Both the position numbers and the translations under genes were made by a program. This document shows positions 1 through 64,000 of a DNA stretch of 64,000 nt, in pieces. The stretch lies in the NCBI GenBank assembly GCA_964416155.1, contig CAYQCW010000007.1:25217-89216 (forward strand), written 5' to 3'. The notes under the pieces were generated by a model. The model had not been told where the DNA came from, did no database searches, and saw nothing but the letters and a program-made list of their open reading frames with translations. The DNA is from an uncultured Nitrososphaerota archaeon (GTDB lineage Archaea; Thermoproteota; EX4484-205; JAAOZP01). Each line of letters begins with the position of its first letter. Within the stretch, counting starts at the first letter, position 1.

Positions 1-76
1 AGGCAGCGGATGCTTAGAAAACTGACTCCTAAGAGAGCCCAGCCCCGTATCGGAGCACACGCTATTATTGAAGGGC

Positions 77-863
77 TTACGATAGTGTTTTCTCCGCTTC
101 CTTCAGCATGCTGACAACAGGGAGGTGGTATGGGCATTTTTTCTCGCATTCGCCGCATTCCGTGCAGCTATTCGCTTTTGTCGGTAGCTTCGGATACTGG
201 TCCCGGGTCCACTTCTTTATACCGTAGAAATTATAGTAAACGCTCCACCTTAGAATCGTAGGTATGTTGATTCCCTCGGTGCAAGGCACGCATAGTCTGC
301 ATTCCCTGCAGAAGGGTTCGGGAGGAAGCATCCCAAACCTGTAGGCTTCTTTCTCGCCGGGAGTGAGGCCGTCGAAGCTATCCGCTACTTGAACAGCCCA
401 GTCTACCTCCTCTTTGGAGCGAAGCCCAGGGATAACCGTGTCAATATCGTGTGCCAGCACGAATCTCAGGCAGCGCTGAGCCCTCTCCAAACCGTCTCTC
501 CCGAAATAAGTGATGAACTCTGAGGTGTCAGGCCAGTCCAGCTCCGGCTTGCCTAGGAACCAGACTCCGCCCTGGGGATACTGCAATGGGCCTCCGCATC
601 CACCTATCGGCTTCATTATCACCACCCCCACGTCAAGCTTTTTCGCAAGCGGTATTAACTCCTCAACAGCCCTTCTCTCAAGAATATTGAGGCACCTGAA
701 CCGTGTCGAACTCGCCTGACATTAATGCCTTTGTCAAAAAATATGGGGCGTGTCCGGTTATCCCTATATGGCTTATCTTGCCCTGCGACCTAGCTTCTTT
801 CAGAGCGTTCAGCGCGCCGTCTGGATCAGTAACCATCGAAAGCTCCCCCTCGCTTTCAACCAT
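77..863 (-). pseudogene. Aldo/keto reductase with C-terminal 4Fe-4S cluster domain (COG1453-like); frameshifted and N-terminally truncated
   Basis: Two adjacent minus-strand ORFs in different frames (678..863 with the AKR core motif ISHIGITGH; 77..631 with the AKR C-terminus plus a CxxCxxC...CP ferredoxin-like motif). Only about 130 bp separate the upstream end from the next gene, too little for the ~120 aa AKR N-terminus. Confidence 0.5.
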
Positions 864-991
864 GTGCAGCTGGACAATATCAAACGGAAAGTTTTGGTTG
901 AGGACGTTTTCTAACGGTGGCTTTGAGCCCCCGGCCTAAGACTAAACTACGTAGGGGGTTGAGAAAAAAGACGGGGGCTGCTTGCTTCCTG

Positions 992-2170
992 TTACTTGTT
1001 TTTTCCTTTAGCCTTCCCCTTGCCGTTGCCCTTCCCCTGGCCGGCGTCGGTTTCCTCCTCAACCGTTTCCGTTACTGGAGCTGTTTTGCCTTTTCCTTTC
1101 CCCTTGGTACCCATGTCGGAGATCGTTGTCTCCATTTTCTCTATGAGCTCCTCGGCTTGAGCTATAAGCTGGTCGGCGGTCTCCTCGTCTATGTGCTTGC
1201 CCTTCTGGGCTTCAACATGGTGGATTAACGCCTTCAGGTTGTTCACGGCTGCGTTAAGCATGTTCGCAGCAGTATGGTTCTTATCCGCCTCAACCCATTT
1301 CATGAACTGCTCTATCTTCTTCGTGACCACGTTCACCTTCTGAGTCAGGCTGACGTTTATTCCAACGACGTCCGCGTTGATCGTAGCATTCAGAGCCCTG
1401 AGCTCCCGGAAGATTGCTTCAGCCCTGGCTGCCATGGTGGCGTTCACCCGGAATTCTGTTAGGGCTAGCAGGACGCCTTTTTCAGGCTCAGTATTGTTGT
1501 AGGCTTTTGCAACGTATGTTCCATCCGGAGCGTCTAAGGGTATTGTCCAGTTTACCTCGTCCACTCCCACGGGTATTGAGCCGTCCTCCGATGAGATGAA
1601 AGGCAGCTCAGCCAGGACCTCCTCCCCGAACATTATCTTTATCACGTAGCTTGTTCCACTCGGCGTGTAGCCATTTCCTGAGAAAACCACTGTCTCCTCA
1701 ACTATGTACTCATCCTTATCAGTGTGCAGGGTTGCAGCGTTCACATTGAACTCTACACTGGCCACTTCCTGCTCGTAGGTTTCAGGGTTTTCAGGGTCAG
1801 TTATATTGTAGACTATTGCCTCGTATAGTCCGCTGGGCACGCCCACCGGTATAGGCCACTCGGCACTGATTAATCCCTCTTCTGTTGGTGTTAACTCATC
1901 TATGGTTCCATAGGTTTCGCCGTCCTTAGTAATGTTCAGCCGGTAGGTTCCGCTGGGTAAATAGCCTTCTCCTGAGAAAACGACTGTTTCCCCTACTACG
2001 TAGCTTTCCCTATCCGTGGAGAGGGTTGGGTCTGTATTCTCCGCGGGCTCCTGGCTCTGCTGTTGGAAGAATAGGCCTGCCGGGTTGGCCTGTGCTAATG
2101 CGAGTATTGTTACTGCAGCCAGGAGGAGGCTTACCGTGATGATCCTCGTTCTCCTCATCGGTGTTCGCAA
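992..2170 (-). CDS. Secreted protein with internal tandem duplication, coiled-coil segment and Lys/Gly-rich C-terminal tail
   Basis: N-terminal signal peptide (LLLAAVTILALAQA). Two repeated blocks (ESYVVGETVVFSGEGYLPSGTY... / DEYIVEETVVFSGNGYTPSGTSY...). C-terminal GKGKGK...KAKGKNK low-complexity tail. Confidence 0.5.
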   Translation of the reverse strand: MRTPMRRTRIITVSLLLAAVTILALAQANPAGLFFQQQSQEPAENTDPTLSTDRESYVVGETVVFSGEGYLPSGTYRLNITKDGETYGTIDELTPTEEGLISAEWPIPVGVPSGLYEAIVYNITDPENPETYEQEVASVEFNVNAATLHTDKDEYIVEETVVFSGNGYTPSGTSYVIKIMFGEEVLAELPFISSEDGSIPVGVDEVNWTIPLDAPDGTYVAKAYNNTEPEKGVLLALTEFRVNATMAARAEAIFRELRALNATINADVVGINVSLTQKVNVVTKKIEQFMKWVEADKNHTAANMLNAAVNNLKALIHHVEAQKGKHIDEETADQLIAQAEELIEKMETTISDMGTKGKGKGKTAPVTETVEEETDAGQGKGNGKGKAKGKNK

Positions 2171-2551
2171 GAAAAGCCTCTAAGGGGCTTCTAATAAGCG
2201 TTTTAACGTTTTTCAGAGAAATTTCTTGAAAAAAGACTTTACTTTGGTTCAGAAAGGTTCATAATGGTTCTTTTCTCTGAAAAAGCTTTTGGAAATACTT
2301 CAATCTGAGAGAGAAGCGTTTATCGGCTCTCCCAGTTAACCCTTCTCCCCCGGGCCCTGTTTAACCATGGGGAGGGCGGGCAGCCATTTTCTCCATCGGT
2401 TATGCAAGATTGTTTCACCGCCTTAAAAAAGAGGCTTTTGAGCATGTTGATGCAGGCTTGAAGCGAGACTCCATGCCCAGGGACTTTCCCCATCCTGTTT
2501 CACACTGGTCTGGGGGGAAGACTTATCTCCAGCCGTGCCTCAACCTGCACG

Positions 2552-3283
2552 ATGAGGCCCATGAGAAGGATTCGTGTAACTGTTTGGAACGAGTTTCTGC
2601 ACGAGAAGCAGGACCCTAGGATTGCTGAGATCTACCCAGACGGGATGCATAGTGTTATAGCGAGTTTCCTCCGCAGCCAGGGTTTCGAAACCAGGACTGC
2701 GACGCTGAGCGAGCCTGAGCACGGTCTAACCGAGGATGTTTCGAATAATACTGATGTTTTAATCTGGTGGGGCCACATGGCTCACAACAGGGTTGACGAC
2801 GGTGTTGTTGAAAGGGTTTACCGGAGGATTGTTAACGAGGGCATGGGGCTCATCGCCCTGCATTCAGCGCATCTCTCCAAGGTTTTTAGGCGTCTAATGG
2901 GTACCCCGTGCAACGTTAAATGGAGGGAGGCTGGGGAGCGGGAGAGGATATGGGTTGTCGGGGGAGGCCACCCTATTGCCGAGGGCCTGGGCGACTATTT
3001 CGAGGTTGAGCATGAGGAGATGTATGGTGAGCCGTTTGAAATTCCTCAGCCGGATGAGCTTGTCTTCATAAGCTGGTTTAAGGGCGGCGAGGTTTTCAGG
3101 AGTGGCTGCTGCTTCCACAGGGGCCTTGGCAAGATATTCTACTTCAGGCCTGGCCACGAGACCTATCCGACTTACTACGATTCTAATGTTCTCAGGGTTA
3201 TTGGGAACGCTGTGAAATGGTGCGCCCCAGTTGAAAGGCCTAGGCCTGTTCACGGCAACGTTAAGCCGCTGGAACCTCTTTAA
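2552..3283 (+). CDS. ThuA-like (trehalose-utilisation family) class-I glutamine amidotransferase-like protein
   Basis: 243 aa. Conserved ThuA-family blocks ([36 protein letters not shown]) read from the translation. Confidence 0.55.
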
Positions 3284-3306
3284 CAGGCTTCCGTATTCCG
3301 CGAGAG

Positions 3307-3639
3307 TTAAGGGTGTTTCTCCAAGTATTGCAGGAGACTAGCCTGCCCCGCGGGGCTACGTGAAAGCTTCGCCGCCAGAGTGTAGAATCTTCTCGCCAGA
3401 GAGATTCTCGTAGCCCTGTGTTGATCCCCGTCTAGGCCAAGCTCTTCCTGTAGGAAGGAGTGTAGAAGCTGCTGGACCGCGACGCCTTCGCTCCTCCTGG
3501 TTTCAACGTATTTCAGGAAGGCTTTGAAAAGCGTTTTCGAGCATTCCCTCATCCTCCTGACGTTCTCCTCCGCCTGGAGCCTGAGCTCCCCGTAGGTTTC
3601 AGCGACGCGTCTAACGTCTTCATGCAGATTCCCACTCAA
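3307..3639 (-). CDS. Hypothetical helical protein
   Basis: 110-aa ORF, no recognisable motif. Confidence 0.3.
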   Translation of the reverse strand: MSGNLHEDVRRVAETYGELRLQAEENVRRMRECSKTLFKAFLKYVETRRSEGVAVQQLLHSFLQEELGLDGDQHRATRISLARRFYTLAAKLSRSPAGQASLLQYLEKHP

Positions 3640-3695
3640 GCCTGTTTAGAATGTTTTTAAAACTGTTTTAAGCCCCAACCGGCGCGCCGGGTTTT

Positions 3696-4322
3696 TCAAC
3701 CCGGGTAGTTTTCCTCAGCCGGCCCAGCCTTATCCAAGATCAGCAGGTCTATCCCGTTTCCGCTGGCCGAGTCCCTCTGCAGCGCTGTCCTTATCGCTTT
3801 CAAAACAAGCTGCTTCGCCTCCTCCCTGCTCAACCCATCCCTGTACTCGGCCTCCAGTATTCCGAGCGCCACCTCGGTCCCGCTTCCGGCTGCGGCATAC
3901 TTGTCCTCTATGACTGAGCCCAGCGCGTCCAACGCGTAGATTCCGTGAGTGTTGAACGTGAAGCCTCCGATAACGGTCTGTGTTATCAACGGGTAGAGCC
4001 TGTTTGCGAAGAGAATGTTGGACAATAGTTTTGAAAGAGCCTTCGCAGTTATCTCTCTCGAAGTATTGTACTGGAACATTCTGGCATGGTAGTTAAGCTC
4101 CCTGACTATCGTCTGAACATCTGATATTAAGCCTGCTGAAGCTAGGCCTATTTTCGGGGTTATCTGGAATATTTTCTTAACGGATTTCCCTATTATGAAC
4201 GTCCCGTAGGCTGCTCTCCTGTCCGCCCCCAGTATGACGCCGTCCCTGTAGGCAAGCCCTACGACGGTTGCGCCAGGCACGTATTCACCCATGTTTACTA
4301 ACCACCTTTCTCCGCTTTTCAA
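3696..4322 (-). CDS. psmB: Proteasome beta subunit (paralog 1)
   Basis: Ntn-hydrolase proteasome beta signature; propeptide then G|ATVVGL (atypical, the usual form is G|TTTVGI), GADRRAAYG, AGSG. Confidence 0.85.
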   Translation of the reverse strand: MKSGERWLVNMGEYVPGATVVGLAYRDGVILGADRRAAYGTFIIGKSVKKIFQITPKIGLASAGLISDVQTIVRELNYHARMFQYNTSREITAKALSKLLSNILFANRLYPLITQTVIGGFTFNTHGIYALDALGSVIEDKYAAAGSGTEVALGILEAEYRDGLSREEAKQLVLKAIRTALQRDSASGNGIDLLILDKAGPAEENYPG

Positions 4323-4384
4323 CCAGCTCGGGTGGAAAATAAGCTTTTATAGAAAAGCCTCCCGCGTAAGCCCAACGCTGAGCG

Positions 4385-5467
4385 ATGGTTGAGACTCTTG
4401 AGATAGACGGCTCAATGGGCGAGGGCGGGGGCCAGGTTTTAAGAACCGCGGTGGCTCTTTCAGCTCTTCTAAGAAGGCCCGTCAGGGTTTTCAACATTAG
4501 GGCCAGGCGGTCCAATCCCGGTTTGAGGCCGCAGCACTTCGCCGCTGTGAAAGCTGTCGCCCGCTTAACCGGGGCGAGAGTTGAGGGTCTAGAGGTCGGC
4601 TCCAGGGAGATAGTTTTCACGCCGGGCGGGGCTGAGGTTGCTGAGGCTACGCTCGACGTTGGAACAGCCGGCAGTGTTCCACTGGTTCTCCAGGCTCTAA
4701 TGCCTGTTTTAGCTTTTTCAAGCCGTGGGGCAAGCCTGATTCTCAAGGGGGGGACTAACAATCCTAGGGCGCCTCAGATAGACTATGTTAAGGAGGTTCT
4801 CGCCAAGGTTCTCGCTGAAATGGGCTACCATGTGGATATTGTTGTTGAGCGGAGGGGTTTCTACCCTAGAGGCGGAGGCGTCGTAAGGTTCAGGTCTAGG
4901 CCGGTTGAAGTCCTCAGGCCTTTCAACCTAACTGAGTTCCCCGGGCTGCGGAGCATCCGGGTCCTGGTTTACAGCGCTAGGCTCCCAAGGCATGTGGCTG
5001 ACAGGATTGCCAGTTCAGCCTCGCTCGAGCTGGCTAGGAGGCTCGGGATCCAGCCGAGCGTTGAGGTGGAGTATATGACTGGCGGGGAGAGCGATGCTCC
5101 TCTCGACCCTGGCTGCGGCATCATGATTCTGGGGACGCTTGAAAACAATGTTGTTTTCGCCTCCAGCAGCCTTGGAGAAAAAGGTAAGCCTTCTGAAAGG
5201 GTTGGGCTTGCGGCGGCTTCAGACTTCATCAAGCAGGTTGAAACCGGGGCTCCGGCTGACAAGAATCTCGCTGACCAGCTTGTGGTTTACGCCGCGCTAG
5301 CCAAGGGGTTTTCGAAGCTTAAGACCAGTGAGATTACGCTCCATACTTTGACGACAATAAGGCTTGTCGAGCTCTTTCTCCCCGTGAGGTTCCAGCTTGA
5401 GGGGGGTGCCAGGGCTCCCGGAGGGTATGCTGTCGAGGGCGTGGGCTTCAAGCGTCCGGCAGCCTAA
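4385..5467 (+). CDS. rtcA: RNA 3'-terminal phosphate cyclase
   Basis: 360 aa. N-terminal IDGSMGEGGGQVLRTAVALSAL and overall RtcA architecture. Confidence 0.9.
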   Translation: MVETLEIDGSMGEGGGQVLRTAVALSALLRRPVRVFNIRARRSNPGLRPQHFAAVKAVARLTGARVEGLEVGSREIVFTPGGAEVAEATLDVGTAGSVPLVLQALMPVLAFSSRGASLILKGGTNNPRAPQIDYVKEVLAKVLAEMGYHVDIVVERRGFYPRGGGVVRFRSRPVEVLRPFNLTEFPGLRSIRVLVYSARLPRHVADRIASSASLELARRLGIQPSVEVEYMTGGESDAPLDPGCGIMILGTLENNVVFASSSLGEKGKPSERVGLAAASDFIKQVETGAPADKNLADQLVVYAALAKGFSKLKTSEITLHTLTTIRLVELFLPVRFQLEGGARAPGGYAVEGVGFKRPAA

Positions 5468-5478
5468 GGTTTATCAAT

Positions 5479-6033
5479 ATGGTTACGCCGGATTGCCGTA
5501 TGATGAGTGAGCCATACCCGCTTTACGTGGGTCGTTTCCAACCTGTGCACAATGGCCATGTCCACGCCATAAGGCATGTCGTCTCAAACAATGGTGGGAT
5601 TATTATCGCGGTGGGCAGCTCTCTGACGAGCCACGATAAGGATAACCCGTTCACATTCGGCGAGAGGCTTCAAATGCTCCACCTGGCTCTGGCTGAGGCG
5701 GGAATAGGGCTTGAGAAAACCGTCATAACCGGGGTTCCCGATATTCCTTACGCGCACTTCCTCTGGGTGCGTCTCGTGGAAGCCATGTGCCCGCCTTTCA
5801 AACTCGTCTACACTAACCAGCCTTTCACTGGGAGGCTTTTCAAGGAGGCTGGCTACGAGGTTAAGCCAATACCCTTTCTAGAGAGGGAGAGGTACTCGGG
5901 CGCGGAGATAAGGAGGAGGATCATTCTGGGTGTTGACTGGAGCCAGCTTGTCCCAGCCAGTGTCTACAAGTATCTGGCGAGCATCGGCGGGGCTGAGAGA
6001 ATAAGGGATCTAGCCTCCTCGGATGAGGTTTAA
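5479..6033 (+). CDS. nadM: Nicotinamide-nucleotide adenylyltransferase (archaeal NMNAT)
   Basis: YVGRFQPVHNGH nucleotidyltransferase (HxGH) motif, ~180 aa. Confidence 0.85.
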   Translation: MVTPDCRMMSEPYPLYVGRFQPVHNGHVHAIRHVVSNNGGIIIAVGSSLTSHDKDNPFTFGERLQMLHLALAEAGIGLEKTVITGVPDIPYAHFLWVRLVEAMCPPFKLVYTNQPFTGRLFKEAGYEVKPIPFLERERYSGAEIRRRIILGVDWSQLVPASVYKYLASIGGAERIRDLASSDEV

Positions 6034-6077
6034 AAACGGGAGTGTTTATAAACATCCTTTTCGAGAGGGTTTGAAGC

Positions 6078-6806
6078 ATGGAGCCCGGTTCACTGGTGCT
6101 CGTCGACTACACTCTCTCCGTGAAGGAGACTGGCAGCGTGATAGAGACCACTATAGAAGAGGAGGCTAAGAAAGCGTCTATACACAGGGAGGGTGAGAAG
6201 TACTCTCCCCGGCTGATATACCTGGGTGGAAAATGGGTTTTGGAAAGCTGGGAGGAGGAGCTTCTCAAGAGCGAGATCGGCGTCGAGAGGACTGTTGAAA
6301 TACCTCCTGAAAAAGCCTATGGCTTCAGGGATCTGAGCAAGGTTAAGACGTATGCCGCCAGAAGGTTCTCCAAGCCCCAGGAGCTTGCCCCCGGGGCTCT
6401 GGTTGAAATGGATAACAGGATCGGCGTTGTGAGAACTGTTAGCGGCGGCAGGGTTCAGGTTGACTTCAACCCGCCTCTTGCGGGCAGAACCCTAGTCTAC
6501 AGGTTTAAAATACTTAGGGTTCTCGAGGATGATGCTGAGAAGATTAAGCATCTCGTGAACAGGCGTCTCCCCGAGGTTACGGTCGACGAGGTTGCTGTGG
6601 AGCTTGACGGAGCCAGAGCTGCGATAAGACTCCCCCAGAGGGTTCTCCTTTCAGAGGGGATTCAATACGTTAAGAAGGCTGTTTCAGAAGACGTTTTAAC
6701 CATTGTTAAGAACTTTAAGACCGTTGAGTTCATAGATGTTTTCACGCAGCCCGAGGCCGCGGCAACCGGGGAGGCTCAGCCTACTCCTCAACAATCTCAG
6801 CCTTAA
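6078..6806 (+). CDS. FKBP-type peptidyl-prolyl cis-trans isomerase (long archaeal type)
   Basis: N-terminal FKBP fold motifs (LVLVDYTLSVKETGSVIETT...) with inserted flap and C-terminal extension. Confidence 0.8.
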   Translation: MEPGSLVLVDYTLSVKETGSVIETTIEEEAKKASIHREGEKYSPRLIYLGGKWVLESWEEELLKSEIGVERTVEIPPEKAYGFRDLSKVKTYAARRFSKPQELAPGALVEMDNRIGVVRTVSGGRVQVDFNPPLAGRTLVYRFKILRVLEDDAEKIKHLVNRRLPEVTVDEVAVELDGARAAIRLPQRVLLSEGIQYVKKAVSEDVLTIVKNFKTVEFIDVFTQPEAAATGEAQPTPQQSQP

Positions 6807-7218
6807 TCAGGATTAGCTTCTTCACAGGGCAGTCGAACGCTCCAAGCTTCTCAAGAATCCTGATTCTCCGGTTTGAAACAAGCATGTTGAAGACCACGGG
6901 GCATTCAAGGACCCTGCTGCACCCGGCGCGGCAGAAGCTGTTTTCAAGAATCGTGACAGCACCCTCCTTCACCCTGTCTTGTGCGAGAAGGGTCAGCGGT
7001 TCCATGCTGATTTCAAACGGCGCGGCCTCGCCGCCTCTCAACGGGCAGTAAACCTTCTCGCCACCCGTCTTCCTAACAATCCTGTACGAGAAGCCTGTGG
7101 TTAGCGAGCCGTGGCACCTCTCCCTGGCGCCGCACGATTCACACTCGCATGCTTCACCCATGTAGGTGAAGACTAGGCCCTTTTTCGCAGAAGGGTCCAG
7201 GTAGCTGTACTTGCCCAA
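6781..7218 (-). CDS. Cys-rich conserved hypothetical protein
   Basis: 145 aa with CECESCGARERCHG and further Cys pairs. Confidence 0.35.
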   Translation of the reverse strand: MGKYSYLDPSAKKGLVFTYMGEACECESCGARERCHGSLTTGFSYRIVRKTGGEKVYCPLRGGEAAPFEISMEPLTLLAQDRVKEGAVTILENSFCRAGCSRVLECPVVFNMLVSNRRIRILEKLGAFDCPVKKLILIKAEIVEE

Positions 7219-7231
7219 GGCTGGACACCGG

Positions 7232-8302
7232 CTATATCACCATCGTGCTTCTGGCAAGCTCCTCCGCAGCCTTCCTCGTCAAACCCTTATCTCCAAGTAT
7301 AGTGTATCTTTCAGGCCTTATGGTGTGGGCGAGGATCAGGGCTTTAACAACCTGTTTCTCAGAAACGTTTATCACCCTAGCTGAAACGGGTGCGCCGACT
7401 TTCGAAAGCGCGCTCCTTATTCTCAACCAGTCGCCGTCGTGAAGCTTGCTCATCATTATTGTCCCTATTCCAACCTGCTCCCCGTGGAGAGCAGGATAGC
7501 CTGCAACATGGTCGAGCGCGTGGCTGAAAAGATGCTCGGAGCCGCTGCACGGCCTGCTGCTTCCAGCTATGCCTATGAGCACCCCGGCGTGTATCAACGC
7601 TTCCACGAGTATGCTGGCCCCCTCAAGCCTGTCCCCCGCGATGGTTTCAGCACACTTAACTATTCTCTCCGCGATTGTTTCAGCTAGGCTCGCTGCATAC
7701 TCGCCGTAGTATTCTCCGCGAAGCGTGTGGGAGAGACGCCAGTCTTTCACAGCCGTATGCTTCGCCACCAGGTCTCCAACCCCGGCGCCGAAATACCTCG
7801 AGGGAGCTGTTGCGAGAATCGAAACATCCCCTATTATTACTGAGGGCGTTATCGTGTTGAACGAGTATCTTCTTCCCCGCCTGGGCGCTGAGGCCAGGGG
7901 GCTTGCAATCCCGTCGTGAGAAGGCACCGTGGGGACGCTTATGAACTCCAGGCTGTTCCTCCAGGCTAGAATCTTGCCCGCGTCAATAACCCTGCCTCCT
8001 CCGAAGCCGACGACAACGCTTTCACCCGGCTTCCTGTCAATCTTGGCGAGATGCTTCTCAAGCTTCAAGGACTCTGTGAAAGCATCCGCCTCGCCTATGA
8101 GGCTGAGCCTGAAGGAGAGCCTGCTCTCCAAGAGGATTCTCCTAATCTTCTCCCCGAAGAGCCTCATAGGCGTCTTGCTGGTTAAAACAACGACCCTTTT
8201 AGCCCCCAGCTCCCTTATGCTTGAGCCCAGCTCCTCAACAGCATCCCTTCCGAGTATTATGTGTCTCGGCAGCCTAACTGTATGCCTACTCTTGTCTTTC
8301 AA
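7232..8302 (-). CDS. egsA: Glycerol-1-phosphate dehydrogenase [NAD(P)+]
   Basis: 356 aa. GFGGGRVIDAGK Rossmann motif and PTVPSHDGIASP metal-binding region typical of archaeal G1PDH. Confidence 0.9.
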   Translation of the reverse strand: MKDKSRHTVRLPRHIILGRDAVEELGSSIRELGAKRVVVLTSKTPMRLFGEKIRRILLESRLSFRLSLIGEADAFTESLKLEKHLAKIDRKPGESVVVGFGGGRVIDAGKILAWRNSLEFISVPTVPSHDGIASPLASAPRRGRRYSFNTITPSVIIGDVSILATAPSRYFGAGVGDLVAKHTAVKDWRLSHTLRGEYYGEYAASLAETIAERIVKCAETIAGDRLEGASILVEALIHAGVLIGIAGSSRPCSGSEHLFSHALDHVAGYPALHGEQVGIGTIMMSKLHDGDWLRIRSALSKVGAPVSARVINVSEKQVVKALILAHTIRPERYTILGDKGLTRKAAEELARSTMVI

Positions 8303-8373
8303 GGTGTTGAGACGAATAGGGGAAAGATTTATCTTTAAGCCTTTCCCTACTTGGGACGGTTCGGGTTCTAGAG

Positions 8374-9045
8374 GTGTTTAGAAGGTTGGCAAGCATTAAT
8401 ATGAGAACAGGCAGAACGGGGATAGTCGACCCTCTCTGGGGCACTACTACGGTTGGAATATCCTGCACGGACGGCGTTGTCCTGGCTTCAGACACTAGGG
8501 TTGTTCAAGGATACTATTTTATCGCTCATAAACGCGGAAAGAAGATTCTGAAGATAGATGACTATATTGCTGCAACTATTTCCGGCGGAGTTGCCGACGC
8601 GCAGGCCCTCATAAGCTCGCTGCAGTGGGAGGCGAGGTCGTACAAGCTTGAGAGAGGGGTCAACATGCCTGTTAAGGCGGCTGCGAACATTGCTTCAATA
8701 ATCCTCTCGTCGACGCGCATTGCACCCCTCTACATTCAGCTGATAATAGGCGGCTACGATAGAGAGGGGACCAGCCTATATGTGCTGGACCCGCTCGGAG
8801 GCTTTTCGAAAGAGGTTTTCGTAGGATCAGGGTCAGGCTCCCCTGTTGCACTAGGATACCTTGAGGCTGAGCTCAAGCCCCCGGTTAGCGTTGAGAACGC
8901 TATACCAATCGCGATTAAATCTATTCTCGCAGCAATGCAGAGGGACACTGCCACCGGCAACGATTTTGAAGTCATGGTTGTCGACTCGAAAGGGTGCAGG
9001 GAGCTATCGCCCGAGGAGAAGACAAGGTTGACCGGTTTAAGATGA
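8374..9045 (+). CDS. psmB: Proteasome beta subunit (paralog 2, canonical)
   Basis: Propeptide then G|TTTVGI catalytic Thr1, SGGVADAQ, GSGS motifs. Confidence 0.85.
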   Translation: MFRRLASINMRTGRTGIVDPLWGTTTVGISCTDGVVLASDTRVVQGYYFIAHKRGKKILKIDDYIAATISGGVADAQALISSLQWEARSYKLERGVNMPVKAAANIASIILSSTRIAPLYIQLIIGGYDREGTSLYVLDPLGGFSKEVFVGSGSGSPVALGYLEAELKPPVSVENAIPIAIKSILAAMQRDTATGNDFEVMVVDSKGCRELSPEEKTRLTGLR

Positions 9046-10943
9046 GCGCAGAGAAAGACATAAGGGAAGTAATCTTCGAGAAAATACCTAGAGAGGCCCA
9101 GATAGTCGGCATAGAGATGGAGGGGCCTGCGATAGCCGTCTACGTTGAGAACCCGGGCTTCCTGGTGAGTGGGCAGCAGGTTCTGGCGGAGGTTGCTAAG
9201 CAGCTTAGGAAAAGGATTGTCGTAAGGACGGCTGTTAAAGCGAGGAAGCCGAAAGACGAGGCTGAGAAAACCATCAAGCAGCTGGTTCCCAAGAAGGCCG
9301 GCGTGGAGGCTGTTGTTTTCAACGATGTTTTCGGCGAGGTTCTGGTTTCAGTCAGACATCCGGATGCCGTCGAGGAGCTCGGGGAGAAGATTCTTAACGA
9401 TATTATGGTTGAAACAGGCTGGAAGCCAAGCATCATAAGAATACCCCCGCTCAGCACAACAGTCATACCGCAGGTCATGTATGTTTTCAACCAGAACGCT
9501 GAGGAGAGGTTCAGGATTCTCAGGGAGATCGGTGAAAGAATATTCAGGAAACCCTTGTTTAAGACTGAAAACATTACTCTAACTTTTCTAGGAGGCGCTG
9601 AGCAGGTTGGGAGGTCCAGCATTCTTGTTTCAACAGATGAGAGTAATGTTCTCATGGATTTCGGGATAAACCCTGCTGCAAGCTCCTATTCTGATTCTTT
9701 CCCAAGGATCGACAGGATACCGATCTCCGTTGAAAACATAGATGCTGTCGTGGTTTCCCACGCTCACCTGGACCACATGGGCGGGCTTCCCCTGCTCTTC
9801 AAATACGGATACCATGGCCCAGTCTACATGACTGAGCCCACAGTATACTTGATGTTCCTACTGCTCAACGACCTTTACGATGTTCTTCAGAAGAATGGCG
9901 TCACACCCTTCTTCGAGCTTAAGGATCTCAGGACTATTCTGCAGCACACGATTCCGGTGAAGTTCGGCGTGGTTGTCGACGTCGCCCCGGATATTAAGCT
10001 GACCTTCAGGAACGCTGGCCACATATTGGGCTCCGCGATAATTCATCTTCACATCGGCGAAGGGCTTCACAACATTGTCTTCACGGGAGACTTGAAGTAC
10101 GACCGCTCCATACTGCTCGAGCATGCTTCAACAATGTTTCCCAGGGTTGAGACGCTGATAACGGAGTGCACCTACGGCGGTGTGAACGACACGATGCCCC
10201 CTAGGGAGGAGGTTGAGAACAGGCTTGTCTCCCTTGTTAACTCTACGCTGGAGAAGAATGGGAATGTTCTCATCCCTACGCTCGCCGTGGGGAGAGCCCA
10301 AGAAATAATGCTTGTCCTAGACAACGCTATAAGGAGCAAGAAGATCCCCGAGGTGCCAATATATGTGGACGGCATGATCTCGGAGGTAACTGCGATACAC
10401 GCCTCATTCCCAAACTATCTATCCAAGGATCTCAGGGAGACGATGAACAACGGTGTCAATCCGTTTAAATCCGAATACGTGATCCCGGTTAAAAACTCGA
10501 TTCCAAGAGAGGAAATAACGGAGGCAAGGCGCAACATAATCCTTTCCCCCTCAGGAATGCTTGAAGGAGGCCCGGTGATAGAGTATTTTAAGCTGATCGC
10601 CCCGCAGGAGAACTCCATGGTGATATTCGTAAACTACCAGATAGAGGGGACTCTTGGAAACAGGGTTTTAAACGGGCTTAAGGAGCTTACGATGCAGAAC
10701 GCTAACGGCAGGGTTGAAGCAATAACCATAAAAAGCGCTGTGGAGAGAGTTGACGGTTTCTCAGGCCACTCCGACAGGAACCAGATACTGAACTACGTTA
10801 GGAGGGTCTACACTAAAAGGGGTCCCCTGTTTCTAGTCCACGGGGAGGCTAAGAAGATCCAGAACATGAAGAAGCTTTTAAACAGGACGTATGGGGAGAA
10901 CGTTTACTCGCCCAGGCTTCTTGAAACCTACAGGGCTCTTTAA
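9043..10943 (+). CDS. Archaeal CPSF1-type beta-CASP ribonuclease (KH domains + metallo-beta-lactamase)
   Basis: VVVSHAHLDHMGGLP His motif, beta-CASP C-terminal blocks, N-terminal KH region. Start taken at MSAEKD because the upstream extension overlaps the proteasome gene. Confidence 0.85.
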
Positions 10944-11040
10944 ACAGTTCTTCGCTAATCATGCTTTCAAGCCTGGGGCCTGTTCCCCACCTTTTGGCTG
11001 GAAAAGTATTTATTTAAGCTTCCCGCGGAATCCTTGAGAA

Positions 11041-11289
11041 TTGTCCGCGGATACTACGATGGAGCTGCTTCAAGCATCCCTGGGTAAGAGCATAATAGTG
11101 AAGCTCAGGGGAGGGGCGAAGATACGTGGAATCCTAGACGGGTATGATCCTCATCTGAACATCGTTCTTTCCAGCGCTGAGGAGCTCAAGGGGAACGAGA
11201 CGACTAGGCTTGGACTGATCGTGATAAGGGGGGACAACGTTATCCTGATCTCCCCCCCGATAGAGTATAAGCCTGAGGGGAAGGAGTAG
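11041..11289 (+). CDS. Sm-like archaeal protein (LSm)
   Basis: Sm1/Sm2 fold (IIVKLRGGAKIRGILDGYDPHLNIVL...RGDNVILI). Confidence 0.8.
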   Translation: MSADTTMELLQASLGKSIIVKLRGGAKIRGILDGYDPHLNIVLSSAEELKGNETTRLGLIVIRGDNVILISPPIEYKPEGKE

Positions 11290-11295
11290 AGGGAA

Positions 11296-11496
11296 ATGGG
11301 CAAGACCTCGGCGGGGACAACGGCCTTCGGAAGACTCCATAAGAAGTCAACTCACAAGATATGCAGGAGATGTGGAAGAAGGTCTTTCAACATTAGGAAG
11401 AAGTATTGCGCGGCATGCGGCTTCGGCAGGAGCCCGAGGATAAGAAGATACTCTTGGCAGAACAAGAAGCTGCAGAGGATCGTGAGAGTTGTCTAG
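11296..11496 (+). CDS. rpl37e: Ribosomal protein L37e
   Basis: C4 zinc ribbon [20 protein letters not shown], 66 aa. Confidence 0.85.
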
Positions 11497-11499
11497 GAT

Positions 11500-12138
11500 T
11501 TGACTGTTGATTTAAATAGTAGGATAAGCCTCCTCATCAAAGAGTCTTACGAGTATTTGAAGAGGCAGGAGGACGTTAAGTACGACCTGCTGAGAAGCAT
11601 AAGCAGCATTGTGAAGAAGTGTAGAAGCTCCGTTAAAGCATCCTACGCGCACGATTTCAAGGCTTCGAGAAGAATACTGGACGGCGTGCAGCAAGACATA
11701 GCGAGGCTCGTTAAGACTGCTTACCGGGAGGGAGTCTGGGAAACATGGCCACCAATAGTGCAGACATACCAGGAGTTTCTCGAGGCGGTTCTAGTATACT
11801 GGTTCACATCCGGCAGGGAGTATAGGCTAAGGGTTAAGCCTCCACCGGCTTCAATACTCTACGCTATCTCAGACTTTATAGGAGAGTTGAAGAGACTCAT
11901 GCTCGAGCATCTTAGGAGGGGTGAGTTGAGGGAGGCTGAGGAAACCTACAGGATTATGGGTCAGCTTTATGAGAACGTTTCAACGATCGCGCTCGGAGAC
12001 TCGGCGCTGCCCGGCTTCAAGAGGAAGATAGATGTTAACAGGTCTTCGGTGGAGTCTGCCTTCTCGATTCTGAACGAGGAGCTCCGTAGAAGAGCATTCC
12101 TGTCGTCAATGGAAGAATACTTTGAGAAGCTCCGCTGA
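11500..12138 (+). CDS. Translin-family all-helical protein (tentative)
   Basis: 212 aa. YQEFLEAVLVYWFTSG and ISDFIGELKRLMLE resemble translin core helices. Assignment from memory, not searched. Confidence 0.4.
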   Translation: MTVDLNSRISLLIKESYEYLKRQEDVKYDLLRSISSIVKKCRSSVKASYAHDFKASRRILDGVQQDIARLVKTAYREGVWETWPPIVQTYQEFLEAVLVYWFTSGREYRLRVKPPPASILYAISDFIGELKRLMLEHLRRGELREAEETYRIMGQLYENVSTIALGDSALPGFKRKIDVNRSSVESAFSILNEELRRRAFLSSMEEYFEKLR

Positions 12139-12784
12139 CACGCTTGAAACATGGGAGGGCCTGAAACTGGATCAGGCTCTTTACGAGAGGCTTTGCGAAA
12201 CCCAGAGACTCATCTCTAAAAGGGTTGTTGTCTCAGAAGAGCATTGTGAAAGGGTTGAAAAGGTTGCTGGCGTCGACGCTTCCTACTGTGGAGACTCAGC
12301 CTTCGTAGGCTTCACGGTTTTCAGCATCCCGGAGAACAGGATAATCCTTGTAAGCGTTTCGACGGCCCGTTCAAGAATGCCTTATTTTTCCTCGCTCCTA
12401 TGCTTCAGAGAGGGGCCGGTTATCCTACCTATTCTTAGAAGGTTTCTTACTGAGTATGACGTGCTTCTGGTTAACGGCCATGGGCTCGCCCACCCGAGGA
12501 AATGCGGCTTAGCCACATACCTTGGAGTACTGCTTAACAAGCCCACCATAGGGGTTGCTAGAAAACCCTTGGGGAGGCTTGACGAGGAGCATAACGTTAA
12601 CCATTTAAGAGAGTTCGGAGACAGGTTTTACTACAGCGTGGGAAACATGATGACTCTTGAAGGAGCGTTCAACGTGCTTAGGAGGATCACCCTGAAGAAC
12701 AGGGGCCTCCCAATACCTCTTGAGACAGCACACTCGTTCTCGAGAAAAACGTTAACGCTGGTGGCTGGTGATGAAAGAGTATAG
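12122..12784 (+). CDS. nfi: Endonuclease V
   Basis: VAGVDASY catalytic-Asp block, GHGLAHPRKCGLATYLGV motif. Confidence 0.85.
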   Translation: MRSSADTLETWEGLKLDQALYERLCETQRLISKRVVVSEEHCERVEKVAGVDASYCGDSAFVGFTVFSIPENRIILVSVSTARSRMPYFSSLLCFREGPVILPILRRFLTEYDVLLVNGHGLAHPRKCGLATYLGVLLNKPTIGVARKPLGRLDEEHNVNHLREFGDRFYYSVGNMMTLEGAFNVLRRITLKNRGLPIPLETAHSFSRKTLTLVAGDERV

Positions 12785-13457
12785 AAAGATGTTCATGCTG
12801 ATCGCCATCGCGAAGCTCGCCGGCGAGGAGAAGACGCCTGTTTCAACAAGAAGGCTCTCCAAGGCTACTGGTGTTTCGCATCAGTCCGCCTCCAGGTATC
12901 TCAGGGAGCTTGAGAAAGAAGGCCTTGTTGAAACCGTGATGACGCCAAGAGGACGGGTGATAAAGCTTTCAAGCAGAGGGTTGAACCAGATTAAGCTTCA
13001 CGCGGGTACAATCCTATCCTTGATAAACATGGTTGACAAGACCTATGTTTTCACAGGGAAGGTTTTCACAGGGCTCGGTGAGGGAGCATACTATGTTTCC
13101 AGGAAGCCTTATCTCGAACAGTTCTACTCTAAGCTCGGCTTCTACCCTTACCTTGGCACGCTTAACCTGAGAATAGAGCAGTACATGGATCAGCTTCTGC
13201 TCATCGAGAAAATGTCTAAGCCGCCGGTCTTCATTCAGGGCTTTACAAACCATGAGAGAACATTTGGAGACGGGTATTGCTACCCGGTTATCGTGGGCAA
13301 TAATTACGAGGGCGCCATAGTTAAGGCTTTGAGAACAGTTTACGACAGTTCAGTGGTTGAAATAATCTCGCCCCACAACCTCAGGAAGGAGCTGAAGCTT
13401 AAGGACGGGGACACTGTAACCTTCACTTTCAAAAACGTGGAAACAGGAGGAAGGTAG
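12768..13457 (+). CDS. ribK: CTP-dependent riboflavin kinase with N-terminal winged-helix domain
   Basis: Archaeal RibK core (VFTGLGEGAYYVSRKPYLEQF...YPYLGTLNLRI) preceded by a wHTH. Confidence 0.8.
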   Translation: MMKEYRKMFMLIAIAKLAGEEKTPVSTRRLSKATGVSHQSASRYLRELEKEGLVETVMTPRGRVIKLSSRGLNQIKLHAGTILSLINMVDKTYVFTGKVFTGLGEGAYYVSRKPYLEQFYSKLGFYPYLGTLNLRIEQYMDQLLLIEKMSKPPVFIQGFTNHERTFGDGYCYPVIVGNNYEGAIVKALRTVYDSSVVEIISPHNLRKELKLKDGDTVTFTFKNVETGGR

Positions 13458-13477
13458 GAAGCGGAGAAAAGCCTAAA

Positions 13478-13930
13478 CTATGTTCCCCTAATCTTCTCAA
13501 TCTTCTCAATAATCTTGCTCGAGCTAGTGTCGAAAAACTTCCTCATTTTAACAGTCTTGATTTCAAGCCCAAGCCTTTTCAAAACCCTTTGAGTCCTTCT
13601 CATAATGTTTGTCTGATCGTAGCCGAAAACAATAACATCCGGCTTAAGCCTCTTCAGAAACCACTCAATATTCTTCTCAATATCACCTCTTCTCCCAATG
13701 TAAACCCCGTCAACAGGCTTAAGCTTGGAAACCATGAAAGCCCGGTCCCTAGCCCTGAACATTGGGCTCCTACCCTTATTGTCCTTAACCACGCTGTCGC
13801 ATGCAACAATAACGAGAAGCCTGCCGTCCTCACCCGCCAGACGCTTAGCCTCCTCCAGAAACCTTATGTGACCCGGGTGAATAATGTCGAAAACACCCGT
13901 GGTAAGCACAACAACGCTCCTCCTTCTCAT
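13478..13930 (-). CDS. ribL: FAD synthase (archaeal RibL, cytidylyltransferase-like)
   Basis: TGVFDIIHPGHIRFLEEAK (H/TxGH) nucleotidyltransferase motif, 150 aa. Convergent with ribK. Confidence 0.8.
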   Translation of the reverse strand: MRRRSVVVLTTGVFDIIHPGHIRFLEEAKRLAGEDGRLLVIVACDSVVKDNKGRSPMFRARDRAFMVSKLKPVDGVYIGRRGDIEKNIEWFLKRLKPDVIVFGYDQTNIMRRTQRVLKRLGLEIKTVKMRKFFDTSSSKIIEKIEKIRGT

Positions 13931-14089
13931 GACGAGGCCTCCGCCCTAAGGGTGGGCAGCATGGTTAAAAATTTTTAAAACCCCTGCTTAAAGAATAGTG
14001 CCTACAGAGCCGGTTTGGCACGCGCTAACAGATGAACAAAGAATGATGCAAAAGTTTCCTCCCGCCCCATACAACGCTTAAATACTTGA

Positions 14090-14106
14090 AGGAAATATTT
14101 TTATAC
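14090..14106 (+). promoter_or_regulatory. TATA-like box upstream of tRNA-Lys(CUU)
   Basis: AAATATTTTTATACC about 25 bp upstream of the tRNA 5' end. Confidence 0.4.
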
Positions 14107-14129
14107 CCTGTTGTAGCGGAAACTCCTGT

Positions 14130-14257
14130 GGGCCCGTAGCTCAGACGAGAAAAGTTTAAATATGTCTTGAAGCGTGTGCCACGCGCGGCTCGGAGCAGCA
14201 TGGTAGAGCAGCAGGCTCTTAACCTGAGGGTCGAGGGTTCAAATCCCTCCGGGCCCG
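14130..14257 (+). tRNA. tRNA-Lys (anticodon CUU) with a ~53-nt non-canonical intron in the D-arm region
   Basis: Hand fold: acceptor GGGCCCG/CGGGCCC, D-arm GCTC..AGCATGGTAGAGC, anticodon loop CTCTTAA, T-arm GAGGGTTCAAATCCCTC. The 128-nt span means ~53 nt of insert after the 5' GCTCAG. 27-43 is a G.A mismatch, so the anticodon-stem register is tentative. Confidence 0.6.
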
Positions 14258-14463
14258 CATTGCAAAATTAAAACGTTAAACAAAGCGCGCATATTTCACA
14301 CGCTCGCTGAAAGCTTAAGCACATGCCGTTGTGATAAATAGTGTAAGGATAAAAATGGAGGGAAAACACGCTTGTCTCTAGCATGCTTGGGTAGAGGGCA
14401 TGCTCATCCTGTGGTTATTTTTTTTCTTCGCAGCCTCAACAAGCTTCTGGATGGTTTCGAGCG

Positions 14464-15096
14464 ATGGTGACTTGTCCTTTAACACTTTTCTCAGGTTTTC
14501 ATGTAATTCTTTCGGGTCTGACTGCGCGAGTTTCTCGAATCATGATGATTTTACGTCTAGCGCACGCTATGGGGTTCGTTTCCTTCGCGATGCCCGCCAG
14601 GGAGCTCTTTGAGGACAATGTTCTGGGCGACCTCTTGCCCAGCACCCTGATGAGTCTGAAATACTTTTCTAAGAAGACTAAAACGGATTTCGAGCTGCTA
14701 ATCTATGGCATTGGCCATAGGCTTAAGTACAGGGGAATAAATAGCTATAGCAATCTCTCATGGTTCCTAGAGGCCAAACACGGATGCTATTTTAAGGATG
14801 GCTGGTCGTACGACCTTAGAGATCCTGAAATCAGGTTTGAAGAATGTGATTGCGAGGTCTGCAAAGGGTTAATGCCCCAGGAAATTATTGACCTGATGTT
14901 CAGCGACAAGGAGCTCGGTCAAGACGCTTATCCTCCACAACCTGCTCGACATGAAGGGGGCTTTATCGAGGAGGAAATAGATGGGTGGAGGTTCGAGGGT
15001 AAAGCAGTACCAGAGAAGGTTCTTCGAGGGGGAGCAGGGAAGGGAAGAAAAGGAGGAAGAAGCCTTCCATGTTGTAAGGACCTTCGGAGAGTATGA
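14464..15096 (+). CDS. Hypothetical protein with CxCxxC-x30-H zinc motif (TGT-like zinc site), in AT-rich island
   Basis: ECDCEVCKGL ... PARH. Low-complexity C-terminus overlaps another frame. Likely decayed. Confidence 0.3.
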   Translation: MVTCPLTLFSGFHVILSGLTARVSRIMMILRLAHAMGFVSFAMPARELFEDNVLGDLLPSTLMSLKYFSKKTKTDFELLIYGIGHRLKYRGINSYSNLSWFLEAKHGCYFKDGWSYDLRDPEIRFEECDCEVCKGLMPQEIIDLMFSDKELGQDAYPPQPARHEGGFIEEEIDGWRFEGKAVPEKVLRGGAGKGRKGGRSLPCCKDLRRV

Positions 15097-15214
15097 GATC
15101 CGCGGGGCGGAGAGTGTGGATATGAGCTTCTTAAAGGAGGCGAAGTTATTGGAATCTTTTCTCAAGCCAAGGTTGAAGAAGACAGAGTTGCCTTCAAGCT
15201 GAGTCACGGGATGA

Positions 15215-15919
15215 ACTTGGAGGTATCTGGAAAAAGGAGTTAGAGAAATACTTACTCCAGCAAAAGCAGAGTTATGCGGCTTAATAGCTGCAGACGGTAC
15301 TATTTGTAAATATCGAGGAGAGAAAGGACAAGGCGGCGGGTACGAGGTCTCTAACAAGTGTAAACCACGAACTCGAGGTTTTCAAGGAATTATTCGGAGA
15401 TACTTATAAGTATGACTTTCCACGAACATATTAAACATCATAAAACGAACGAAGGAAGGAGAAAAGGAGCATTATCATGTAGCAACGTATAATAGGAAAG
15501 TAGCCTATGATCTATGGAGCTTCATTAAGGGACCAGACCCCTATGAATTCCACCCGCCTATACAGTACCTTGACGATGAAGGCAAGAGGGCTTATCTAAT
15601 GGGTTTCTTTTCCGGAGACGGTAATGTCTCTATGACTAAAGAAGGCGGGCATGCCATCCGAATCTATTCGTCTTATAAGGAAGGGCTAAAGGAATTAAAA
15701 GAAATGTTTGAAGATTTAGGATTCCATCCGAGCGAAATTCATGAGCAACATGAGAAGCCCACTCTTGGACGACATAGGAAAGAATATAACTACTATTTCA
15801 GTATTCCAGAAGAAGATCACCTGAGGTTCATGGAGGTAGGATCAGAAAAGTTGGGGCATAAAAGAAAGTTTGAACTAATAAAGCTAATAAATGGAAGAAA
15901 GAAAAAGGAGGAGGATTAG
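15215..15919 (+). pseudogene. Double-motif LAGLIDADG homing endonuclease, single frame interrupted by in-frame stop codons
   Basis: Motif 1 ELCGLIAADGTI (15269-15304) and motif 2 YLMGFFSGDGNV (about 15590-15625) lie in the same frame. TGA at 15200 and 15212, TAA at 15407, TGA at 15413 interrupt it. Region is AT-rich relative to flanks. Confidence 0.65.
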
Positions 15920-15924
15920 TTAGA

Positions 15925-16522
15925 ATGACACCTATGGCCGCTACTCTTTGGGTGTGGGGTGATGATTTTGACCATGTTAGGAAGAATTGTGAAAAGTATG
16001 TGAGCAAAAAGTGGAAAGAGAACATAAAGGAATGCAGTATAGAGATCTCCGCCAGAAGGAGGGACGAGGGTATTTGTTACTATATTGTTGTCTATACAAG
16101 TAACCTCCAAAGCATTGGAGACTTGGCCGAAGGCTTATTCGATTCTTTCGAGTGAAGAAGTATATCGAAAATCTATGGAAGAAGTGGAAAAAGAGCTTAG
16201 GGAACGAGAGGGAGGCATCGTTGAAAAATTTAGCGAAGAGCCGGGGGTGAAGTCTGTGGTGCAAGGGCGAAAGATCGTGTTTATTCCTCAAACCAGTCTT
16301 CTCTGCGAATTGAGCTCGAAAATCGCGAATAAGACAGTGATAGAGGTGGTGCATGAGGATTTCTCACCTATGAAGGATTTATTACATTCTTTAAGCAACA
16401 GGATGATTGAAAGAGGATTAGCGGAACAAATTTTGGGCTATGATTGGTGGAAAGGCGTTAACGACCTTAAGATTGGAGACATGGACATACGGGAAGACAA
16501 GGTTCTAGTATGGCTCATCTAA
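15925..16522 (+). other. Two overlapping-frame hypothetical ORF fragments abutting the tRNA-Leu 3' end (possible element remnant)
   Basis: ORFs 15925..16155 and 16085..16522 sit in different frames with no recognisable domains. The second ends 1 bp before tRNA-Leu. Confidence 0.25.
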
Positions 16523-16523
16523 G

Positions 16524-16621
16524 TGCGGGGGGTGGGATTTGAACCCACGAACCCCTTCGGGAAGAGGTCTCTCCCCGAGGTCTTGAGCCTCCCGCCTTTG
16601 GCCTGGCTTGGCGACCCCCGC
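16524..16621 (-). tRNA. tRNA-Leu (anticodon CAA) with 13-nt canonical intron
   Basis: Acceptor GCGGGGG/CCCCCGC, anticodon loop CTCAAG[13-nt intron]A, long variable arm TCCCGAAGGGGTTC, T-arm GTGGGTTCAAATCCCAC; 98 nt total. Confidence 0.8.
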
Positions 16622-16672
16622 CTTCTTCCCTGTAGTAAGACATATTATTTCGGATTGTTTTTAAGTTTTAGG

Positions 16673-16957
16673 ATGAGGCTGAGTGAAGTTTTCGCCAGCA
16701 GGGTTCAGGCGAGGGTTTTAGAGGAGCTTTTAAACGCTCCTCACACTATTTTCACGCAGGTTGAGCTTGCTAGGAGGGCTGGCTGCTCCTCCTCCAGCGT
16801 TGACAGGGCTCTTAAGAACCTTATGAGGCTCGGCTTAATCAGGATTGAGAGGCTTTCAGCCAATAAGATTGTTGCGTTAAATCTTAATAGCAGGGTTGTG
16901 TCCCTCCTCATTCAGTTTAACAGGGATGTGAAGAAGGCTGATAGAGATACTGCTTAG
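16673..16957 (+). CDS. Winged-helix transcriptional regulator (small)
   Basis: MRLSEVFASRVQARVLEELLN...ELARRAGCSSSSVDRALKNLMRLGLI HTH. The upstream part of the listed ORF is antisense to tRNA-Leu and was discounted. Confidence 0.5.
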   Translation: MRLSEVFASRVQARVLEELLNAPHTIFTQVELARRAGCSSSSVDRALKNLMRLGLIRIERLSANKIVALNLNSRVVSLLIQFNRDVKKADRDTA

Positions 16958-16979
16958 AGAGAGGATAAGCGGCAGGGGG

Positions 16980-17594
16980 TTGACGTTTCTCGGCTTAGAG
17001 GGCTCCAGCGGAATGGGTGTTATTCAGGCGGGGAACCTTGTTAGGCTCTTCAACATGAGGCCGCTTGGAGAGATCGTTTTCTACGGTTTCCCCGACAACC
17101 TGATCGTGGACTCCATGGGTGTTGGAAAGATTCCCACTGTGGACGTTTACCATGCTAAAACTGGGGATTTCAACATAAGTGTTTTCACGACGATGGTTAG
17201 GCAACAGTATATCGACTCTCTCGGCAACAGGGAGCGCAACATGTTTTTCTCATCGCTTCTCTACGCTATGAAACTAGTTGGGTCCAGTTTCCTATTAACC
17301 ATTGACTGTGTGAATGTTTCAAGCAAGAATAGGAAGGTGTATCTAATTGTTAATTCTTCAAAGCTTGCCGAGAGGTTTAAAGACAGGGATGACTGTGTTC
17401 TTGTAAAGGGGAGACGTTTAAGAAGCTCGCTGACGCTTGCAGTCGCTATGGCAAGTTTTCAAAAGATCCCTGCCCTGCAGATAGTGCTTCCAATCAGAGA
17501 GCTTACTGAGAGCAGGGTTCAGCATGGTTTTCAAAGCCTGGTTAGCGTTATTAACGATGTGCTGGTCTTCGTAGCAGAGTCTGGGAGAAGTTAA
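16980..17594 (+). CDS. Hypothetical protein (possibly PAC2-like)
   Basis: 204 aa. IVFYGFPDNLIVDSMGVGKI vaguely resembles PAC2-family GFPGIG. Weak. Confidence 0.25.
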   Translation: MTFLGLEGSSGMGVIQAGNLVRLFNMRPLGEIVFYGFPDNLIVDSMGVGKIPTVDVYHAKTGDFNISVFTTMVRQQYIDSLGNRERNMFFSSLLYAMKLVGSSFLLTIDCVNVSSKNRKVYLIVNSSKLAERFKDRDDCVLVKGRRLRSSLTLAVAMASFQKIPALQIVLPIRELTESRVQHGFQSLVSVINDVLVFVAESGRS

Positions 17595-17601
17595 ACCATT
17601 C

Positions 17602-18933
17602 CTACGGATAGTGCCAAGGACTTATGAAGCCATAGGTTTCTCCCAGCCTGTTCTTCTCAAGACCATATCTTTTCAACGGCTTGGTTAAGTGTCTATGGGA
17701 TCTTTCGGGCGGTAGATACGGGTGGTTCACCGTTAAACCCCGTTCCATTACGATTGTCTGAGGCTCCTCAACAGTCTCGCCGCATTCCTCGCAGGCGAAG
17801 CCCTGCCGTAGACCAAGGCTCTTACATTTTCTCCCGCATTTCGGACATGCCGGCGGTGTTCTCCTGATTTTCCTGCACAGTTTTAAAACCTCCATTTTCT
17901 CAGCGTTAACAACCAGTTTTCCCAAATGCTCTTTAACCCCGCCGTAAACCCTTATTTTGTCACCGGGCTCAAGCATGGATGCTGCTTTCTTCAAGCCTCC
18001 TGTAGGAGAGTAGAATGCGCATGAAATCCTTCCTCCGTCTTCAATAGTCACTATAACGTGCCCGCCTCGAATAATCTTCTTGTCGACTACGCTGCCCTCA
18101 ACCCGTGTTGAATCATATTTCTTAACTTGGCTGATTGCAACAGACTCTTCTAGAAAATGCGCGTCAGTACCCTGGTTGGCTTTGAAAATACACCAGCCTT
18201 CAATCTCCTCCTCAGTCTTAACAAGCCTGAACGCGTTGTAGACTGCTTCAGGCGTCTCCCCCCTTATTCCGAAGAGCACCGGATCCCTGCCGTGAGGAGT
18301 TATCAGGATGCGTTTCGTCTCCGGGTCAATATTGTTAAAAGTGTTTTTCGAAGCAAGCTCATCCATGAGGATAACGCTGTCCCGGTCTATTCTACGGGGC
18401 TTCCCATAGTTCTCACTTACCCTGTATGCGAGAAGCTCGAAAGTATAGTCGTCGAAGACAGCTCCAACCGCCGCAAGCGCTCCTACGACTCCAACCTTAG
18501 AAGTCTTCAGGAACCTGTAGGACGCCCCTGTCTCCTCAGCAATCTTCAACGCCTCAACCGGGGAGACCATGCTTCTCAACACCTTCAGGTAGAACTGGTG
18601 GAGCACATCTCCCTTCTGCGGGAGCCTGTTGCTGAAGACGATCGCGGGCTCTGACCTAGGGCTGTTTAAATCCGAAAGCTTTTCCACGATGCTTATGACG
18701 GATCCCGCAACCTCATCGTAAACCTGCTGGCTCTCAACCCTTATCCTTATGCTTACCGCCCCGTTACCCCTTGTCTTCCAAGGAATATTAGGGTTAAGCC
18801 TTACGAGAAGAGGATAGTCTATAAACTGGATGCTCCTCATGCCGTCTAGCTGGGTCACTATTCTCGCAGCAACATGCGTAGTACAGCCGAACACTTCCGA
18901 GTCCGTGTCGTCTATACCTATGTTAAGCAGCAT
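17602..18933 (-). CDS. tiaS: tRNA(Ile2) 2-agmatinylcytidine synthetase
   Basis: N-terminal MLLNIGIDDTDS...GCTTHVAA kinase-like motif characteristic of TiaS; C-terminal CPKCG...CEECG zinc ribbon; 443 aa. Confidence 0.8.
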   Translation of the reverse strand: MLLNIGIDDTDSEVFGCTTHVAARIVTQLDGMRSIQFIDYPLLVRLNPNIPWKTRGNGAVSIRIRVESQQVYDEVAGSVISIVEKLSDLNSPRSEPAIVFSNRLPQKGDVLHQFYLKVLRSMVSPVEALKIAEETGASYRFLKTSKVGVVGALAAVGAVFDDYTFELLAYRVSENYGKPRRIDRDSVILMDELASKNTFNNIDPETKRILITPHGRDPVLFGIRGETPEAVYNAFRLVKTEEEIEGWCIFKANQGTDAHFLEESVAISQVKKYDSTRVEGSVVDKKIIRGGHVIVTIEDGGRISCAFYSPTGGLKKAASMLEPGDKIRVYGGVKEHLGKLVVNAEKMEVLKLCRKIRRTPPACPKCGRKCKSLGLRQGFACEECGETVEEPQTIVMERGLTVNHPYLPPERSHRHLTKPLKRYGLEKNRLGETYGFISPWHYP

Positions 18934-19043
18934 TTCGGCTCAACGCTGAACAAACCTTAAACAGGAACCCCGGCTTTTAAGCATAGCCTTAAATACTCGA
19001 CTGATAAGCTAAGAGGCTGTTTTTCAGGAACAATCTTCCAGAA

Positions 19044-19137
19044 AGCCTCGGGAGGGATTCGAACCCTCGACATGCAGCATCCGCCCAGCCTTTTCCGCTT
19101 ACGAGGCTGCCACTCTACCAGGCTGAGTTACCGAGGC
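19044..19137 (-). tRNA. tRNA-Thr (anticodon CGU) with 20-nt canonical intron
   Basis: Acceptor GCCTCGG/CCGAGGC, D-arm ACTCAGCCTGGTAGAGT, anticodon loop CTCGTA[intron]A with 3' stem GCTGC, T-arm GAGGGTTCGAATCCCTC. Confidence 0.8.
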
Positions 19138-19193
19138 TCGCCAGCATTCTTCGGAAAAGGGGCTTAAAACGTTTTCGCTTCTTAAAAACCAGG

Positions 19194-20207
19194 ATGAAAA
19201 AGTTAAACCAGCGTGAACAGCTCTTCAGAAGCATGGTGACGCGCAGCGCGTTCAGCGAGTACCCGGCGATAGATTTCATAAAAAAGAGGTTCCCCCAGTC
19301 TGGAAACATTCTTCCCACTTACGATGATGCTTGGGGCTGCGTGCTCAGCAAGAAGCATCTTGTTTTCGCAGGAGACATGCTGGTTGAAACAACCGACGTC
19401 CCCCCTTTCATGACGATTAGGCAAATGGGTTTTAAAAGCTTCACGATAAGCGTGAGCGACATCGCCTCTAAAGGAGTAGCCCCAACCTACTACTATCTAA
19501 TCATCGGGCTTCCACGGGGATTCGGCTGGGGGAAGTTCAGGGAACTGGTAGAGGGGTGGAGGGACGCTGTCAACCTTTACGGGGGGACACTTATGGGTGG
19601 GGATACTAACGAGTCTTCCTGTGTTACCATTAGCGCGGTTGCTTTGTCTCTTTCAAATAAGCTGCCGATCCCTAGAACAGGCGGTAAGCCGGGTGATATT
19701 GTTGCTGTAACCGGGACATTTGGAGAAACATACGTTGGCTTCAAGCTGATGAAAAGCCTTGACGAGCTGTCTGAAAATCTTAGGAGACGCGTATTGAAGA
19801 AAATATGCAGGCCCGTAGCACGGCTTAGGGAAGGCTTGGCGCTTAACGGTGTCGCAGTAGCATGCACTGATTCGAGCGACGGCCTTGCAATATCCCTGTA
19901 CAATCTTATTCGTGGAACTGGCAAAGGGATATTAGTAGAGAGACTACCGGTCAGCAGGGGACTTGAAGAAGCATCTAGAATCCTCGGAGTATCGTTTTCT
20001 CAAATGGTTTTCTACGGGGGCGAGGAGTTTGAGCTTGTGACAGTGATCCCTAGAAAAAAATGGAAAAATGCTGTTAAAAGAGTTGAACATGTTGGAGGAT
20101 GTTTAATACCTATTGGAAGGATCGTGGATCGTAAGGGGGTTTGGCACCGTAGGGAGGACGGTAAGACGGTTAGGGTTTTAAGAAGCGGATGGGAGCATTT
20201 AAAATAA
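19194..20207 (+). CDS. PurM-superfamily kinase, ThiL-like (thiamine-monophosphate kinase candidate)
   Basis: LVFAGDMLVETTDVPP...ISVSDIASKGVAPTYY pattern of ThiL/AIR-synthase-related proteins. HypE/SelD-like alternatives not excluded. Confidence 0.5.
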   Translation: MKKLNQREQLFRSMVTRSAFSEYPAIDFIKKRFPQSGNILPTYDDAWGCVLSKKHLVFAGDMLVETTDVPPFMTIRQMGFKSFTISVSDIASKGVAPTYYYLIIGLPRGFGWGKFRELVEGWRDAVNLYGGTLMGGDTNESSCVTISAVALSLSNKLPIPRTGGKPGDIVAVTGTFGETYVGFKLMKSLDELSENLRRRVLKKICRPVARLREGLALNGVAVACTDSSDGLAISLYNLIRGTGKGILVERLPVSRGLEEASRILGVSFSQMVFYGGEEFELVTVIPRKKWKNAVKRVEHVGGCLIPIGRIVDRKGVWHRREDGKTVRVLRSGWEHLK

Positions 20208-20214
20208 CCTGTCT

Positions 20215-20439
20215 TCAGCTTGCAACCAAGGTCTCCGTCTTCTCAACACCCTCGATCGAGTTTATCTCCGCAGTTAGCAGAGCCAATTCCGAAATATCGT
20301 TCGCCTGAAGAATAGCGACTATGTCGAACCTGCCGAAGCATTCGAAAGCATCAATCACGCCGTCGAGCTTTCTGATTTTTTCGAGAACCTGAGTCATTTT
20401 CCCATCGTCAACGCTAATAAGGACGCAGCTGTAAGTCAT
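20215..20439 (-). CDS. Stand-alone Lrp/AsnC C-terminal (RAM) domain protein
   Basis: 74 aa, ferredoxin-like RAM fold pattern (VLISVDDGK...GRFDIVAIL). Confidence 0.45.
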   Translation of the reverse strand: MTYSCVLISVDDGKMTQVLEKIRKLDGVIDAFECFGRFDIVAILQANDISELALLTAEINSIEGVEKTETLVAS

Positions 20440-20678
20440 CCATGACCCTCCCCTTCAACCTCGATCAGGGTTTCAGTGGCACTGACGTTTTTAAAAGACC
20501 TTATCGTGCGAACCGCCTTTGCTATCTCAGCCAAGCTTCCCGCCTCTATCTTGAAGACAACGTCGTATGCGCCTAGGCTTGAAAAAACCAGCTTAACATT
20601 CTCTAATTCTCTAAGCCTTCTGGCAACATCCTTGTAGGTTCCGGCCCTACACCTTATTAACACTACGGCTTTAACCAT
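20436..20678 (-). CDS. Stand-alone Lrp/AsnC C-terminal (RAM) domain protein, tandem paralog
   Basis: 80 aa, VVLIRCRAG...GAYDVVFKIEA. Tandem with 20215..20439. Confidence 0.45.
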   Translation of the reverse strand: MVKAVVLIRCRAGTYKDVARRLRELENVKLVFSSLGAYDVVFKIEAGSLAEIAKAVRTIRSFKNVSATETLIEVEGEGHG

Positions 20679-22416
20679 CGCTATGGGATTCGTTACCGCT
20701 GTGATTTAACTTTTTCCAGGGAGAAAGCATGTAGATTTCACCGTTCTGAACGTCCTCAAGCCTATCTATTCCCGGACAATTATTCAGGTAATCTACGGCT
20801 TCCTTTGCAAGTGGGCCTGAGGGTTTAGTTATCAGGTTGACTACCCTGCCGCCATACGTTTCCCTCATAGCGTCAGAAGTAACTATTAGAACGCCTTTTT
20901 CAACCGGATATGGTTTTCCCGTGACCGACGCGTTTACAAGCCAAGAGTTTGACGGTAGGAACCATGATGTCAAGTTGCCCGTCCAGAAAGCGTTTCTGCG
21001 GGAAACGAACATTAGAAGGGCACCGAGCCTAGTATCAGTATCGATTTTAGAGTTGAAAAACAGCGAGTAGCTGTAAGCATCCTCAACAAGCTTAAGCTCA
21101 GAGTGGCTGATAGACTCTTTAATGCCGTACGTGAATTCCGGCTTAGGATACGATGTGAATGCAAGTGAAAAAATAAAGTAGGCGACAATCATTCCCGCCA
21201 GATACTCTTTTTCCATACTTCTCAACTCGACGCTGAAGCAGCTCAGCCCGTAACCGGCTAACGGGGTTGCAAAATATATGATGAACGTCGGGATCCTGTG
21301 AATAAGCATACGGTAACCCTCTAATGAAAGCAGGAAGGAAGCCTCAACCATGAAAACCATTAACGGAGCCATGAAGAACAACGCGTCGTGAAGCGAGCTT
21401 TTCTTACAGTACTGTATTAAGCCGTGGATCGTAAAAGGCAGGAAGCCTAGTGAAAGGGGCACGGTGAACCAAAGGATTGTTGGCAAAGCCTCAGGGTTAA
21501 GCACAACTGTTAACACGGTGGGAATTATTACACTGACCAGCAGTATTGATGTAAAAATCTTTATGAATGTGAATCTCCGACATTTTTTCACGAATCGCAC
21601 TGTTTCGGCCGTGATGATAGGAAACAGGAACATCGCGACCGCTATCGGAAGCAGGAGAAAAGGTTTTTCAAGAATCATGTTCAGGATTAGCCTCAGCATG
21701 TTTTCCTCCTCCCCAGCTAGGCTCCAAACAGATGCTGATGAGGCTAGCAGGAGAACTATGGTTGCTAAAATTAAGACGAGTAAACGAAATAGACTACCGG
21801 TTTTCTCAAGCTTCAAACAACAGTACAAGTAGGAGGGGAACAGCGAGGAGAAAAACAGGACGAGTTGAAAAGCGGAAAGATGGTGACTCATGACGGTTAA
21901 AAACCCGGAGAGCATAGCAAGCAGCATCCATTTCCAGCTCCCGGTTAAGGCCCTCATTGAGAAGAGTATAGATAGCCCATAGAAAAGTATCCCAAGCCCC
22001 TCCGGTATTATTACGCCCCCGATCTGATGCACGAGAAGGTTGGTCGCTGCAAGATATAGAAACGTGTAAACAGGCTTGTTGCCTTCAGTTTTAAACTGTT
22101 TTGAAACAAAGTAGGGCGGGAGGATGAAAAAAGTGAAGACTATTGGTTCAACGAAGGTGAGGATTTTCATGAAAATGTCGCGGCCCGCAGCCTTGAGAAT
22201 CACTAGTTGAAGATAATAGAAGAGCGGGCCGTGGGGCAGGGACACGGATCCCCCCTCGTTGAGCACAAACACTCTTGAAACAAACTCGTAAATATCAAAC
22301 CCATATGGCAGACCATATTTCACCGAGGGAATCATCCTTAACAGTAATGCGATTGAAAACACTGCGATCAAACACCAGTCTTGCCGCTTTTTCAACCTAA
22401 CCATGTTTGAACCCAT
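20671..22416 (-). CDS. Polytopic membrane glycosyltransferase-like protein (GT-C fold, ArnT/PMT-like) with C-terminal soluble domain
   Basis: About 13 predicted TM helices followed by a ~150-aa soluble C-terminus. No WWDYG AglB motif seen. Confidence 0.4.
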   Translation of the reverse strand: MGSNMVRLKKRQDWCLIAVFSIALLLRMIPSVKYGLPYGFDIYEFVSRVFVLNEGGSVSLPHGPLFYYLQLVILKAAGRDIFMKILTFVEPIVFTFFILPPYFVSKQFKTEGNKPVYTFLYLAATNLLVHQIGGVIIPEGLGILFYGLSILFSMRALTGSWKWMLLAMLSGFLTVMSHHLSAFQLVLFFSSLFPSYLYCCLKLEKTGSLFRLLVLILATIVLLLASSASVWSLAGEEENMLRLILNMILEKPFLLLPIAVAMFLFPIITAETVRFVKKCRRFTFIKIFTSILLVSVIIPTVLTVVLNPEALPTILWFTVPLSLGFLPFTIHGLIQYCKKSSLHDALFFMAPLMVFMVEASFLLSLEGYRMLIHRIPTFIIYFATPLAGYGLSCFSVELRSMEKEYLAGMIVAYFIFSLAFTSYPKPEFTYGIKESISHSELKLVEDAYSYSLFFNSKIDTDTRLGALLMFVSRRNAFWTGNLTSWFLPSNSWLVNASVTGKPYPVEKGVLIVTSDAMRETYGGRVVNLITKPSGPLAKEAVDYLNNCPGIDRLEDVQNGEIYMLSPWKKLNHSGNESHSDG

Positions 22417-22883
22417 ACGGTGTCATCCCTCCTCAGTAATACTTGGCTGTGACTCCCTGTTTGAACAACACTAGCTGGATCATAACAATAGGCCACAACG
22501 ATTCTCTCAGCCTCAGGATCCGGAGGCAGCTTTACATCAAGCCTTTTACCCTCGCCAGGGTTGAGCGTAACGATGCTGAAGTTTAACGTTTTAAAACCTG
22601 TAAAACAATAGAAGGTATTGTTCTCCGAAACCCTGCTGTACCCATACCCGATTAAGAATATTACACGCCCCTCGTGTTTCTCGCTCGAATTATTTTTTAA
22701 AAAAAGCCCCAGGGAAAAACCGTCGTCTTCCTGCTTGAAATCGATTATCTTAATCGCTAGGAAGCCTTTCGGCGGCGCCTCCAGAAGCACGTAGGCTGTG
22801 AAGAGAATAATTAGAGACAGGCTCATCAGCAACACGACTCTCTGGAAAAAGATGCCGTTCCCACCGCCTCCGTTCCGGCTCAA
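22392..22883 (-). CDS. Membrane-anchored hypothetical protein
   Basis: Single N-terminal TM then ~130-aa domain; sits in the glycosylation cluster. Confidence 0.3.
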   Translation of the reverse strand: MSRNGGGGNGIFFQRVVLLMSLSLIILFTAYVLLEAPPKGFLAIKIIDFKQEDDGFSLGLFLKNNSSEKHEGRVIFLIGYGYSRVSENNTFYCFTGFKTLNFSIVTLNPGEGKRLDVKLPPDPEAERIVVAYCYDPASVVQTGSHSQVLLRRDDTVWVQTWLG

Positions 22884-22977
22884 AGGACATCGGTAGCCAT
22901 GAAAATAGGCTTATTAAACTATTGCCCCCATTCTTGGAAAACTTATTAAACAACGTTAATCCCCGTTTCGGAAGAAT

Positions 22978-23991
22978 ATGCTGGAAAACCCTGTGCTCAT
23001 CGCAGCCGGTTCAGCAGCGATTGGCCTCGCTTCATCCCTTTTAACCTTAAGATACATAACTAGGAGCTTCGTTAGACTCGGCATTTTCGGACTAGATCAT
23101 CATAAGCCTGGGAAGCCACGGATCCCGGAGATGGGTGGCTTAGCATTCATCATAGGTGTTGCGGCAGCCTCGATCCCGGCAGTTCTGCTAAACTTCCACG
23201 TTTCTGAAGTAACGGGGATGATGCTTACGGTGCTCGCAACAGGGCTTGTAGGAGTCATGGATGATTTAAGGAAACTGGGCGCGGTGGAGAAGCCTCTTCT
23301 AACAGCCGCAGCCGGGTTGCCGTTAATCCTTTTACACCCTTACTCCGGCAGCCTGGTTTTAACCTTCGGAATAGTTTTCCAGATCCCCTTAATATACGTG
23401 GTGATTATCCCAAGCTTGCTCGCAGTAGTGTCCAACTCGGTTAACATGTTTGACACTATGAACGGGACTGCGACCGGCTCCTCCCTAATGGTTTTAACAA
23501 CGCTGTTCCTCGTGGCTGCTTTGAAATATTTTACCGGAGGAGGCTTCGACATACTGCTGGCAGTCCTATTGTTCAGCATTGTTTTCCCCCCTATGCTGGC
23601 ATTGTTTTCATACAACAAGTATCCGGCGAGGGTTTTCGTCGGCGATACTGGCACCCTCTCCATAGGGGGTGCTCTTCTAGCTTTTTCAATCATCCGAGGC
23701 TGCGAAATACCTTTGATAATAAGCCTACTGCCTCATTTGACTAACGGTTTCTTCAACCTTTCAAGCGTCGGAAGGCTTTTCGAAAGATCGGAGTTGAAAG
23801 AGAGACCCATAGTGGTTTCGGAGAACGGCACTATATATGCCAACAGGGATTTGAAAGCACCAATAACCCTGACAAGGTTCGTCGCTGCACTAGGCTTCAG
23901 CAATGAGAAGGAGATCATTAAAGCAATCATGACCCTTTGCGCCATATCAAACGGGTTGACTATTTTAACGGTCGCGCTAGGATTATGGTGA
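22978..23991 (+). CDS. Glycosyltransferase family 4 (MraY/WecA/AglH-like) polyprenyl-phosphate sugar-1-phosphate transferase
   Basis: Polytopic membrane protein with VGVMDDLRKLG and NSVNMFDTMNG motifs. Confidence 0.7.
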   Translation: MLENPVLIAAGSAAIGLASSLLTLRYITRSFVRLGIFGLDHHKPGKPRIPEMGGLAFIIGVAAASIPAVLLNFHVSEVTGMMLTVLATGLVGVMDDLRKLGAVEKPLLTAAAGLPLILLHPYSGSLVLTFGIVFQIPLIYVVIIPSLLAVVSNSVNMFDTMNGTATGSSLMVLTTLFLVAALKYFTGGGFDILLAVLLFSIVFPPMLALFSYNKYPARVFVGDTGTLSIGGALLAFSIIRGCEIPLIISLLPHLTNGFFNLSSVGRLFERSELKERPIVVSENGTIYANRDLKAPITLTRFVAALGFSNEKEIIKAIMTLCAISNGLTILTVALGLW

Positions 23992-23995
23992 GAAC

Positions 23996-24256
23996 ATGAG
24001 TAAGCTTCTCAGCCTTAAACCCTTGATTATCCTAATCCTGTTTAACTATGTCGTGATCATATTCGGCTCATACGTCTTTTACACTATTCAAGTAAACATA
24101 GAGAGAACCCTGAGGCCTTTGCCAAGGCTGCTCGTAGGATTTGTTCAAGCAGCCGTCGGATTGCTACTAATATTGCTATGGATATTCTTCTGGCTTAGCA
24201 TGTACAAGCACCTGTTCATAAGAGAGATGCGTAAAGATACTGGGAAGCAGGCTTAA
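23996..24256 (+). CDS. Small two-TM membrane protein
   Basis: 86 aa, hydrophobic. Confidence 0.3.
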   Translation: MSKLLSLKPLIILILFNYVVIIFGSYVFYTIQVNIERTLRPLPRLLVGFVQAAVGLLLILLWIFFWLSMYKHLFIREMRKDTGKQA

Positions 24257-25300
24257 ACAGGTTTCAGAGATCGTTTCAGCGGGGTCCTCCATTTTTCTGA
24301 GCCTCCTTAAAGACGAAAGCCTTCCATGCTCCTCGAATTCCTGCGAAACAGTTTTCCTCAACCAGCTATGCAAATCTTTCTCCCCGGTTGATTTAGCCAG
24401 CAACCCTTTTTTCACGAGAAACTCTTCAACAATCGTGGAGGAGGGATAGATTGATATTGCTGGAACTCCCATGAGCACAGCTTCAGCGCTCATCGTTCCC
24501 CCCGCGCCGATAAAGCCCTTTGAATAGAACAGGATTGAACGAGTATCCTCACCATGTTCAAGTATGTGCACATTCTGTTTTTTAAAAAACCCTCTATATG
24601 TTTCCTCCTCATATCTGGGTACAATAACGATTTTCAACCCCGCTAGATGCTTATCTTTCCGGAAAACTTTTGAAACGGTTTCAAGCGTCAGCCGTCTCAC
24701 GTTTAAATAGGACGCCCTGTACTCTTCAGGCCTGTATACAAGGTATTCTCCTTCAACCAAGCCGTATTTCCTGAGAACGTTTTTCGAAGGATTAAAGTCC
24801 CTCAGCCACGCGACAGGATCTAGTGATCCATAGGTAACTATGTCTCTTACACTTATGCCGTATTTCAGCCAGACTTTTTTCCCAACAACCCTTGGGGTTA
24901 GAAGTCTACGGCTTAGCGGAACAGTCAGTCTTGCAACATGCGTTGAATGCGGGGAATCGTTTACAGAGACATGGGGAATACCCAGTCCAAACGCAACCCT
25001 AGCTGCCTCCGGTGAGCTGAAGCTTAAAACAAGGTCTGGAGCAGTCTTCCTCACGAATTTAAAAAGGCCAATCATCCTGTCGAGCGATGAGGCGAGCTTC
25101 CCGTAGAGGTCTCCGCCCCCATGCCTACCTATGACAACGGGTTTAATACGTGACAATTTGAAAATATTGGTTAACTCAACATACTTGCGTGAAGTAATGA
25201 GCACTCTGCATCCTTTCTCCTCAAGTTTCTCCTTAACCTTGCCGAATAGAAGAGCCTGCTTAGGCGTGAGCACATCTATCATGAACGTTTTCCCAGGCAA
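24176..25300 (-). CDS. DUF354-like predicted glycosyltransferase/epimerase-fold protein
   Basis: 374 aa, Rossmann-like halves. Assignment tentative. Confidence 0.4.
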   Translation of the reverse strand: MPGKTFMIDVLTPKQALLFGKVKEKLEEKGCRVLITSRKYVELTNIFKLSRIKPVVIGRHGGGDLYGKLASSLDRMIGLFKFVRKTAPDLVLSFSSPEAARVAFGLGIPHVSVNDSPHSTHVARLTVPLSRRLLTPRVVGKKVWLKYGISVRDIVTYGSLDPVAWLRDFNPSKNVLRKYGLVEGEYLVYRPEEYRASYLNVRRLTLETVSKVFRKDKHLAGLKIVIVPRYEEETYRGFFKKQNVHILEHGEDTRSILFYSKGFIGAGGTMSAEAVLMGVPAISIYPSSTIVEEFLVKKGLLAKSTGEKDLHSWLRKTVSQEFEEHGRLSSLRRLRKMEDPAETISETCLSLLPSIFTHLSYEQVLVHAKPEEYP

Positions 25301-25392
25301 CTCCCAGGTTCAACACACCTGTGGCCAGCTATTAACTCTTTTAACCTTCCGGCTCAGTTAATCTTAAAAAACGCGTACGTTGAACTATTCGG

Positions 25393-26808
25393 ATGAAGCC
25401 GTTCATAGTATCGCCTGAAGAAGCAGTTGAAAACCTGAGGAAAAGCAGGTATAGGGTTGGAGTATTCGGCTTTGGCCATGTGGGCTTGACCATCGGAGTC
25501 GGATGGGGATTAGCCGGAGCCGGGGTTATAGGGATGACACTCGACAAGCAGGCGATAAGGCTGGTTGAATCAGGCTTATCACCTTTCCCTGAAGAAGCCT
25601 ACTTGTCTGAATACATAAAGAAGTTGAGAAACAGGGGGTTGCTGGAGGTTACGGACGATTACTCTTACGGAGCGCGTGAAACAGACATAAAAATAATCGC
25701 GGTCCCAGTGTATCTTTCAAGCGACAAGAAGCCTGACTTAACTCCAATTATTAGGGTTACGGGGGAAATAGGTAGAAGCCTAGCCAAGGGTGATGTGGTT
25801 ATCGTAGAGACGTCAATACCTCCGGGGACGACGCGTAACGTGGTTAAACCTATTCTGGAGAAGACCAGTGGTTTAAAAGCGGATGAGGATTTCGCCCTAG
25901 CCTACAGCCCTGAAAGAATCTCTGCTGGAACAGTGTTAGCAGACTATTTGGAGAAGTATCCGAAGATAGTTGGCTGCGATTCGCCTAGAAGCCTGGATCT
26001 GGTTGCCAACCTGTATTCAGCAGTCGTTAAAAGAGGCGTGATCAAAATGTCTAGCACTGTTGCAGCCGAGACTGAGAAGTTGTTCGAGGGAGTATATCGC
26101 GATGTCAACATAGCGCTGGCCAACGAGCTCGCTCGCCTCTGCGAGAAGATAGGTGTGCAATACGATGAGGTAAGGGCAGCAGCCAACTCTCAGCCTTTCT
26201 CACACCTGCATACTCCGGGGATTGGCGTAGGAGGCGCCTGCATACCTGTATACCCTTATTTCATAATTGAGACAGGGCTTAAACAAGGGTTGCAGCTTCA
26301 AATCACGCAGCTGGCGAGAAGCATTAATGAAACGGCAACGCAACTATTCATTGAAAAGATCGCCAGGGCAATCCGGTTTCTAAACATGGATCCGTCTGAA
26401 TGCAGCTTCGCGCTGCTCGGCTTATCTTTCAGGGGAGGCACATCAGACACTAGGCTTTCCCCAGCTCTGAGAATACTCGAGTTCATTGAAAAAACCGGGG
26501 CAAGCTTCAGGGCCTGCGACCCGCTTGTCGAAAAAGTTGAAGGAAAGAGTGTTGAGATCCTCAGTGACTGGAGGCAGGCAGTGCAGGGGGCTAATGTAAT
26601 AATAATAGCAAGCGACCATAAGGAGTTCTACCAGATAGAGATAGAGGAAGCATCCAGTTTAGCTGGCGGAGAAACTGCGATACTCGATGGAAAAAATGTC
26701 ATCAGTAATCTAAACGGTAAACCCAAGCACCGTGTTCTTTACGTGGGAGTAGGAAGACCAGCGTTCCTAATAGAACCTGACGGTTTCAGAAAGCGTGCGG
26801 AAATATAG
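25393..26808 (+). CDS. Nucleotide-sugar dehydrogenase (UDP-glucose / UDP-ManNAc dehydrogenase family)
   Basis: N-terminal VGVFGFGHVGLTIG NAD-binding motif, central and C-terminal UDPG-DH domains, 471 aa. Confidence 0.8.
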   Translation: MKPFIVSPEEAVENLRKSRYRVGVFGFGHVGLTIGVGWGLAGAGVIGMTLDKQAIRLVESGLSPFPEEAYLSEYIKKLRNRGLLEVTDDYSYGARETDIKIIAVPVYLSSDKKPDLTPIIRVTGEIGRSLAKGDVVIVETSIPPGTTRNVVKPILEKTSGLKADEDFALAYSPERISAGTVLADYLEKYPKIVGCDSPRSLDLVANLYSAVVKRGVIKMSSTVAAETEKLFEGVYRDVNIALANELARLCEKIGVQYDEVRAAANSQPFSHLHTPGIGVGGACIPVYPYFIIETGLKQGLQLQITQLARSINETATQLFIEKIARAIRFLNMDPSECSFALLGLSFRGGTSDTRLSPALRILEFIEKTGASFRACDPLVEKVEGKSVEILSDWRQAVQGANVIIIASDHKEFYQIEIEEASSLAGGETAILDGKNVISNLNGKPKHRVLYVGVGRPAFLIEPDGFRKRAEI

Positions 26809-27097
26809 GGTTGAAAGAAGGCATATCCTAACGGTTGAGGAGTATTACTGGTTCCAGTTTCACTTTTAGCGTCAAGCAATCCTTAAGCGTATTCGGCTAT
26901 GTGAAAGCCGTTATAATGTGCGTTATTAACTAGGATATAATGATATAATAAGCATGTTTAATGAGGGCGTTAGAAAATCCTCTACCAATAGCCCTTATCT
27001 GGACGTTTAGTAGCAAAATTAGTTATTAATGAGCTATTAGCACGCTATCAAATATCTTATTGATCTGCTATATGGTGAATATTGATGTAAGGCTGTC

Positions 27098-27523
27098 GTG
27101 CAAACCCTGATTTGGTTAGGAGGCTCGGTGAAAAACAGCCGGGCGCAATCTATGACGAGGCTAGGATTCCACGGGTTCTCTGCCAGACCCGCTTGTTTCC
27201 TCAGACGGGTTGAGGAAGATGACGAGGTTGATGAGAAACGCGTTGTCATCGTTGGCCATTCGAGGCTTGGAAAGACAGCCCTGTGGAGGAGGAGAATTCG
27301 TGGAGAATTCTTGGCAACGAAGGCCGCGGACCCGGTTTACAGGCTGCTGGGTACGGATGGGCTGCCGGTGGAGGAGATGCCTCCTTTAAACCATCATGTA
27401 ATGGGGACAATGGGTCATCATGTTCGCTCGGGTGGACACGCTTTAACCCTATACGATTGGGAGAGGTACATGGATTTCGCGGATAAAGCGAAAAACGGAA
27501 CCCCTTCCTGTTTACATCGCTAA
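27098..27523 (+). pseudogene. Fragment of an alpha/beta-hydrolase-like gene in AT-rich region
   Basis: 141-aa ORF with VVIVGHSRLGKTAL and HHVMGTMGHH blocks but no complete fold; surrounded by AT-rich noncoding DNA. Confidence 0.3.
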
Positions 27524-27781
27524 CACGAACGCGCTAACGCGTTATCCGTAGACATAGTCCAACAAGCTCTCGAGATGGGAAAATGCAGGATAGTGGAAAT
27601 GCCGGTCAAATTAGTTTCCATTACTACTAAAATTCTAGTCGTGAAAAACATACCTCTACGAATTACTTATCTTTTATTTAACCTAGTGCACGTAAACCGG
27701 AAACCCTGAGCCCTAGTCGGCAATTCCCTGCAAGTAAAAAGTTATTAAATCCCTGCAAGCAGGTTTTCAACAAGCCCGGGA

Positions 27782-27912
27782 AGCCCGGTGGAGCCAACTA
27801 GGGTGCCGATTGTAATGGCAAAGCATCGCGCTAAGACATGGGGGGCTTTGGTGCAATTTCGCGCTTGCGGAGAAACCCCTTGATGAGAGTTCGAATCTCT
27901 CCCGGGCTACCA
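27782..27912 (+). tRNA. tRNA-Gln (anticodon UUG) with two introns (D-region ~30 nt and canonical ~23 nt); CCA encoded
   Basis: Acceptor AGCCCGG/CCGGGCU with A73-CCA. Anticodon arm GGGGG CTTTGG[intron]A CCCCT. T-arm GAGAGTTCGAATCTCTC. 131 nt total, so ~53 nt are intronic. Exact D-arm intron boundaries not resolved by eye. Confidence 0.7.
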
Positions 27913-28086
27913 TTGTACCCTAGTCAGGTCTACGTTCAAACTCTCGGTTTCTCATGTTCATAATTGTATTACTTGGCGAACTCGCTGATAATTGACCATA
28001 TCTGTGCACATAAGCAATTTGCTCTTTCGTACTCTCCGATAAGTTTTTAAGAGTGTCAGCCTCTGAATGCTTACATAGGAATCCGC

Positions 28087-28539
28087 ATGACTTTAAGCAT
28101 GGGTTATCTCACTTCTAAGCAGAAGCTGATCTGGGATCTGAAACGTAAGGGTTTCTCTGAGGCAAGTATCGCCAGAAAGCTAGATGTGGCACGTCAAACA
28201 ATTCACAAAGCCGTAAGCGTTTGTAAATCTAAAGTCTACATAGCACTTAAAGAGGCGGCCAAGCTCAATAAAATCGATGTTGAGACCATAGATCCGGCAA
28301 AGGGAATTTTGATAGTTACAGTCCAGAGTTCAAAACTAAGGCGCTTGTCACCTTTTCAGCCACCAATGGAATTCAGGTCTGGTATAGGCATGAGGGAGAT
28401 TGCAAAAATTGTGAACAGCTTCAAGTCTGCAGAGAAATGTTGCTGGTTGAGGCAAAAGACCGGAATATTCAACTTCCAGAAAATGCAGATTCGATGTTGC
28501 CATCAAAACTGGCTAAAACTTTGTTCTCAAAGATCGTAG
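28087..28539 (+). CDS. HTH DNA-binding protein (element-associated)
   Basis: LTSKQKLIWDLKRKGFSEASIARKLDVARQTIHKAV helix-turn-helix. Confidence 0.4.
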   Translation: MTLSMGYLTSKQKLIWDLKRKGFSEASIARKLDVARQTIHKAVSVCKSKVYIALKEAAKLNKIDVETIDPAKGILIVTVQSSKLRRLSPFQPPMEFRSGIGMREIAKIVNSFKSAEKCCWLRQKTGIFNFQKMQIRCCHQNWLKLCSQRS

Positions 28540-28543
28540 GTGA

Positions 28544-29158
28544 GTGAAAATGGGCATTCGCAAAAAATTGTTGGATTGGTGTCGAAAACCGAGAGAACGT
28601 GTTTCAGAATCAGCTATACCGCTGTTGTTACCTAACTTTGCTATGAGTTCTCGTTTCTTTTTGTATGTAGGATTTGGATTGATTTTTCTGGCGTTGGTTT
28701 ATTTACCCGTTAAGGTGTGGATTATTGTTCAGCCTGAGACCCCCGAAGTGGAGTTATGGCACTTAGGTCCAATTTATGCACTACTAGTGGGGGTTTGGAG
28801 CCTTCCCTGCTTGCTTTTAGGAATTATAGAATCTTCCATATCTAAGAAAGTTGCTTCGTTGCGTCTTGCTCCAATTCTATGTCTTGCCAATATCTTTTTG
28901 ATATTGACAATAGTGAACCAGATCAGATTCTGGCGTGGCATGGAGCTTCAGATGCTGCTTAACTACAGTCCATTTCTTGCTCCGTGTGCAATCGTTAATA
29001 TGATAGGGCTTCTCTATTTCGCAAATAGTGGAAAACTTGCAAAGGCTTTGAAAAATCCAATAATAAGAGTGCTTTTAATAATTATGTTTGCGGCAATCCC
29101 CTTCAGCATTACATGGGAAATATTATATTCTTGGCATCGCTGGGGTTTTCCTCATTAG
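28544..29158 (+). CDS. Polytopic membrane protein (element-associated)
   Basis: 204 aa, ~6 TM segments. Confidence 0.4.
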   Translation: MKMGIRKKLLDWCRKPRERVSESAIPLLLPNFAMSSRFFLYVGFGLIFLALVYLPVKVWIIVQPETPEVELWHLGPIYALLVGVWSLPCLLLGIIESSISKKVASLRLAPILCLANIFLILTIVNQIRFWRGMELQMLLNYSPFLAPCAIVNMIGLLYFANSGKLAKALKNPIIRVLLIIMFAAIPFSITWEILYSWHRWGFPH

Positions 29159-29572
29159 CGGACTTATACTGGCGCGTGGAGCGTTTTCGTCAGTTTTTCT
29201 AGGTTTGTAATTGACTCCAGAAATGATTTTGGACTGCAGCAGCATGCCACACATACCTACTAGCTTTGTGAGTTTCACAAGTCTGTGTTCTAGACCTTAA
29301 AATCTTCCTTTACGCTCATTCAGAGAGCATTTTCCAGAAAGGACATAGGATTGTGTCGTAACCCCGATAATTTAAACCGATACGTGAACCTATCCCGGGC
29401 TACTAGAATGGTTTAAAGCGTTATTTTCAATGCTGCTCATTGTTAAGCCATATACGTGTGTGTCTGAAGACTCGGTTAGTGGAAACACGTGTTAAGAAAC
29501 CCCGATAAACATTGAAAACGGGCAAATACTCCCCGCGTGTGCTAAATGCTCGATTAGAATTGTAATTAGCGT

Positions 29573-31321
29573 TTATGGAATTAATTTTCCTAAAGCAGAG
29601 TGTACGTCGCCCGCAGCCGTTTCCCTTCTCTTCCTGTTCTCCTTCAAGTATTTTCCAGCAAGGTTTTCGAAAACGCTTCTCGTAATACGTCCTCCTCTAA
29701 ACCTTTCGATAGTGTTGTTAATCATGTTTTTAGAGTCGCCGTTTATTTCCTCGAAGACCCTGTAGCGTCTCTCAACCTCCTCGCCTACCCTGCTGTTTAT
29801 TCGGGAGACCTCCTCGATTGTTTTCAAAATCTTCTTCTCAGCTTTCGATGTTCTCCGCTCGTATTCTCCAACCCTCTCCCTATACTCTTTGGAAGAAATC
29901 CTTCCAACAGCGTTTTTAACCTTAACTTCCTCCAAGAGAGTTTCGCAATCAACTTTTTCCCGGAGAGCCTCAACCAAATCGTTCACAAGCCTCTCAACCT
30001 CTTTCCCTCTCTTGGCTTCAACAGGCTTCGCCGCCTCCTCCCTGAAGATCTCAGCCACCATCAGTACGAGCAGCGTCAATAGGCCTAGGAGCATTGAGAT
30101 GCTTTTACCAGCCTCTAGCTGTGCCGAGGAGAAACTTACTTGAAACTGCTGAGCCAGCATGTCCGGCATAGCGTTGCGCATCGTGAGAGAGAACACTCCA
30201 CCGTTTTCAATGCGTGCAAGGGTTGATTCCGCCTCTATCTTCCAGCTTTTCGCACCCTCCACTTTCACGCTTAAAAAGTATGTTTCAACGATATCCGTAT
30301 AGTTGGGCAAGCCTGTTAGTCGAATAGTGGTTAAACCCCCGCTCGAGCTCACAAGCATGTTTTTAACAGGAACGCTGTATTCAACTATTGCTTCATACTC
30401 CTGGCCTGGTCTCAAGGAGTATCTCGAATAAACCGTTATAACACTCGTATTAGCCGCTGTCGATGCGCTAGTGGAGGTTTGAAGCGCCCCCAGCGCATCC
30501 TTCACCCTAACTGATCGATTAATATTGATAGGCACGTTTATCTTCAGTATTTCGCTCCTGTAGGAGATCCCCACGTATTTCAGCCTCAACACGTCTTTCA
30601 CATTGACCTGGAGCTGCTCCGTCACAGTTATCTCCCTAGCTAGGCTTTTTATCACACACCTGTCGAACGGTTTAGAGAAAACTACTCTACCAGTCACATT
30701 GCCCACAGTCTCCGTCCTGAAATACTGGTTCCATAATCCTATTACAGTGTCGTTCAGGAAAATAGGGTTAAAGTACTGCAGATAGTATCCTTTAATCGCG
30801 CCCGTGGTTAGGAAGGTGAAGTTAACGTATTCAGGCATTATGCTAAAGCCTGTTAAAACCGGTAGCTTAAACCCCACGTAGTCTTCAGCAATATCGCCGC
30901 GTTGAATCAAGCCGAACCTGACTGTAGCGTTCAGCCGTTCAACCTGAAAAGGAGGAAGCTCCGCAACCAAGTAATCATAATCCTCAGCCTCCTCGAGCCT
31001 CAGAGCTATTTTCTCCCCGTTCTCAAGGAATAGTTTAGGCATGTCTGTGGAGAAAACAAGGTTTGGAGCCGCCCATTTCGGAAGCTGTATCTTAAAAGTC
31101 CAGTTGGCCTCGCCTAATGCTCTCATCGTCTTCGGCCCCATCGTCAGGTTCACGTTGAAAACGGCAATCGCCTCCTCATTCATGTTAGCCTTCACATAAA
31201 CATAGAGGTCTGACAGCTCGAAGAACTGGCCTGAAGTCTTTATGCTTAGGAGAAGGCTGGAAACCAGTATTAGAACCAGTATGGGGACGAGCTTACACCC
31301 GGTTTTTCTACGCGGCTGCAT
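29573..31321 (-). CDS. Type-I membrane protein: signal peptide, ~400-aa extracellular domain, one TM, ~170-aa charged coiled-coil cytoplasmic tail
   Basis: Signal peptide LVPILVLILVSSLLLS, TM LLGLLTLLVLMV, tail rich in E/K/R heptads. Confidence 0.5.
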   Translation of the reverse strand: MQPRRKTGCKLVPILVLILVSSLLLSIKTSGQFFELSDLYVYVKANMNEEAIAVFNVNLTMGPKTMRALGEANWTFKIQLPKWAAPNLVFSTDMPKLFLENGEKIALRLEEAEDYDYLVAELPPFQVERLNATVRFGLIQRGDIAEDYVGFKLPVLTGFSIMPEYVNFTFLTTGAIKGYYLQYFNPIFLNDTVIGLWNQYFRTETVGNVTGRVVFSKPFDRCVIKSLAREITVTEQLQVNVKDVLRLKYVGISYRSEILKINVPININRSVRVKDALGALQTSTSASTAANTSVITVYSRYSLRPGQEYEAIVEYSVPVKNMLVSSSGGLTTIRLTGLPNYTDIVETYFLSVKVEGAKSWKIEAESTLARIENGGVFSLTMRNAMPDMLAQQFQVSFSSAQLEAGKSISMLLGLLTLLVLMVAEIFREEAAKPVEAKRGKEVERLVNDLVEALREKVDCETLLEEVKVKNAVGRISSKEYRERVGEYERRTSKAEKKILKTIEEVSRINSRVGEEVERRYRVFEEINGDSKNMINNTIERFRGGRITRSVFENLAGKYLKENRKRRETAAGDVHSALGKLIP

Positions 31322-31383
31322 CGCTAGCCGTATTTACACGCGGGTTAAAAATCTTTATTTTAAAGCCCAGCTGAGCTTAAACG

Positions 31384-32097
31384 ATGCTTCAAAACTACGT
31401 GTCGAAGAAGGCTATTATTCGCAAGACAGTCAGGTTTGAAGGGAACAATCTGGTTCTAGGTGGGAGCGAGATAGGGGAGGGAACCTACATCGGGTTCAAC
31501 ACGATAATAGGGTATCCTTCTAAGAGGAGTTTTTCAAGCCTAAGAGCCATGCCGGAAGACCTCGACGTTCTCGACGAATTGTCAAGCGGCACGAAAATAG
31601 GCTCCACGTGCCTAATAAGGTCGGGAAGCGTGGTCTACGAGAATGTTGTCATTGACAGGAGCCTCGTAACCGGCCACAATATTCTGATCAGGGAGGGGAG
31701 CAGGATCGGGGAGAACTGTTTGATAGGCACAGGCTCCATGCTCGACGGAAGCGTTTCAATAGGCAACAACGTTAGAATACAGTCAGGCGTGTATCTTCCA
31801 CACGGCACCGTTATTGGCGAAAACGTTTTCATAGGGCCCTACGCGTGCGTCACTAATGATCGCTACCCGGTTTCAGGCAGGCTGACCCCTGTTGTGATAG
31901 GCAACGGCTGCGTGATAGGGGCTAACTCAACGCTCATATCCGGGGTACGCGTTGGTGATAATTCTGTGGTTGCAGCGGGCTCCGTAGTCACTAGGGATGT
32001 TCCTCCAAACACGGTTGTCCTAGGCGTACCGGCAAGAATATATATCACTAGGGAAGAATACGAGGCGAGGAGGAAGAAGCATGAGCAAGGAGTCTGA
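31384..32097 (+). CDS. Left-handed beta-helix (hexapeptide-repeat) acyltransferase
   Basis: Repeated [LIV]G-x-x-x-x hexapeptides throughout (IGENCLIGTGSMLDGSVSIGNNVRI...). Confidence 0.7.
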   Translation: MLQNYVSKKAIIRKTVRFEGNNLVLGGSEIGEGTYIGFNTIIGYPSKRSFSSLRAMPEDLDVLDELSSGTKIGSTCLIRSGSVVYENVVIDRSLVTGHNILIREGSRIGENCLIGTGSMLDGSVSIGNNVRIQSGVYLPHGTVIGENVFIGPYACVTNDRYPVSGRLTPVVIGNGCVIGANSTLISGVRVGDNSVVAAGSVVTRDVPPNTVVLGVPARIYITREEYEARRKKHEQGV

Positions 32098-32374
32098 CGT
32101 GCTTTCAGAGGTTAAGAAGGCGGTTTCCAATGTTGTCGACCCCGAGATAGGGCTAACCCTTGGAGAACTAAACCTTATCAAAGACGTTAGAAGGGAGGAC
32201 GGCAACATAATCGTGGAATTCGTCGCAACAACACCCTTCTGCCCCTTGGCAGAGATCCTGGCCCTGATGGTTAAAGACGCAGCGAACACGGTGGTTAAAG
32301 ACGAGAAGATCCTAGTTTACATTAGGAAACACGTTAACGAGGAAGGCATTAACGAGCGGATAAACAGGGATTAA
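32081..32374 (+). CDS. MIP18/DUF59-family Fe-S assembly protein
   Basis: VVDPEIGLTLGELNLIKDV...TTPFCP conserved Cys motif. Confidence 0.65.
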   Translation: MSKESDVLSEVKKAVSNVVDPEIGLTLGELNLIKDVRREDGNIIVEFVATTPFCPLAEILALMVKDAANTVVKDEKILVYIRKHVNEEGINERINRD

Positions 32375-32429
32375 TCGGGTTTAAAAGATATCCCGCTGAA
32401 CCCTTTCTGTTTCTATGTTTGAACAGATT

Positions 32430-32621
32430 CTAATGTTTACTATCCTTTCCGTACTTTTTAATCAGCCTGTAAACCGCTGCCGCGTAAAACGGCAGTGTCA
32501 GCATCGTTAAAACCATTGATTCAACCGCTTGGGAAAGCAACCCAAACCGAGTAGCCCTAGAATACACTGCGCTAAAAAATAGTGCAAACGATAATGAGAG
32601 TGTGAATAGAGCTAGGAACAT
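32430..32621 (-). CDS. Small membrane protein
   Basis: 63 aa, two TM segments. Confidence 0.25.
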   Translation of the reverse strand: MFLALFTLSLSFALFFSAVYSRATRFGLLSQAVESMVLTMLTLPFYAAAVYRLIKKYGKDSKH

Positions 32622-33005
32622 TACGCTTCTCCTCTTCGCCTTGAACTGTTTAATAATTACTCCGATAAGATAATGGATTAGAAGAACAGCCAGCTGCCAG
32701 AAATATTACGCCGCTTTCATTAAGATTCCAGAGGCAGGACGGCAGATAGAACAAGGAAGAAAATATGAGCCACCCTATAAGCAAGGGTGACAGCTCCTGT
32801 GGTTCCTCAAGCATGCTACTGGGCTTCCCCCTATACAGGTTCCTAGATCCTCTTATGATCCGTTTTTCAAACCCGGCGTAGCGAACAGTAGAAACCTACT
32901 TCATCACCCATCCCCGCAAAGCCGAGTATGCTGATAAAAGCGCGCTGCACGACTTAACCTTTCCACTGTGTTTAACTAGTTAAAACCACGAATATCATCG
33001 CTAAC

Positions 33006-34055
33006 TTAATAGAGCCTGTATCTTAAAATTCCCACTATGCCGCCGATCCTCCTAAGTTTCTCCGCCGACTCGTGTCTGCCGCTGACTATTGTTACTTCAC
33101 CACCATACTGTTCGACAAGTCTTATCATCTCCATCACTCTCTCCCTCAGGAAGCCCGACTGGGAGGCTAGCTTAACGTGTATTATCAGCTGGCTTACCGC
33201 CCCTTTTTCAACAGCCTTCCATGTTTCCTCCAGACCGTAGACAGCCTTCTCCTCAACCAGGCTCTCAAAAAAGCTTTCTATAGCCTTTATCTCGTCGACA
33301 ACCTTCAACTCCCTCGCCACAACCTTCATCTCATTGCTCCTCAGAAACTCGTTTACCGCCGATATTGTTCCCCCGGAAGAGTGGAAGCATCCAGCTACAG
33401 AGGCTTGAAGATCCCTATACTTGCTCTCCATGAGTTTCAAAAGGGCTTCGCGCGTGACGCTGGGGCCTACCAGAATTATCTTCGGCCCACCCTCCTTAAT
33501 CCAGACGCCTCTAAGAGTCTTCAACACTTCCTGGAAAAATCTTACGGCCAAGGCCTCACGCTCCTCAGGAAAGTTTTTCCCAGGAATACTCTGCTCAACC
33601 TCGAGGCTTTCAACAATCCCGTAGTCCTTCACAACAGCCAGCGTAGCGGTTCCAAGCTCAACCGCCACGACAATATACTTCTTCGTGTTCACATCCCGGC
33701 TTAGAATCCTCCTGTGAACAGGAGAGAGCTCCTGCTTCTCAACCACAACTCTGTCCCCCACGCCTATAGTGAGAGTATGATAATGGCCTAGAACACCCTC
33801 CATGTCATCCGGGCATTCTAAAACCCTGCCCCTGAGCTGAATGGTTTCCGACGAAACTTCGAACTCAATCTTCTCAACCATTATTTTCAAAAGAGCCTTG
33901 CGCCTGCTCTTTTCGCCCTTATCAATCTTCAATATTCGCACGGTTTCCGCTGAAGCCAAGTCGCCCTCTTCAATAAGGTGATACACATTCCACAACTCCT
34001 CCCCGGAGAACGGCCTTATCTCTAAGATACCTTTATCATAATCCACTTTAATCAT
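33006..34055 (-). CDS. pelA: Pelota (Dom34 homolog), mRNA surveillance factor
   Basis: 349 aa. N-terminal EELWNVYHLIEEGDL, central and eRF1-like domains, C-terminal GIVGILRYRLY as in Pelota proteins. Confidence 0.9.
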   Translation of the reverse strand: MIKVDYDKGILEIRPFSGEELWNVYHLIEEGDLASAETVRILKIDKGEKSRRKALLKIMVEKIEFEVSSETIQLRGRVLECPDDMEGVLGHYHTLTIGVGDRVVVEKQELSPVHRRILSRDVNTKKYIVVAVELGTATLAVVKDYGIVESLEVEQSIPGKNFPEEREALAVRFFQEVLKTLRGVWIKEGGPKIILVGPSVTREALLKLMESKYRDLQASVAGCFHSSGGTISAVNEFLRSNEMKVVARELKVVDEIKAIESFFESLVEEKAVYGLEETWKAVEKGAVSQLIIHVKLASQSGFLRERVMEMIRLVEQYGGEVTIVSGRHESAEKLRRIGGIVGILRYRLY

Positions 34056-34361
34056 CTAAAACCCTTCTCCCCCGTCTTAACAGTAAAGCCATCCGCCAAT
34101 CCAGCTGCTAAGCATGAGGCGAAAATATAAGTATTATTAACAAAACGCATGATTGCTACCATAAGAATTATAACTCTTTGTGAAGATTACGGCTGTATAA
34201 ACAGAATTTATTGTAACTGAATATCAGTCAGCCTTGTAACGAGAACGTTTATAATGCTCAATAGGAAGACTCTTTTTTAGAAAATGTGTCGAAGGGGCTT
34301 ATCAATGGTTTATTTATGCAAAAATAATGTTTTTATACTTTTAGACCATTTCAAATAAAGA

Positions 34362-37079
34362 ATGGTGAGGAGAAGAATATTGATAATGCTCTTCGTCTTC
34401 ACACTGATTACACAACCATTTTACCAATTATATGAAACGGCCTCTCAAGCATCTCCGGAAGCTTTTGAAGGCACCGGTCCAGTTTTACAGTCTAGAATTA
34501 TTACACAGAGTTCCATAGCTACCTTCATTAAGAAAAAGGTTATACTTCCCAGTTATCAGTATGCTTCAGATAAAATAGAGTATCCTATTCCTGAGAATTC
34601 AGTTACCTTTGGAACATTCGGCCCCGCAACATGGAGCAACCTTTACTGGACGACGAGAGATTATCAAAGCCCTATTAAAGATGGTTTCACTCTTTTCTCG
34701 AACGAGGTCTTCCAGATACGTTACACTCCCTTCGTCGAAGGCGACTACTTCAGGATTAACAGCACCTATCCATGGATTCTCCAGAACTTCACTGTTCCAT
34801 CCTCCTATGATAATTTTGAAGTTAAATATGTTTGGCTGGTTGTAAGGGTTTACTCTGGAAGCGTGAGGCTTCACGCAGAAATATGGAACTATGGAATGAT
34901 TAGTTTCGGGACCTCCACGGAGTCGGTGACTGTAACAGGTCCCTACGATTGGTGGATCGCCATGAAGATGATTAACCCAAGAGCCTTATATGCAGGCAAT
35001 GTCTACAGGCTTGAAGTAGTTTGGGAAACAGGTTCCGGAGCTGATTTGAAACTACTAAGTAGTCCTAAGGATGTTGACGATAACGCGCAGGGCAATGCCA
35101 GATTTTTCAACACGACTTCCGGCAATGTGGAGAACATAGTTGGGAAGATGCTTGAAGGAGCCCTTACTCATCCAGTCAGCAGCACCTACTCGACCAGTTT
35201 CAGCTCATGGGCTAGAGCCCTCTCTCTGCAAAGCTATCGGATCTATCTTCACGGCCGCAACATACCTAGGAGCAGCATAATGATGAAGGTCAGATCAGCG
35301 GCCTTTGGCACTGGAGAGACCCCTGAGATACGTTTAACATACCCGTTGGATGAGCTGGCGTTTTGGACAGTGGTTCAGGGCTCGACAAGCTTCTCAGGAG
35401 GAACTGTTGAAGTATCTTCCAACTTAATGTCGGTAGAGCAGAGCAGAACCTCATATGATGGAAATCATCCGCCGCCCTTCTACAGACCTTTCGCCTCCCT
35501 ATCAATATTCACGGATAATGCTGGTAAGCCTTGGGGAGAATGGGAGATAAGCGGAGGAACATGGGAAGCATATGTTGGAGACGCTTATAGTAGCCTCTAT
35601 GCTCTGCCGACTTACAGAGTTGAACAGAAGGAGTTTGGTTTAAAAGCCACCTACCCGCTCTTCTTCTATTCTCCGGCTTCACCCTCCTACGGCTTCCTGA
35701 ACTTTACAGCGAGGTTCAATTATACTATTGAGGTCTCCTCCCCAGGGCCAGAATTCTACTCCAGCTACTCCGTTTCACCCCGAAGCAACGCGTCCTGGAA
35801 TATTTCTAATATGCTCCTCTCTTTCTCAGCCTCACCCCACTCTTCCGTAACCATCAAAATAGGGCCGGTTCCGAGAGACTGGGTTGTTCAAAGAGCATTC
35901 GTCACCCCGGGTGCAGGCGGTGGAACACCTTCCGTATCTATTGTGAACGATGACATAACGATAAATGGAATAGTAATGGGGGCATCTAACACGTATTTCG
36001 GTAGGGCGGAAATCCGTGTGAAAGCAGACAACTATTTGGAGACTCAATCAGCCTACGTAAGGTTCAGGTGGATGAATACCTACTCCTCAGTCTTCCTGTT
36101 GAACGACACCATAAGGATAGAGGCGAGAGCAGCCTCAGCCAACCCGAGTTTCCCCCCGGGAGTGATCTTGATCAAGGCGGTTGGACCAGCGGGAGTTTTA
36201 TTCAACCAGTCTTTAAACCAGCTTGATCAAAACGGAGTGGTCACCGGAAGCCTCCGTCTAAGCCAGGCAGGACAATACTTGGTTAGCGTGACATATGTTT
36301 CGTCAGACGGTCTTAGAGTAGGAGCAGCAGAAGCCTCTTTCAATACTTTAAGAATCTCCGTGTTCATCGATAAGGATATCGTCCTATTAAGCTCCCCCAC
36401 TCTCACTGTTGAACTAAACTCTTCAGACGTTTCGCCGATAAGCTCAGCTAGGTTTGTCTTAACATCTCCCAACGGCTCAACCAGGATACTTATGTTCGAC
36501 CAAGCGGGTGGCAGATTCATCAGAGAACTATCTTTCTCGCAGACAGACCCTTCTGCCATAGGCAACTGGAGTATTTTCCCCTTAGTATCCTTTGAAAACG
36601 GGGTTGGTAGAGAATTACTCGCGGTCAGCTTCTTATTAGTGGACGATATCCCGCCAACCATATCTAACATAACACGCCTACCAGTGGAAGTGACGTTCAT
36701 AGAGGAGGTTAACATCACGTGCACAGTTGCCGACAAGGGTACAGGAGTCAGGACAGTCCTAGTCTCCTACAGCTTTGGAGGCGTGACTGGTAACGTGACT
36801 GCTAAACAAGTAGGACCCAGCAAGTATTCCGCCGTAATCCCGAGGCATCCTCCCCTCACCATGGTTTCATACAGGGTCTACGCAATCGACAACAGTGGGA
36901 ATATAAGCATCTCTGAGAACCTTGCCTACAGCGTTGGGATACCCCTATGGCTTCTAATTCTAGTGGTGCTGGCTTTATCCTCAGCCGTACTAATAACATG
37001 GCTGTACTTGAAAAAACGCACGCCGCCTCCATCACCGCCGCCCCCTCCTCCTACCCCTGAGATAAGTAGCCCCATATAG
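34362..37079 (+). CDS. Large (905 aa) extracellular/surface protein with C-terminal TM anchor and Pro-rich tail
   Basis: N-terminal signal sequence, many N-x-S/T sequons, C-terminal TM (IPLWLLILVVLALSSAVLITWLYL) followed by PPPSPPPPPPTPE. Confidence 0.5.
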   Translation: MVRRRILIMLFVFTLITQPFYQLYETASQASPEAFEGTGPVLQSRIITQSSIATFIKKKVILPSYQYASDKIEYPIPENSVTFGTFGPATWSNLYWTTRDYQSPIKDGFTLFSNEVFQIRYTPFVEGDYFRINSTYPWILQNFTVPSSYDNFEVKYVWLVVRVYSGSVRLHAEIWNYGMISFGTSTESVTVTGPYDWWIAMKMINPRALYAGNVYRLEVVWETGSGADLKLLSSPKDVDDNAQGNARFFNTTSGNVENIVGKMLEGALTHPVSSTYSTSFSSWARALSLQSYRIYLHGRNIPRSSIMMKVRSAAFGTGETPEIRLTYPLDELAFWTVVQGSTSFSGGTVEVSSNLMSVEQSRTSYDGNHPPPFYRPFASLSIFTDNAGKPWGEWEISGGTWEAYVGDAYSSLYALPTYRVEQKEFGLKATYPLFFYSPASPSYGFLNFTARFNYTIEVSSPGPEFYSSYSVSPRSNASWNISNMLLSFSASPHSSVTIKIGPVPRDWVVQRAFVTPGAGGGTPSVSIVNDDITINGIVMGASNTYFGRAEIRVKADNYLETQSAYVRFRWMNTYSSVFLLNDTIRIEARAASANPSFPPGVILIKAVGPAGVLFNQSLNQLDQNGVVTGSLRLSQAGQYLVSVTYVSSDGLRVGAAEASFNTLRISVFIDKDIVLLSSPTLTVELNSSDVSPISSARFVLTSPNGSTRILMFDQAGGRFIRELSFSQTDPSAIGNWSIFPLVSFENGVGRELLAVSFLLVDDIPPTISNITRLPVEVTFIEEVNITCTVADKGTGVRTVLVSYSFGGVTGNVTAKQVGPSKYSAVIPRHPPLTMVSYRVYAIDNSGNISISENLAYSVGIPLWLLILVVLALSSAVLITWLYLKKRTPPPSPPPPPPTPEISSPI

Positions 37080-37206
37080 AAAATAATAAGCTTCTCAGAT
37101 AAGATGTATTCTTTCTTATTTCGACTCTTGGTAAAATGGATACTTATTCATTCGACTTAAAGATCGAGAAGAGTAACTGCCACGCATGTCAGAATTTGAA
37201 CATAAG

Positions 37207-37309
37207 CGCCGGCGGGAAGACTCGAACTTCCGACCAACGGGTTAACAGCCTCAGCCTCTTTCCGAGCCCGCTGCTGTGGGCCTTAAACTACCTGCTGAGC
37301 TACGCCGGC
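37207..37309 (-). tRNA. tRNA-Pro (anticodon CGG, tentative) with two introns (12-nt at 22/23 and 18-nt canonical)
   Basis: Acceptor GCCGGCG/CGCCGGC. D-arm GCTCAGCAGGTAG[TTTAAGGCCCAC]AGC. Anticodon arm GCGGG CTCGGA[18 nt]A CCCGT. T-arm GGAAGTTCGAGTCTTCC. 103 nt. A37 rather than G37 makes the identity less certain. Confidence 0.55.
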
Positions 37310-37347
37310 GCAGCTTAACGTTAAACGTCTGGGCTTAAAATATTTTT

Positions 37348-37605
37348 CTATTCTCTAACTCTAAGCCTGAAAATAAGTCCGATTACGCCTAGAAGCGTTA
37401 CCACTATGCTGGCGAACAGGAAAAACGGGTATGTGATTCCTAATGCTTCCCCCGTGTTCACAGTGTAGAATAGCAGTACGGCTCCGCAGCAGGTTAAGAG
37501 GGCTGCGAACAGTTTCGCCGCAACGATGCTTGGTTTCAAATCGCCTTTACGCTTTAAATCCTTAAGATAAATCTTTCCCCGAAGCCTCCCCCCACATTTG
37601 AACAT
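37348..37605 (-). CDS. Small membrane protein
   Basis: 85 aa, two TM helices. Confidence 0.3.
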   Translation of the reverse strand: MFKCGGRLRGKIYLKDLKRKGDLKPSIVAAKLFAALLTCCGAVLLFYTVNTGEALGITYPFFLFASIVVTLLGVIGLIFRLRVRE

Positions 37606-37617
37606 TAGTCCACTATT

Positions 37618-38670
37618 TTACGCCAGTCTTTTCTTAAGGTATACGTCGACCATGAACGATAAGCCGTACTTGCTGAAAGCCTCCTGTTCAGCCTTCCTCT
37701 TTATCTGGAAGAACATGTCTATCTCCCTCTTCCATGGGTCCTTAGCATACCTCTTATCCTTCTTAAGCTCGTTCAGCCTTTTGATATCCACGTCTAGAAG
37801 CTTAGTGCTTGGAAGCTTATAATCCTCTATGTCTGAAGCGTAGACGCCCATCCACCTAGCCTTCGGCGTAGCCAGCTCAGGCACGTGCGCAGCGTTGGCT
37901 GAGCCTGAGATTATGACTTGCGCGATATGCAGCCCCCATGGATCCGCGTCGGTGAAAATATACACAGGCAGGTCTAGCTCCACGTTAAGCCTCCTTATCA
38001 GGCGTCGCGTGGCGCGCGGCGCCTGCCCAGCAGTATGGATCAGAATAGCGTTGTACTTTTTCCAGGCCTTCTCCTCAACGAACCTTGTGAACATGGCACC
38101 TTTCTCGATGCAGAGAACCTTGTCAGTGGAGGTTTTCACGAACCTGGCGGTGGCTAGCGCCGGGCCTATCATCAACCCGTCGGGGTGTGAAGTCAGATTA
38201 ATCTTCTTTCCCTCGTAGCCTTTCACAGTGTACTCGATGGTTAGGTCTGCGAATATGGCACTCCTCTCCTCAGGATAAATGTTGAAATCCTCCCTGGGCG
38301 AGCCTGCTACGGATTCAAGCTCGGTTATTATCCTGTCCGACTCGCTCTGATCCTCGAAGCCAAGGTCTACGCCCTCAGCCATGTAGAAAACATCTCTCAG
38401 CGTACTGGTCTTATCCTCGTCGATAAGCTTCCTCGCTAGGCTTGCAACCCATACGAGCTGGGTTAAAGGCTTCAAGTGCTTCACGTTGCGCGAGGTGCGA
38501 ACCGCCTTCTTAGGCCCTAGGACATAATGGCCCTTCTTCTCGTCGAAGATAATGTTGTCAACAGTCCTCAGAGGGAGCTCCAGCGAAGGAGGCTGCCTAT
38601 TCTCCACCTGCTTAAGTATTTCAAGAGCTAGACCCACTATGTTCTTCCTAGCCTTAGACTCCTTTTTCAT
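37618..38670 (-). CDS. top6A: DNA topoisomerase VI subunit A (Spo11 homolog)
   Basis: Toprim YIFTDADPWGLHI (DxDxxG), winged-helix region with catalytic Tyr context, 350 aa. Confidence 0.85.
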   Translation of the reverse strand: MKKESKARKNIVGLALEILKQVENRQPPSLELPLRTVDNIIFDEKKGHYVLGPKKAVRTSRNVKHLKPLTQLVWVASLARKLIDEDKTSTLRDVFYMAEGVDLGFEDQSESDRIITELESVAGSPREDFNIYPEERSAIFADLTIEYTVKGYEGKKINLTSHPDGLMIGPALATARFVKTSTDKVLCIEKGAMFTRFVEEKAWKKYNAILIHTAGQAPRATRRLIRRLNVELDLPVYIFTDADPWGLHIAQVIISGSANAAHVPELATPKARWMGVYASDIEDYKLPSTKLLDVDIKRLNELKKDKRYAKDPWKREIDMFFQIKRKAEQEAFSKYGLSFMVDVYLKKRLA

Positions 38671-38737
38671 TGTTTCTGAGGCCAGAGTGAAAAGGGGCTT
38701 ATTAAAGTATCCATCTAAATCCTGAGCTTCATGAGTC

Positions 38738-39108
38738 GGGGGCTAGGCCCGATGGAAACGTATTTATGATGCCTCTCACAATCTTTTCCTGGGCGGCAGG
38801 TAGGCTCGGGGAGCTCGCCATTCCCTGAACCCGAAACTGGCGACACGCGGGGAGCCGATAACCGTGGGGACAGGGCTGCCTCAACGCAACCGGCTGCAAC
38901 AGGTCTGTGAAAGCCATCCTTACTGGGCAGGAGTAGCAGGCTCGCCTGCCGTAGGGTGGGCGCGTCTGCCTAATTACCGAATCCGCTAGGCCCGGGAGGG
39001 AGCAACGGTCTGGTAAGCTACCTGCGTTGGTAAGGGATGGCTGGAGGGTAAACCTGTTGCGTGTGGGTTGTGATGGAGGGGCTCGACCCTCATGGGGCTG
39101 CCGCCTCT
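38738..39108 (+). ncRNA. Signal recognition particle RNA (7S/SRP RNA)
   Basis: GC-rich ~370-nt noncoding stretch with the helix-8 (domain IV) signature AGGCCCGGGAGGGAGCAACGG, comparable to conserved AGGUCCGGAAGGAAGCAGCC, and Alu-domain-like GGCGGCAGGTAGGCTCGGGG. A T-rich tract follows. End coordinates approximate. Confidence 0.65.
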
Positions 39109-39203
39109 AAAAAATCATTTTTTAACCATTGGAAACGACGTTTAAAGAGGAAGCGTGGATTTTTGACTAAACATCCTTCTGAGAAAAGATAAGTATTTCT
39201 CAT

Positions 39204-41264
39204 ATGATAAAAGTTCTATCAAAGGAACGGTTTCTGAGATGCGACGAGAAAGGGCGGCCGGTGGTTCCAGGCTTTGTGACATACGTCTCAAGGAACAAAC
39301 AGATTCTTCTTCACCGTTTCGGGAGAGAGGATTACTCAGATACTTATGATGATTATATGGACATGTTCAGCTATGATAATGACAGAACATGGACGCAGCC
39401 GGTTCTGCACCTGAAAAGTGTGGATGTCAAGGGGGCAAAATCCGTTACGGCGAGCAAGCAGCTCTTTTCGACTCAGAAACAGAGAAAATTATAGTGGTTA
39501 TTAACAAGTCTTTCTACCCTAACGATACGCTTGACACGGACCTTCCCTACTCCCTAGTCCAAGAAATGTACGACCCGGCAGCAAACACATGGTCCGACTT
39601 AACCCGTTTGGATTTAGATTTTCCTGGCGAAATTGCTGTGAGCTTCTGCAATCCAATAAAAAATATCGAGGGGGCGATTAGTATTCCCCGCGCAGGGCAC
39701 ATACCTTGATGAAAAAGGGCAGCCTGTCCACTATAAGGGTTGCTGGTCGCCAGCAGGCATCATCGTTCATCTCTTAGGAGACTATGGGAAAGACGAGACG
39801 ATTAGGTGGAAACTGAGTAAACCGGTTATCCCTGATTTAGAGAAGACTTCTCGCGGTTTCTACGAACCGGCTGTCGCGGAACTAAAGGACGGGCGTTTCG
39901 CTATGGTTTTGCAGGAGGACAACAGCATGTTTCCCGAGCGCCCAAGGTATAAGTGGATAAGTTTTTCGGATGACCATTGCGAGACCTAGACCGAGCCGGT
40001 GCCCTTACCCTGCGATGGGAACAAGCCCATTGAATCCAGTTCCACTGGCTCTATGCTTTTTCGCTCCATTAAAAACGGCCGGCTCTATTGGATTGGAAAC
40101 TTGTGTATTGAAGGTGCATGGATCTTTGGCGTGTATTGCGAGAAGACTCTGCGTCCTTACGGCAATTTTCCGAGGACACCTCTGGTCATAGCAGAGGTTC
40201 AAGAAAATCCTTTTTCCTTGAAACGCAACACCATAACCGTGATTGACAGGCAGCAGCCTTATGAGCCTCCACAGGTGCAGCTCTCCAACTTTAGGTTTTA
40301 CCAAGACCGTGAGAACAGTGATATCGTCCTTTTCCTAACCCGTTGCAGTGAACGCGCCGCCGAAGCCTGGAAGCTGGCGGATTATTACCGGTATCGGATT
40401 GCCATTTGAAATGGAGGAGACATGTAAATGACACGAAATTGTATCTAAGTAGGCTCCCGCAAACAGGTTTTCCTAGACGAGCGCTTCATAGTGTAGTCGA
40501 AGGGGATAAGGGCGAAAGTTAACCCGCCCTTGGAGCGGCATGAAGTATTGCGGGGAGACCGTCCCTAGGACAGGGGCTGGATCGGCTGGTTGACCGTGTT
40601 AGAGGACGGAGGAGTCTACAAGATGTGGTATATAGCTGCTCCCGAGAGCACTGGAGAAGAAATAGATGGCGGAAAGGCCCTTAGACTCTGCTACGCGGTC
40701 TCCGAGGATGGAGTTAATTGGAGGAAGCCTGAACTCGGGCTCGTGGAGTATGAAGGAAGCAGGAGAAACAACATAGTGCGCATAGAAGGATTCCCAGGCG
40801 GAAGCCCGGAGGGCTCAGTGTTCCTAGACCCGAAGGCTCCTCCTGAACAAAGGTATAAGATGCTTGGTACGCTTTCCCCAGTGTCTACCGCCACTTTCCC
40901 GAGCCTCCGCTGGGCCCTTGTGTGAACGATGGCCTGCTGGAGATTCAGTTGGCCGTGAGCCGTGACGGTGTCCGGTTTCAGCGGCCCGACCGCACCCCCT
41001 ATATTCCGCTTGACGTGAAAGGTACGTGGCACGCCGGCCAGATGTACATGGGGGGTAGGCATGATCAGGAGGGGAAACAGACTTTTCCAATATTATAATG
41101 CTTCAGACATCAGCCATAGTGGATACCGGTGCCCCAAGCCCTTGCCCATTGTGGACATAAGCCGCGTCTTTGTGGCGGTGCAGCTTCTCGACCGTTTCGC
41201 AGGTATCCAGGCCCCGGATGAGGGTTGGCTGCTCACCCCGCCTCTGCGCTTTTCAGGGAACTAG
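39204..41264 (+). pseudogene. BNR/Asp-box beta-propeller glycosidase-like gene, decayed by frameshifts and in-frame stops
   Basis: Asp-box motifs SYDNDRTWTQP and SEDGVNWRKP. Coding signal hops between frames (39204..39494 frame 0, 39389..39709 frame 2, then frame 0 with stops near 39986, 40407, 40923). Confidence 0.6.
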
Positions 41265-41824
41265 TTAGAGTTAAACATAGACTGTGGCGCCACAGGTGAA
41301 GCACTGGTTGAAATAGATGATGAGAATGGGGTTCCGATTCAGGGCTTTAGTCTAGACGAGAGCGACCGGGTGTGGGGAAATCACCTGAGGAAGAAGGCGT
41401 CGTGGAGAAATGGGAAGACAGAGCAGATTTCCCAGATTTCCCCCTTCTGTCAAGACGGGTGCGAACCTGAAGAGATAGTTCAAGGAGCCGATCTTTATAT
41501 CTAAAATATACGTGTTTTTGGATTGTGTAAGATTAAATATCTAACCTTACCCTTACCTTGTGTAATTCTTTAGCGCGCGCTACTCGCTTTCCTAAGCCTA
41601 GAGGATTGGCTTAAGCCTGAGGAGGTTGGGAGGCTAGCTGGGAAGCTGGGCGTTGATCCTAAGATCCTGTTCCTGAGTTTTTCAGACGCTTTGGCCGACG
41701 AGATCGCAAGGAGGTTTTGAGATGAGCGATAAGCCTATTTGGAGCGCGCACGCGCTTCCTGCTCTTCGTCGAGAGAGTTAACCGGCTTAATGATGGAGGA
41801 ACATTAATTTATTAGAACGCCCTG

Positions 41825-41912
41825 GCCGGGATATTCGGTTTTTAACTTTCGAACCCGGGTCGGGAGGGTGACAGCCTCCAATGCTAACCTTTACACCACC
41901 AGGGCTCGGGTG
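41825..41912 (-). tRNA. tRNA-Asp (anticodon GUC) with a 16-nt non-canonical intron in the T-loop
   Basis: Acceptor GCCCTGG/CCAGGGC. Anticodon arm GGAGG CTGTCAC CCTCC. T-arm CCGGG TTCGAAA[GTTAAAAACCGAATAT]CCCGG. 88 nt. Not flagged by any ORF. Confidence 0.6.
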
Positions 41913-42106
41913 TAGGAGTTTTTGAGGGCAAATAAATCTTTTGCTACAGTTACGCTTGAGCCTTATTTGTCAGATAGTAGTGATGAACCCTGAGCCAGGG
42001 AAGTACATAAGTAGAGTTTCTTACCCATACTGGAACAAGTGCAGGGTCTTAATTTCGAGGAGAAGAGCATTTCATAGATTTCTACTGTGAACGCAAAATT
42101 CTGATA

Positions 42107-42265
42107 ATGGAGCTGGCAGTTGAGAAAATAAACGAATTGATTAAAAACACTGGATACCAATATTACAAAATAGACTTATTTCTCATTGCTTCGAGTATGC
42201 AATATTATATCGTGTTCATACCCACTGAAGTTGAGAAGCTTGAAAAGGAAAGAAGTTGGAAGCTT
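42107..42265 (+). CDS. Small ORF 'Y' (52 aa), paralog of 52269..52454
   Basis: MELAVEKINELIKNTGYQYYKI... versus ...VNRINELIKDAGYQYYRL at the second locus. Confidence 0.3.
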
Positions 42266-42384
42266 TAATTGATGATCTAGTTGACAAAATAAGGTGCTAT
42301 TCCTCACCTTACCTGTAATTTGAATTAGGCTCTATTTCTTTATAGAGCTTAATCCCAGTGCAGGTATAACCGGATTCTGTTTGC

Positions 42385-42570
42385 TCAATCCGAATTTGTA
42401 CCACTACTACGATACCATACTTCACATTCCAGCCTATTAAAATAATCTTCCACTTGCCTTATCTCATTACCTATACGACCAGTAATATCTCGAAACACCG
42501 TTCCCTTTATTTCAACTATCGCCATCAATTTATCTTCAGAGTAAACTTGGATGGCTGGTCCTTGTTTCAT
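42385..42570 (-). CDS. Small ORF 'X' C-terminal module with hhAIhEIKxT motif, paralog of 52451..52783
   Basis: YSEDKLMAIVEIKGT...VEDYF versus YHKSELVAIIEIKTT...LKDYF. Upstream minus-strand coding remnants are also homologous between the loci. Confidence 0.35.
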   Translation of the reverse strand: MKQGPAIQVYSEDKLMAIVEIKGTVFRDITGRIGNEIRQVEDYFNRLECEVWYRSSGTNSD

Positions 42571-42952
42571 GCATCCGCTGGTTTTTAAGCCCCTCCTTCG
42601 GAAGCCCAGTCAGCCTGGATATTTCTTCCTTAATATTATCAATATTTAAGAATACTTATTCTTCATCAACCTTCTCAATTAACTCTTTAATTTCTTCCTC
42701 CTCCTTTAACATTTCCATGTTAAGCTTATCCACAATCTCCTGAGCCAGCCTTTTAACGATAGTCCCTGAATCCTCGAGGTATATTCTATGGGCAAGAGGC
42801 CCTTATTTTTATCGTGCGCTACATATTTGCTTAACGCTTTCCACATCCCCTTTAAAGGTTAGAGTAAACACTTAGGAGAAAGTTGTGAAAGTGATTATTG
42901 GGCACAATAACGAAGGGCCCCGATTTTTCGCGTTCCTCCTATTCAACTCCTT

Positions 42953-43390
42953 TCAGGGCTTGATTCTAACTAGGCTATAAATCACGCAGGGGATGAAGTA
43001 AAACTGCCATCCGAGGGTTAGGAGCTGGACTACGTAGGGTGGTTCAAGCGTTAAGGCAAACCATAACGTGAACAGGAGCATGGATATGAGGCTGGAAGCT
43101 ATGGCTAGCAGCCAAGGGATCCTACTCCTCGGTTTAAGCCGCTCAACCAGGCTTCCAAGGATGTAGGCCAACGAGAGGAGTAACCAGCTGACAAGGCTTA
43201 TTAGATGTTCAGCAGTTTGGTACTGAGGATTGGAAACGTAAGCTGAGAAGAGTAGTGCAAACAGCACGAAGAAGATAATGAAAGCGGATAGTGTAAAATG
43301 GATCTTCAATAATACCCGGTCAATCATCCTCCGAATCACAACTCTATACGACAACTTGTTTTCCCCCTCAACTATGGACATCCCATACAT
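42953..43390 (-). CDS. Four-TM membrane protein
   Basis: 145 aa, hydrophobic. Confidence 0.35.
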   Translation of the reverse strand: MYGMSIVEGENKLSYRVVIRRMIDRVLLKIHFTLSAFIIFFVLFALLFSAYVSNPQYQTAEHLISLVSWLLLSLAYILGSLVERLKPRSRIPWLLAIASSLISMLLFTLWFALTLEPPYVVQLLTLGWQFYFIPCVIYSLVRIKP

Positions 43391-44022
43391 TCCGGCAAGT
43401 AGCTCGTATCAGGAGTGCAATTGCGGCAATAGGACCTCCAACTGACGCAGTTTATGTAAAAGCAAGAGGGGCAAAAAAGTCCGACGTACATTATAAAAAC
43501 AACAAGGTCTGGAAGATAACGCGCACAAATAGCGCAACACAGAACAACCCCAGGTATGTCATAAGCAAGGCATTCTTGAAAACAGAATTGGCAGGTACCG
43601 CATGGTGGTGAACAGGGCGGTGGCGGTACGCCGGTTAGGAGGAACTCATGATTAAGTACCTGATTACTCTGAATTGTGGGTGTAAGCTTGCCTCCAGTTA
43701 CCTGGCCTTTTTCAGCCCTGACCAAAACCTCTAGGACGCGATAATCTTCATCTACTCTATACGCCGTTGCTTCCTGATACGGTTTCACGAATACTACAAC
43801 AAAAACTAACCTTGATTTAGGATCTCCGGCAAATCTTATCCCAACTACTACGTACTCGGTTGGTTTATAATCTATAATCTTTTCAGCCCTCATAGCAAGG
43901 GAGTCCTTCAAAGAAAGTTGGTACCCTATCTCAGATAAGATTGAAGCGACTAGCTGGAATTCCTTTGCGCTTAATGCTTTTTCTACTGCTTCCTCCTCTT
44001 TAATTAGGATACTATTGTTCAC
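43372..44022 (-). CDS. Hypothetical protein with alpha/beta N-domain and unusual Cys-rich C-terminus
   Basis: N-terminal 150 aa ordinary; C-terminal 60 aa carries about 17 Cys (PPPPCSPPCGTCQFCFQEC...CCAICARY...CPSCFYINC...CRNCTP...CMGCP). Confidence 0.35.
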   Translation of the reverse strand: MNNSILIKEEEAVEKALSAKEFQLVASILSEIGYQLSLKDSLAMRAEKIIDYKPTEYVVVGIRFAGDPKSRLVFVVVFVKPYQEATAYRVDEDYRVLEVLVRAEKGQVTGGKLTPTIQSNQVLNHEFLLTGVPPPPCSPPCGTCQFCFQECLAYDIPGVVLCCAICARYLPDLVVFIMYVGLFCPSCFYINCVSWRSYCRNCTPDTSYLPECMGCP

Positions 44023-44240
44023 CTTCTCCTATTACTCCCTGAAGAGAAAAAGGCGGAGGCGATATTTATATTATTTTTAATTACGATATAATATAACACG
44101 TGCTTAGTATTGGTATTTTAATTTCTCGCTGTTAATCTTGTTGTCTTATGTTGTGTATATACATATCTTATTATAGTTTTAAAAAAATATAAATGGGAGG
44201 TTATTCTAACTATAAAACATGAAAAAGGGAGGGTGGGTGT

Positions 44241-44933
44241 TTGGGAAGGATTGATATCAATCAACACGGACGGATAATTGAGCGGGCGATTATAGTGACA
44301 TTGTTGATAGCGATTCCAGTGTTAATAAGCGTCACGCAAACCACTGCCCAAGGCGTTAGGTACTATGCAGGATACTATTTTTACGGTTATGAGGGTGCTT
44401 CACCTCCTTATGGAGTATCCGGCAGAATATATACCGTTAATAAGAACGTGCCCACGGGTCATTTCTACGCGCAGTGGCCTACTGTCATACTCAGTTATGT
44501 CTACGGGTTTCGGGTTCAGGTAGGCTATACTAAAGGTTGGGATACCAACTATCAGTTGACATGGTACGCGGAGAAGAATGACTGGAACGGTTGGGAAATT
44601 CGCTGGACTGGCACCCCGAGCGCTGGGGCCACGTACAATTATTGGATAGAGAGATATGAGAATAGCGGCGTCTGGGTCGGCGGGGTCTCTGGCTATTGGA
44701 TGTGGGACTTCGGGACACTTAACCCCAACGTGGCGGTGGATTACCAAGCATTCAGCGAAACCACAACCACTGGAATAAATATCGATGGAACGCACTTCAG
44801 TAACCTATGCATCCTTAGCTACAATGGGATCGACTGGATCCCTTGGTACAGGCATGTTCCCAAGGAGGCTCGTCCTTATTACTGGCTTACACAAGTCTCC
44901 GATTGTGAGTTTTACGCTTGGGGTGGTGGCTGA
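44241..44933 (+). CDS. Secreted Trp/Tyr/Gly-rich protein (TTG start)
   Basis: N-terminal TM/signal (IVTLLIAIPVLISV), then an aromatic-rich probable beta-sandwich. Very AT-rich upstream region. Confidence 0.45.
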   Translation: MGRIDINQHGRIIERAIIVTLLIAIPVLISVTQTTAQGVRYYAGYYFYGYEGASPPYGVSGRIYTVNKNVPTGHFYAQWPTVILSYVYGFRVQVGYTKGWDTNYQLTWYAEKNDWNGWEIRWTGTPSAGATYNYWIERYENSGVWVGGVSGYWMWDFGTLNPNVAVDYQAFSETTTTGINIDGTHFSNLCILSYNGIDWIPWYRHVPKEARPYYWLTQVSDCEFYAWGGG

Positions 44934-45553
44934 TGGCTCGGGTTGGAAGTATGCTCCTTATAGTGCTTTTGGCAGTCATGGCTATGGGTGTAATCGTAGG
45001 GAACTACATTGTGCCCAAGCAATACGCGAACATGACCCCAGATTCTACTGCGTATGAAGCTTCCCCAAGAGGCCCCGCACCCTTCCCTGGTGAGATTGTT
45101 CCCCTGGATACTGTGGTCAGCCAGCTGGCCAATAAGGGGTTTACGCTCCACCTGCCCACGAAGATGATGAGGGGAATGAAGCTCACAGCCGTGTGGGCTA
45201 AGGTTCTCGATGGGCAGGTTAGCTTCCCCATAATAGTAGTCTACAGCAACACTGGGGACAAAGCCATCGAGACGGCGGAAATCGGAATAGAAATAGCACC
45301 CATGCCTGAAATTCCCTTCCATGTGACCAATAGCTCAACCGACAGATTCGATAGGGTGGGCGAGTGGATGGCATTCGTCTCCAGCAGAGCACCAATGGGT
45401 TATAGAGAATATTATCTGAAGTATGGCACGGAGTACGCATATCTTGTAGATATAAAGATCGGCTCCTTGAACTATCTCTTCAGGTTCGCACCCGTCTTGA
45501 CAGAGGAGGAGATCATGGAAATCTGTCAAAGCATGAGGCCCATGGTGCCATAG
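44918..45553 (+). CDS. N-terminally membrane-anchored protein, co-operonic with 44241..44933
   Basis: Start overlaps the upstream gene's end; TM SMLLIVLLAVMAMGVIVG. Confidence 0.45.
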   Translation: MGWWLMARVGSMLLIVLLAVMAMGVIVGNYIVPKQYANMTPDSTAYEASPRGPAPFPGEIVPLDTVVSQLANKGFTLHLPTKMMRGMKLTAVWAKVLDGQVSFPIIVVYSNTGDKAIETAEIGIEIAPMPEIPFHVTNSSTDRFDRVGEWMAFVSSRAPMGYREYYLKYGTEYAYLVDIKIGSLNYLFRFAPVLTEEEIMEICQSMRPMVP

Positions 45554-45601
45554 AAAATAACTGGAACACGCTTGATTAGAAAGGCTCATCTTCGCAAGCT
45601 G

Positions 45602-46852
45602 CTATTTCAGTATGCCGACTATTCCTCCGAAGCCCTTGTAGAGCATCATTCCCTCCTCGGTGGCTGTCGATATTAGCTCGAGCTGAACGTTTTTCTGAGA
45701 GGCTGTTTCAATGAAACGGTCTAGGAGGCTCTCTTTCTCAGCAACATAAAGGCTTGTTGCACCGCATTTTGGGCATGGTGTCGAGGATGTTTTTGCTGGA
45801 AGAGTTATCAGTTCTTGAAACGGGTGTTGCTCAACAGTCTCGTAGTCGCATCTGCCGCATCTAATCTTAACCATGAATATGTCTAGGGCCTCTGAGAAAA
45901 GCATGAGCCTAACCTTTCCGCTTTGAACCGCGTTCTCAACCTCTTTAAGCCCGTAGACAACCCTGTCCGGCTCCGTGCCCACAAGCTTAAGGAAGCTGCC
46001 CACCAGGTTCCTCTCCTTTATCAAGTCGAGCTCCTGAAGCTTTTCAGACGCTTTCCCAAGTATCTCCTTTATGCCCTGGTGACCCGTGTAGGAGGTGTCC
46101 ACCACGGCCAGTATTTTTCTCCTAAGCTCGTAGTGGATGAAATCTTTTTCGAGAAACATATCCTTCGTTGGCCCCGGCCCTCCTACTATCAACCCTTTAA
46201 CATCAGTGTTCTGAAGGTAAACCTCGTTCAGACGTTCAGCAACACGCCTGTAGAAATCGTTGAGCTCCATCTCCCTCAATCTTTCAAACCTTCTGGCCGA
46301 CTGGCCCCCCTTGCTCGTCTTACCTGGGACGCCGGAGGTCAACTCGTCTTTCACGTCGATATTCCTGCCCGTTGCGAGCGCTATGGTCGCCTCAGAATTA
46401 TCGATGGACAGGATTAGATACTTATCCTTCTTCTCAAGCATTTCTTTAAGAGGCTCGACGTAAAACTTGTCGTCGCAACCATAGTATGAGAGGGTTATTT
46501 TCTCAGGGGGCTCTATCACGTGTATCTCAATATTCTCCGAACCAGGGGTCTCCCCGGGGATTGCCCCGCAGAATATGACGAGCCCGTTTTCAGGAGCCTC
46601 GTCGTAAAGCTTAAGCCTCTGCTGCACCTTAACTATAGCGTCCTGAACATTCTTCCTCGTTGTTCTAGACTTAATGTTAGACGCCTTCCCATACTCCTCC
46701 CTCAGGTTCGTCACCACCTCGCTTATTCTTCTCCCCGGAGGTATGTAGAGGCTGATCAACTCTGTCCCCCGACCCTTTTTTTCAGAGAGTTCTCTAAGAG
46801 TTCTTCTCGAAACATACTCCTTCACCGATGTTGCAAGCGTTTTTTCACTCAA
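45602..46852 (-). CDS. prf1: Peptide chain release factor aRF1
   Basis: GGQ motif (KGGQSARRF), NIKS motif (ASNIKSRTTRKN), C-terminal zinc ribbon. Start set at TTG (..SEKTLATS..) because the listed 503-aa ORF overruns divergent pyrH. Confidence 0.8.
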   Translation of the reverse strand: MSEKTLATSVKEYVSRRTLRELSEKKGRGTELISLYIPPGRRISEVVTNLREEYGKASNIKSRTTRKNVQDAIVKVQQRLKLYDEAPENGLVIFCGAIPGETPGSENIEIHVIEPPEKITLSYYGCDDKFYVEPLKEMLEKKDKYLILSIDNSEATIALATGRNIDVKDELTSGVPGKTSKGGQSARRFERLREMELNDFYRRVAERLNEVYLQNTDVKGLIVGGPGPTKDMFLEKDFIHYELRRKILAVVDTSYTGHQGIKEILGKASEKLQELDLIKERNLVGSFLKLVGTEPDRVVYGLKEVENAVQSGKVRLMLFSEALDIFMVKIRCGRCDYETVEQHPFQELITLPAKTSSTPCPKCGATSLYVAEKESLLDRFIETASQKNVQLELISTATEEGMMLYKGFGGIVGILK

Positions 46853-46924
46853 AACACGGTTCTCCGGGGAGTCCTCGCTGACCCCATATATTAATATTTC
46901 ACTCCCTAGGGAGATAAGGGAGAA

Positions 46925-47614
46925 ATGAGGATAGTGCTGAAAATAGGGCATGCTCTCTTCAAGGGCCACTCGATAGACTTGGAGAAGATACGTGGGACGG
47001 CGGACGCGATACTGAGGCTGCGCAACGCTGGTCATAGGGTTGTTGTCGTGGTCGGCGGGGGTGAGCCCAGCAGGACCTTCATAAAGGCGGCTAGAAGCCT
47101 CGGGGCGGACCATGCTACTTGCGACGAGGTCGGCATAATGGTCACCTGGATTAACGCTCTCCTACTGTCCATAGCGTTCGGAGAGGCCTCGAGCAGAAAC
47201 ATCATAAGCAGTTTTGAAGAGCTCGAGAGGCAGTTGGACACGGCTGGGGGTAAAATACTCGTCGGAGGAGGCTTCACGCCGGCCCAGTCGACAGACGCTG
47301 TCGCAGCACTAATAGCTGAGAGGCTGAAAGCCGATCTTCTGATAAAGACTACTGATGTCGACGGCGTTTATAACGTTGATCCTAAGAAAAACCCGGATGC
47401 GAAGCTGCTTAAAGAGGTGAGCGTGAGAAGGCTCAGGAAAATACTGGGGCAGGAGTCGACACCGGGCGGATACAAGCTTCTAGACCAGGTTTCCCTCTCA
47501 ATACTTGAAAGGTCAAGAATACCGGTTGTAATCGTAAACGGTTCCGATCCTGAAAACATTATTAGAGCAGCCTCTGGGGAGAAAGTAGGCACGAGAATAA
47601 ACTATTCCGAATAA
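46925..47614 (+). CDS. pyrH: Uridylate (UMP) kinase
   Basis: Amino-acid-kinase fold motifs VVVVVGGGEPSRTF, ILVGGGFTPAQSTD. Confidence 0.85.
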   Translation: MRIVLKIGHALFKGHSIDLEKIRGTADAILRLRNAGHRVVVVVGGGEPSRTFIKAARSLGADHATCDEVGIMVTWINALLLSIAFGEASSRNIISSFEELERQLDTAGGKILVGGGFTPAQSTDAVAALIAERLKADLLIKTTDVDGVYNVDPKKNPDAKLLKEVSVRRLRKILGQESTPGGYKLLDQVSLSILERSRIPVVIVNGSDPENIIRAASGEKVGTRINYSE

Positions 47615-47940
47615 CACACTGCCTATGGAGAAGCGTGAATAATTGGGTGGAAGTATAATCTGGCGGGAGAGGGGGAGGATGATGATTTCTAACCCCGTTT
47701 AACCCGTATCAAGATGAAACAATCCACGAGCACTGGGTTTGCAACCCATACTGGGGTGCTCCACATATTTTTCAGGTAAGGGTCACGGGAAGAATTAGGC
47801 GGGGCTAAAAGTAAGCTGTTTGTTAAATACTTTTCTTAAGAGGCGTCTTTCAACCTGCATTCGTCTTACTGGAAGAAGGCGTATAATTTAGGTAGAAGCG
47901 GGTCGTGTGGTTTAAACCTAGGGAGAAAAATATTAGGGGA

Positions 47941-48072
47941 TGGGGCCAGGGCGATTTGAACGCCCATTCACGGGTTTCCTCCCAGCTCCAACCTTTCCTC
48001 ATCTCCCTCGCCGGGATCCTTGGCTTGCATGCGGCTGGAGCCCGCCGTCCTGCCTGGTTAGACTATGGCCCC
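47941..48072 (-). tRNA. tRNA-Trp (anticodon CCA) with 59-nt canonical intron
   Basis: Acceptor GGGGCCA/TGGCCCC. Anticodon arm GCGGG CTCCAG[59 nt]A CCCGT. T-arm GGGCGTTCAAATCGCCC. 132 nt. Confidence 0.8.
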
Positions 48073-48290
48073 GGTTTCCCCGTGTGTTTTCCTTACGGCG
48101 GATTTTTAAGGTTTTTCATGTTGCTGGTTTTTTAGGGTTATTTTACCGGGTGTATGAGGGATAAGGTTGTGGTTTTCTTAGGCTGTTTACCGCCGTTTTT
48201 CATGATTGTTTAAATCTGGTTAGGCTTAAGCGGGGCTGGGGGTGGGGAAGGTTTTATTAAGGAGTTACGCTGTTTAATCTTCGATGAGAA

Positions 48291-48533
48291 ATGGCTCACG
48301 CGTATGTTTTGATGAATGTTGAGATAGGGACTGAGAACGATGTTCTCAACAGGCTTAAGGATACTCCTGGGGTTGTGGAGTCCTGGATTGTTTTCGGCGT
48401 TTACGATATTATTACTAAGGTTGAGGCTGAGAACAGTGAGAAGCTTAAGGAGGTCGTAAGCAAGTATATTAGGAAGATTGAGGGCGTTAGGAATACTCTC
48501 ACGCTGATGCCTATTGAAGGCTTCGCCAAGTAA
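48291..48533 (+). CDS. Small ferredoxin-fold (RAM/ACT-like) protein
   Basis: 80 aa, VLMNVEIGTE...VFGVYDIITKVEA pattern similar to stand-alone RAM domains. Confidence 0.4.
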   Translation: MAHAYVLMNVEIGTENDVLNRLKDTPGVVESWIVFGVYDIITKVEAENSEKLKEVVSKYIRKIEGVRNTLTLMPIEGFAK

Positions 48534-48576
48534 AGTTTAAGCCTGGCTCGACGAAGAGTATCGTGAACTGTTAGCG

Positions 48577-48930
48577 ATGGGGTTGAGATTCGGGTCTAAG
48601 AGGGAGCAGGAGCGTCTGCTTAAGAGGCTTGGGATAAGGCTTGAGGAGGTGCAGGGCGTTAGAAGCGTAGTTATTGAGACTGACAGCGAGAGGATTGTTT
48701 TCGACTCCCCGGCTGTGACTAAGATGGTTAGCGGTGGTCAGGAGATATACCAGGTTATCGGGGAGCCCATGGTTGAGAAGAAGGAGAAGGAGGAGTATGT
48801 TCCCCTGGAGGAGGATGTTCTGCTTGTGGCGAAGCAGACCGGTAGGAGTGTTGAGGACGCAAGGAAAGCCTTGATAACGACTGAGGGCGATATCGCTCAA
48901 GCGATTGTTCTGCTTCAATCAGGCCGGTAG
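48577..48930 (+). CDS. nac: Nascent polypeptide-associated complex protein (NAC alpha homolog with UBA domain)
   Basis: NAC domain plus C-terminal UBA (VEDARKALITTEGDIAQAIVLL). Confidence 0.85.
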   Translation: MGLRFGSKREQERLLKRLGIRLEEVQGVRSVVIETDSERIVFDSPAVTKMVSGGQEIYQVIGEPMVEKKEKEEYVPLEEDVLLVAKQTGRSVEDARKALITTEGDIAQAIVLLQSGR

Positions 48931-48977
48931 GGAAAGGCATATTTGCTTCCCCCATGTTTTCTTAAGGGTCTTTAAAA

Positions 48978-49505
48978 ATGGTATGCGAGATATGCGGGGC
49001 TAGGGCGCCGAAACTTAGGAGAACAATCATAGAGGGCAGCGTTATGAATGTTTGCCCAGACTGTTTCAACACTCTTACTAAGAAGACTCCTGTTGAAAAC
49101 GTGTTTGCCAAGCCAGGTGGAACCCTGGTGAAGAAGCCGGTTGCCGCTAAGCCGGTTACGGTTAAAAAGATTGAAAAGAAGACTCCTGTTGAAAACGTCT
49201 CTCTAGCAGAATCCGTGGAGCTTGCGAGCAATTACAGGGAGCTTATTAAGAGTAGGAGGAGGAAGCTCGGCTGGAGCGAGGAGGACCTTGGGGAGAAAAC
49301 AGGTTTGAAAACGTCTCTGATAAAGAAGATTGAGACCGGCAAGATAACTCCCTCCGTGGTTGACGTTAGGAAGATTGAGGACGCTTTGAAAATAAAGCTG
49401 CTTACGAGTATTAAGCAGGAAGCGGCTCCCGTTAAGCATCTTGCTAAGAGCTCTTCTTCAGCCTTAACCCTGGGGGATATTTTGCGCGACGAGGCTGCTG
49501 AATAG
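48978..49505 (+). CDS. Multiprotein-bridging factor 1 (zinc ribbon + XRE-type HTH)
   Basis: N-terminal CEICG...CPDC zinc ribbon, C-terminal HTH (LIKSRRRKLGWSEEDLGEKTGL...). Confidence 0.8.
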   Translation: MVCEICGARAPKLRRTIIEGSVMNVCPDCFNTLTKKTPVENVFAKPGGTLVKKPVAAKPVTVKKIEKKTPVENVSLAESVELASNYRELIKSRRRKLGWSEEDLGEKTGLKTSLIKKIETGKITPSVVDVRKIEDALKIKLLTSIKQEAAPVKHLAKSSSSALTLGDILRDEAAE

Positions 49506-49525
49506 CCGGGGAGGAGACGCCCAGC

Positions 49526-50101
49526 ATGGTTCAAACCGGCTGCGAAATAGGGGTTCTCCGCCTCGGCCACAGGATATTCAGGGATAAGAGGGTGACTATG
49601 CATGCTTTCCTTGTTTCAAGAGCCTTCGGGGCAACCTCGTTCATCATTCACGGAGATAGGGATTCTAAGCTTGAGGAGAAAGCCAGAAGGGTTGTTAGAG
49701 ACTGGGGTGGGAGAATAAGCATCGGCTACAGTGGAGACTGGTTGAAAACAGTTGAGGACTGGAGGAGCAGGGGGAGCCTGATCCTTCACCTAACGATGTA
49801 CGGCATGCCCGTTGAAAACGTTATCGAGAGCATCAGGGTGGAGAGCAGGCTCCTAGTGATAATCGGCGGCCGGAAGGTTCCCCGAGAAGCCTACGAGGTT
49901 TCGGATTACAATGTCGCAGTAACAAATCAGCCTCACTCAGAGATAGCCGCGCTCGCAATGTTTCTAGACAGGTTTTTCAAGGGCCAAGAGCTCTACATGC
50001 AACATGAGAAGGCAAGGGTCTTCGCGGTTCCCTCACCCAGAGGAAAAGTAATATGTAGGAACCCGTTTTACAAGGAGGAGGAGAAAGTTGAGCGAGGATA
50101 G
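49526..50101 (+). CDS. tRNA (cytidine56-2'-O)-methyltransferase aTrm56 (SPOUT)
   Basis: VLRLGHRIFRDKRVTMHAFLVSRAFGA and later SPOUT knot motifs. Confidence 0.75.
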   Translation: MVQTGCEIGVLRLGHRIFRDKRVTMHAFLVSRAFGATSFIIHGDRDSKLEEKARRVVRDWGGRISIGYSGDWLKTVEDWRSRGSLILHLTMYGMPVENVIESIRVESRLLVIIGGRKVPREAYEVSDYNVAVTNQPHSEIAALAMFLDRFFKGQELYMQHEKARVFAVPSPRGKVICRNPFYKEEEKVERG

Positions 50102-50615
50102 GCTTGACGCCGTAAGCCATCTTTACACGCAGATCGTAGGCCTCATAGGGGGAGACGAGGCTATAGAGGTTGCTGAGGCATTAATACAGCTTAAGAAGGC
50201 GAGCGAGGAGCAGATATCCTCTAAAACCGAGTTGAGAGTAGGAGACGTGAGGAAAATACTTTTCAAGCTTTACGAGAAGGCGTTAATAACCTACGAGGAG
50301 CTGAAGAAGGAGGAGGGAGATAAGATAAAAAGCATATTCTTATGGATGCCGCTCATAGACCAGGTTGAGGGAATAGCTGCAAACTACAGGCGTATGATTC
50401 TACAGAAGCTCAGGGAGAAGCTCGCATTCGCAGAGGGCAACGAGCTCTACCACTGTGGAAAAGAAGGCCATAAAATACTTGTTTTCGACGAGGCTGTTGA
50501 AAACCTTTTCAGATGCCCCATGTGCAGCGAACCCCTCTTCAGAATGAATAAGGAGGAGTACGTTAGGAAACTGAACACACTGATAAAAACAATTGAAAAT
50601 GAGGAGAAAGAGTAG
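50088..50615 (+). CDS. tfe: Transcription factor E (TFIIE-alpha homolog)
   Basis: Winged helix plus C-terminal zinc ribbon CGKEGHKILVFDEAVENLFRCPMC. Confidence 0.75.
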   Translation: MSEDRLDAVSHLYTQIVGLIGGDEAIEVAEALIQLKKASEEQISSKTELRVGDVRKILFKLYEKALITYEELKKEEGDKIKSIFLWMPLIDQVEGIAANYRRMILQKLREKLAFAEGNELYHCGKEGHKILVFDEAVENLFRCPMCSEPLFRMNKEEYVRKLNTLIKTIENEEKE

Positions 50616-51162
50616 AATACCAAATGAAGAGAAATGCGTCAAGATTCTTTTAGAAGAAGGGGTTAACAGCAGTGTTCTTAGACACGCCTTGAAAGTCAGC
50701 GAGGTCGCTAAAGACTTAGCAGACAGAGTAGAGTCAAAAGGATACCGTGTGAATAAGAAGCTGGTTACGGCGGGAGCACTTCTCCACGACATTGGAAGAG
50801 CAGTCACCCACGATGTTTCACACGGAGTAATAGGCGGCCAAATAGTTAGAAGAAGGAAACTAGATGAACAGCTTGCGAGAATAGTTGAGAGACACGTGGG
50901 AGCAGGAATATCCGAGGAAGAGGCTGCGAAGCTGAAACTAGGCACAATAAGCCTAATCCCGGAGACCGTTGAGGAGAAAATAGTCTGCTACGCCGACAAG
51001 CTTGTAGACAGCGATAAGAAGATAGAGTACACGGAAACCCTGAAATACTTCAAGGAGAAACTGGGCGTAGACCACCCTGCAATAAGAAGGCTCGAAGAAC
51101 TAGACGAGTTTTTCCAAGAAATCCTCCGAAAGGACGATAGGAACGAAAAACACAATTGTTGA
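50593..51162 (+). CDS. HD-domain phosphohydrolase
   Basis: H...HD motif (LLHDIGRAV), 189 aa. Confidence 0.7.
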   Translation: MKMRRKSRIPNEEKCVKILLEEGVNSSVLRHALKVSEVAKDLADRVESKGYRVNKKLVTAGALLHDIGRAVTHDVSHGVIGGQIVRRRKLDEQLARIVERHVGAGISEEEAAKLKLGTISLIPETVEEKIVCYADKLVDSDKKIEYTETLKYFKEKLGVDHPAIRRLEELDEFFQEILRKDDRNEKHNC

Positions 51163-51299
51163 AACCCTTCAAGAAAACTAAATAGTTAAACAAGGATGTA
51201 AAGGAAAGCAGGTGTTAGTTTTCAGCTAGCAAACCTTTCACGTGCTAAGCGGAATCATAACCTCGATAGGTTTACCTCGCAATGTTTAATACAGCTAAG

Positions 51300-51313
51300 A
51301 AAGGTTTTTATCC
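51300..51313 (+). promoter_or_regulatory. TATA-like box upstream of tRNA-Lys(UUU)
   Basis: AAAGGTTTTTATCC about 25 bp upstream of the tRNA 5' end. A similar AAAAATTTAATAGC lies about 27 bp upstream of tRNA-Ile (51497-51510). Confidence 0.4.
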
Positions 51314-51335
51314 ACCCTAGAACACTGAGCAAACA

Positions 51336-51480
51336 GGACCCGTAGCTCAAATTTAAGTACTAGATTCGCGTGATGGCGTGAGTCTAGTACTTGAAGAGCA
51401 GCCTGGTTAGAGCGCTGGGCTTTTAACCCAGAGCCGCGCGCGGCGGGTAAATGTTGCGGGTTCAATTCCCGCCGGGTCCG
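51336..51480 (+). tRNA. tRNA-Lys (anticodon UUU) with two non-canonical introns (D-loop ~50 nt; variable-loop ~19 nt)
   Basis: Acceptor GGACCCG/CGGGTCC. D-arm GCTC[...intron...]AGCCTGGTTAGAGC. Anticodon arm CTGGG CTTTTAA CCCAG. GC-rich insert CCGCGCGCGGCGGGTAAAT before T-arm GCGGGTTCAATTCCCGC. Confidence 0.75.
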
Positions 51481-51534
51481 TTACTTATAACGTTCAGAAA
51501 AATTTAATAGCTGGCTTAAAGATGAAGGAGACAA

Positions 51535-51634
51535 GGGCCAGTGGCCCAGCCTGGTTAAGGCGCCCGGCTGATAATAGATGAATATAAATCTATTTGAAAC
51601 CGGGAGATCGCCGGTTCGAATCCGGCCTGGCCCA
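51535..51634 (+). tRNA. tRNA-Ile (anticodon GAU) with 25-nt canonical intron
   Basis: Acceptor GGGCCAG/CTGGCCC. Anticodon arm CCCGG CTGATA[25 nt]A CCGGG. T-arm GCCGGTTCGAATCCGGC. Confidence 0.8.
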
Positions 51635-52268
51635 CTTTTAGTGAATGTGTAAACGCGTATCTCATTCTTTTCCGCGCCATGGTGTTCGCAATCTTCAATA
51701 ATGAGATTAGAAGGCGATTATGCTTAAAGCTGTGCTTCACGAGTATTAGTAGGATGGTGAACCCTAAGCTTAGGAAGAGGCTTGTGGATTCGATAGAGTA
51801 TCTTCGTAAAATGGGTTTCTTCCAAAACTACTCCGACTTGTCCTCCGAGGAGATTCTTAAGAAGATTTGAACGGCGAGATAGAATATTCTATGCTGTCGG
51901 TTGATGAGAAGGATGAGAGGAGTTTTTAAAAAAGGCGGAGGAGGAGAGAGAAAGGGGAAACTTGGGGCCAGCGTCTAAAAAAGTGGATTGAAAAGGATGA
52001 GGATCAGTGGATGAAGAAGAGCGATTTCGGAGTAGATTTAGAGCTGAGCTTTTTCGATAGGAGGAGGATTTTCGCTGAAGATGTAGAGACTATGATTTAT
52101 GAAGGCATGGTGGTCGTGTTGTTGAAGAAACTAGCTAGGATTTCAAGAGGCGTTTTCCAGCCGACGAATATGAGGGAGAAGAAGTGGGTCCAATGGCATG
52201 GGAAGGCTCCTCAAGACGATGGAATACATTTCAAAATTCCTTAACTATGATTATAGGACTAGGATCGG

Positions 52269-52454
52269 GTGTGCTTCGAGTTCAGGAGAGAGGAGCATGT
52301 CGTCGATTTTTACTGTAGAGGTGATTTTCTGAATATAGAACTCGTGGTAAATAGGATAAACGAGCTTATTAAGGATGCTGGATATCAATACTACCGGCTT
52401 CAGGAGACTACTTCTGTTTCGCTGTTCTCACTCGGGATGAAGCTGAGAAGCTAA
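52269..52454 (+). CDS. Small ORF 'Y' paralog (61 aa)
   Basis: ...VNRINELIKDAGYQYYRL... Convergent with the X remnant and overlapping it by 4 nt. Confidence 0.3.
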   Translation: MCFEFRREEHVVDFYCRGDFLNIELVVNRINELIKDAGYQYYRLQETTSVSLFSLGMKLRS

Positions 52455-53733
52455 TGAAGGAAAGGGGCTGGAGATTTATAAAGGTGTATTAGTTTGCAGG
52501 TTCTGTTATGGTTTAGGTTTAACACTGCATCACCGGGAATAGGTTCAATACCTTCCAAGAATTCCGACGTTATGATTTTGTCCAAATCCCTAAGTGCAAT
52601 GACTAATGGAAGCCCGTACTTGGCCTTTATGAAGTAATCTTTCAACTGCTTTACTGCCCCATCCATCTGCCTCGCTACATTTATTCTTGTGGTTTTAATC
52701 TCGATTATCGCAACCAGTTCACTTTTATGATACATGTGAAAACCAGGCCCTAGCTTAAATGGTCCCATTATTTTCGAGCTCATTCTCCAGAATATCTAGG
52801 AACTCGGACACCTTCCTTTTAATTTCATCTTTCAAGTAAAGTTTAACGTATCACTGACCAATGTCCCCCTCAAAGTTAGGGTCTTCGCGTTCTTCGCCAA
52901 AGATCTTTTTCAAATCCTCAACCATTTTCGTTAAAATTGTCTTCGGGTTTTCCAGGAATATCTAATGGTCGGATGTGGTTTCGCCCTCTCCTCTGTAATA
53001 CTCTACCGTGAGTTTGCTTTTCTCCTCATCGTATTTCACGCTTTTAATCCGTCTAAATTGGCTGACCATCAATTTGCATAAATATTCCTTGGATTCCTTG
53101 TGCACCAGCTTGATTAAGTGCTCTTTACCTCGTAATCCTTTATCGAGAAGATGACTGTGGACCCATAATCCCCCGTCTTATCGTAACGTGGGTCCTCCTT
53201 CAAGAGGATTTCGCAAATATCATTTCCACCTACAATCAGCATGTATTTCCCTAAGCTGAACGTGGTGTCGAACGGTGCGTTCGCCTCCCTGAGGACTGTT
53301 TTGACAAACTCGTAGGTGGCGATCCTAGTTACAGTTACCTTAACTTCCTCACCATCCTCGCCTATATCGTTTGGAATGTCGAATTCAAACGTTGATCCAT
53401 AACCTTTGAAAAGGTCCTTTCCTTCACCTTAATTTTTACCCAACATGGTTCATCTCCCAAGTATGATTTGAGCAGTTCCCTAGATATCCGAATCCTTAAA
53501 TTATGCTTAATATGCTGCTTCAAAACGCTTTTCACCATTAAGCCGTCAGGATGGTTGATTATCCTGCTAAGCGCACGTACAACCGGTGCGACGAAGATTC
53601 CAAGCGGGCTGTAGGTTAATGCTTCGGTAACGCTACCCGTTTGAGCGTAGACTATGAGGGCGCTTGCTGTGCCAACCGCTAAGCCTGCTATAGTGATGTG
53701 TGAGACCGTGAAGGATAGGCCTGCTATCGCCAC
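52451..53733 (-). pseudogene. Decayed member of a multi-copy gene family (hydrophobic N-terminus, central domain, C-terminal hhAIhEIKxT module), fragmented across three frames
   Basis: Manual three-frame read of the minus strand gives consecutive pieces MAIAGLSF...KIKVKE / GYGSTFEFDIPNDIGEDGEEVKVTV...KDYEVKST / LIKLVHKESKEY... / IFLENPKTILTKMVEDLKKIF... / YVKLYLKDEIKRKVSEFLDILENE then MSSKIMGPF...ELVAIIEIKTT... separated by frameshifts or stops. Confidence 0.4.
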
Positions 53734-54658
53734 GGGTATCGGGGTTCCGGTCGTCCCCGCAAACGTAGACCGCTGCCGAGAGGCCCTCTAGTATCGTTAC
53801 CGTTGCAATGGTTGTTTTAGTGTCGCTATAAGTCCCTTGGCCGGCTCGCGTCGATACGGAGGTAGCCTGTTCCACCGTACCATGTTCTCTTGTCGACGAT
53901 GTAGGTTATCGCTACAGTGTTCCTATTCAGGTTGTTCCAAGAATAGGATGAGGGGGCTGCGGAAGCGTGGGTTCTGTTGAACGAAGTGGCTAAATCAGGC
54001 AGGAGGAGAAGCGTAAAGGAGGCTGAGAAGAACAGTGTTAAAAACAGGCGTCTCCAGGCACGCCCGCCCATGAATGGGAAACGCGGGGGCTTAAGATAGA
54101 GCTTTCCAGCTTGCCCTGCCCACGATGCTGAGGCTGTCCTCACAGCACGCGCTAGACCAGCCCTGTTGAAGCGTTCAAAGTATAGGGTAGCGCACGATCC
54201 TAAAACCGCTCTACACCGTTTATCCCTCACTGTCGTATGGATCAAAGTGGTTTTCTTGAGCCATTAGGCCTCATGAGGAGGGCTAACTCCCCATAGTTAA
54301 CTTGAAGGCCTGCTCCTTAATCACGGTTTTGCCCCGAGCTCTACGACGAGGCCTTTCAAATAAAGCATTTATATTACCAGCTTATTTTCCGCCTGAAGAC
54401 GGTTTAAAAAGGTTTAAGCCTCAGATTAACTCTGACAAGTCATGTTTTCCTACAAATACCTTATCCTCATAGGCTGAAGAGTAAGCCTTCCGCCAGAAGA
54501 AAAACTTTATCTTGAGACGCTTGACGCTTTAAAAACAATTGATTAGGGCGGTGGAGGCGTTCAGAACCCTAGGAGGAGTTTACGATAAACGTGAGAAAAC
54601 CCTAGTGCAACCCAGGGTTCTCCATACTGTTTAGAGCTCGGAAGGAGGCTGGTTTAAA

Positions 54659-55228
54659 ATGAGTTTTGCAAAAGGTAAAAGAGTTTTCGAAGAATACGGC
54701 TACGTTATAGACTTCTTGGAGGAGGGAAGGGTTTTAAGCAGGGTCGGCAGGCCTGTGCACACGCCTTACGCGCAGCTTCTCGGCGAAAACTATTTCACCC
54801 TGCTGGAGGTTTCTCTATTCCCCCATGTCAGGCTAGGTTTTAAGGAAAGAGTTTTCATAGGTAAGGGGGACAGGCCTCAGGTTAAGAACGTGCTTGGACG
54901 AATAAGATACGGTGAGCTGACTCCTCAAGCCAGGTACATGCTTCCCGAGGTCGCTGAATTTATAATCGTTAAAAACGAATCCCGGTTTATAGATCTCTTA
55001 AACAATCTACAATCCCTCTCGCCGAAAATGCACTCGATTGAGCTTCTACCAAGCATTGGCAAGATGAATTCTAAAAAGATTCTTGAGGAGAGAGCTAGAA
55101 AACCTTTCACGTCTTACGAAGATTTTTCAAGCAGGACTGGCGTACAGGGGATTGCGAGGCTCATGGCGCAGAGGGTTGTGGAGGAGCTTTCCACCGAGGT
55201 TAAATACCGCATATTCACAAGGGATTAG
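54659..55228 (+). CDS. DUF655-like nucleic-acid-binding protein (OB/S1-like N-domain + HhH C-domain), tentative
   Basis: 189 aa. C-terminal SYEDFSSRTGVQGIARLMAQRV resembles helix-hairpin-helix. Confidence 0.45.
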   Translation: MSFAKGKRVFEEYGYVIDFLEEGRVLSRVGRPVHTPYAQLLGENYFTLLEVSLFPHVRLGFKERVFIGKGDRPQVKNVLGRIRYGELTPQARYMLPEVAEFIIVKNESRFIDLLNNLQSLSPKMHSIELLPSIGKMNSKKILEERARKPFTSYEDFSSRTGVQGIARLMAQRVVEELSTEVKYRIFTRD

Positions 55229-55772
55229 GAGGCTTCCTAGATATTTTGAGCAGGATGATTTTTTCGAAAAAGAAACTCCTGCAGGAGGCTTCTTCAACAA
55301 GAAAGCCTTTCTCCTTCAGAGTCCTCTTCAAGCCTTCTACGTCTGAAAGGCTTGACTGCACGAGGAACAATACGCTAGCATCAGACATTAGGGGAAGCAC
55401 GTTTCCTAAAAGCCTTCTCGAGAAAGCCGCGTCTTTCCCAGCAGCCCATGACGGATCCTCTTTGGGAGACTGCTCAACCGGAAGATAGGGAGGATTGCTC
55501 ACTATCATGTCGAACCCAACGCCATCCCTGAACGCTGTTGCAAGATCCCCGTTTACAACATGCACAACCCCCCGAAGCCTGTTTCTCTTGAAATTGATTA
55601 AAGTGTTTCTACACGCCTCCATATAGACATCCACCGCAACCACCTCAATGTTTCTGCGTGCAAAAGCCAGTGAAACTACGCCACTTCCGCAGCCTATTTC
55701 CAGAATCCTTTTGGCTTCAACCTCTTCTACAATATCGAGAACCATGTAGGAATCCTCTGAAGGAGGATACAC
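55215..55772 (-). CDS. HemK/Mtq2-type protein N5-glutamine methyltransferase
   Basis: SAM motif ILEIGCGSGVVS and catalytic NPPY (VSNPPYLP). Confidence 0.7.
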   Translation of the reverse strand: MYPPSEDSYMVLDIVEEVEAKRILEIGCGSGVVSLAFARRNIEVVAVDVYMEACRNTLINFKRNRLRGVVHVVNGDLATAFRDGVGFDMIVSNPPYLPVEQSPKEDPSWAAGKDAAFSRRLLGNVLPLMSDASVLFLVQSSLSDVEGLKRTLKEKGFLVEEASCRSFFFEKIILLKISRKPPNPL

Positions 55773-55807
55773 GCCAGGGTAAACTGTAATTCTTAAGCCG
55801 TTGACAA

Positions 55808-56917
55808 CTATCTTGTCCGTAGCTCAATCACATCCCTGTCTAAAAGCTTGAAGGAAGGGCCTACTCTCAACGGCTTAGACGTGAAACCGCCCCTCCATAA
55901 TCTGGCGTACTTAAGGTTTTCAGAAAGATCTCTGTGGATTCTGGAGGCAAGCTCCTGGACGGTAGTTTCCTCATCCACGAGCAGCGGCCTACTGGAGGGT
56001 GAAACAGCGGAGGGAGGTTTCAAATACACTCGGATAAGCCCTGAGGCGTTGAAAACCGTTTTTAAAACATCATTCTTCAAGAGCCTCTCCAAGCTGACTA
56101 TAGAATCCTCCGGAATGCCTAATTGATCGGCAGGTAATCTGTCCTCATGGTTTTTCACTATTGTTAGAAAGTTTTTCCTCTGCAAACCCTTTATCGAGCT
56201 TTCAAGCGTGTAGAGAGACGTAAACTCAGAGAGGTGTATGATCCCGCTTTCCACGCCTCTTTCCTTCATAAAACTCTTAACCTCCTCTTCAGACAAGAAC
56301 CGTGACTTGTTCACCACCGTTATCCCGCCCGTCCCCAAACTTTTGAAAACCGCTACGGATTTTCTGGAAGCAACATAGATGCCGAACCTACTGAGCATTT
56401 CTTTAACCAGGTTGAACTCTTCGGAAAGACTCTCGACACTTAAGAGTATCATTATTAAATCCGATTTTAAGAGTATTGTTTGAATAAGCGAGTATTTCTG
56501 GCTGCCCACCATAGACGGGGACATGGGTACGAAGCTCAGGACAATATCCTCGAAACCCGTGCTCAAAGGCTTAAGCTCGTTCAGAGACTCCAAGATAAGG
56601 TTTCCATCGAAAAATTTTACGCATGCTAGAAACTCATGGAGCAGCTTTTTATCCTCAGCCAGTATCGTCATCAATATGGTTGTTTCGCCTTTTTCGAATG
56701 TTGCCGGCCTACTGCTGCGCCTCTTTCTTTCAGAAGTAATCTCGTCTTGAAGCCGTGATATTTGGCGTTTAACCTGAGCCCTAAGCTTCTCAGTCCCCTT
56801 GTGCTCAGGTATCAGTGACAGGAATATCTTTAGGTTCTCAAGCTTTTCCTCCTTGCTCTTGGAGGCAACAACCTTCTTATACTGCGCCTCAGCCTGCGGA
56901 GGGAGGTTGGTCACCAT
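55808..56917 (-). CDS. DRG-family protein with C-terminal TGS domain but degenerate GTPase motifs
   Basis: N-terminal helical region like DRG (AEAQYKKVVASKSKEEKLENLK...). C-terminal TGS (YARLWRGGFTSKPLRVGPSFKLLDRDVIEL). No GxxxxGK[ST] or DxxG in the central domain. Confidence 0.5.
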   Translation of the reverse strand: MVTNLPPQAEAQYKKVVASKSKEEKLENLKIFLSLIPEHKGTEKLRAQVKRQISRLQDEITSERKRRSSRPATFEKGETTILMTILAEDKKLLHEFLACVKFFDGNLILESLNELKPLSTGFEDIVLSFVPMSPSMVGSQKYSLIQTILLKSDLIMILLSVESLSEEFNLVKEMLSRFGIYVASRKSVAVFKSLGTGGITVVNKSRFLSEEEVKSFMKERGVESGIIHLSEFTSLYTLESSIKGLQRKNFLTIVKNHEDRLPADQLGIPEDSIVSLERLLKNDVLKTVFNASGLIRVYLKPPSAVSPSSRPLLVDEETTVQELASRIHRDLSENLKYARLWRGGFTSKPLRVGPSFKLLDRDVIELRTR

Positions 56918-56962
56918 TCTCTTCTAAACAGCATGATAATGTTGCGGCAACTTTTTAAAAAG

Positions 56963-57727
56963 CTATCCTTCCTCAGAATTGTTTTTCAATGCCTCTATTC
57001 CCAGCCTTATTTTTCTGAGAAGCCAAAGGATGCTGCCAGCCTCCTTCACCGAGGGGGCGGAACGCCCGATAACGTTCTTCAGAGACCTGAGCACAACGTT
57101 CTTCTTAACCTCCGGCAGGTTTAAGGCGGAGAAAATATTCTGGGTTTCAACATAAATCCTGTTTACTATCTCCCTGCTGGCCGGCCTCCTTAAAGACTTT
57201 ACTCTTGCCGCCGAGCCCATGTACACCTCGTACATGAGTATTGAGGCTGAGATGGCGAGGTTCATAACGCTGTACTCGCTTGAAGCAGGTATGTGAACAA
57301 CATAGTCTAGCTGCGATAACTCCTCGTTCTTAAGCCCAATGTCTTCCCTGCCGAACACTAGTAATATTCTCCCCTCTAATGGTCTGCAGAGTTCAACCAT
57401 CTCCCTGGGTGAAACATACTGGCGTAGAACGCTTTTAGAGGCTTTCCGGCCGGAGGTGCCGATGCTTACGGAAGGCTTCAACTCCCGTAGGGTCTGCGAG
57501 AGATCCTCGTAAACCAGCTGGTTTTCAATGATTGGTGCACCGTGGACAGCGTAAAGCTTTGAAGAGTCTAAAACCTCTTTTTTAGGAGAGACTAAAACCA
57601 GTCTCCGGAGGGAGAAGTTCATCATCGTCCTTGCGATGAGGCCCACGTTTACAGGATATTTCGGCTCAACCAGTACGATGTAGTATTTCTCGCCTATTTC
57701 CAAGATTAGTGTATTTTCCCCCTCCAC
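56963..57727 (-). CDS. SpoU/TrmH-family (SPOUT) RNA 2'-O-methyltransferase
   Basis: N-terminal VNVGLIARTM and C-terminal SLNLAISASILMYEV motifs. Confidence 0.7.
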   Translation of the reverse strand: MEGENTLILEIGEKYYIVLVEPKYPVNVGLIARTMMNFSLRRLVLVSPKKEVLDSSKLYAVHGAPIIENQLVYEDLSQTLRELKPSVSIGTSGRKASKSVLRQYVSPREMVELCRPLEGRILLVFGREDIGLKNEELSQLDYVVHIPASSEYSVMNLAISASILMYEVYMGSAARVKSLRRPASREIVNRIYVETQNIFSALNLPEVKKNVVLRSLKNVIGRSAPSVKEAGSILWLLRKIRLGIEALKNNSEEG

Positions 57728-57805
57728 CGCCTTTTATCTTCTACTGGAGGGGGAAGCTTTTTAAACCGGCCTGTCTGGAAGACAAGCGGAAGGTCAGGAT
57801 AAAAG

Positions 57806-58309
57806 TTGAAGCAGATGCCTTACACTAGGAAGGAATACATATCTAGAATACCTCAGGTTAGGGTGAGTAAGTTTAAACTGGGTAAGGCTGAGGATTCTGA
57901 AGCTGTCTTCCGGCTCAGGGTTAAGAAGCCGGCCTTGATAAAACAGGAGGCTCTTGAAGCAGCCCGTGTCGCAGCCAACAAGATTCTTGAGACAGAGCTG
58001 GGTGAGGCTGGTTATGTTCTAAGGCTGATCCCGTATCCCCATGTTGTTTTAAGAGAGCACAAGATGCTGACTATGGCTGGTGCAGATAGGCTTAGCAAGG
58101 GTATGAAGAAGGCTTATGGGAAGCCTACTACGCTTGCCGCGAAGATAGAGGCGGGTGAACCCATTATAGAGGTTTTCTCAAGCCTTCAGTATGAAAACAC
58201 CGTTAAGAAAAGCCTTAAGACAGCCTCCTCTAAAATTCCTGTTGAAACCTTTATAGAGAAAGAAGTTGTGAAGGAAGGGAGTGGGGTTGATGAAGGAGAG
58301 CCTAAGTAA
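57806..58309 (+). CDS. rpl10e: Ribosomal protein L10e (uL16)
   Basis: Conserved L10e N-terminus (YTRKEYISRIPQVRVSKFKLG) and overall length. Confidence 0.85.
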   Translation: MKQMPYTRKEYISRIPQVRVSKFKLGKAEDSEAVFRLRVKKPALIKQEALEAARVAANKILETELGEAGYVLRLIPYPHVVLREHKMLTMAGADRLSKGMKKAYGKPTTLAAKIEAGEPIIEVFSSLQYENTVKKSLKTASSKIPVETFIEKEVVKEGSGVDEGEPK

Positions 58310-58880
58310 GCTCGTCCTCGTCGGAGAGCCTCTTGCAACCTTGGAGGAGTTTTTCCCGGGAGACGGAACCTTTGAGAAAGATGGAGTAATATATTCGAGC
58401 AGGATTGGAAGAGTCAGTGTTGACAAAGACAGGCGGGCGCTCGAGGTTGTTGAGCTTAAGCCTCTTCTCGTGCCTAAACCCGGTTTCAAGATCATCGGGA
58501 GCGTGACGGGTTTTTCAAGTCATTATGCTAACGTTAGAATATTCTACGTGAATGGGAATAGGCTGGACTATGAGTATACTGGGCTCATAAGCAGGGAGAG
58601 CTTTAGAAGAAGCTACCCTCGCTTCAGAACTGGAAACCTGAGAACCTATGTTAGGGAGAACGATCTTATTTACGGTGAAATAATGTCAACCGTTAACGTG
58701 AATCTGATAGATCTTTCGGCCAAGGAGTATGGTGTGGTTAAGGCTTACTGCGGCGATTGTGGAGGCCCCTTGGTGCTTTTCAAGAAATACTTGACCTGTC
58801 CCTCCTGCAGGACGAGGGAGAACAGGAAGCTTAGCGTTTTCTACGATGAGCCGATTGAAAGGCTGGTGGCCAGAGTATGA
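58281..58880 (+). CDS. csl4: Exosome subunit Csl4 (S1 domain + zinc ribbon)
   Basis: S1 fold plus C-terminal CGDCGGPL...CPSCRT zinc ribbon. Confidence 0.75.
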   Translation: MGLMKESLSKLVLVGEPLATLEEFFPGDGTFEKDGVIYSSRIGRVSVDKDRRALEVVELKPLLVPKPGFKIIGSVTGFSSHYANVRIFYVNGNRLDYEYTGLISRESFRRSYPRFRTGNLRTYVRENDLIYGEIMSTVNVNLIDLSAKEYGVVKAYCGDCGGPLVLFKKYLTCPSCRTRENRKLSVFYDEPIERLVARV

Positions 58881-59164
58881 GAATAGTTTATAGAAAGAGT
58901 GGGAGGGACAGCATAGAGCTGGAGGTATACGAGGAGACCCATACTGTGCTGAACCTTTTGACGAGCTATTTAAACACGAAGCTGGTTGAAGGATACTCTG
59001 CTTACAGGGTGGAACACCCCCTTAAACAGGATGCTACGCTTTACGTAAACGTCGGAGGGGGAGATGCTAGGGAGCTTCTTTTAGAGGCTGTCAGGAGTTT
59101 GATTGAAGAATTGGAGTCTCTGAGGAGAAAGCTCGACACAGCTGCTGGAAAAGCCTTATCCTAA
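58877..59164 (+). CDS. rpoL: DNA-directed RNA polymerase subunit L (Rpb11 homolog)
   Basis: 95 aa, HTVLNLLTSYL Rpb11/RpoL signature. Confidence 0.7.
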   Translation: MRIVYRKSGRDSIELEVYEETHTVLNLLTSYLNTKLVEGYSAYRVEHPLKQDATLYVNVGGGDARELLLEAVRSLIEELESLRRKLDTAAGKALS

Positions 59165-59186
59165 GCGCGTCAGTAACATTTATAAT

Positions 59187-59543
59187 ATGGCGGTTCACCC
59201 AATTAGAACCCTTATGCAGATAAGGTTCTGCCCAAAATGTGGCACTAAGCTCCAGATAAAAAGAGGCAAGGATAGCCTGCTGTACTCTTGCCCTAAATGC
59301 GGCTACGAGGAGCGTGCACATGTTGTTGAGAGAAGCGTGGAGACCGCTAGGAGAAACGGTGCTATAAAAGTTGTGAGGAAGACTACGGATCTCAACCCGC
59401 TGCCTATTACCATCGCTGTCTGCCCGAAGTGTAGGAATAAAGAGGCATACTGGTGGATAACTCAGACTAGGGGTGCAGACGAGAGTGCAACCCAGTTTTT
59501 CAAGTGTACTAAATGCGGCTATACTTGGAGAGAGTATTCTTAG
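59187..59543 (+). CDS. tfs: Transcription factor S / RNA polymerase subunit M (TFIIS-type zinc ribbons)
   Basis: Two C4 ribbons (CPKCG...CPKCG; CPKCRN...CTKCG) with acidic RGADE loop context. Confidence 0.85.
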   Translation: MAVHPIRTLMQIRFCPKCGTKLQIKRGKDSLLYSCPKCGYEERAHVVERSVETARRNGAIKVVRKTTDLNPLPITIAVCPKCRNKEAYWWITQTRGADESATQFFKCTKCGYTWREYS

Positions 59544-59548
59544 TAGGA

Positions 59549-60319
59549 TCAGGCTTTCTCCATTCTAGGCGCTATGAAGAAGGTTACCGTGCTGTTTTGT
59601 GCTTCCTCGATACTCTGGGTTATCTTCATAGGAAGATCAGTGTCAAACTCAAGCTTCATGTTTTCTCCGAAGAGCAGGGAGGAAACTATGCTGCCAAGCC
59701 TTTTAAGATCGTAAGAGGCTTTTGAACCCTGTTTTAAAACAGGGTTTACGAGATTCCCTTCCTCAGTCTTAAGAATAACCTGATACTCTGAGATTTCCCC
59801 TCTTGCGGAGAGCACGACAGCATTGTTCTCCACGCTTATTGAAACGTAGTCTGAAATATGTTTACCGCTGTCGAGCAGATGTTTTATCGTTGACACTTTT
59901 GTCTCGAAAGAGTTTCCGAGAGAAACCTTTGGAAGAGGAAGATCCTTATCCTCAGAGAAGAAGACAGGGATTGTGAAGATCCTCGTAAAATCGTTGCTAA
60001 CTTTAAAGCTTACTCTGTCCTCCGTGAAAGACATCTCCAGCCTTTCAGACTTAGACTCGAACTTAAGAAGGTTCAGCACGTCGCTTAAACGTATGTTCGC
60101 CTTAAGCAGTTTTTTAAACTCGAATGTTTCGAAGGCCTCTTTCGAAAGCACCAGGTCGATCATCGATACTTCCGCCAGGTCGAGAGCCCTTATGGAGAGG
60201 CCCTCGTCGCTTATCTTAACAGGCGCCTCATCTATCAGAGAAGCTGTTGCTTTAAGAGCCTTGCGAATAATCCTGGCGTCGTTTATCACGAGCCTTGCAA
60301 GGATGTTTGGAGACGACAT
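59549..60319 (-). CDS. pcn: DNA polymerase sliding clamp PCNA
   Basis: 256 aa, two-domain PCNA fold pattern, conserved LAPK/IAP-like C-terminus (FIAPRME). Confidence 0.85.
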   Translation of the reverse strand: MSSPNILARLVINDARIIRKALKATASLIDEAPVKISDEGLSIRALDLAEVSMIDLVLSKEAFETFEFKKLLKANIRLSDVLNLLKFESKSERLEMSFTEDRVSFKVSNDFTRIFTIPVFFSEDKDLPLPKVSLGNSFETKVSTIKHLLDSGKHISDYVSISVENNAVVLSARGEISEYQVILKTEEGNLVNPVLKQGSKASYDLKRLGSIVSSLLFGENMKLEFDTDLPMKITQSIEEAQNSTVTFFIAPRMEKA

Positions 60320-60432
60320 GACTGGTTACTAATAGCTTAGAGGACTCCTTATATAGCTTGCTTCGAAGACGCTTCAACCCTTAATGTTAATAAAGTTTCA
60401 CGAGCAGACAGTATTAGAGAAGGCTTTGAAAA

Positions 60433-61461
60433 ATGATGGGTGAGAACGTCCTTAGGGCTGCGAGATACCCGTTTCTACCGGAGGCCAGGGAATTCATATC
60501 TAGAAACATCGACCTGTCGCTGGAAAGTCTGGAGAAAACAGGCTCTGAAACAGCCTTGAAAAGGGCTGTCGAAAGAGTTAAAAACGCGCTCATTTTCAAG
60601 GAGGTTAAGGTAACCGCGTTAGACGAGTTGAACTATGTGAGGGAAATGCTGTCCTTTCCGATAGCGGTCATACTTGTTTCAATGATTATGAACGAGTATG
60701 TGAGGAGGATGTATGCTCTCGGAGAGAGCAGAGGCGCCTACGGGAGGATGTTGAATGAGAGTGATGAGACACTGCTCTACATCGGAGAAAAAATGGGGGT
60801 AGGAGGTGTTCTGGATGATGAGAACACCATAAGAGTGAAGATACCCACGTATTTGAGGCTAGCATACTCTTTTCACGCACCTCGTTGGAAGCTTGTAAAC
60901 AGAGCTGTGAATAATGGGTACGTCTCGATGGGGAAAACAGAGTACGCAAGGCTCATCCAAGTCGAGGTGAACAATTATGTTTATGAAAAGACTCTCGAGC
61001 CTGTTCCGGCTGGAGCCGTGCCCGATAGCTTTAGGAGGGCGGTTGATGAAATAGTTGAACTATGGAATAGGCTTGAGACAGGTAAAGCTAGCCGCATTCC
61101 CTTAAGGGAGAGGGAGGATACACCCCCATGCATCGGCAGGATAATTAGAAGGATGGAGAACGGTGAGAACGCTTCACACTTTGAGAGGCTGGTTGTAGCG
61201 ACCTTCATGATCTCTAGAAACAGGAGTATTGACGAGATAATCGAATTCTTCTCGAAACAGCCTGACTACAAGTATAGTGTTACTAAATACCAAGTTGAGC
61301 ATTTGGCTGGCATCCGGGGAGGAGGTAAAAAGTATTCTGTACCCAGCTGCAGAACAATACTCACCAACGGGCTCTGCTATCCCGACGAGTATTGCAAAGG
61401 GATTAAACATCCTTTAAGATATGGTGAGAAGAATGTTGCAGGCGAGCCTCGAATTCCTTAA
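60433..61461 (+). CDS. priL: DNA primase large (regulatory) subunit PriL
   Basis: Helical N-domain plus C-terminal 4-Cys Fe-S cluster region (CIGRI...C...C..C). Confidence 0.75.
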   Translation: MMGENVLRAARYPFLPEAREFISRNIDLSLESLEKTGSETALKRAVERVKNALIFKEVKVTALDELNYVREMLSFPIAVILVSMIMNEYVRRMYALGESRGAYGRMLNESDETLLYIGEKMGVGGVLDDENTIRVKIPTYLRLAYSFHAPRWKLVNRAVNNGYVSMGKTEYARLIQVEVNNYVYEKTLEPVPAGAVPDSFRRAVDEIVELWNRLETGKASRIPLREREDTPPCIGRIIRRMENGENASHFERLVVATFMISRNRSIDEIIEFFSKQPDYKYSVTKYQVEHLAGIRGGGKKYSVPSCRTILTNGLCYPDEYCKGIKHPLRYGEKNVAGEPRIP

Positions 61462-62551
61462 AAGAGAATTCTTCAAGTACTACTATGAGAACATCAGTAG
61501 ACTGGTACCGCCGGAGCCGATAAGAGGCAGGGAATTCGGCTTCTTCCTGGAAAAAGGAAGGGGGATGTTTAGACATAAGTGTTTCAACAGCCTAAGGGAT
61601 TTTCACGAGTTCATTCTGAATGAAATACCTCTCGACATCTATGTTTCCGCCGCAAACTATGAGGACCCGGGTAACAGGGATATGTCTGAGAAAAAACTTG
61701 TTAACTCGGAGCTTTTCTTCGACATAGATGCGGAGTCGGTTACCGCTGTTAGCGAAGAGGAGTCAGCCTGGATCTGTCAGAAATGCGGCCAGTACGATAT
61801 AGGGTTGATAGACAGATGCTCCTCATGCGGCTCTCCAACAGAGCTGGTTAGACTGGTTAGTGAAAAACAGTTGAAGGAGGCTCTTAGGGAAACTGAAAAG
61901 CTGATCCATGTTTTGACGGAAGATTTTGGAATAGCCCCAGGGAACATACATGTCTTCTACAGTGGAAACAGAGGATACCATGTGCATGTAAATCAAGAAG
62001 ACTTTCTAAACATAACGGGAGAGGGCAGGAGGGAGATTGTAGACTACCTTTTGATCCAAGGATTAGACGAGAAAGAGCTGTTTAATTTTTTAAAGAAGGG
62101 AGGGAGTATTGGGGGCACGGGCCTAAAGGGGGTTAAGAGAAGAGTGTGCATGAGGGTTCTTGAAAAAGCCGTATTCATGGATAAACTTAAAGCGAGCAGA
62201 AGGGAAACAGTTTTAAAAATGCTTGTGAACGTTGTCGAAGAGCTAAAGGTGAGGATCGATCCTGTTGTAACCATCGACATGCACAGGTTGATGAGGATGC
62301 CTGAAAGCATTAACAGTAGCGGCAGCATGGTGAAGAGGAGAATTCGGCTTGAGGATTTGCCATCGTTCAAACCTTTAGAGGAGGCTATTGCTTTCGGCGA
62401 AGAGGAAGCCTGTTTAAAAGTGAAGATAGTGCCCAGGTTCAGCCTAGGGGGGAAAACCTTCGGGCCTTTTAAGAATGAAGCGGTTGAGCTGCCTGCTTAC
62501 GCTGCCATATATATCATTTGCAAAGGGTTGGGGGAATATGCCGGAAGATAG
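61421..62551 (+). CDS. priS: DNA primase small (catalytic) subunit PriS
   Basis: Catalytic motifs DIDAE and YSGNRGYHVHV; inserted zinc knuckle CQKCG...CSSCG. Confidence 0.85.
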   Translation: MVRRMLQASLEFLKREFFKYYYENISRLVPPEPIRGREFGFFLEKGRGMFRHKCFNSLRDFHEFILNEIPLDIYVSAANYEDPGNRDMSEKKLVNSELFFDIDAESVTAVSEEESAWICQKCGQYDIGLIDRCSSCGSPTELVRLVSEKQLKEALRETEKLIHVLTEDFGIAPGNIHVFYSGNRGYHVHVNQEDFLNITGEGRREIVDYLLIQGLDEKELFNFLKKGGSIGGTGLKGVKRRVCMRVLEKAVFMDKLKASRRETVLKMLVNVVEELKVRIDPVVTIDMHRLMRMPESINSSGSMVKRRIRLEDLPSFKPLEEAIAFGEEEACLKVKIVPRFSLGGKTFGPFKNEAVELPAYAAIYIICKGLGEYAGR

Positions 62552-63065
62552 CATCCTTTTGAAGAAACTAGTAGAATCCTGGAGGATAAACAGGGAGAAG
62601 CAGGATTATCCTAGTCCCGACATAGATTCTTTAACGGAACTGCTATCGCTAATAAGAAGCGAGCTTCAACTGGTGGATAAGACTTCCATCAAGAGAGGAG
62701 TGTTGGAATGGTATTATGGTGCTGTTAAAAGTATTCTTGAAGACACTGTTAAAACACGCTTGATAAAAAGCCTGTTGTTAAACGTTAAAAGCTTGGAGAA
62801 AATGGCGAGACAGGATTTGAACAGCCTCTCAAAGTTTTTAACCGCAGCCCCCGAGGAATTCGACCTGAGACGTTTCGTTTCCCAGCCCTTTAAAAATAGG
62901 GACAAGAAGGTCATAGCAATAGTTTTAAAGGATATTGATAGGTTCGTGGGGGAAGACGGGAGGGAATATGGGCCCTACCCAGTCGGATGCCTAGTTAACA
63001 TGCCTTACTATGCAGCCAGGCTTCTGGAGGAGAAGGGCATAATAGAAGAAATCTTTATAACTTAA
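62538..63065 (+). CDS. Helical protein downstream of priS, possibly GINS Gins15/51 subunit
   Basis: Called mainly by gene-order analogy with Sulfolobus gins15-priS. Start placed at internal Met overlapping the priS end. Confidence 0.35.
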   Translation: MPEDSILLKKLVESWRINREKQDYPSPDIDSLTELLSLIRSELQLVDKTSIKRGVLEWYYGAVKSILEDTVKTRLIKSLLLNVKSLEKMARQDLNSLSKFLTAAPEEFDLRRFVSQPFKNRDKKVIAIVLKDIDRFVGEDGREYGPYPVGCLVNMPYYAARLLEEKGIIEEIFIT

Positions 63066-63085
63066 GGCTCCCAGCACGCAGATGC

Positions 63086-63364
63086 ATGAAGATTCCCAAT
63101 AAGATAAACACGTACTGTCCTAAGTGCCGCCAGTATACTGAGCACTCTGTCAGCCTGCTGAAAACAGGCAGAAGGAGGAAGACGGCTGCTGGGGAAAGGC
63201 ATCATGAACGGGTTGATAGACATGGCTACGGTGGGCAGAAGGCGCCTCTGGCGAAACCCGTTAAGACGACTAAAAAACAGACTTTAAAGCTGAAATGCTC
63301 GAAGTGCGGCTATGTTGTTCAGAAGAGAGGGATAAGAATTAAGAAGCTGGAGGTGGTTAGGTAA
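63086..63364 (+). CDS. rpl44e: Ribosomal protein L44e
   Basis: C4 zinc ribbon YCPKCRQYTEH...CSKCG, 92 aa. Confidence 0.85.
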   Translation: MKIPNKINTYCPKCRQYTEHSVSLLKTGRRRKTAAGERHHERVDRHGYGGQKAPLAKPVKTTKKQTLKLKCSKCGYVVQKRGIRIKKLEVVR

Positions 63365-63365
63365 A

Positions 63366-63554
63366 ATGGAGAGTCTGCTGTTTAAGCCGAGGTCTCGTTT
63401 TCTGAAGGTTAAGTGCAGCCAGTGTGACAACAAGCAAATAGTTTTCGAAAAGCCTGCGTCAAACGTTAAGTGCAGGGTGTGCGGTAAAACAATAGTTAAA
63501 AGCACGGGTGGGAAAGGCAATGTTTTCGGCGAGATAATAGAGGTTTACAGTTAG
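63366..63554 (+). CDS. rps27e: Ribosomal protein S27e
   Basis: C4 zinc ribbon VKCSQCDN...CRVCG, 62 aa. Confidence 0.85.
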   Translation: MESLLFKPRSRFLKVKCSQCDNKQIVFEKPASNVKCRVCGKTIVKSTGGKGNVFGEIIEVYS

Positions 63555-63555
63555 A

Positions 63556-64000
63556 ATGCCGGGGGAAACGGTTTCAGCGGGGGATCTGCTCGTCTGCAGG
63601 GTTAAGGAAATAACTGATTTCGGGCTGCTTCTTGAAAATGAGGATATTAAAGACAGAGAGGTTTTCCTCCATGTTTCAGAGATCCCTAAGGAGAGAAGCG
63701 TGCAGGATTTTAAGATCGGTCAAATGATTACGGTGAAAGCAATAAAGATAAGCAGGACTGGTGAAAGAGTCTTCGTATCGCTGAAGCAGCTTAACAAGGC
63801 GGAAGCACGTTCAGCCATGAGGAAATGGAGGGCGGAGAAGAAGGCTTCAGAGATTTTTAACGAGGTTGCGACAAGGTTTTCAATACCCAGCGATGTTTTA
63901 GAGGACACTAAGGATAAGCTTGTTGAGAAATACGGCAGCCTGACTGAGGCGCTTAGAATAGCAATCATGGAAGGGGAGAACACTTTAGCCAGAACGAAAA
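63556..64000 (+). CDS. eif2a: Translation initiation factor 2 alpha subunit (aIF2-alpha), 3'-truncated by window edge
   Basis: N-terminal S1 domain (GDLLVCRVKEITDFGLLLENEDIKDREVFLHVSEI) followed by a helical domain; ORF runs off the window. Confidence 0.8.
   Translation, partial: MPGETVSAGDLLVCRVKEITDFGLLLENEDIKDREVFLHVSEIPKERSVQDFKIGQMITVKAIKISRTGERVFVSLKQLNKAEARSAMRKWRAEKKASEIFNEVATRFSIPSDVLEDTKDKLVEKYGSLTEALRIAIMEGENTLARTK

Follow-up and report, generated by a model that had tools for sequence, protein, structure and literature searches.

A tRNA-Asp(GUC) gene with a predicted 16-nt intron at position 59/60 of the T-loop in an uncultured Thermoproteota/TACK archaeon

The minus strand at positions 41818–41905 of the window (the whole 64-kb stretch of DNA analysed here) most probably carries a functional tRNA-Asp(GUC) gene of an uncultured Thermoproteota/TACK archaeon, interrupted by a 16-nt intron at position 59/60, within the T-loop. 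We put the probability of this reading at about 92%. We infer that the tRNA-Asp is transcribed, cleaved, ligated and aminoacylated. Transcription would start from a TATA-box promoter located ~28 nt upstream, and the T-stem of the precursor would be extended into a helix-bulge-helix-bulge-helix motif, in which two 3-nt bulges lie 4 bp apart. EndA would then cut within the two bulges, on the 3′ side of A59 and on the 5′ side of U60, and an RtcB-type ligase would join the exons, restoring the T-loop UUCGAAU. The CCA end would be added post-transcriptionally.

Gene structure and splicing motif

The gene is 88 nt long with the intron included (41818–41905, minus strand), as determined by reading of the sequence, by ARAGORN on the spliced form, by the covariance model R1 described below, and by comparison with orthologues. 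In the order of the minus strand, the elements are GCCCTGG-TG-GTGT-AAAGGTTA-GCAT-T-GGAGG-CTGTCAC-CCTCC-CGAC-CCGGG-TTCGAA-[AGTTAAAAACCGAATA]-T-CCCGG-CCAGGGC-G, with the intron in the outer brackets. The 5′ exon (58 nt, 41848–41905, minus strand) consists of the 5′ strand of the acceptor, the D-arm, the anticodon arm, the variable region, the 5′ strand of the T-stem and positions 54–59 of the T-loop (TTCGAA). Its anticodon, GTC (Asp), at 41870–41872 on the same strand, follows from both the sequence and the ARAGORN call. The intron, AGTTAAAAACCGAATA, occupies 41832–41847 on the minus strand, its splice sites being placed by the bulge-helix-bulge geometry. The 3′ exon (14 nt, 41818–41831, minus strand) contains T60, the T-stem strand CCCGG, the acceptor strand CCAGGGC and the discriminator G73, and CCA is not encoded.

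With the intron taken out, the acceptor stem (GCCCTGG/CCAGGGC) has 7 bp, the D-stem 4 bp, the anticodon stem 5 bp, and the T-stem (CCGGG/CCCGG) 5 bp, while the anticodon and T loops have 7 nt. The D-arm, GTGT-AAAGGTTA-GCAT, includes the pair G10.U25, the variable region is CGAC, and the discriminator is a G. ARAGORN identifies the spliced 72-mer as tRNA-Asp(gtc), and RNAfold folds it into a clean cloverleaf at −31.6 kcal/mol. The tertiary nucleotides that were checked (U8, A14, G18-G19, U33, G53, T54-Psi55-C56, A58, and C61) are all present in the sequence, as T8, A14, a GG in the D-loop AAAGGTTA, T33, G53, TTCGAAT, and C61. The gene also has all the nucleotides, G73, C38, G10.U25 and the anticodon GUC, that we take to be of the Asp identity type, a set that comes from yeast and E. 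coli. Position G10.U25 is likewise a G.U pair in 28 of 29 archaeal tRNA-Asp genes that have a single T-loop intron and are distant from the window, its own clade being left out (hereafter the distant genes).

These results bear out the main claim of an earlier note on this DNA, which had proposed a tRNA-Asp(GUC) with a 16-nt T-loop intron of the 59/60 type; the cloverleaf that it described on the minus strand is found with the acceptor, the anticodon arm GGAGG-CTGTCAC-CCTCC and the T-stem as it gave them. Two details have to be amended. The interval proposed there, 41825–41912, is the right locus with its ends shifted by 7 nt, so that 7 nt of leader were added and the last 7 nt of the gene were lost. 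The intron was correctly given as 16 nt long and in the T-loop, but the geometry of the motif puts the splice sites one base further 5′, and the resulting T-loop is therefore the canonical UUCGAAU and not UUCGAAA.

The splicing motif extends over 41826–41858 (minus strand) and was derived from the minimum-free-energy fold together with comparative pairing. The outer helix, h, is the 5-bp T-stem CCGGG/CCCGG. The central helix has 4 bp and is formed by T-loop positions 54–57, TTCG (41853–41850), and the sequence CGAA (41837–41834) near the 3′ end of the insertion. It is flanked by two bulges of 3 nt on opposite strands, AAA (41849–41847) and TAT (41833–41831), which are 4 bp apart and contain the splice sites. 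The inner stem, h′, is GTT/AAC (3 bp) closed by a loop AAA (41846–41838). The elements of an hBHBh′ motif, i.e., opposite 3-nt bulges, a 4-bp helix between them, splice sites within the bulges, and flanking helices h and h′, are thus all found. Of these elements, the minimum-free-energy fold displays both the outer and the central helix as well as the bulge on the 3′ side; the inner stem, which is short and A/U-rich, is open in RNAfold at 37 °C.

The pairing was compared in 96 genes, namely the window gene and the 95 genome stretches returned by the pattern scan described below. The central helix has four of four pairs in 76 of them and three of four in 19. Base 57 of the T-loop covaries with its partner in the intron, the combinations TTCG/CGAA and TTCA/TGAA occurring 37 and 25 times, respectively, in the 96 genes, and among the 29 distant genes the pair is A:U in 18 and G:C in 6. 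The cloverleaf plus motif is 94.2% paired in the distant genes, as compared to at most 53% when the registers are slid by 1–3 columns. The insertion ranges from 15 to 36 nt across the 96 genes, with constraint confined to the parts that make up the motif. Judged from these substitutions, compensatory changes have preserved the splicing motif.

Detection by search tools and other tRNAs of the window

ARAGORN makes no call on the genomic DNA of the locus, even with its intron option. The Rfam tRNA model RF00005 gives the unspliced locus 21.3 bits, below its gathering threshold of 29, in an alignment that is wrong and truncated. Such a score is to be expected, because this model cannot skip an insertion in the T-loop. 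A covariance model, R1, was built from the 29 distant genes. When run on the 64 kb, R1 recovers exactly 41818–41905 (minus strand) over its full length, with 88.7 bits, an E-value of 2.1e-17 and every pair standard; the runner-up in the window, an ordinary tRNA, reaches 26.6 bits. The covariance-model scan that the earlier note had suggested as a check on the fold thus came out in its favor.

The note had also called the gene cryptic. This description holds for tools that are unable to skip non-canonical introns, but it does not apply to the default search of tRNAscan-SE 2.0, which looks for such introns and has reported 673 of them in 217 archaeal genomes (PMC8450103). At least three tRNAs of the window (Asp, Asn, and Lys-CUU) are missed or truncated by ARAGORN and Rfam, and tRNAscan-SE 2.0 in archaeal mode should recover all three. 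A genome can in this way seem to be without a tRNA that it actually has. The lesson for annotation is that, in intron-rich archaea, essential tRNA genes go unreported, without any warning, by ARAGORN and the generic Rfam tRNA model.

At least four other tRNAs of the window contain introns, both canonical and non-canonical, the latter in at least two of them, so that the organism depends on tRNA splicing. The tRNA-Asn(GUU) at 37207–37309 (minus strand), with a perfect acceptor stem and T-arm, is missed by ARAGORN and falls short of the Rfam gathering threshold. It has two non-canonical introns, one of 12 nt (TTTAAGGCCCAC) interrupting the D-stem at about 22/23 and one of 18 nt (CTCGGAAAGAGGCTGAGG) at about 31/32, and the 73-mer spliced by hand is called tRNA-Asn by ARAGORN. 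The tRNA-Lys(CUU) at 14130–14257 (plus strand) has a D-loop intron of ~54 nt. Here, Rfam gave only the 3′ part (14186–14257), with mismatched 5′ stems, while the hand-spliced 74-mer is called Lys(ctt) by ARAGORN. A further tRNA-like candidate of 128 nt at 27782–27909 (plus strand) has a perfect 7-bp acceptor AGCCCGG/CCGGGCT, with A1:U72, and a T-arm GAGAG-TTCGAAT-CTCTC. It is probably a tRNA-Gln(UUG) with a 37/38 intron and at least one more in the D region; removal of single segments followed by ARAGORN proved too permissive to fix its exon structure.

Conservation, genomic surroundings and alternative readings

Four orthologues of the gene were compared, whose flanks share between ~74 and 91% nucleotide identity with the window. 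In L090 ("Crenarchaeota archaeon SKW236", 88–91%), the intron has 20 nt with the inner sequence GTAC..GTGC. L011 ("Thermoproteota archaeon JZ-1_201901_bins_10", ~74%) and L027, which is the same as metagenome contig L100 (~79%), both have introns of 15 nt with GC..GC, and L101 (~80%) has one of 27 nt with AGAAATA..TATTTCT. The best relative of the window in the genome collection has an identity of ~88–91%. The exons are near-invariant in the four orthologues, while the introns sit at the same site with unrelated inner sequences, each with an inner stem. In the orthologues, h′ has 2–7 bp and is built from different sequences. A metagenome scan allowing insertions of 0–30 nt found no intronless allele with the exons of the window gene. 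An independently assembled contig of 4,003 bp, from three samples, is 100% identical to window positions 41474–45476.

A putative archaeal promoter is located at 41930–41944 (minus strand). It contains the TATA-like sequence TTTATTT (41936–41930), centred ~28 nt before the start of the gene and preceded by the purine-rich GCAAAAGA. L090 has the 15-nt block AAAGATTTATTTGCC unchanged, and the core GxTTTA of the block is invariant in the four orthologues, consistent with the TATA-like box acting as the promoter. Taken on sequence comparison, the pattern of conservation indicates that the gene works and that it and its splicing motif are under purifying selection.

In the four orthologues, the tRNA-Asp gene is 0.25–1.3 kb away from the gene of aRF1, and the two are oriented to each other as they are in the window. 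Here the spacer between the two genes (41950–45600) measures 3.65 kb, as compared to the 0.25–1.3 kb of the relatives, and contains a stretch of 35–38% GC (42000–42750) and four ORFs for which Pfam gives no family. The difference points to an insertion of 2.4–3.4 kb beside a syntenic tRNA-Asp gene. On the 3′ side of the gene, L090, L100 and L101 have a homologue of the window's 54.2–58 kb region in reverse orientation, which implies that ~41.8–54.3 kb of the window (~12.5 kb) is inverted relative to these three. One of the breakpoints lies immediately 3′ of the tRNA-Asp gene and the other near 54.2–54.3 kb; no repeat common to both was found.

The 4-kb segment that holds the tRNA-Asp gene and the AT-rich spacer is bracketed by an inverted repeat of ~90 nt, with arms at 41424–41515 and 45435–45525 (92% identical over 75 nt, of which a core of ~59 nt matches perfectly). 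Its left arm duplicates, in decayed and fragmentary form, the 3′ (C-terminal coding) end of ORF 44918–45553. Public short-read contigs end exactly in the two arms of this repeat, L001 and L002 at 41475 and L102 with a span of 41474–45476. An AT-rich spacer beside a tRNA gene could be taken for a tRNA-targeted integrated element. This idea finds no support, as no partial tRNA copies longer than 12 nt, i.e., possible attachment sites, are present across the 64-kb window.

On the other side of the gene, the region 39204–41720 (plus strand), extending to ~41.75 kb, is made up of short ORFs on the same strand and of frames interrupted by stops, and looks like the decayed remains of one gene or several. 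The frame breaks are repeated in the public contigs L001 and L002, which are 100% identical to it. Pfam searches of ten neighboring ORFs and fragments assigned no family, an MFS match lying below the threshold, and the top match of the best-looking fragment in a PDB sequence search, a GH130-type phosphorylase, is not significant (E 0.23). The glycosidase pseudogene proposed earlier could thus not be confirmed. Likewise, the description of the locus as a junk region is apt for the stop-interrupted frames at 39.2–41.75 kb and for the 35–38% GC of 42.0–42.75 kb, but not for the tRNA gene itself, which is syntenic and adjoins aRF1 in five related genomes. We attribute the odd surroundings to the insertion and the inversion breakpoint. 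The surroundings are unusual, but the tRNA-Asp gene is, by the evidence of synteny, an old resident and not a relic. Desulfurococcales are already known to have rearrangements beside tRNA-Asp (PMC3218864), and the present locus adds one more tRNA-Asp at a rearrangement or insertion boundary.

Two further observations concern this neighborhood. An exact-protein look-up of the ORF encoding aRF1 (503 aa) gave no match, probably because a different start had been called, while that of ORF 42953–43390 was matched. An archaeal SRP RNA (Rfam RF01857, 133 bits) is found at 38793–39104 (plus strand), ~2.7 kb from the tRNA-Asp gene.

The position of the gene, between stop-interrupted frames and a variable AT-rich spacer and at an inversion breakpoint, is what one might expect of a pseudo-tRNA, i.e., a copy disabled where a rearrangement or insertion took place, its function being carried out by another tRNA-Asp gene elsewhere in the genome. 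A single tRNA-Asp(GUC) gene is usual in archaeal genomes; it is not universal, as three MAGs have two contigs each with a T-loop-intron tRNA-Asp. A disabled copy would, however, hardly be expected to retain perfect stems and intact identity elements, to show conserved exons and promoter next to an intron interior that is free to vary, to accumulate compensatory changes that maintain the splicing motif, and to keep its ancestral place beside aRF1. We therefore consider the pseudo-tRNA, a recently inactivated copy included, unlikely.

The two other alternatives concern the insertion and the fold themselves. If the 16 nt were retained, the mature tRNA would have an enlarged T-loop of 23 nt. Such a loop would abolish the elbow formed by the D-loop and the T-loop, which to our knowledge all elongator tRNAs need. 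In addition, the insertion is an exact substrate of the splicing endonuclease, and its length varies from gene to gene (15–36 nt), with constraint only on the parts that the motif requires. Retention is on these grounds very improbable. That standard tools do not report the locus could also be read as a sign of a cloverleaf-like fold arising by chance in non-coding DNA. The comparative data refute this, since R1 matches the locus with an E-value of 2e-17, orthologues occur in five genomes and independent assemblies contain a 100% identical sequence, and the probability left to a chance fold is close to nil.

Distribution and relation to known introns

The genome collection was scanned with a pattern for tRNA-Asp 3′ halves having 6–36 extra bases in the T-loop, and hence for interrupted genes only. 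A T-loop-interrupted tRNA-Asp(GUC) was found in 95 genome stretches from several archaeal phyla, a number that is a lower bound, the pattern having a fixed T-stem sequence. According to the record titles, 52 of the stretches belong to Nitrososphaeria/Thaumarchaeota, 25 to DPANN (Woese-, Nano-, Micr- and Aenigmatarchaeota), 6 to Thermoproteota/Crenarchaeota, and one to Promethearchaeota (an Asgard MAG), while 4 are labelled Methanosarcinales and 7 are unclassified. The three MAGs with two such contigs each are represented by the pairs L033/L050, L039/L051 and L007/L053, which are either duplicates or strain mixtures within a bin.

The statement of the earlier note that T-loop introns of the 59/60 type are among the rarest in archaeal tRNAs is not supported by this count, nor by the literature. 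Position 59/60 is listed in a review among the recognised sites of non-canonical introns (PMC4090602), and the T-loop is elsewhere named as a regular place for introns (PMC3241643). In ARMAN-2, pre-tRNA-Cys(GCA) and pre-tRNA-Pro(GGG) have 59/60 introns, that of tRNA-Cys being cut in vitro by the endonuclease of the organism, and according to the authors the intron positions of ARMAN-2 overlap with the sites into which introns have mainly been inserted in other archaea (PMC3239211). The architecture found here is hence already known, and the current understanding is unchanged.

The present intron shares with the 59/60 introns of ARMAN-2 (PMC3239211) the position in the T-loop, splice sites defined by the motif, and the short length, 13 nt in the tRNA-Cys of ARMAN-2 and 16 nt here. 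It differs from the tRNA-Cys case in the isotype, Asp, in the Thermoproteota-like lineage, and in having a strict hBHBh′ motif in place of a relaxed hBH. A further likeness is to the canonical 37/38 intron of archaea and eukaryotes. In each, a 5-bp stem closes a loop of 7 nt that is interrupted between its positions 6 and 7, and loop nucleotides 1–4 pair with a sequence in the intron's 3′ part; one set of enzymes would be expected to act on both. This match in geometry is our inference from the sequence, the description of the motif being that of PMC3239211 and PMC4090602. The obvious difference is that the intron here interrupts the T-loop and not the anticodon loop, so that the precursor would be without the T-loop/D-loop elbow until it is spliced. 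The same processing junction is also used by permuted tRNA genes that are joined at 59/60 (PMC3218864, Table 1); those are circularly permuted, whereas the present gene is collinear with a simple intron.

As to the origin of the tRNA-Asp 59/60 intron, we can offer a tentative proposal, which we consider possible but doubtful: it is either one ancient, vertically inherited intron or one that has arisen recurrently through the palindromic T-loop UUCGAA. In the former case, a single orthologous intron may be common to Nitrososphaeria, other Thermoproteota, several DPANN lineages and the Asgard MAG, and it may be a non-canonical intron unlike the recent gains of the transposition type described for Thermoproteales. 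In the latter, a duplication of UUCGAA may yield a second copy that pairs with the first, so that the splicing motif forms automatically. If either were true, it would explain why one site in one tRNA is so widely interrupted. The wide distribution and the conserved geometry fit an ancient intron, recurrent origin and ordinary independent gains alike.

With the other T-loop-intron tRNA-Asp(GUC) genes, the window gene has in common the insertion site, the central helix between positions 54–57 and the intron, and the 3-nt bulges, while the length and the inner sequence of the intron differ. It differs from many of them also in its uninterrupted 5′ half. In a test for matching acceptor strands, ~60 of the 96 genes (the scanned stretches being L005–L099) have no contiguous 5′ half, which implies additional introns or a split upstream of the anticodon. 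In L027/L100, a second intron is located in the D-loop of the tRNA-Asp.

Follow-up and report, generated by a model that had tools for sequence, protein, structure and literature searches.

Two decayed copies of an X-Y gene pair in an archaeal genome, remnants of a possible polymorphic effector/immunity-like module

Within a window of 64,000 nucleotides (the whole stretch of DNA analysed here) from an uncultured Nitrososphaerota archaeon, we detected two pseudogene copies, degraded independently of each other, of a single two-gene module, whose genes are here called X and Y. They lie at locus A (41989-42796) and locus B (51754-53739). The best explanation overall, which we regard as probable, is that both loci are remnants of an X-Y module, whose parent is possibly of a polymorphic effector/immunity-like kind. 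In the window itself these loci are genomic debris, two dead gene pairs, and their value is that of a pointer. The X-Y pair is described by no curated library, is confined to Brockarchaeota-like hot-spring archaea, and appears to evolve by cassette exchange. If functional, its convergent layout with facing variable halves would represent a new organisation of a toxin/immunity cassette, and the compact nuclease module and its 230-aa partner would make co-expression testing easy.

Two decayed copies of one gene pair

Homology between loci A and B extends to both strands; in a six-frame comparison with the remaining window, locus B was the sole match of locus A. On the plus strand, this comparison aligned 42053-42172 with 52281-52400 (60% identity, 40 aa) together with a second segment of 19 aa (47%; joint E = 1.6e-11), and on the minus strand 42633-42439 aligned with 52822-52631 (65 aa, 32%, E = 2e-5). 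At the nucleotide level, the two loci share 107 nt at 69% identity (E = 3e-6), and each of them matches proteins of other archaeal genomes. Judged from the sequence, these similarities support that A and B are diverged, decayed paralogues of a single family. Against a GC content of ~48% in the rest of the window, the 42-43 kb interval has 38% and the 52-53 kb interval 42%.

A sequence-only reading of this DNA had pointed to a shared architecture of the two loci, with small plus-strand ORFs (42107-42268, 53 aa; 52269-52454, 61 aa), a minus-strand motif of the type Y-x-E/K...AIhEIK...DYF, an upstream coding sequence homologous and frame-broken in both copies, an AT-rich setting and adjacent tRNA genes (Asp; Lys/Ile). 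We recovered each of these features, the upstream sequence by tblastn and six-frame comparison. The extents had to be revised, since locus A does not span 42107-42950 and locus B reaches from 51754 to 53739. Likewise, the proposed convergent partner is indeed conserved, but it is not a small ORF: the window has the final 70-100 codons (locus A) and a frameshifted full-length version (locus B) of the gene for a protein, Y, of 210-250 aa. Conservation on the plus strand begins at 41989/42053, 5' of the ATG at 42107, and thus the small ORF is not the unit of conservation. The 53-aa ORF begins at an internal Met of the locus A copy (Y'), and the 61-aa ORF is one surviving frame of Y in locus B.

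The remnants were delimited with intact homologues (Table 1). For locus A, tblastn with the intact Y protein Y253 (from L008) aligned residues 156-184 with 41989-42075 (59%) and residues 179-253 with 42053-42277 (75%; E = 2.5e-34). The opposite strand matched residues 434-504, 497-552 and 555-599 of the X homologue P0056 (599 aa) at 68%, 64% and 89% in frames 1, 0 and 2, respectively (joint E = 5.5e-57). The coding sequence of X' passes through three frames by way of two frameshifts, contains a single internal stop codon, and has Ala in place of the catalytic Asp (GPAIQV). Locus A thus retains just the facing 3' ends of X and Y.

For locus B, tblastn with P0007 and Y253 recovered Y residues 1-38 at 82% and residues 40-213 at 44% with internal stops, followed by a tail in a third frame (E = 1e-50). 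On the minus strand, P0001 matched in four collinear segments in different frames (E = 6e-97). This copy of X has three frameshifts and in-frame TAG and TGA stops, the stops being read from the sequence. Its catalytic Asp is changed to Gly (GPGFHM), and the helix-1 Glu to Gln, followed by a stop. A ~650-codon internal deletion is also evident, as 53739-53566 matches residues 914-970 of the 1992-codon frame of L025 (58 aa, 71%) and the next match lies near residue 1622. The N-terminal region of X is gone; a search for it 5' of this remnant (53.74-54.65 kb) gave no match.

Frame-by-frame tblastn alignments thus place frameshifts, in-frame stops and large deletions in both loci. The housekeeping genes flanking the remnants are intact and align over their full length to L008, so that the breaks in A and B reflect local decay and not poor sequence quality. 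Sequencing error as the source of the broken frames was rejected on this ground. As read from the sequence, neither locus can give rise to a functional protein, and both copies are dead.

Table 1. Features of the two loci and their surroundings in the window.
Feature	Position	Strand	Description
Locus A, Y' remnant	41989..42277	+	Last ~98 codons of the ~250-codon Y; one frameshift near 42060
Locus A, X' remnant	42300..42796	-	3' end of X (166 codons), comprising the last part of the beta-rich core and the predicted PD-(D/E)xK module
Locus B, Y remnant	51754..52492	+	Full gene length; two or more frameshifts (~51868, ~52400) and two or more regions with in-frame stops
Locus B, X remnant	52451..53739	-	Transmembrane-cluster piece (53739-53566) joined to core and predicted PD-(D/E)xK module
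tRNA-Asp(GTC)	~41820-41906	-	~16-nt T-loop intron; adjoins the truncated 5' end of Y'
tRNA-Lys(TTT)	51387-51480	+	ARAGORN; 5' of the locus B Y start
Second tRNA, intron-containing	51535-51634	+	Rfam; anticodon GAT (Ile) read from sequence; directly 5' of the locus B Y start
Inverted repeat, left arm	41441..41515	.	75 nt, 92% complementary, 57 nt perfect (repeat search)
Inverted repeat, right arm	45435..45509	.	Inside ORF 44918-45553, ~100 bp past the 3' end of the eRF1 gene

Architecture of X and its predicted nuclease module

Alignment to intact relatives identifies the minus-strand gene of the window as the 3' end of X, which elsewhere has 1445-2445 codons. The giant forms comprise three frames free of stops, with 1992, 1493 and 1432 codons, and three called genes, whose products have 1605, 1445 and 2445 aa; all of them begin with a hydrophobic segment and have a cluster of transmembrane helices in mid-protein. 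The order along the protein is a signal-peptide-like N-terminus, a large N-terminal beta-rich region, the transmembrane cluster, a long helical region, beta-sandwich domains and the PD-(D/E)xK module. In P0081 and the 1445-aa protein of L067 (g1445), the start appears signal-like, charged and then hydrophobic, and some 700-900 residues precede the transmembrane cluster. A subset of X proteins has no membrane part, and these follow a gene W (TGT-like/metallophosphoesterase); a search for W in the window yielded no more than a fragment of an unrelated TGT-like paralogue at 14.5 kb. A fold search of X against the PDB gave only generic beta-sandwich matches to glucuronidases (TM 0.09), and a profile search of PDB sequences with the X core returned only noise.

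The C-terminal module of X probably belongs to the PD-(D/E)xK nuclease superfamily, a placement supported by motifs and profile matches. An alignment of 34 module sequences follows the pattern GxxGE...PD...E(V/I)K(T/S)T (consensus GxIGE...GPDFxVY...LxAIVEVKTT), with D60 invariant and G18, G21 (both of GxxGE) and K76 conserved at 90% or more. In intact homologues the catalytic motifs follow one another as an acidic residue in helix 1, (P)D in strand 2 and (D/E)xK in strand 3. All Pfam matches of these modules fall below the gathering score: HSDR_N was matched by 9 of the 34 (best 4.3e-6), PDDEXK_9 by 8, and SfsA (1.8e-5) and PDDEXK_1 (1.9e-5) by 4 each. At least eight further families of the PD-(D/E)xK clan were matched, and clan families dominate the best 25 of 45 families; the clan families matched include Cas4, NucS_C, TnsA, SduA_C and Tox-REase-9. 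A profile search of PDB sequences with the module gave noise only. In the AlphaFold model the module has a pLDDT below 50, and hence the fold assignment rests on the sequence motifs and the sub-threshold profile matches. Neither window copy retains the catalytic Asp or an intact frame, and frameshifts or stops lie within or beside the module.

The motif had earlier been likened to PD-(D/E)xK/Hjc-like nucleases. The superfamily part of this suggestion agrees with our motifs and profile matches, but the Hjc part does not, as the module forms the tail of a giant membrane protein and gave no Hjc-specific match (Hjc is not among the best 25 of the 45 families, ranked by members matching). A stand-alone Hjc-type resolvase of ~130 aa was likewise rejected, since the proteins carrying the module span 560-2445 aa.

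The signal peptide and huge beta-rich N-terminal region would also suit a rapidly evolving surface or envelope protein (adhesin- or S-layer-associated) that is specific to the lineage and has a non-catalytic module. In that case Y would be some unrelated factor with an accessory or assembly role, no conflict function would be involved, and the window would hold ordinary pseudogenes of a dispensable family. The restriction of the family to one lineage, with 67 clusters among 1.84 billion representatives, agrees with this, and an operon at L063, where a full-length copy lies with membrane proteins and a KaiC/RecA-like ATPase, could encode an assembly apparatus. On the other hand, the E...D...ExK residues are conserved across very divergent intact members, and such conservation (of D60, G18, G21 and K76) argues for an active enzyme. 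The tight co-variation of X-3' with Y-3' and the many retained pairs of an X fragment with Y, both described below, would be left unexplained. We therefore regard this reading as quite unlikely.

The partner protein Y

In alignments with its 49 intact homologues, Y emerges as a protein of 210-250 aa of which the small ORFs of the window are remnants. Its N-terminal 45 residues are strongly conserved, and D93, D100 and R103 are invariant. The model of Y reached a pLDDT of 96 and had no Foldseek match in the PDB (best E 0.12, whole-model TM at most 0.25, with a weak dsRBD/RaiA-like sub-domain resemblance) or in BFVD (best E = 0.046). A profile search of PDB sequences with Y gave only noise. Based on this model, Y is a candidate new fold. 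The median pI is 5.35 for Y and 5.2 for the C-terminal module of X, and charge complementarity was thus uninformative.

Distribution and linkage in other genomes

The X-Y pair was found at 54 loci in ~15 genomes, all of them Brockarchaeota-like hot-spring MAGs. A genome holds up to ~10 diverged copies, which are 26-65% identical to one another at the protein level; about half of all copies are broken, although many of these come from MAGs, in which assembly errors could inflate the pseudogene counts. The sequence-only reading had suspected an undescribed family with intact copies elsewhere. Such copies were found by tblastn and homologue search (P0001, P0002, P0053 and P0056 for X, and the 49 proteins for Y), and scans of the window fragments and of intact X, Y and W against Pfam, NCBIfam, PHROG and PADLOC gave no family for X or Y.

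The suggestion of a two-component module is strengthened by the linkage of X and Y in other genomes: at ~38 of the 54 loci the X core lies within about 70 bp of the Y stop on either side. The partner is always immediately adjacent, with stop-to-stop distances mostly within +/-25 bp, so that the 3' ends abut or overlap. Y was convergent to X in all three first loci and is so in nearly all loci; it is co-directional in L067/L068, and in L067 it lies 48 bp downstream of a 1445-aa X-like protein. A tandem Y-Y fusion accompanies P0081, a distant full-length X. At many loci (e.g., L010, L012, L017, L018 and L026 and, in a tblastn map, L047-L051), an intact Y lies beside a 5'-truncated X. Locus A has this orphan-type form (X-3' and Y), itself decayed. 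At L063, an additional 76-aa nuclease fragment with a different partner gene lies downstream of the main gene.

The neighbourhoods of X-Y copies consist mostly of housekeeping genes and are not defence islands; anecdotally, type I R-M and EVE genes and weak HEPN-like ORFs were seen next to some copies. These neighbours, together with weak SduA_C (Shedu) and HSDR_N matches among the modules, are in line with an abortive-infection-type antiviral defence in which X would be a membrane sensor of virus attachment or envelope stress that activates a cytoplasmic nuclease, and Y its regulator or inhibitor, with dead copies in the window. The transmembrane cluster followed by ~1000 residues before the nuclease would fit a cytoplasmic effector, and the family is multi-copy, fast-evolving and often lost, as defence genes are. 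However, X and Y have no PADLOC family, housekeeping genes predominate around them, and the cassette mosaic, like the pairing of 5'-truncated fragments with a partner, is found more typically at polymorphic toxin loci; we consider a defence role unlikely.

tRNA genes, an inverted repeat and the question of insertion

Both window loci adjoin tRNA genes (Table 1). The Rfam match of tRNA-Asp is weak (41852-41905, 21 bits, T-arm skipped) and ARAGORN made no call; its acceptor, D arm, anticodon (CUGUCAC) and split T-arm were read from the sequence. The order tRNA-Lys(TTT)-Y-X also occurs in a related MAG (L036), and a tRNA gene lies at most ~450 bp 5' of Y at six or more of ~50 loci, besides locus B. 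The arms of the inverted repeat enclose tRNA-Asp, locus A and four ORFs with no family match, and there are exactly two occurrences of the 57-nt core in the window, compared with 0 expected. The 75-nt repeat was sought at other X-Y loci and found at none; it was rejected as an element boundary on account of its restriction to the window and the position of one arm within an ORF.

These features bear on whether X-Y could be a selfish mobile element (homing-nuclease- or transposon-like) that inserts beside tRNA genes, the window loci being decayed insertions. The multiple copies, their varying placement between the conserved housekeeping genes of related genomes, the tRNA genes near Y and the perfect 57-bp inverted repeat around locus A are what such an element might leave. 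Against it, copies within one genome are not near-identical (26-65%), no integrase or transposase is linked to them, and the repeat is restricted to the window, with one arm in an unrelated ORF. In line with this, no transposase or integrase Pfam domains were found in X-Y modules, and a search of IMG/VR for Y relatives had none among 2.9 million viral contigs. Besides, the position downstream of HD and tRNA-Lys is common to distant relatives, which suggests long residence and not a recent insertion. A mobile element is accordingly very improbable, and the proposal of a mobile paralogous family spread by transposition finds no support.

Exchange of the 3' halves

A comparison of P0053 and P0056 points to recombination: residues 21-260 are 93-100% identical and the sequences beyond them 18-53%. 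At the nucleotide level the 5' part of X is 90% identical and the flanks 76-79%, and the X-3'/Y-3' centre has no detectable similarity. This is the one clear recombination mosaic, in the only pair examined in detail. The same tRNA-Lys locus is occupied by another X/Y type in a relative with 84-90% identity. The 3' halves of X and Y, as aligned, form a variable centre between conserved 5' ends. Among 14 complete pairs, residues 126-227 of Y co-vary with the X middle (rho 0.70) and the nuclease region (0.61), and residues 1-45 co-vary less (0.39 and 0.47, respectively).

Possible role of the parent module

We consider it possible, at somewhat short of an even chance, that the parent module serves in conflict as a polymorphic effector/immunity-like system, with X a membrane-displayed nuclease effector that is neutralised by the C-terminal half of Y, 3' cassette exchange, and truncated pairs as orphan cassettes. 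X would be displayed in or across the membrane with the nuclease effector at its C-terminus, and the variable C-terminal half of Y would recognise and neutralise the C-terminus of its cognate X. The convergent layout would bring the two variable 3' halves together, with the conserved 5' halves outside; these could act as homology arms, so that the whole cassette may be swapped by recombination. Truncated X-3'/Y pairs of the window type would then be displaced or decaying 'orphan' cassettes. The long, apparently multidomain protein with a putative N-terminal export region, the recombining C-terminus and the likely orphan cassettes are those of polymorphic toxins.

A more specific version, which we put forward only tentatively and hold to be rather unlikely, is an undescribed archaeal polymorphic nuclease-effector/immunity or self/non-self system in which the convergent layout is functional, the 3' halves are mutually specific and form one exchangeable cassette, 3'-3' fragments such as locus A are (former) silent donors, and Y has a new fold.

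Parts of the evidence sit less easily with a conflict system of this kind. The conserved N-terminus of Y and its residues D93, D100 and R103 would be expected less of an immunity protein that serves specificity alone than of a protein with a conserved activity or a conserved binding partner, and the X proteins that have no membrane part and follow W are a poor fit to a delivery model. The mid-protein transmembrane cluster may place the nuclease in the cytoplasm and not outside the cell.

Comparison with known systems

The X module resembles the PD-(D/E)xK superfamily in its residues E (helix 1)...D (strand 2)...ExK (strand 3), in its predicted helix-strand-strand-strand-helix-strand order, and in repeated sub-threshold profile matches over exactly this region. 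Among the closest profiles, together with PDDEXK_9, SfsA and PDDEXK_1, is HSDR_N, the N-terminal nuclease domain of type I restriction R subunits. Unlike known members, the module is fused to a giant membrane protein and not to a helicase or methylase partner.

Like type II toxin-antitoxin systems, X-Y is a tightly linked, multi-copy and decay-prone pair of a putative nuclease and a putative neutraliser. Those systems, however, consist of small genes (about 70-150 aa) in one operon, whereas X reaches 2445 aa, Y has 210-250 aa and the two genes converge; an earlier toxin/antitoxin-like interpretation, taken as a classical small operon, does not fit these protein sizes and this gene orientation.

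The VARTIG modules of Thermococcales encode Ig-domain proteins whose C-terminal Ig domain is hypervariable, and genes for membrane proteins follow in the same direction (PMC8416519). They are, as X-Y is, archaeal, lineage-restricted, hypervariable and centred on a large surface protein whose C-terminal region is shuffled by recombination, with a role thought to lie in conflict or self/non-self recognition, but they have neither a nuclease module nor a Y-like partner. No sequence relationship between X-Y and VARTIG was found.

Archaea have been predicted to carry polymorphic toxin systems (Makarova et al. 2019, cited in PMC8416519), which are described as predictions without experimental characterisation (PMC8416519). 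X-Y differs from polymorphic toxin systems in the convergent partner of nearly all loci, in having no recognisable trafficking, pre-toxin or processing domains, in its mid-protein transmembrane cluster, and in an effector that is always PD-(D/E)xK and not drawn from a menu of toxin folds. In described systems the immunity gene lies co-directionally downstream, and the convergent order seen here thus counts against a conflict reading. Y also differs from polymorphic immunity partners in its strongly conserved N-terminal half, and X-Y is known from sequence alone. With the CdiA-CT/CdiI and Rhs systems, on the other hand, X-Y shares the great length of one protein, with its N-terminal signal for export and its C-terminal module of nuclease fold, a dedicated partner gene directly adjacent to it, conserved N-terminal and sharply divergent C-terminal parts joined by recombination, and dispersed, 5'-truncated C-terminal fragments that retain their partner ('orphans').

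Two homologous pseudogene pairs

When locus A was searched in six frames against the remainder of the window, locus B was the sole match, both on the plus strand (42053-42172 versus 52281-52400, 60% over 40 aa; joint E of 1.6e-11 with a second segment) and on the minus strand (42633-42439 versus 52822-52631, 32% over 65 aa, E = 2e-5), with 69% nucleotide identity over 107 nt. The two homologous loci proposed by the sequence-only reading are thus borne out. The features that it listed are also all present: both small ORFs, the AIhEIK...DYF motif, disrupted upstream frames, low GC and tRNA genes nearby. Its description of the partner as a small ORF, however, was not sustained. Conservation on the plus strand starts 5' of the ATG at 42107, after a stop codon in locus A, which argues against a small-ORF gene. 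Since convergent proteins of 211-244 aa from other genomes align to this strand, the supposed ORF is the C-terminal stump of a protein of 210-250 aa, here called Y.

The minus-strand gene, X, represents the end of a much longer gene. Translating the minus strand of locus B with its frameshifts corrected led to the first X relatives, three proteins (204-523 aa, 43-51% identity), and all three source contigs carry a 211-244 aa gene convergent on the X 3' end. In other genomes the X frame is open for 1432-1992 codons, with called genes of up to 1445, 1605 and 2445 residues. The positional orthologue of locus A is the 599-aa X protein P0056 (64-89% identity over the last 166 residues).

In locus A, only the last 70-100 residues of Y proteins align, while the Y match of locus B takes in the ORFs 51679-51870 and 52011-52244. 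The catalytic Asp of X is replaced by Ala in locus A and by Gly in locus B, where X also has several short deletions. An in-frame junction in locus B X joins a piece of the transmembrane cluster, which matches residues 914-970 of a protein from contig L025 (71% over 58 aa), to the core, whose match begins at about residue 1622 of that protein; the match thus jumps from residue 970 to ~1622, and ~650 codons have been lost. Upstream of locus B X, the N-terminal ~900 residues have left no trace. The flanking genes (HD, TFIIE, Trm56, DUF655, TGS, SpoU, L16, PCNA and primase) are intact, which rules out sequencing error as the source of the broken frames; the damage is therefore local pseudogenisation, and the observation of two pseudogene remnants was correct.

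Coordinates of features in the window and, where a contig is named, in other archaeal MAGs
Feature	Position	Strand	Remarks
Locus A Y'	41989-42277	+	residues 156-253 of orthologue only; one frameshift
Locus A X'	42796-42300	-	P0056 residues 434-599 only; three frames, one internal stop
Locus B Y	51754-52492	+	full length, three frames; at least two frameshifts, at least two stop regions
Locus B X	53739-52451	-	three frameshifts; in-frame TAG and TGA stops
SRP RNA, archaeal type	38793-39104
Gene-poor stretches	39.1-42.9 kb; 51.2-54.6 kb
tRNA-Asp	41820-41906	-	intron in T-loop
tRNA	51339-51480	+
tRNA	51535-51634	+
Inverted repeat, 75 nt	arms 41441-41515 and 45435-45509		92% complementary, 57-nt core perfect
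210-aa ORF	14464-15096	+	adjoins tRNA 14186-14257
W	L006 11015-12877	-
W	L004 538-2289	+
W	L001 7380-9107	+
Apparent operon ending in P0081	L063 598-12722
RadA-X fusion ORF, 332 aa	L066 10672-11670	-
Small ORF, 77 aa	L008 8357-8590	-	R-x4-H motif (RDKVIH), read from sequence
Small ORF, 73 aa	L001 12539-12760	-	weak HEPN Pfam match, E = 8e-4

Genomic setting

The window is archaeal, with an archaeal SRP RNA and intron-bearing tRNA genes; its GC is ~48% and its coding density is normal outside two gene-poor stretches. In its housekeeping genes it is collinear with contig L008 (JAVZMD010000012, a hot-spring MAG labelled Thermoproteota archaeon) at 55-89% protein identity, and the Kamchatka MAG Kamch4342-D-MF-045 has several contigs that match it at 84-90% nucleotide identity. 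Relative to L008, the block at 41.99-51.2 kb (locus A, eRF1, AA-kinase, AsnC, NAC, Trm56, TFIIE and HD) is inverted, and between HD and DUF655 the window has an additional tRNA-Lys/tRNA-Ile and the Y-X module of locus B. Because the Brockarchaeota contig L004 shares the HD-Y-X order, the arrangement seen in the window may be the older of the two.

The three tRNAs near the loci have non-canonical or multiple introns, and ARAGORN and Rfam each fail to call some of these genes; the probable start of tRNA-Lys is near 51339, with one more intron upstream of the gene that ARAGORN called. The inverted repeat encloses 3.9 kb, in which tRNA-Asp and locus A are accompanied by four ORFs that match no family. 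Its right arm lies within ORF 44918-45553, which has homologues in L036 and L048 (74-92% identical), and its left arm, a duplicate fragment in inverted orientation, sits at the end of a decayed ORF. Because the core is perfectly identical, a recent rearrangement or duplication is implied.

Beside locus A, the stretch at 39.2-41.5 kb looks like a further decayed gene, with overlapping ORFs that break one another (e.g., 39999-40409, 40590-40925, 40922-41264); those scanned had no Pfam match. One of them has the motif ...GVYKMWY...SEDGVNWRKPELG..., which may be reminiscent of beta-propeller glycosidases. Elsewhere, the 210-aa ORF shows 52% identity to part (residues 200-340) of a TGT-like protein of 361 aa, rich in Cys and with a CxCxxC motif; that protein is, in other genomes, the divergent neighbour of the W-X-Y module. 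The ORF may be a truncated copy, because the N-terminal ~200 residues of that protein have no counterpart in the window.

The parent family

An intact parent, which the sequence-only reading thought might lie elsewhere in the same genome, exists in other genomes for both X and Y, and the suggestion made there of an undescribed family agrees with the finding that no curated library scanned holds either protein. Scanning 1.84 billion cluster representatives with an X core profile (HMMER) gave only 67 clusters, many of them short fragments. Long X proteins run from a signal-peptide-like start through 700-900 beta-rich residues, a hydrophobic-helix cluster, a long helical region and beta-sandwich domains (modelled at pLDDT 85-90) to a C-terminal module of ~150 residues. 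X as a whole has N-termini of three kinds: a giant membrane form, a form truncated at its 5' end so that it starts in the helical region (e.g., P0053 and P0056), and a form with a Glu-rich N-terminus downstream of the gene W (575-620 aa). W, absent from the window, is an unusual fusion that joins a Cys-rich N-terminus and a TGT-like domain with a CxCxxC zinc motif (PADLOC TGT, E = 2e-6) to a metallophosphoesterase of calcineurin-like type (Metallophos_2, E = 8e-5).

The C-terminal module was aligned for 34 sequences from those clusters and the fetched loci. GxxGE (helix 1), (G)PD (strand 2) and hhhhE(V/I)K(T/S)T (strand 3) follow in canonical order; the Asp is invariant, the Lys and both Gly in GxxGE are almost invariant, and the two Glu are consensus residues. 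When the 34 members were scanned singly against Pfam, the families that most of them matched almost all belonged to the PD-(D/E)xK clan: HSDR_N in nine (best E = 4.3e-6), PDDEXK_9 in eight, SfsA and PDDEXK_1 in four each, and HSDR_N_2 and PDDEXK_4 in three each, besides SduA_C, Cas4, PDDEXK_2, UPF0102, NERD, NucS_C, TnsA, RE_TdeIII, Tox-REase-9 and PDDEXK_14. There is thus a good case for a predicted PD-(D/E)xK nuclease, founded on the motif and a consensus of weak matches rather than on structural proof, because no match reached the Pfam gathering score and the AlphaFold model is unreliable over the module. The earlier nuclease guess holds at superfamily level, but the families matched by most members gave no specific link to Hjc.

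Y is carried by 49 proteins and 54 loci in ~15 species-representative genomes, all Brockarchaeota or unclassified Thermoproteota-type hot-spring MAGs, with up to 9-10 copies per genome at 26-65% mutual identity, and by none of 2.9 million viral contigs. Its AlphaFold model, of very high confidence (pLDDT 95.7, pTM 0.90), has a helical N-terminal and an alpha/beta C-terminal half; Foldseek gave no match to it in PDB or BFVD, the sole lead being a weakly dsRBD/RaiA-like sub-domain. The first ~45 residues are best conserved, D93, D100 and R103 are invariant, and ~126-227 are variable.

Linkage and probable exchange of the pair

At ~38 of the 54 loci the X core, on the opposite strand, lies directly past the Y stop, and the two stop codons are mostly within +/-25 bp of each other. 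The link extends to distant members: the 1605-aa P0081 pairs with a convergent 448-aa tandem Y-Y fusion, and in L067/L068 Y is co-directional, 48 bp downstream of a 1445-aa X-like gene. At many loci an intact Y is accompanied by a short piece of the X 3' end. Y is intact in one frame at only 25 of the 54, though errors in MAG assembly could inflate this tally of broken copies. The window remnants are typical of the family.

The apparent L063 operon, in which full-length P0081 comes last, also encodes membrane or surface proteins of 454 and 381 aa, a KaiC/RecA-like ATPase of 287 aa and another protein of 407 aa. Downstream, a nuclease-module fragment of 76 aa, belonging to a different type, is accompanied by a gene of 245 aa; the latter may represent a second partner family because in L064 it lies co-directionally after the intact version. 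The L066 fusion ORF combines a RadA-like HhH and RecA/Rad51 part with an X nuclease-module fragment at its C-terminus and converges on an orphan Y; the related contig L065 has a 307-aa X fragment there, and type I R-M and EVE-domain genes are nearby. The small ORFs adjoining the X-Y modules of L008 and L001 hint at a neighbourhood of conflict genes.

P0053 and P0056, from different genomes, share 93-100% identity over residues 21-260, after which it falls abruptly to 18-53%. At the nucleotide level their loci share 90% in the X 5' part and 76-79% in the genomic flanks; no similarity was detected in the X-3'/Y-3' centre, and the Y 5' end is back to 77%. At the position of locus B, downstream of HD and tRNA-Lys, the Kamchatka MAG has a Y-X pair of another sequence type and a Brockarchaeota MAG a truncated one. 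Identity in Y 126-227 tracks that of the X middle and nuclease regions (Spearman 0.70 and 0.61, n=14 complete pairs) better than Y 1-45 does (0.39 and 0.47, n=14), a co-variation that is suggestive only, as the pair comparisons are not independent. The convergent layout would place both variable halves between conserved 5' halves, which could act as homology arms, a plausible rationale that we infer for this orientation. A selfish mobile cassette is the weakest explanation for the pair, since the copies are old and diverged and have no recombinase or repeat boundary in common.

Comparison with known systems

The window remnants themselves are ordinary; they point to an undescribed parent family that merits experimental work. 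As alternatives, X-Y might be a membrane-sensor abortive-infection defence system, or X a fast-evolving envelope protein with Y as an accessory factor. We rank first, tentatively and at somewhat less than even odds, a polymorphic effector/immunity-like conflict module, because five features match polymorphic toxin systems (PMC8416519). Although X-Y departs from these systems in its convergent orientation, in a transmembrane cluster that may leave the nuclease in the cytoplasm, and in a conserved, possibly catalytic N-terminal half of Y, it shares with them a long protein that is exported or in the membrane, a nuclease at the C-terminus, a partner that is always adjacent, a variable region that recombines and plentiful fragment-plus-partner 'orphans'.
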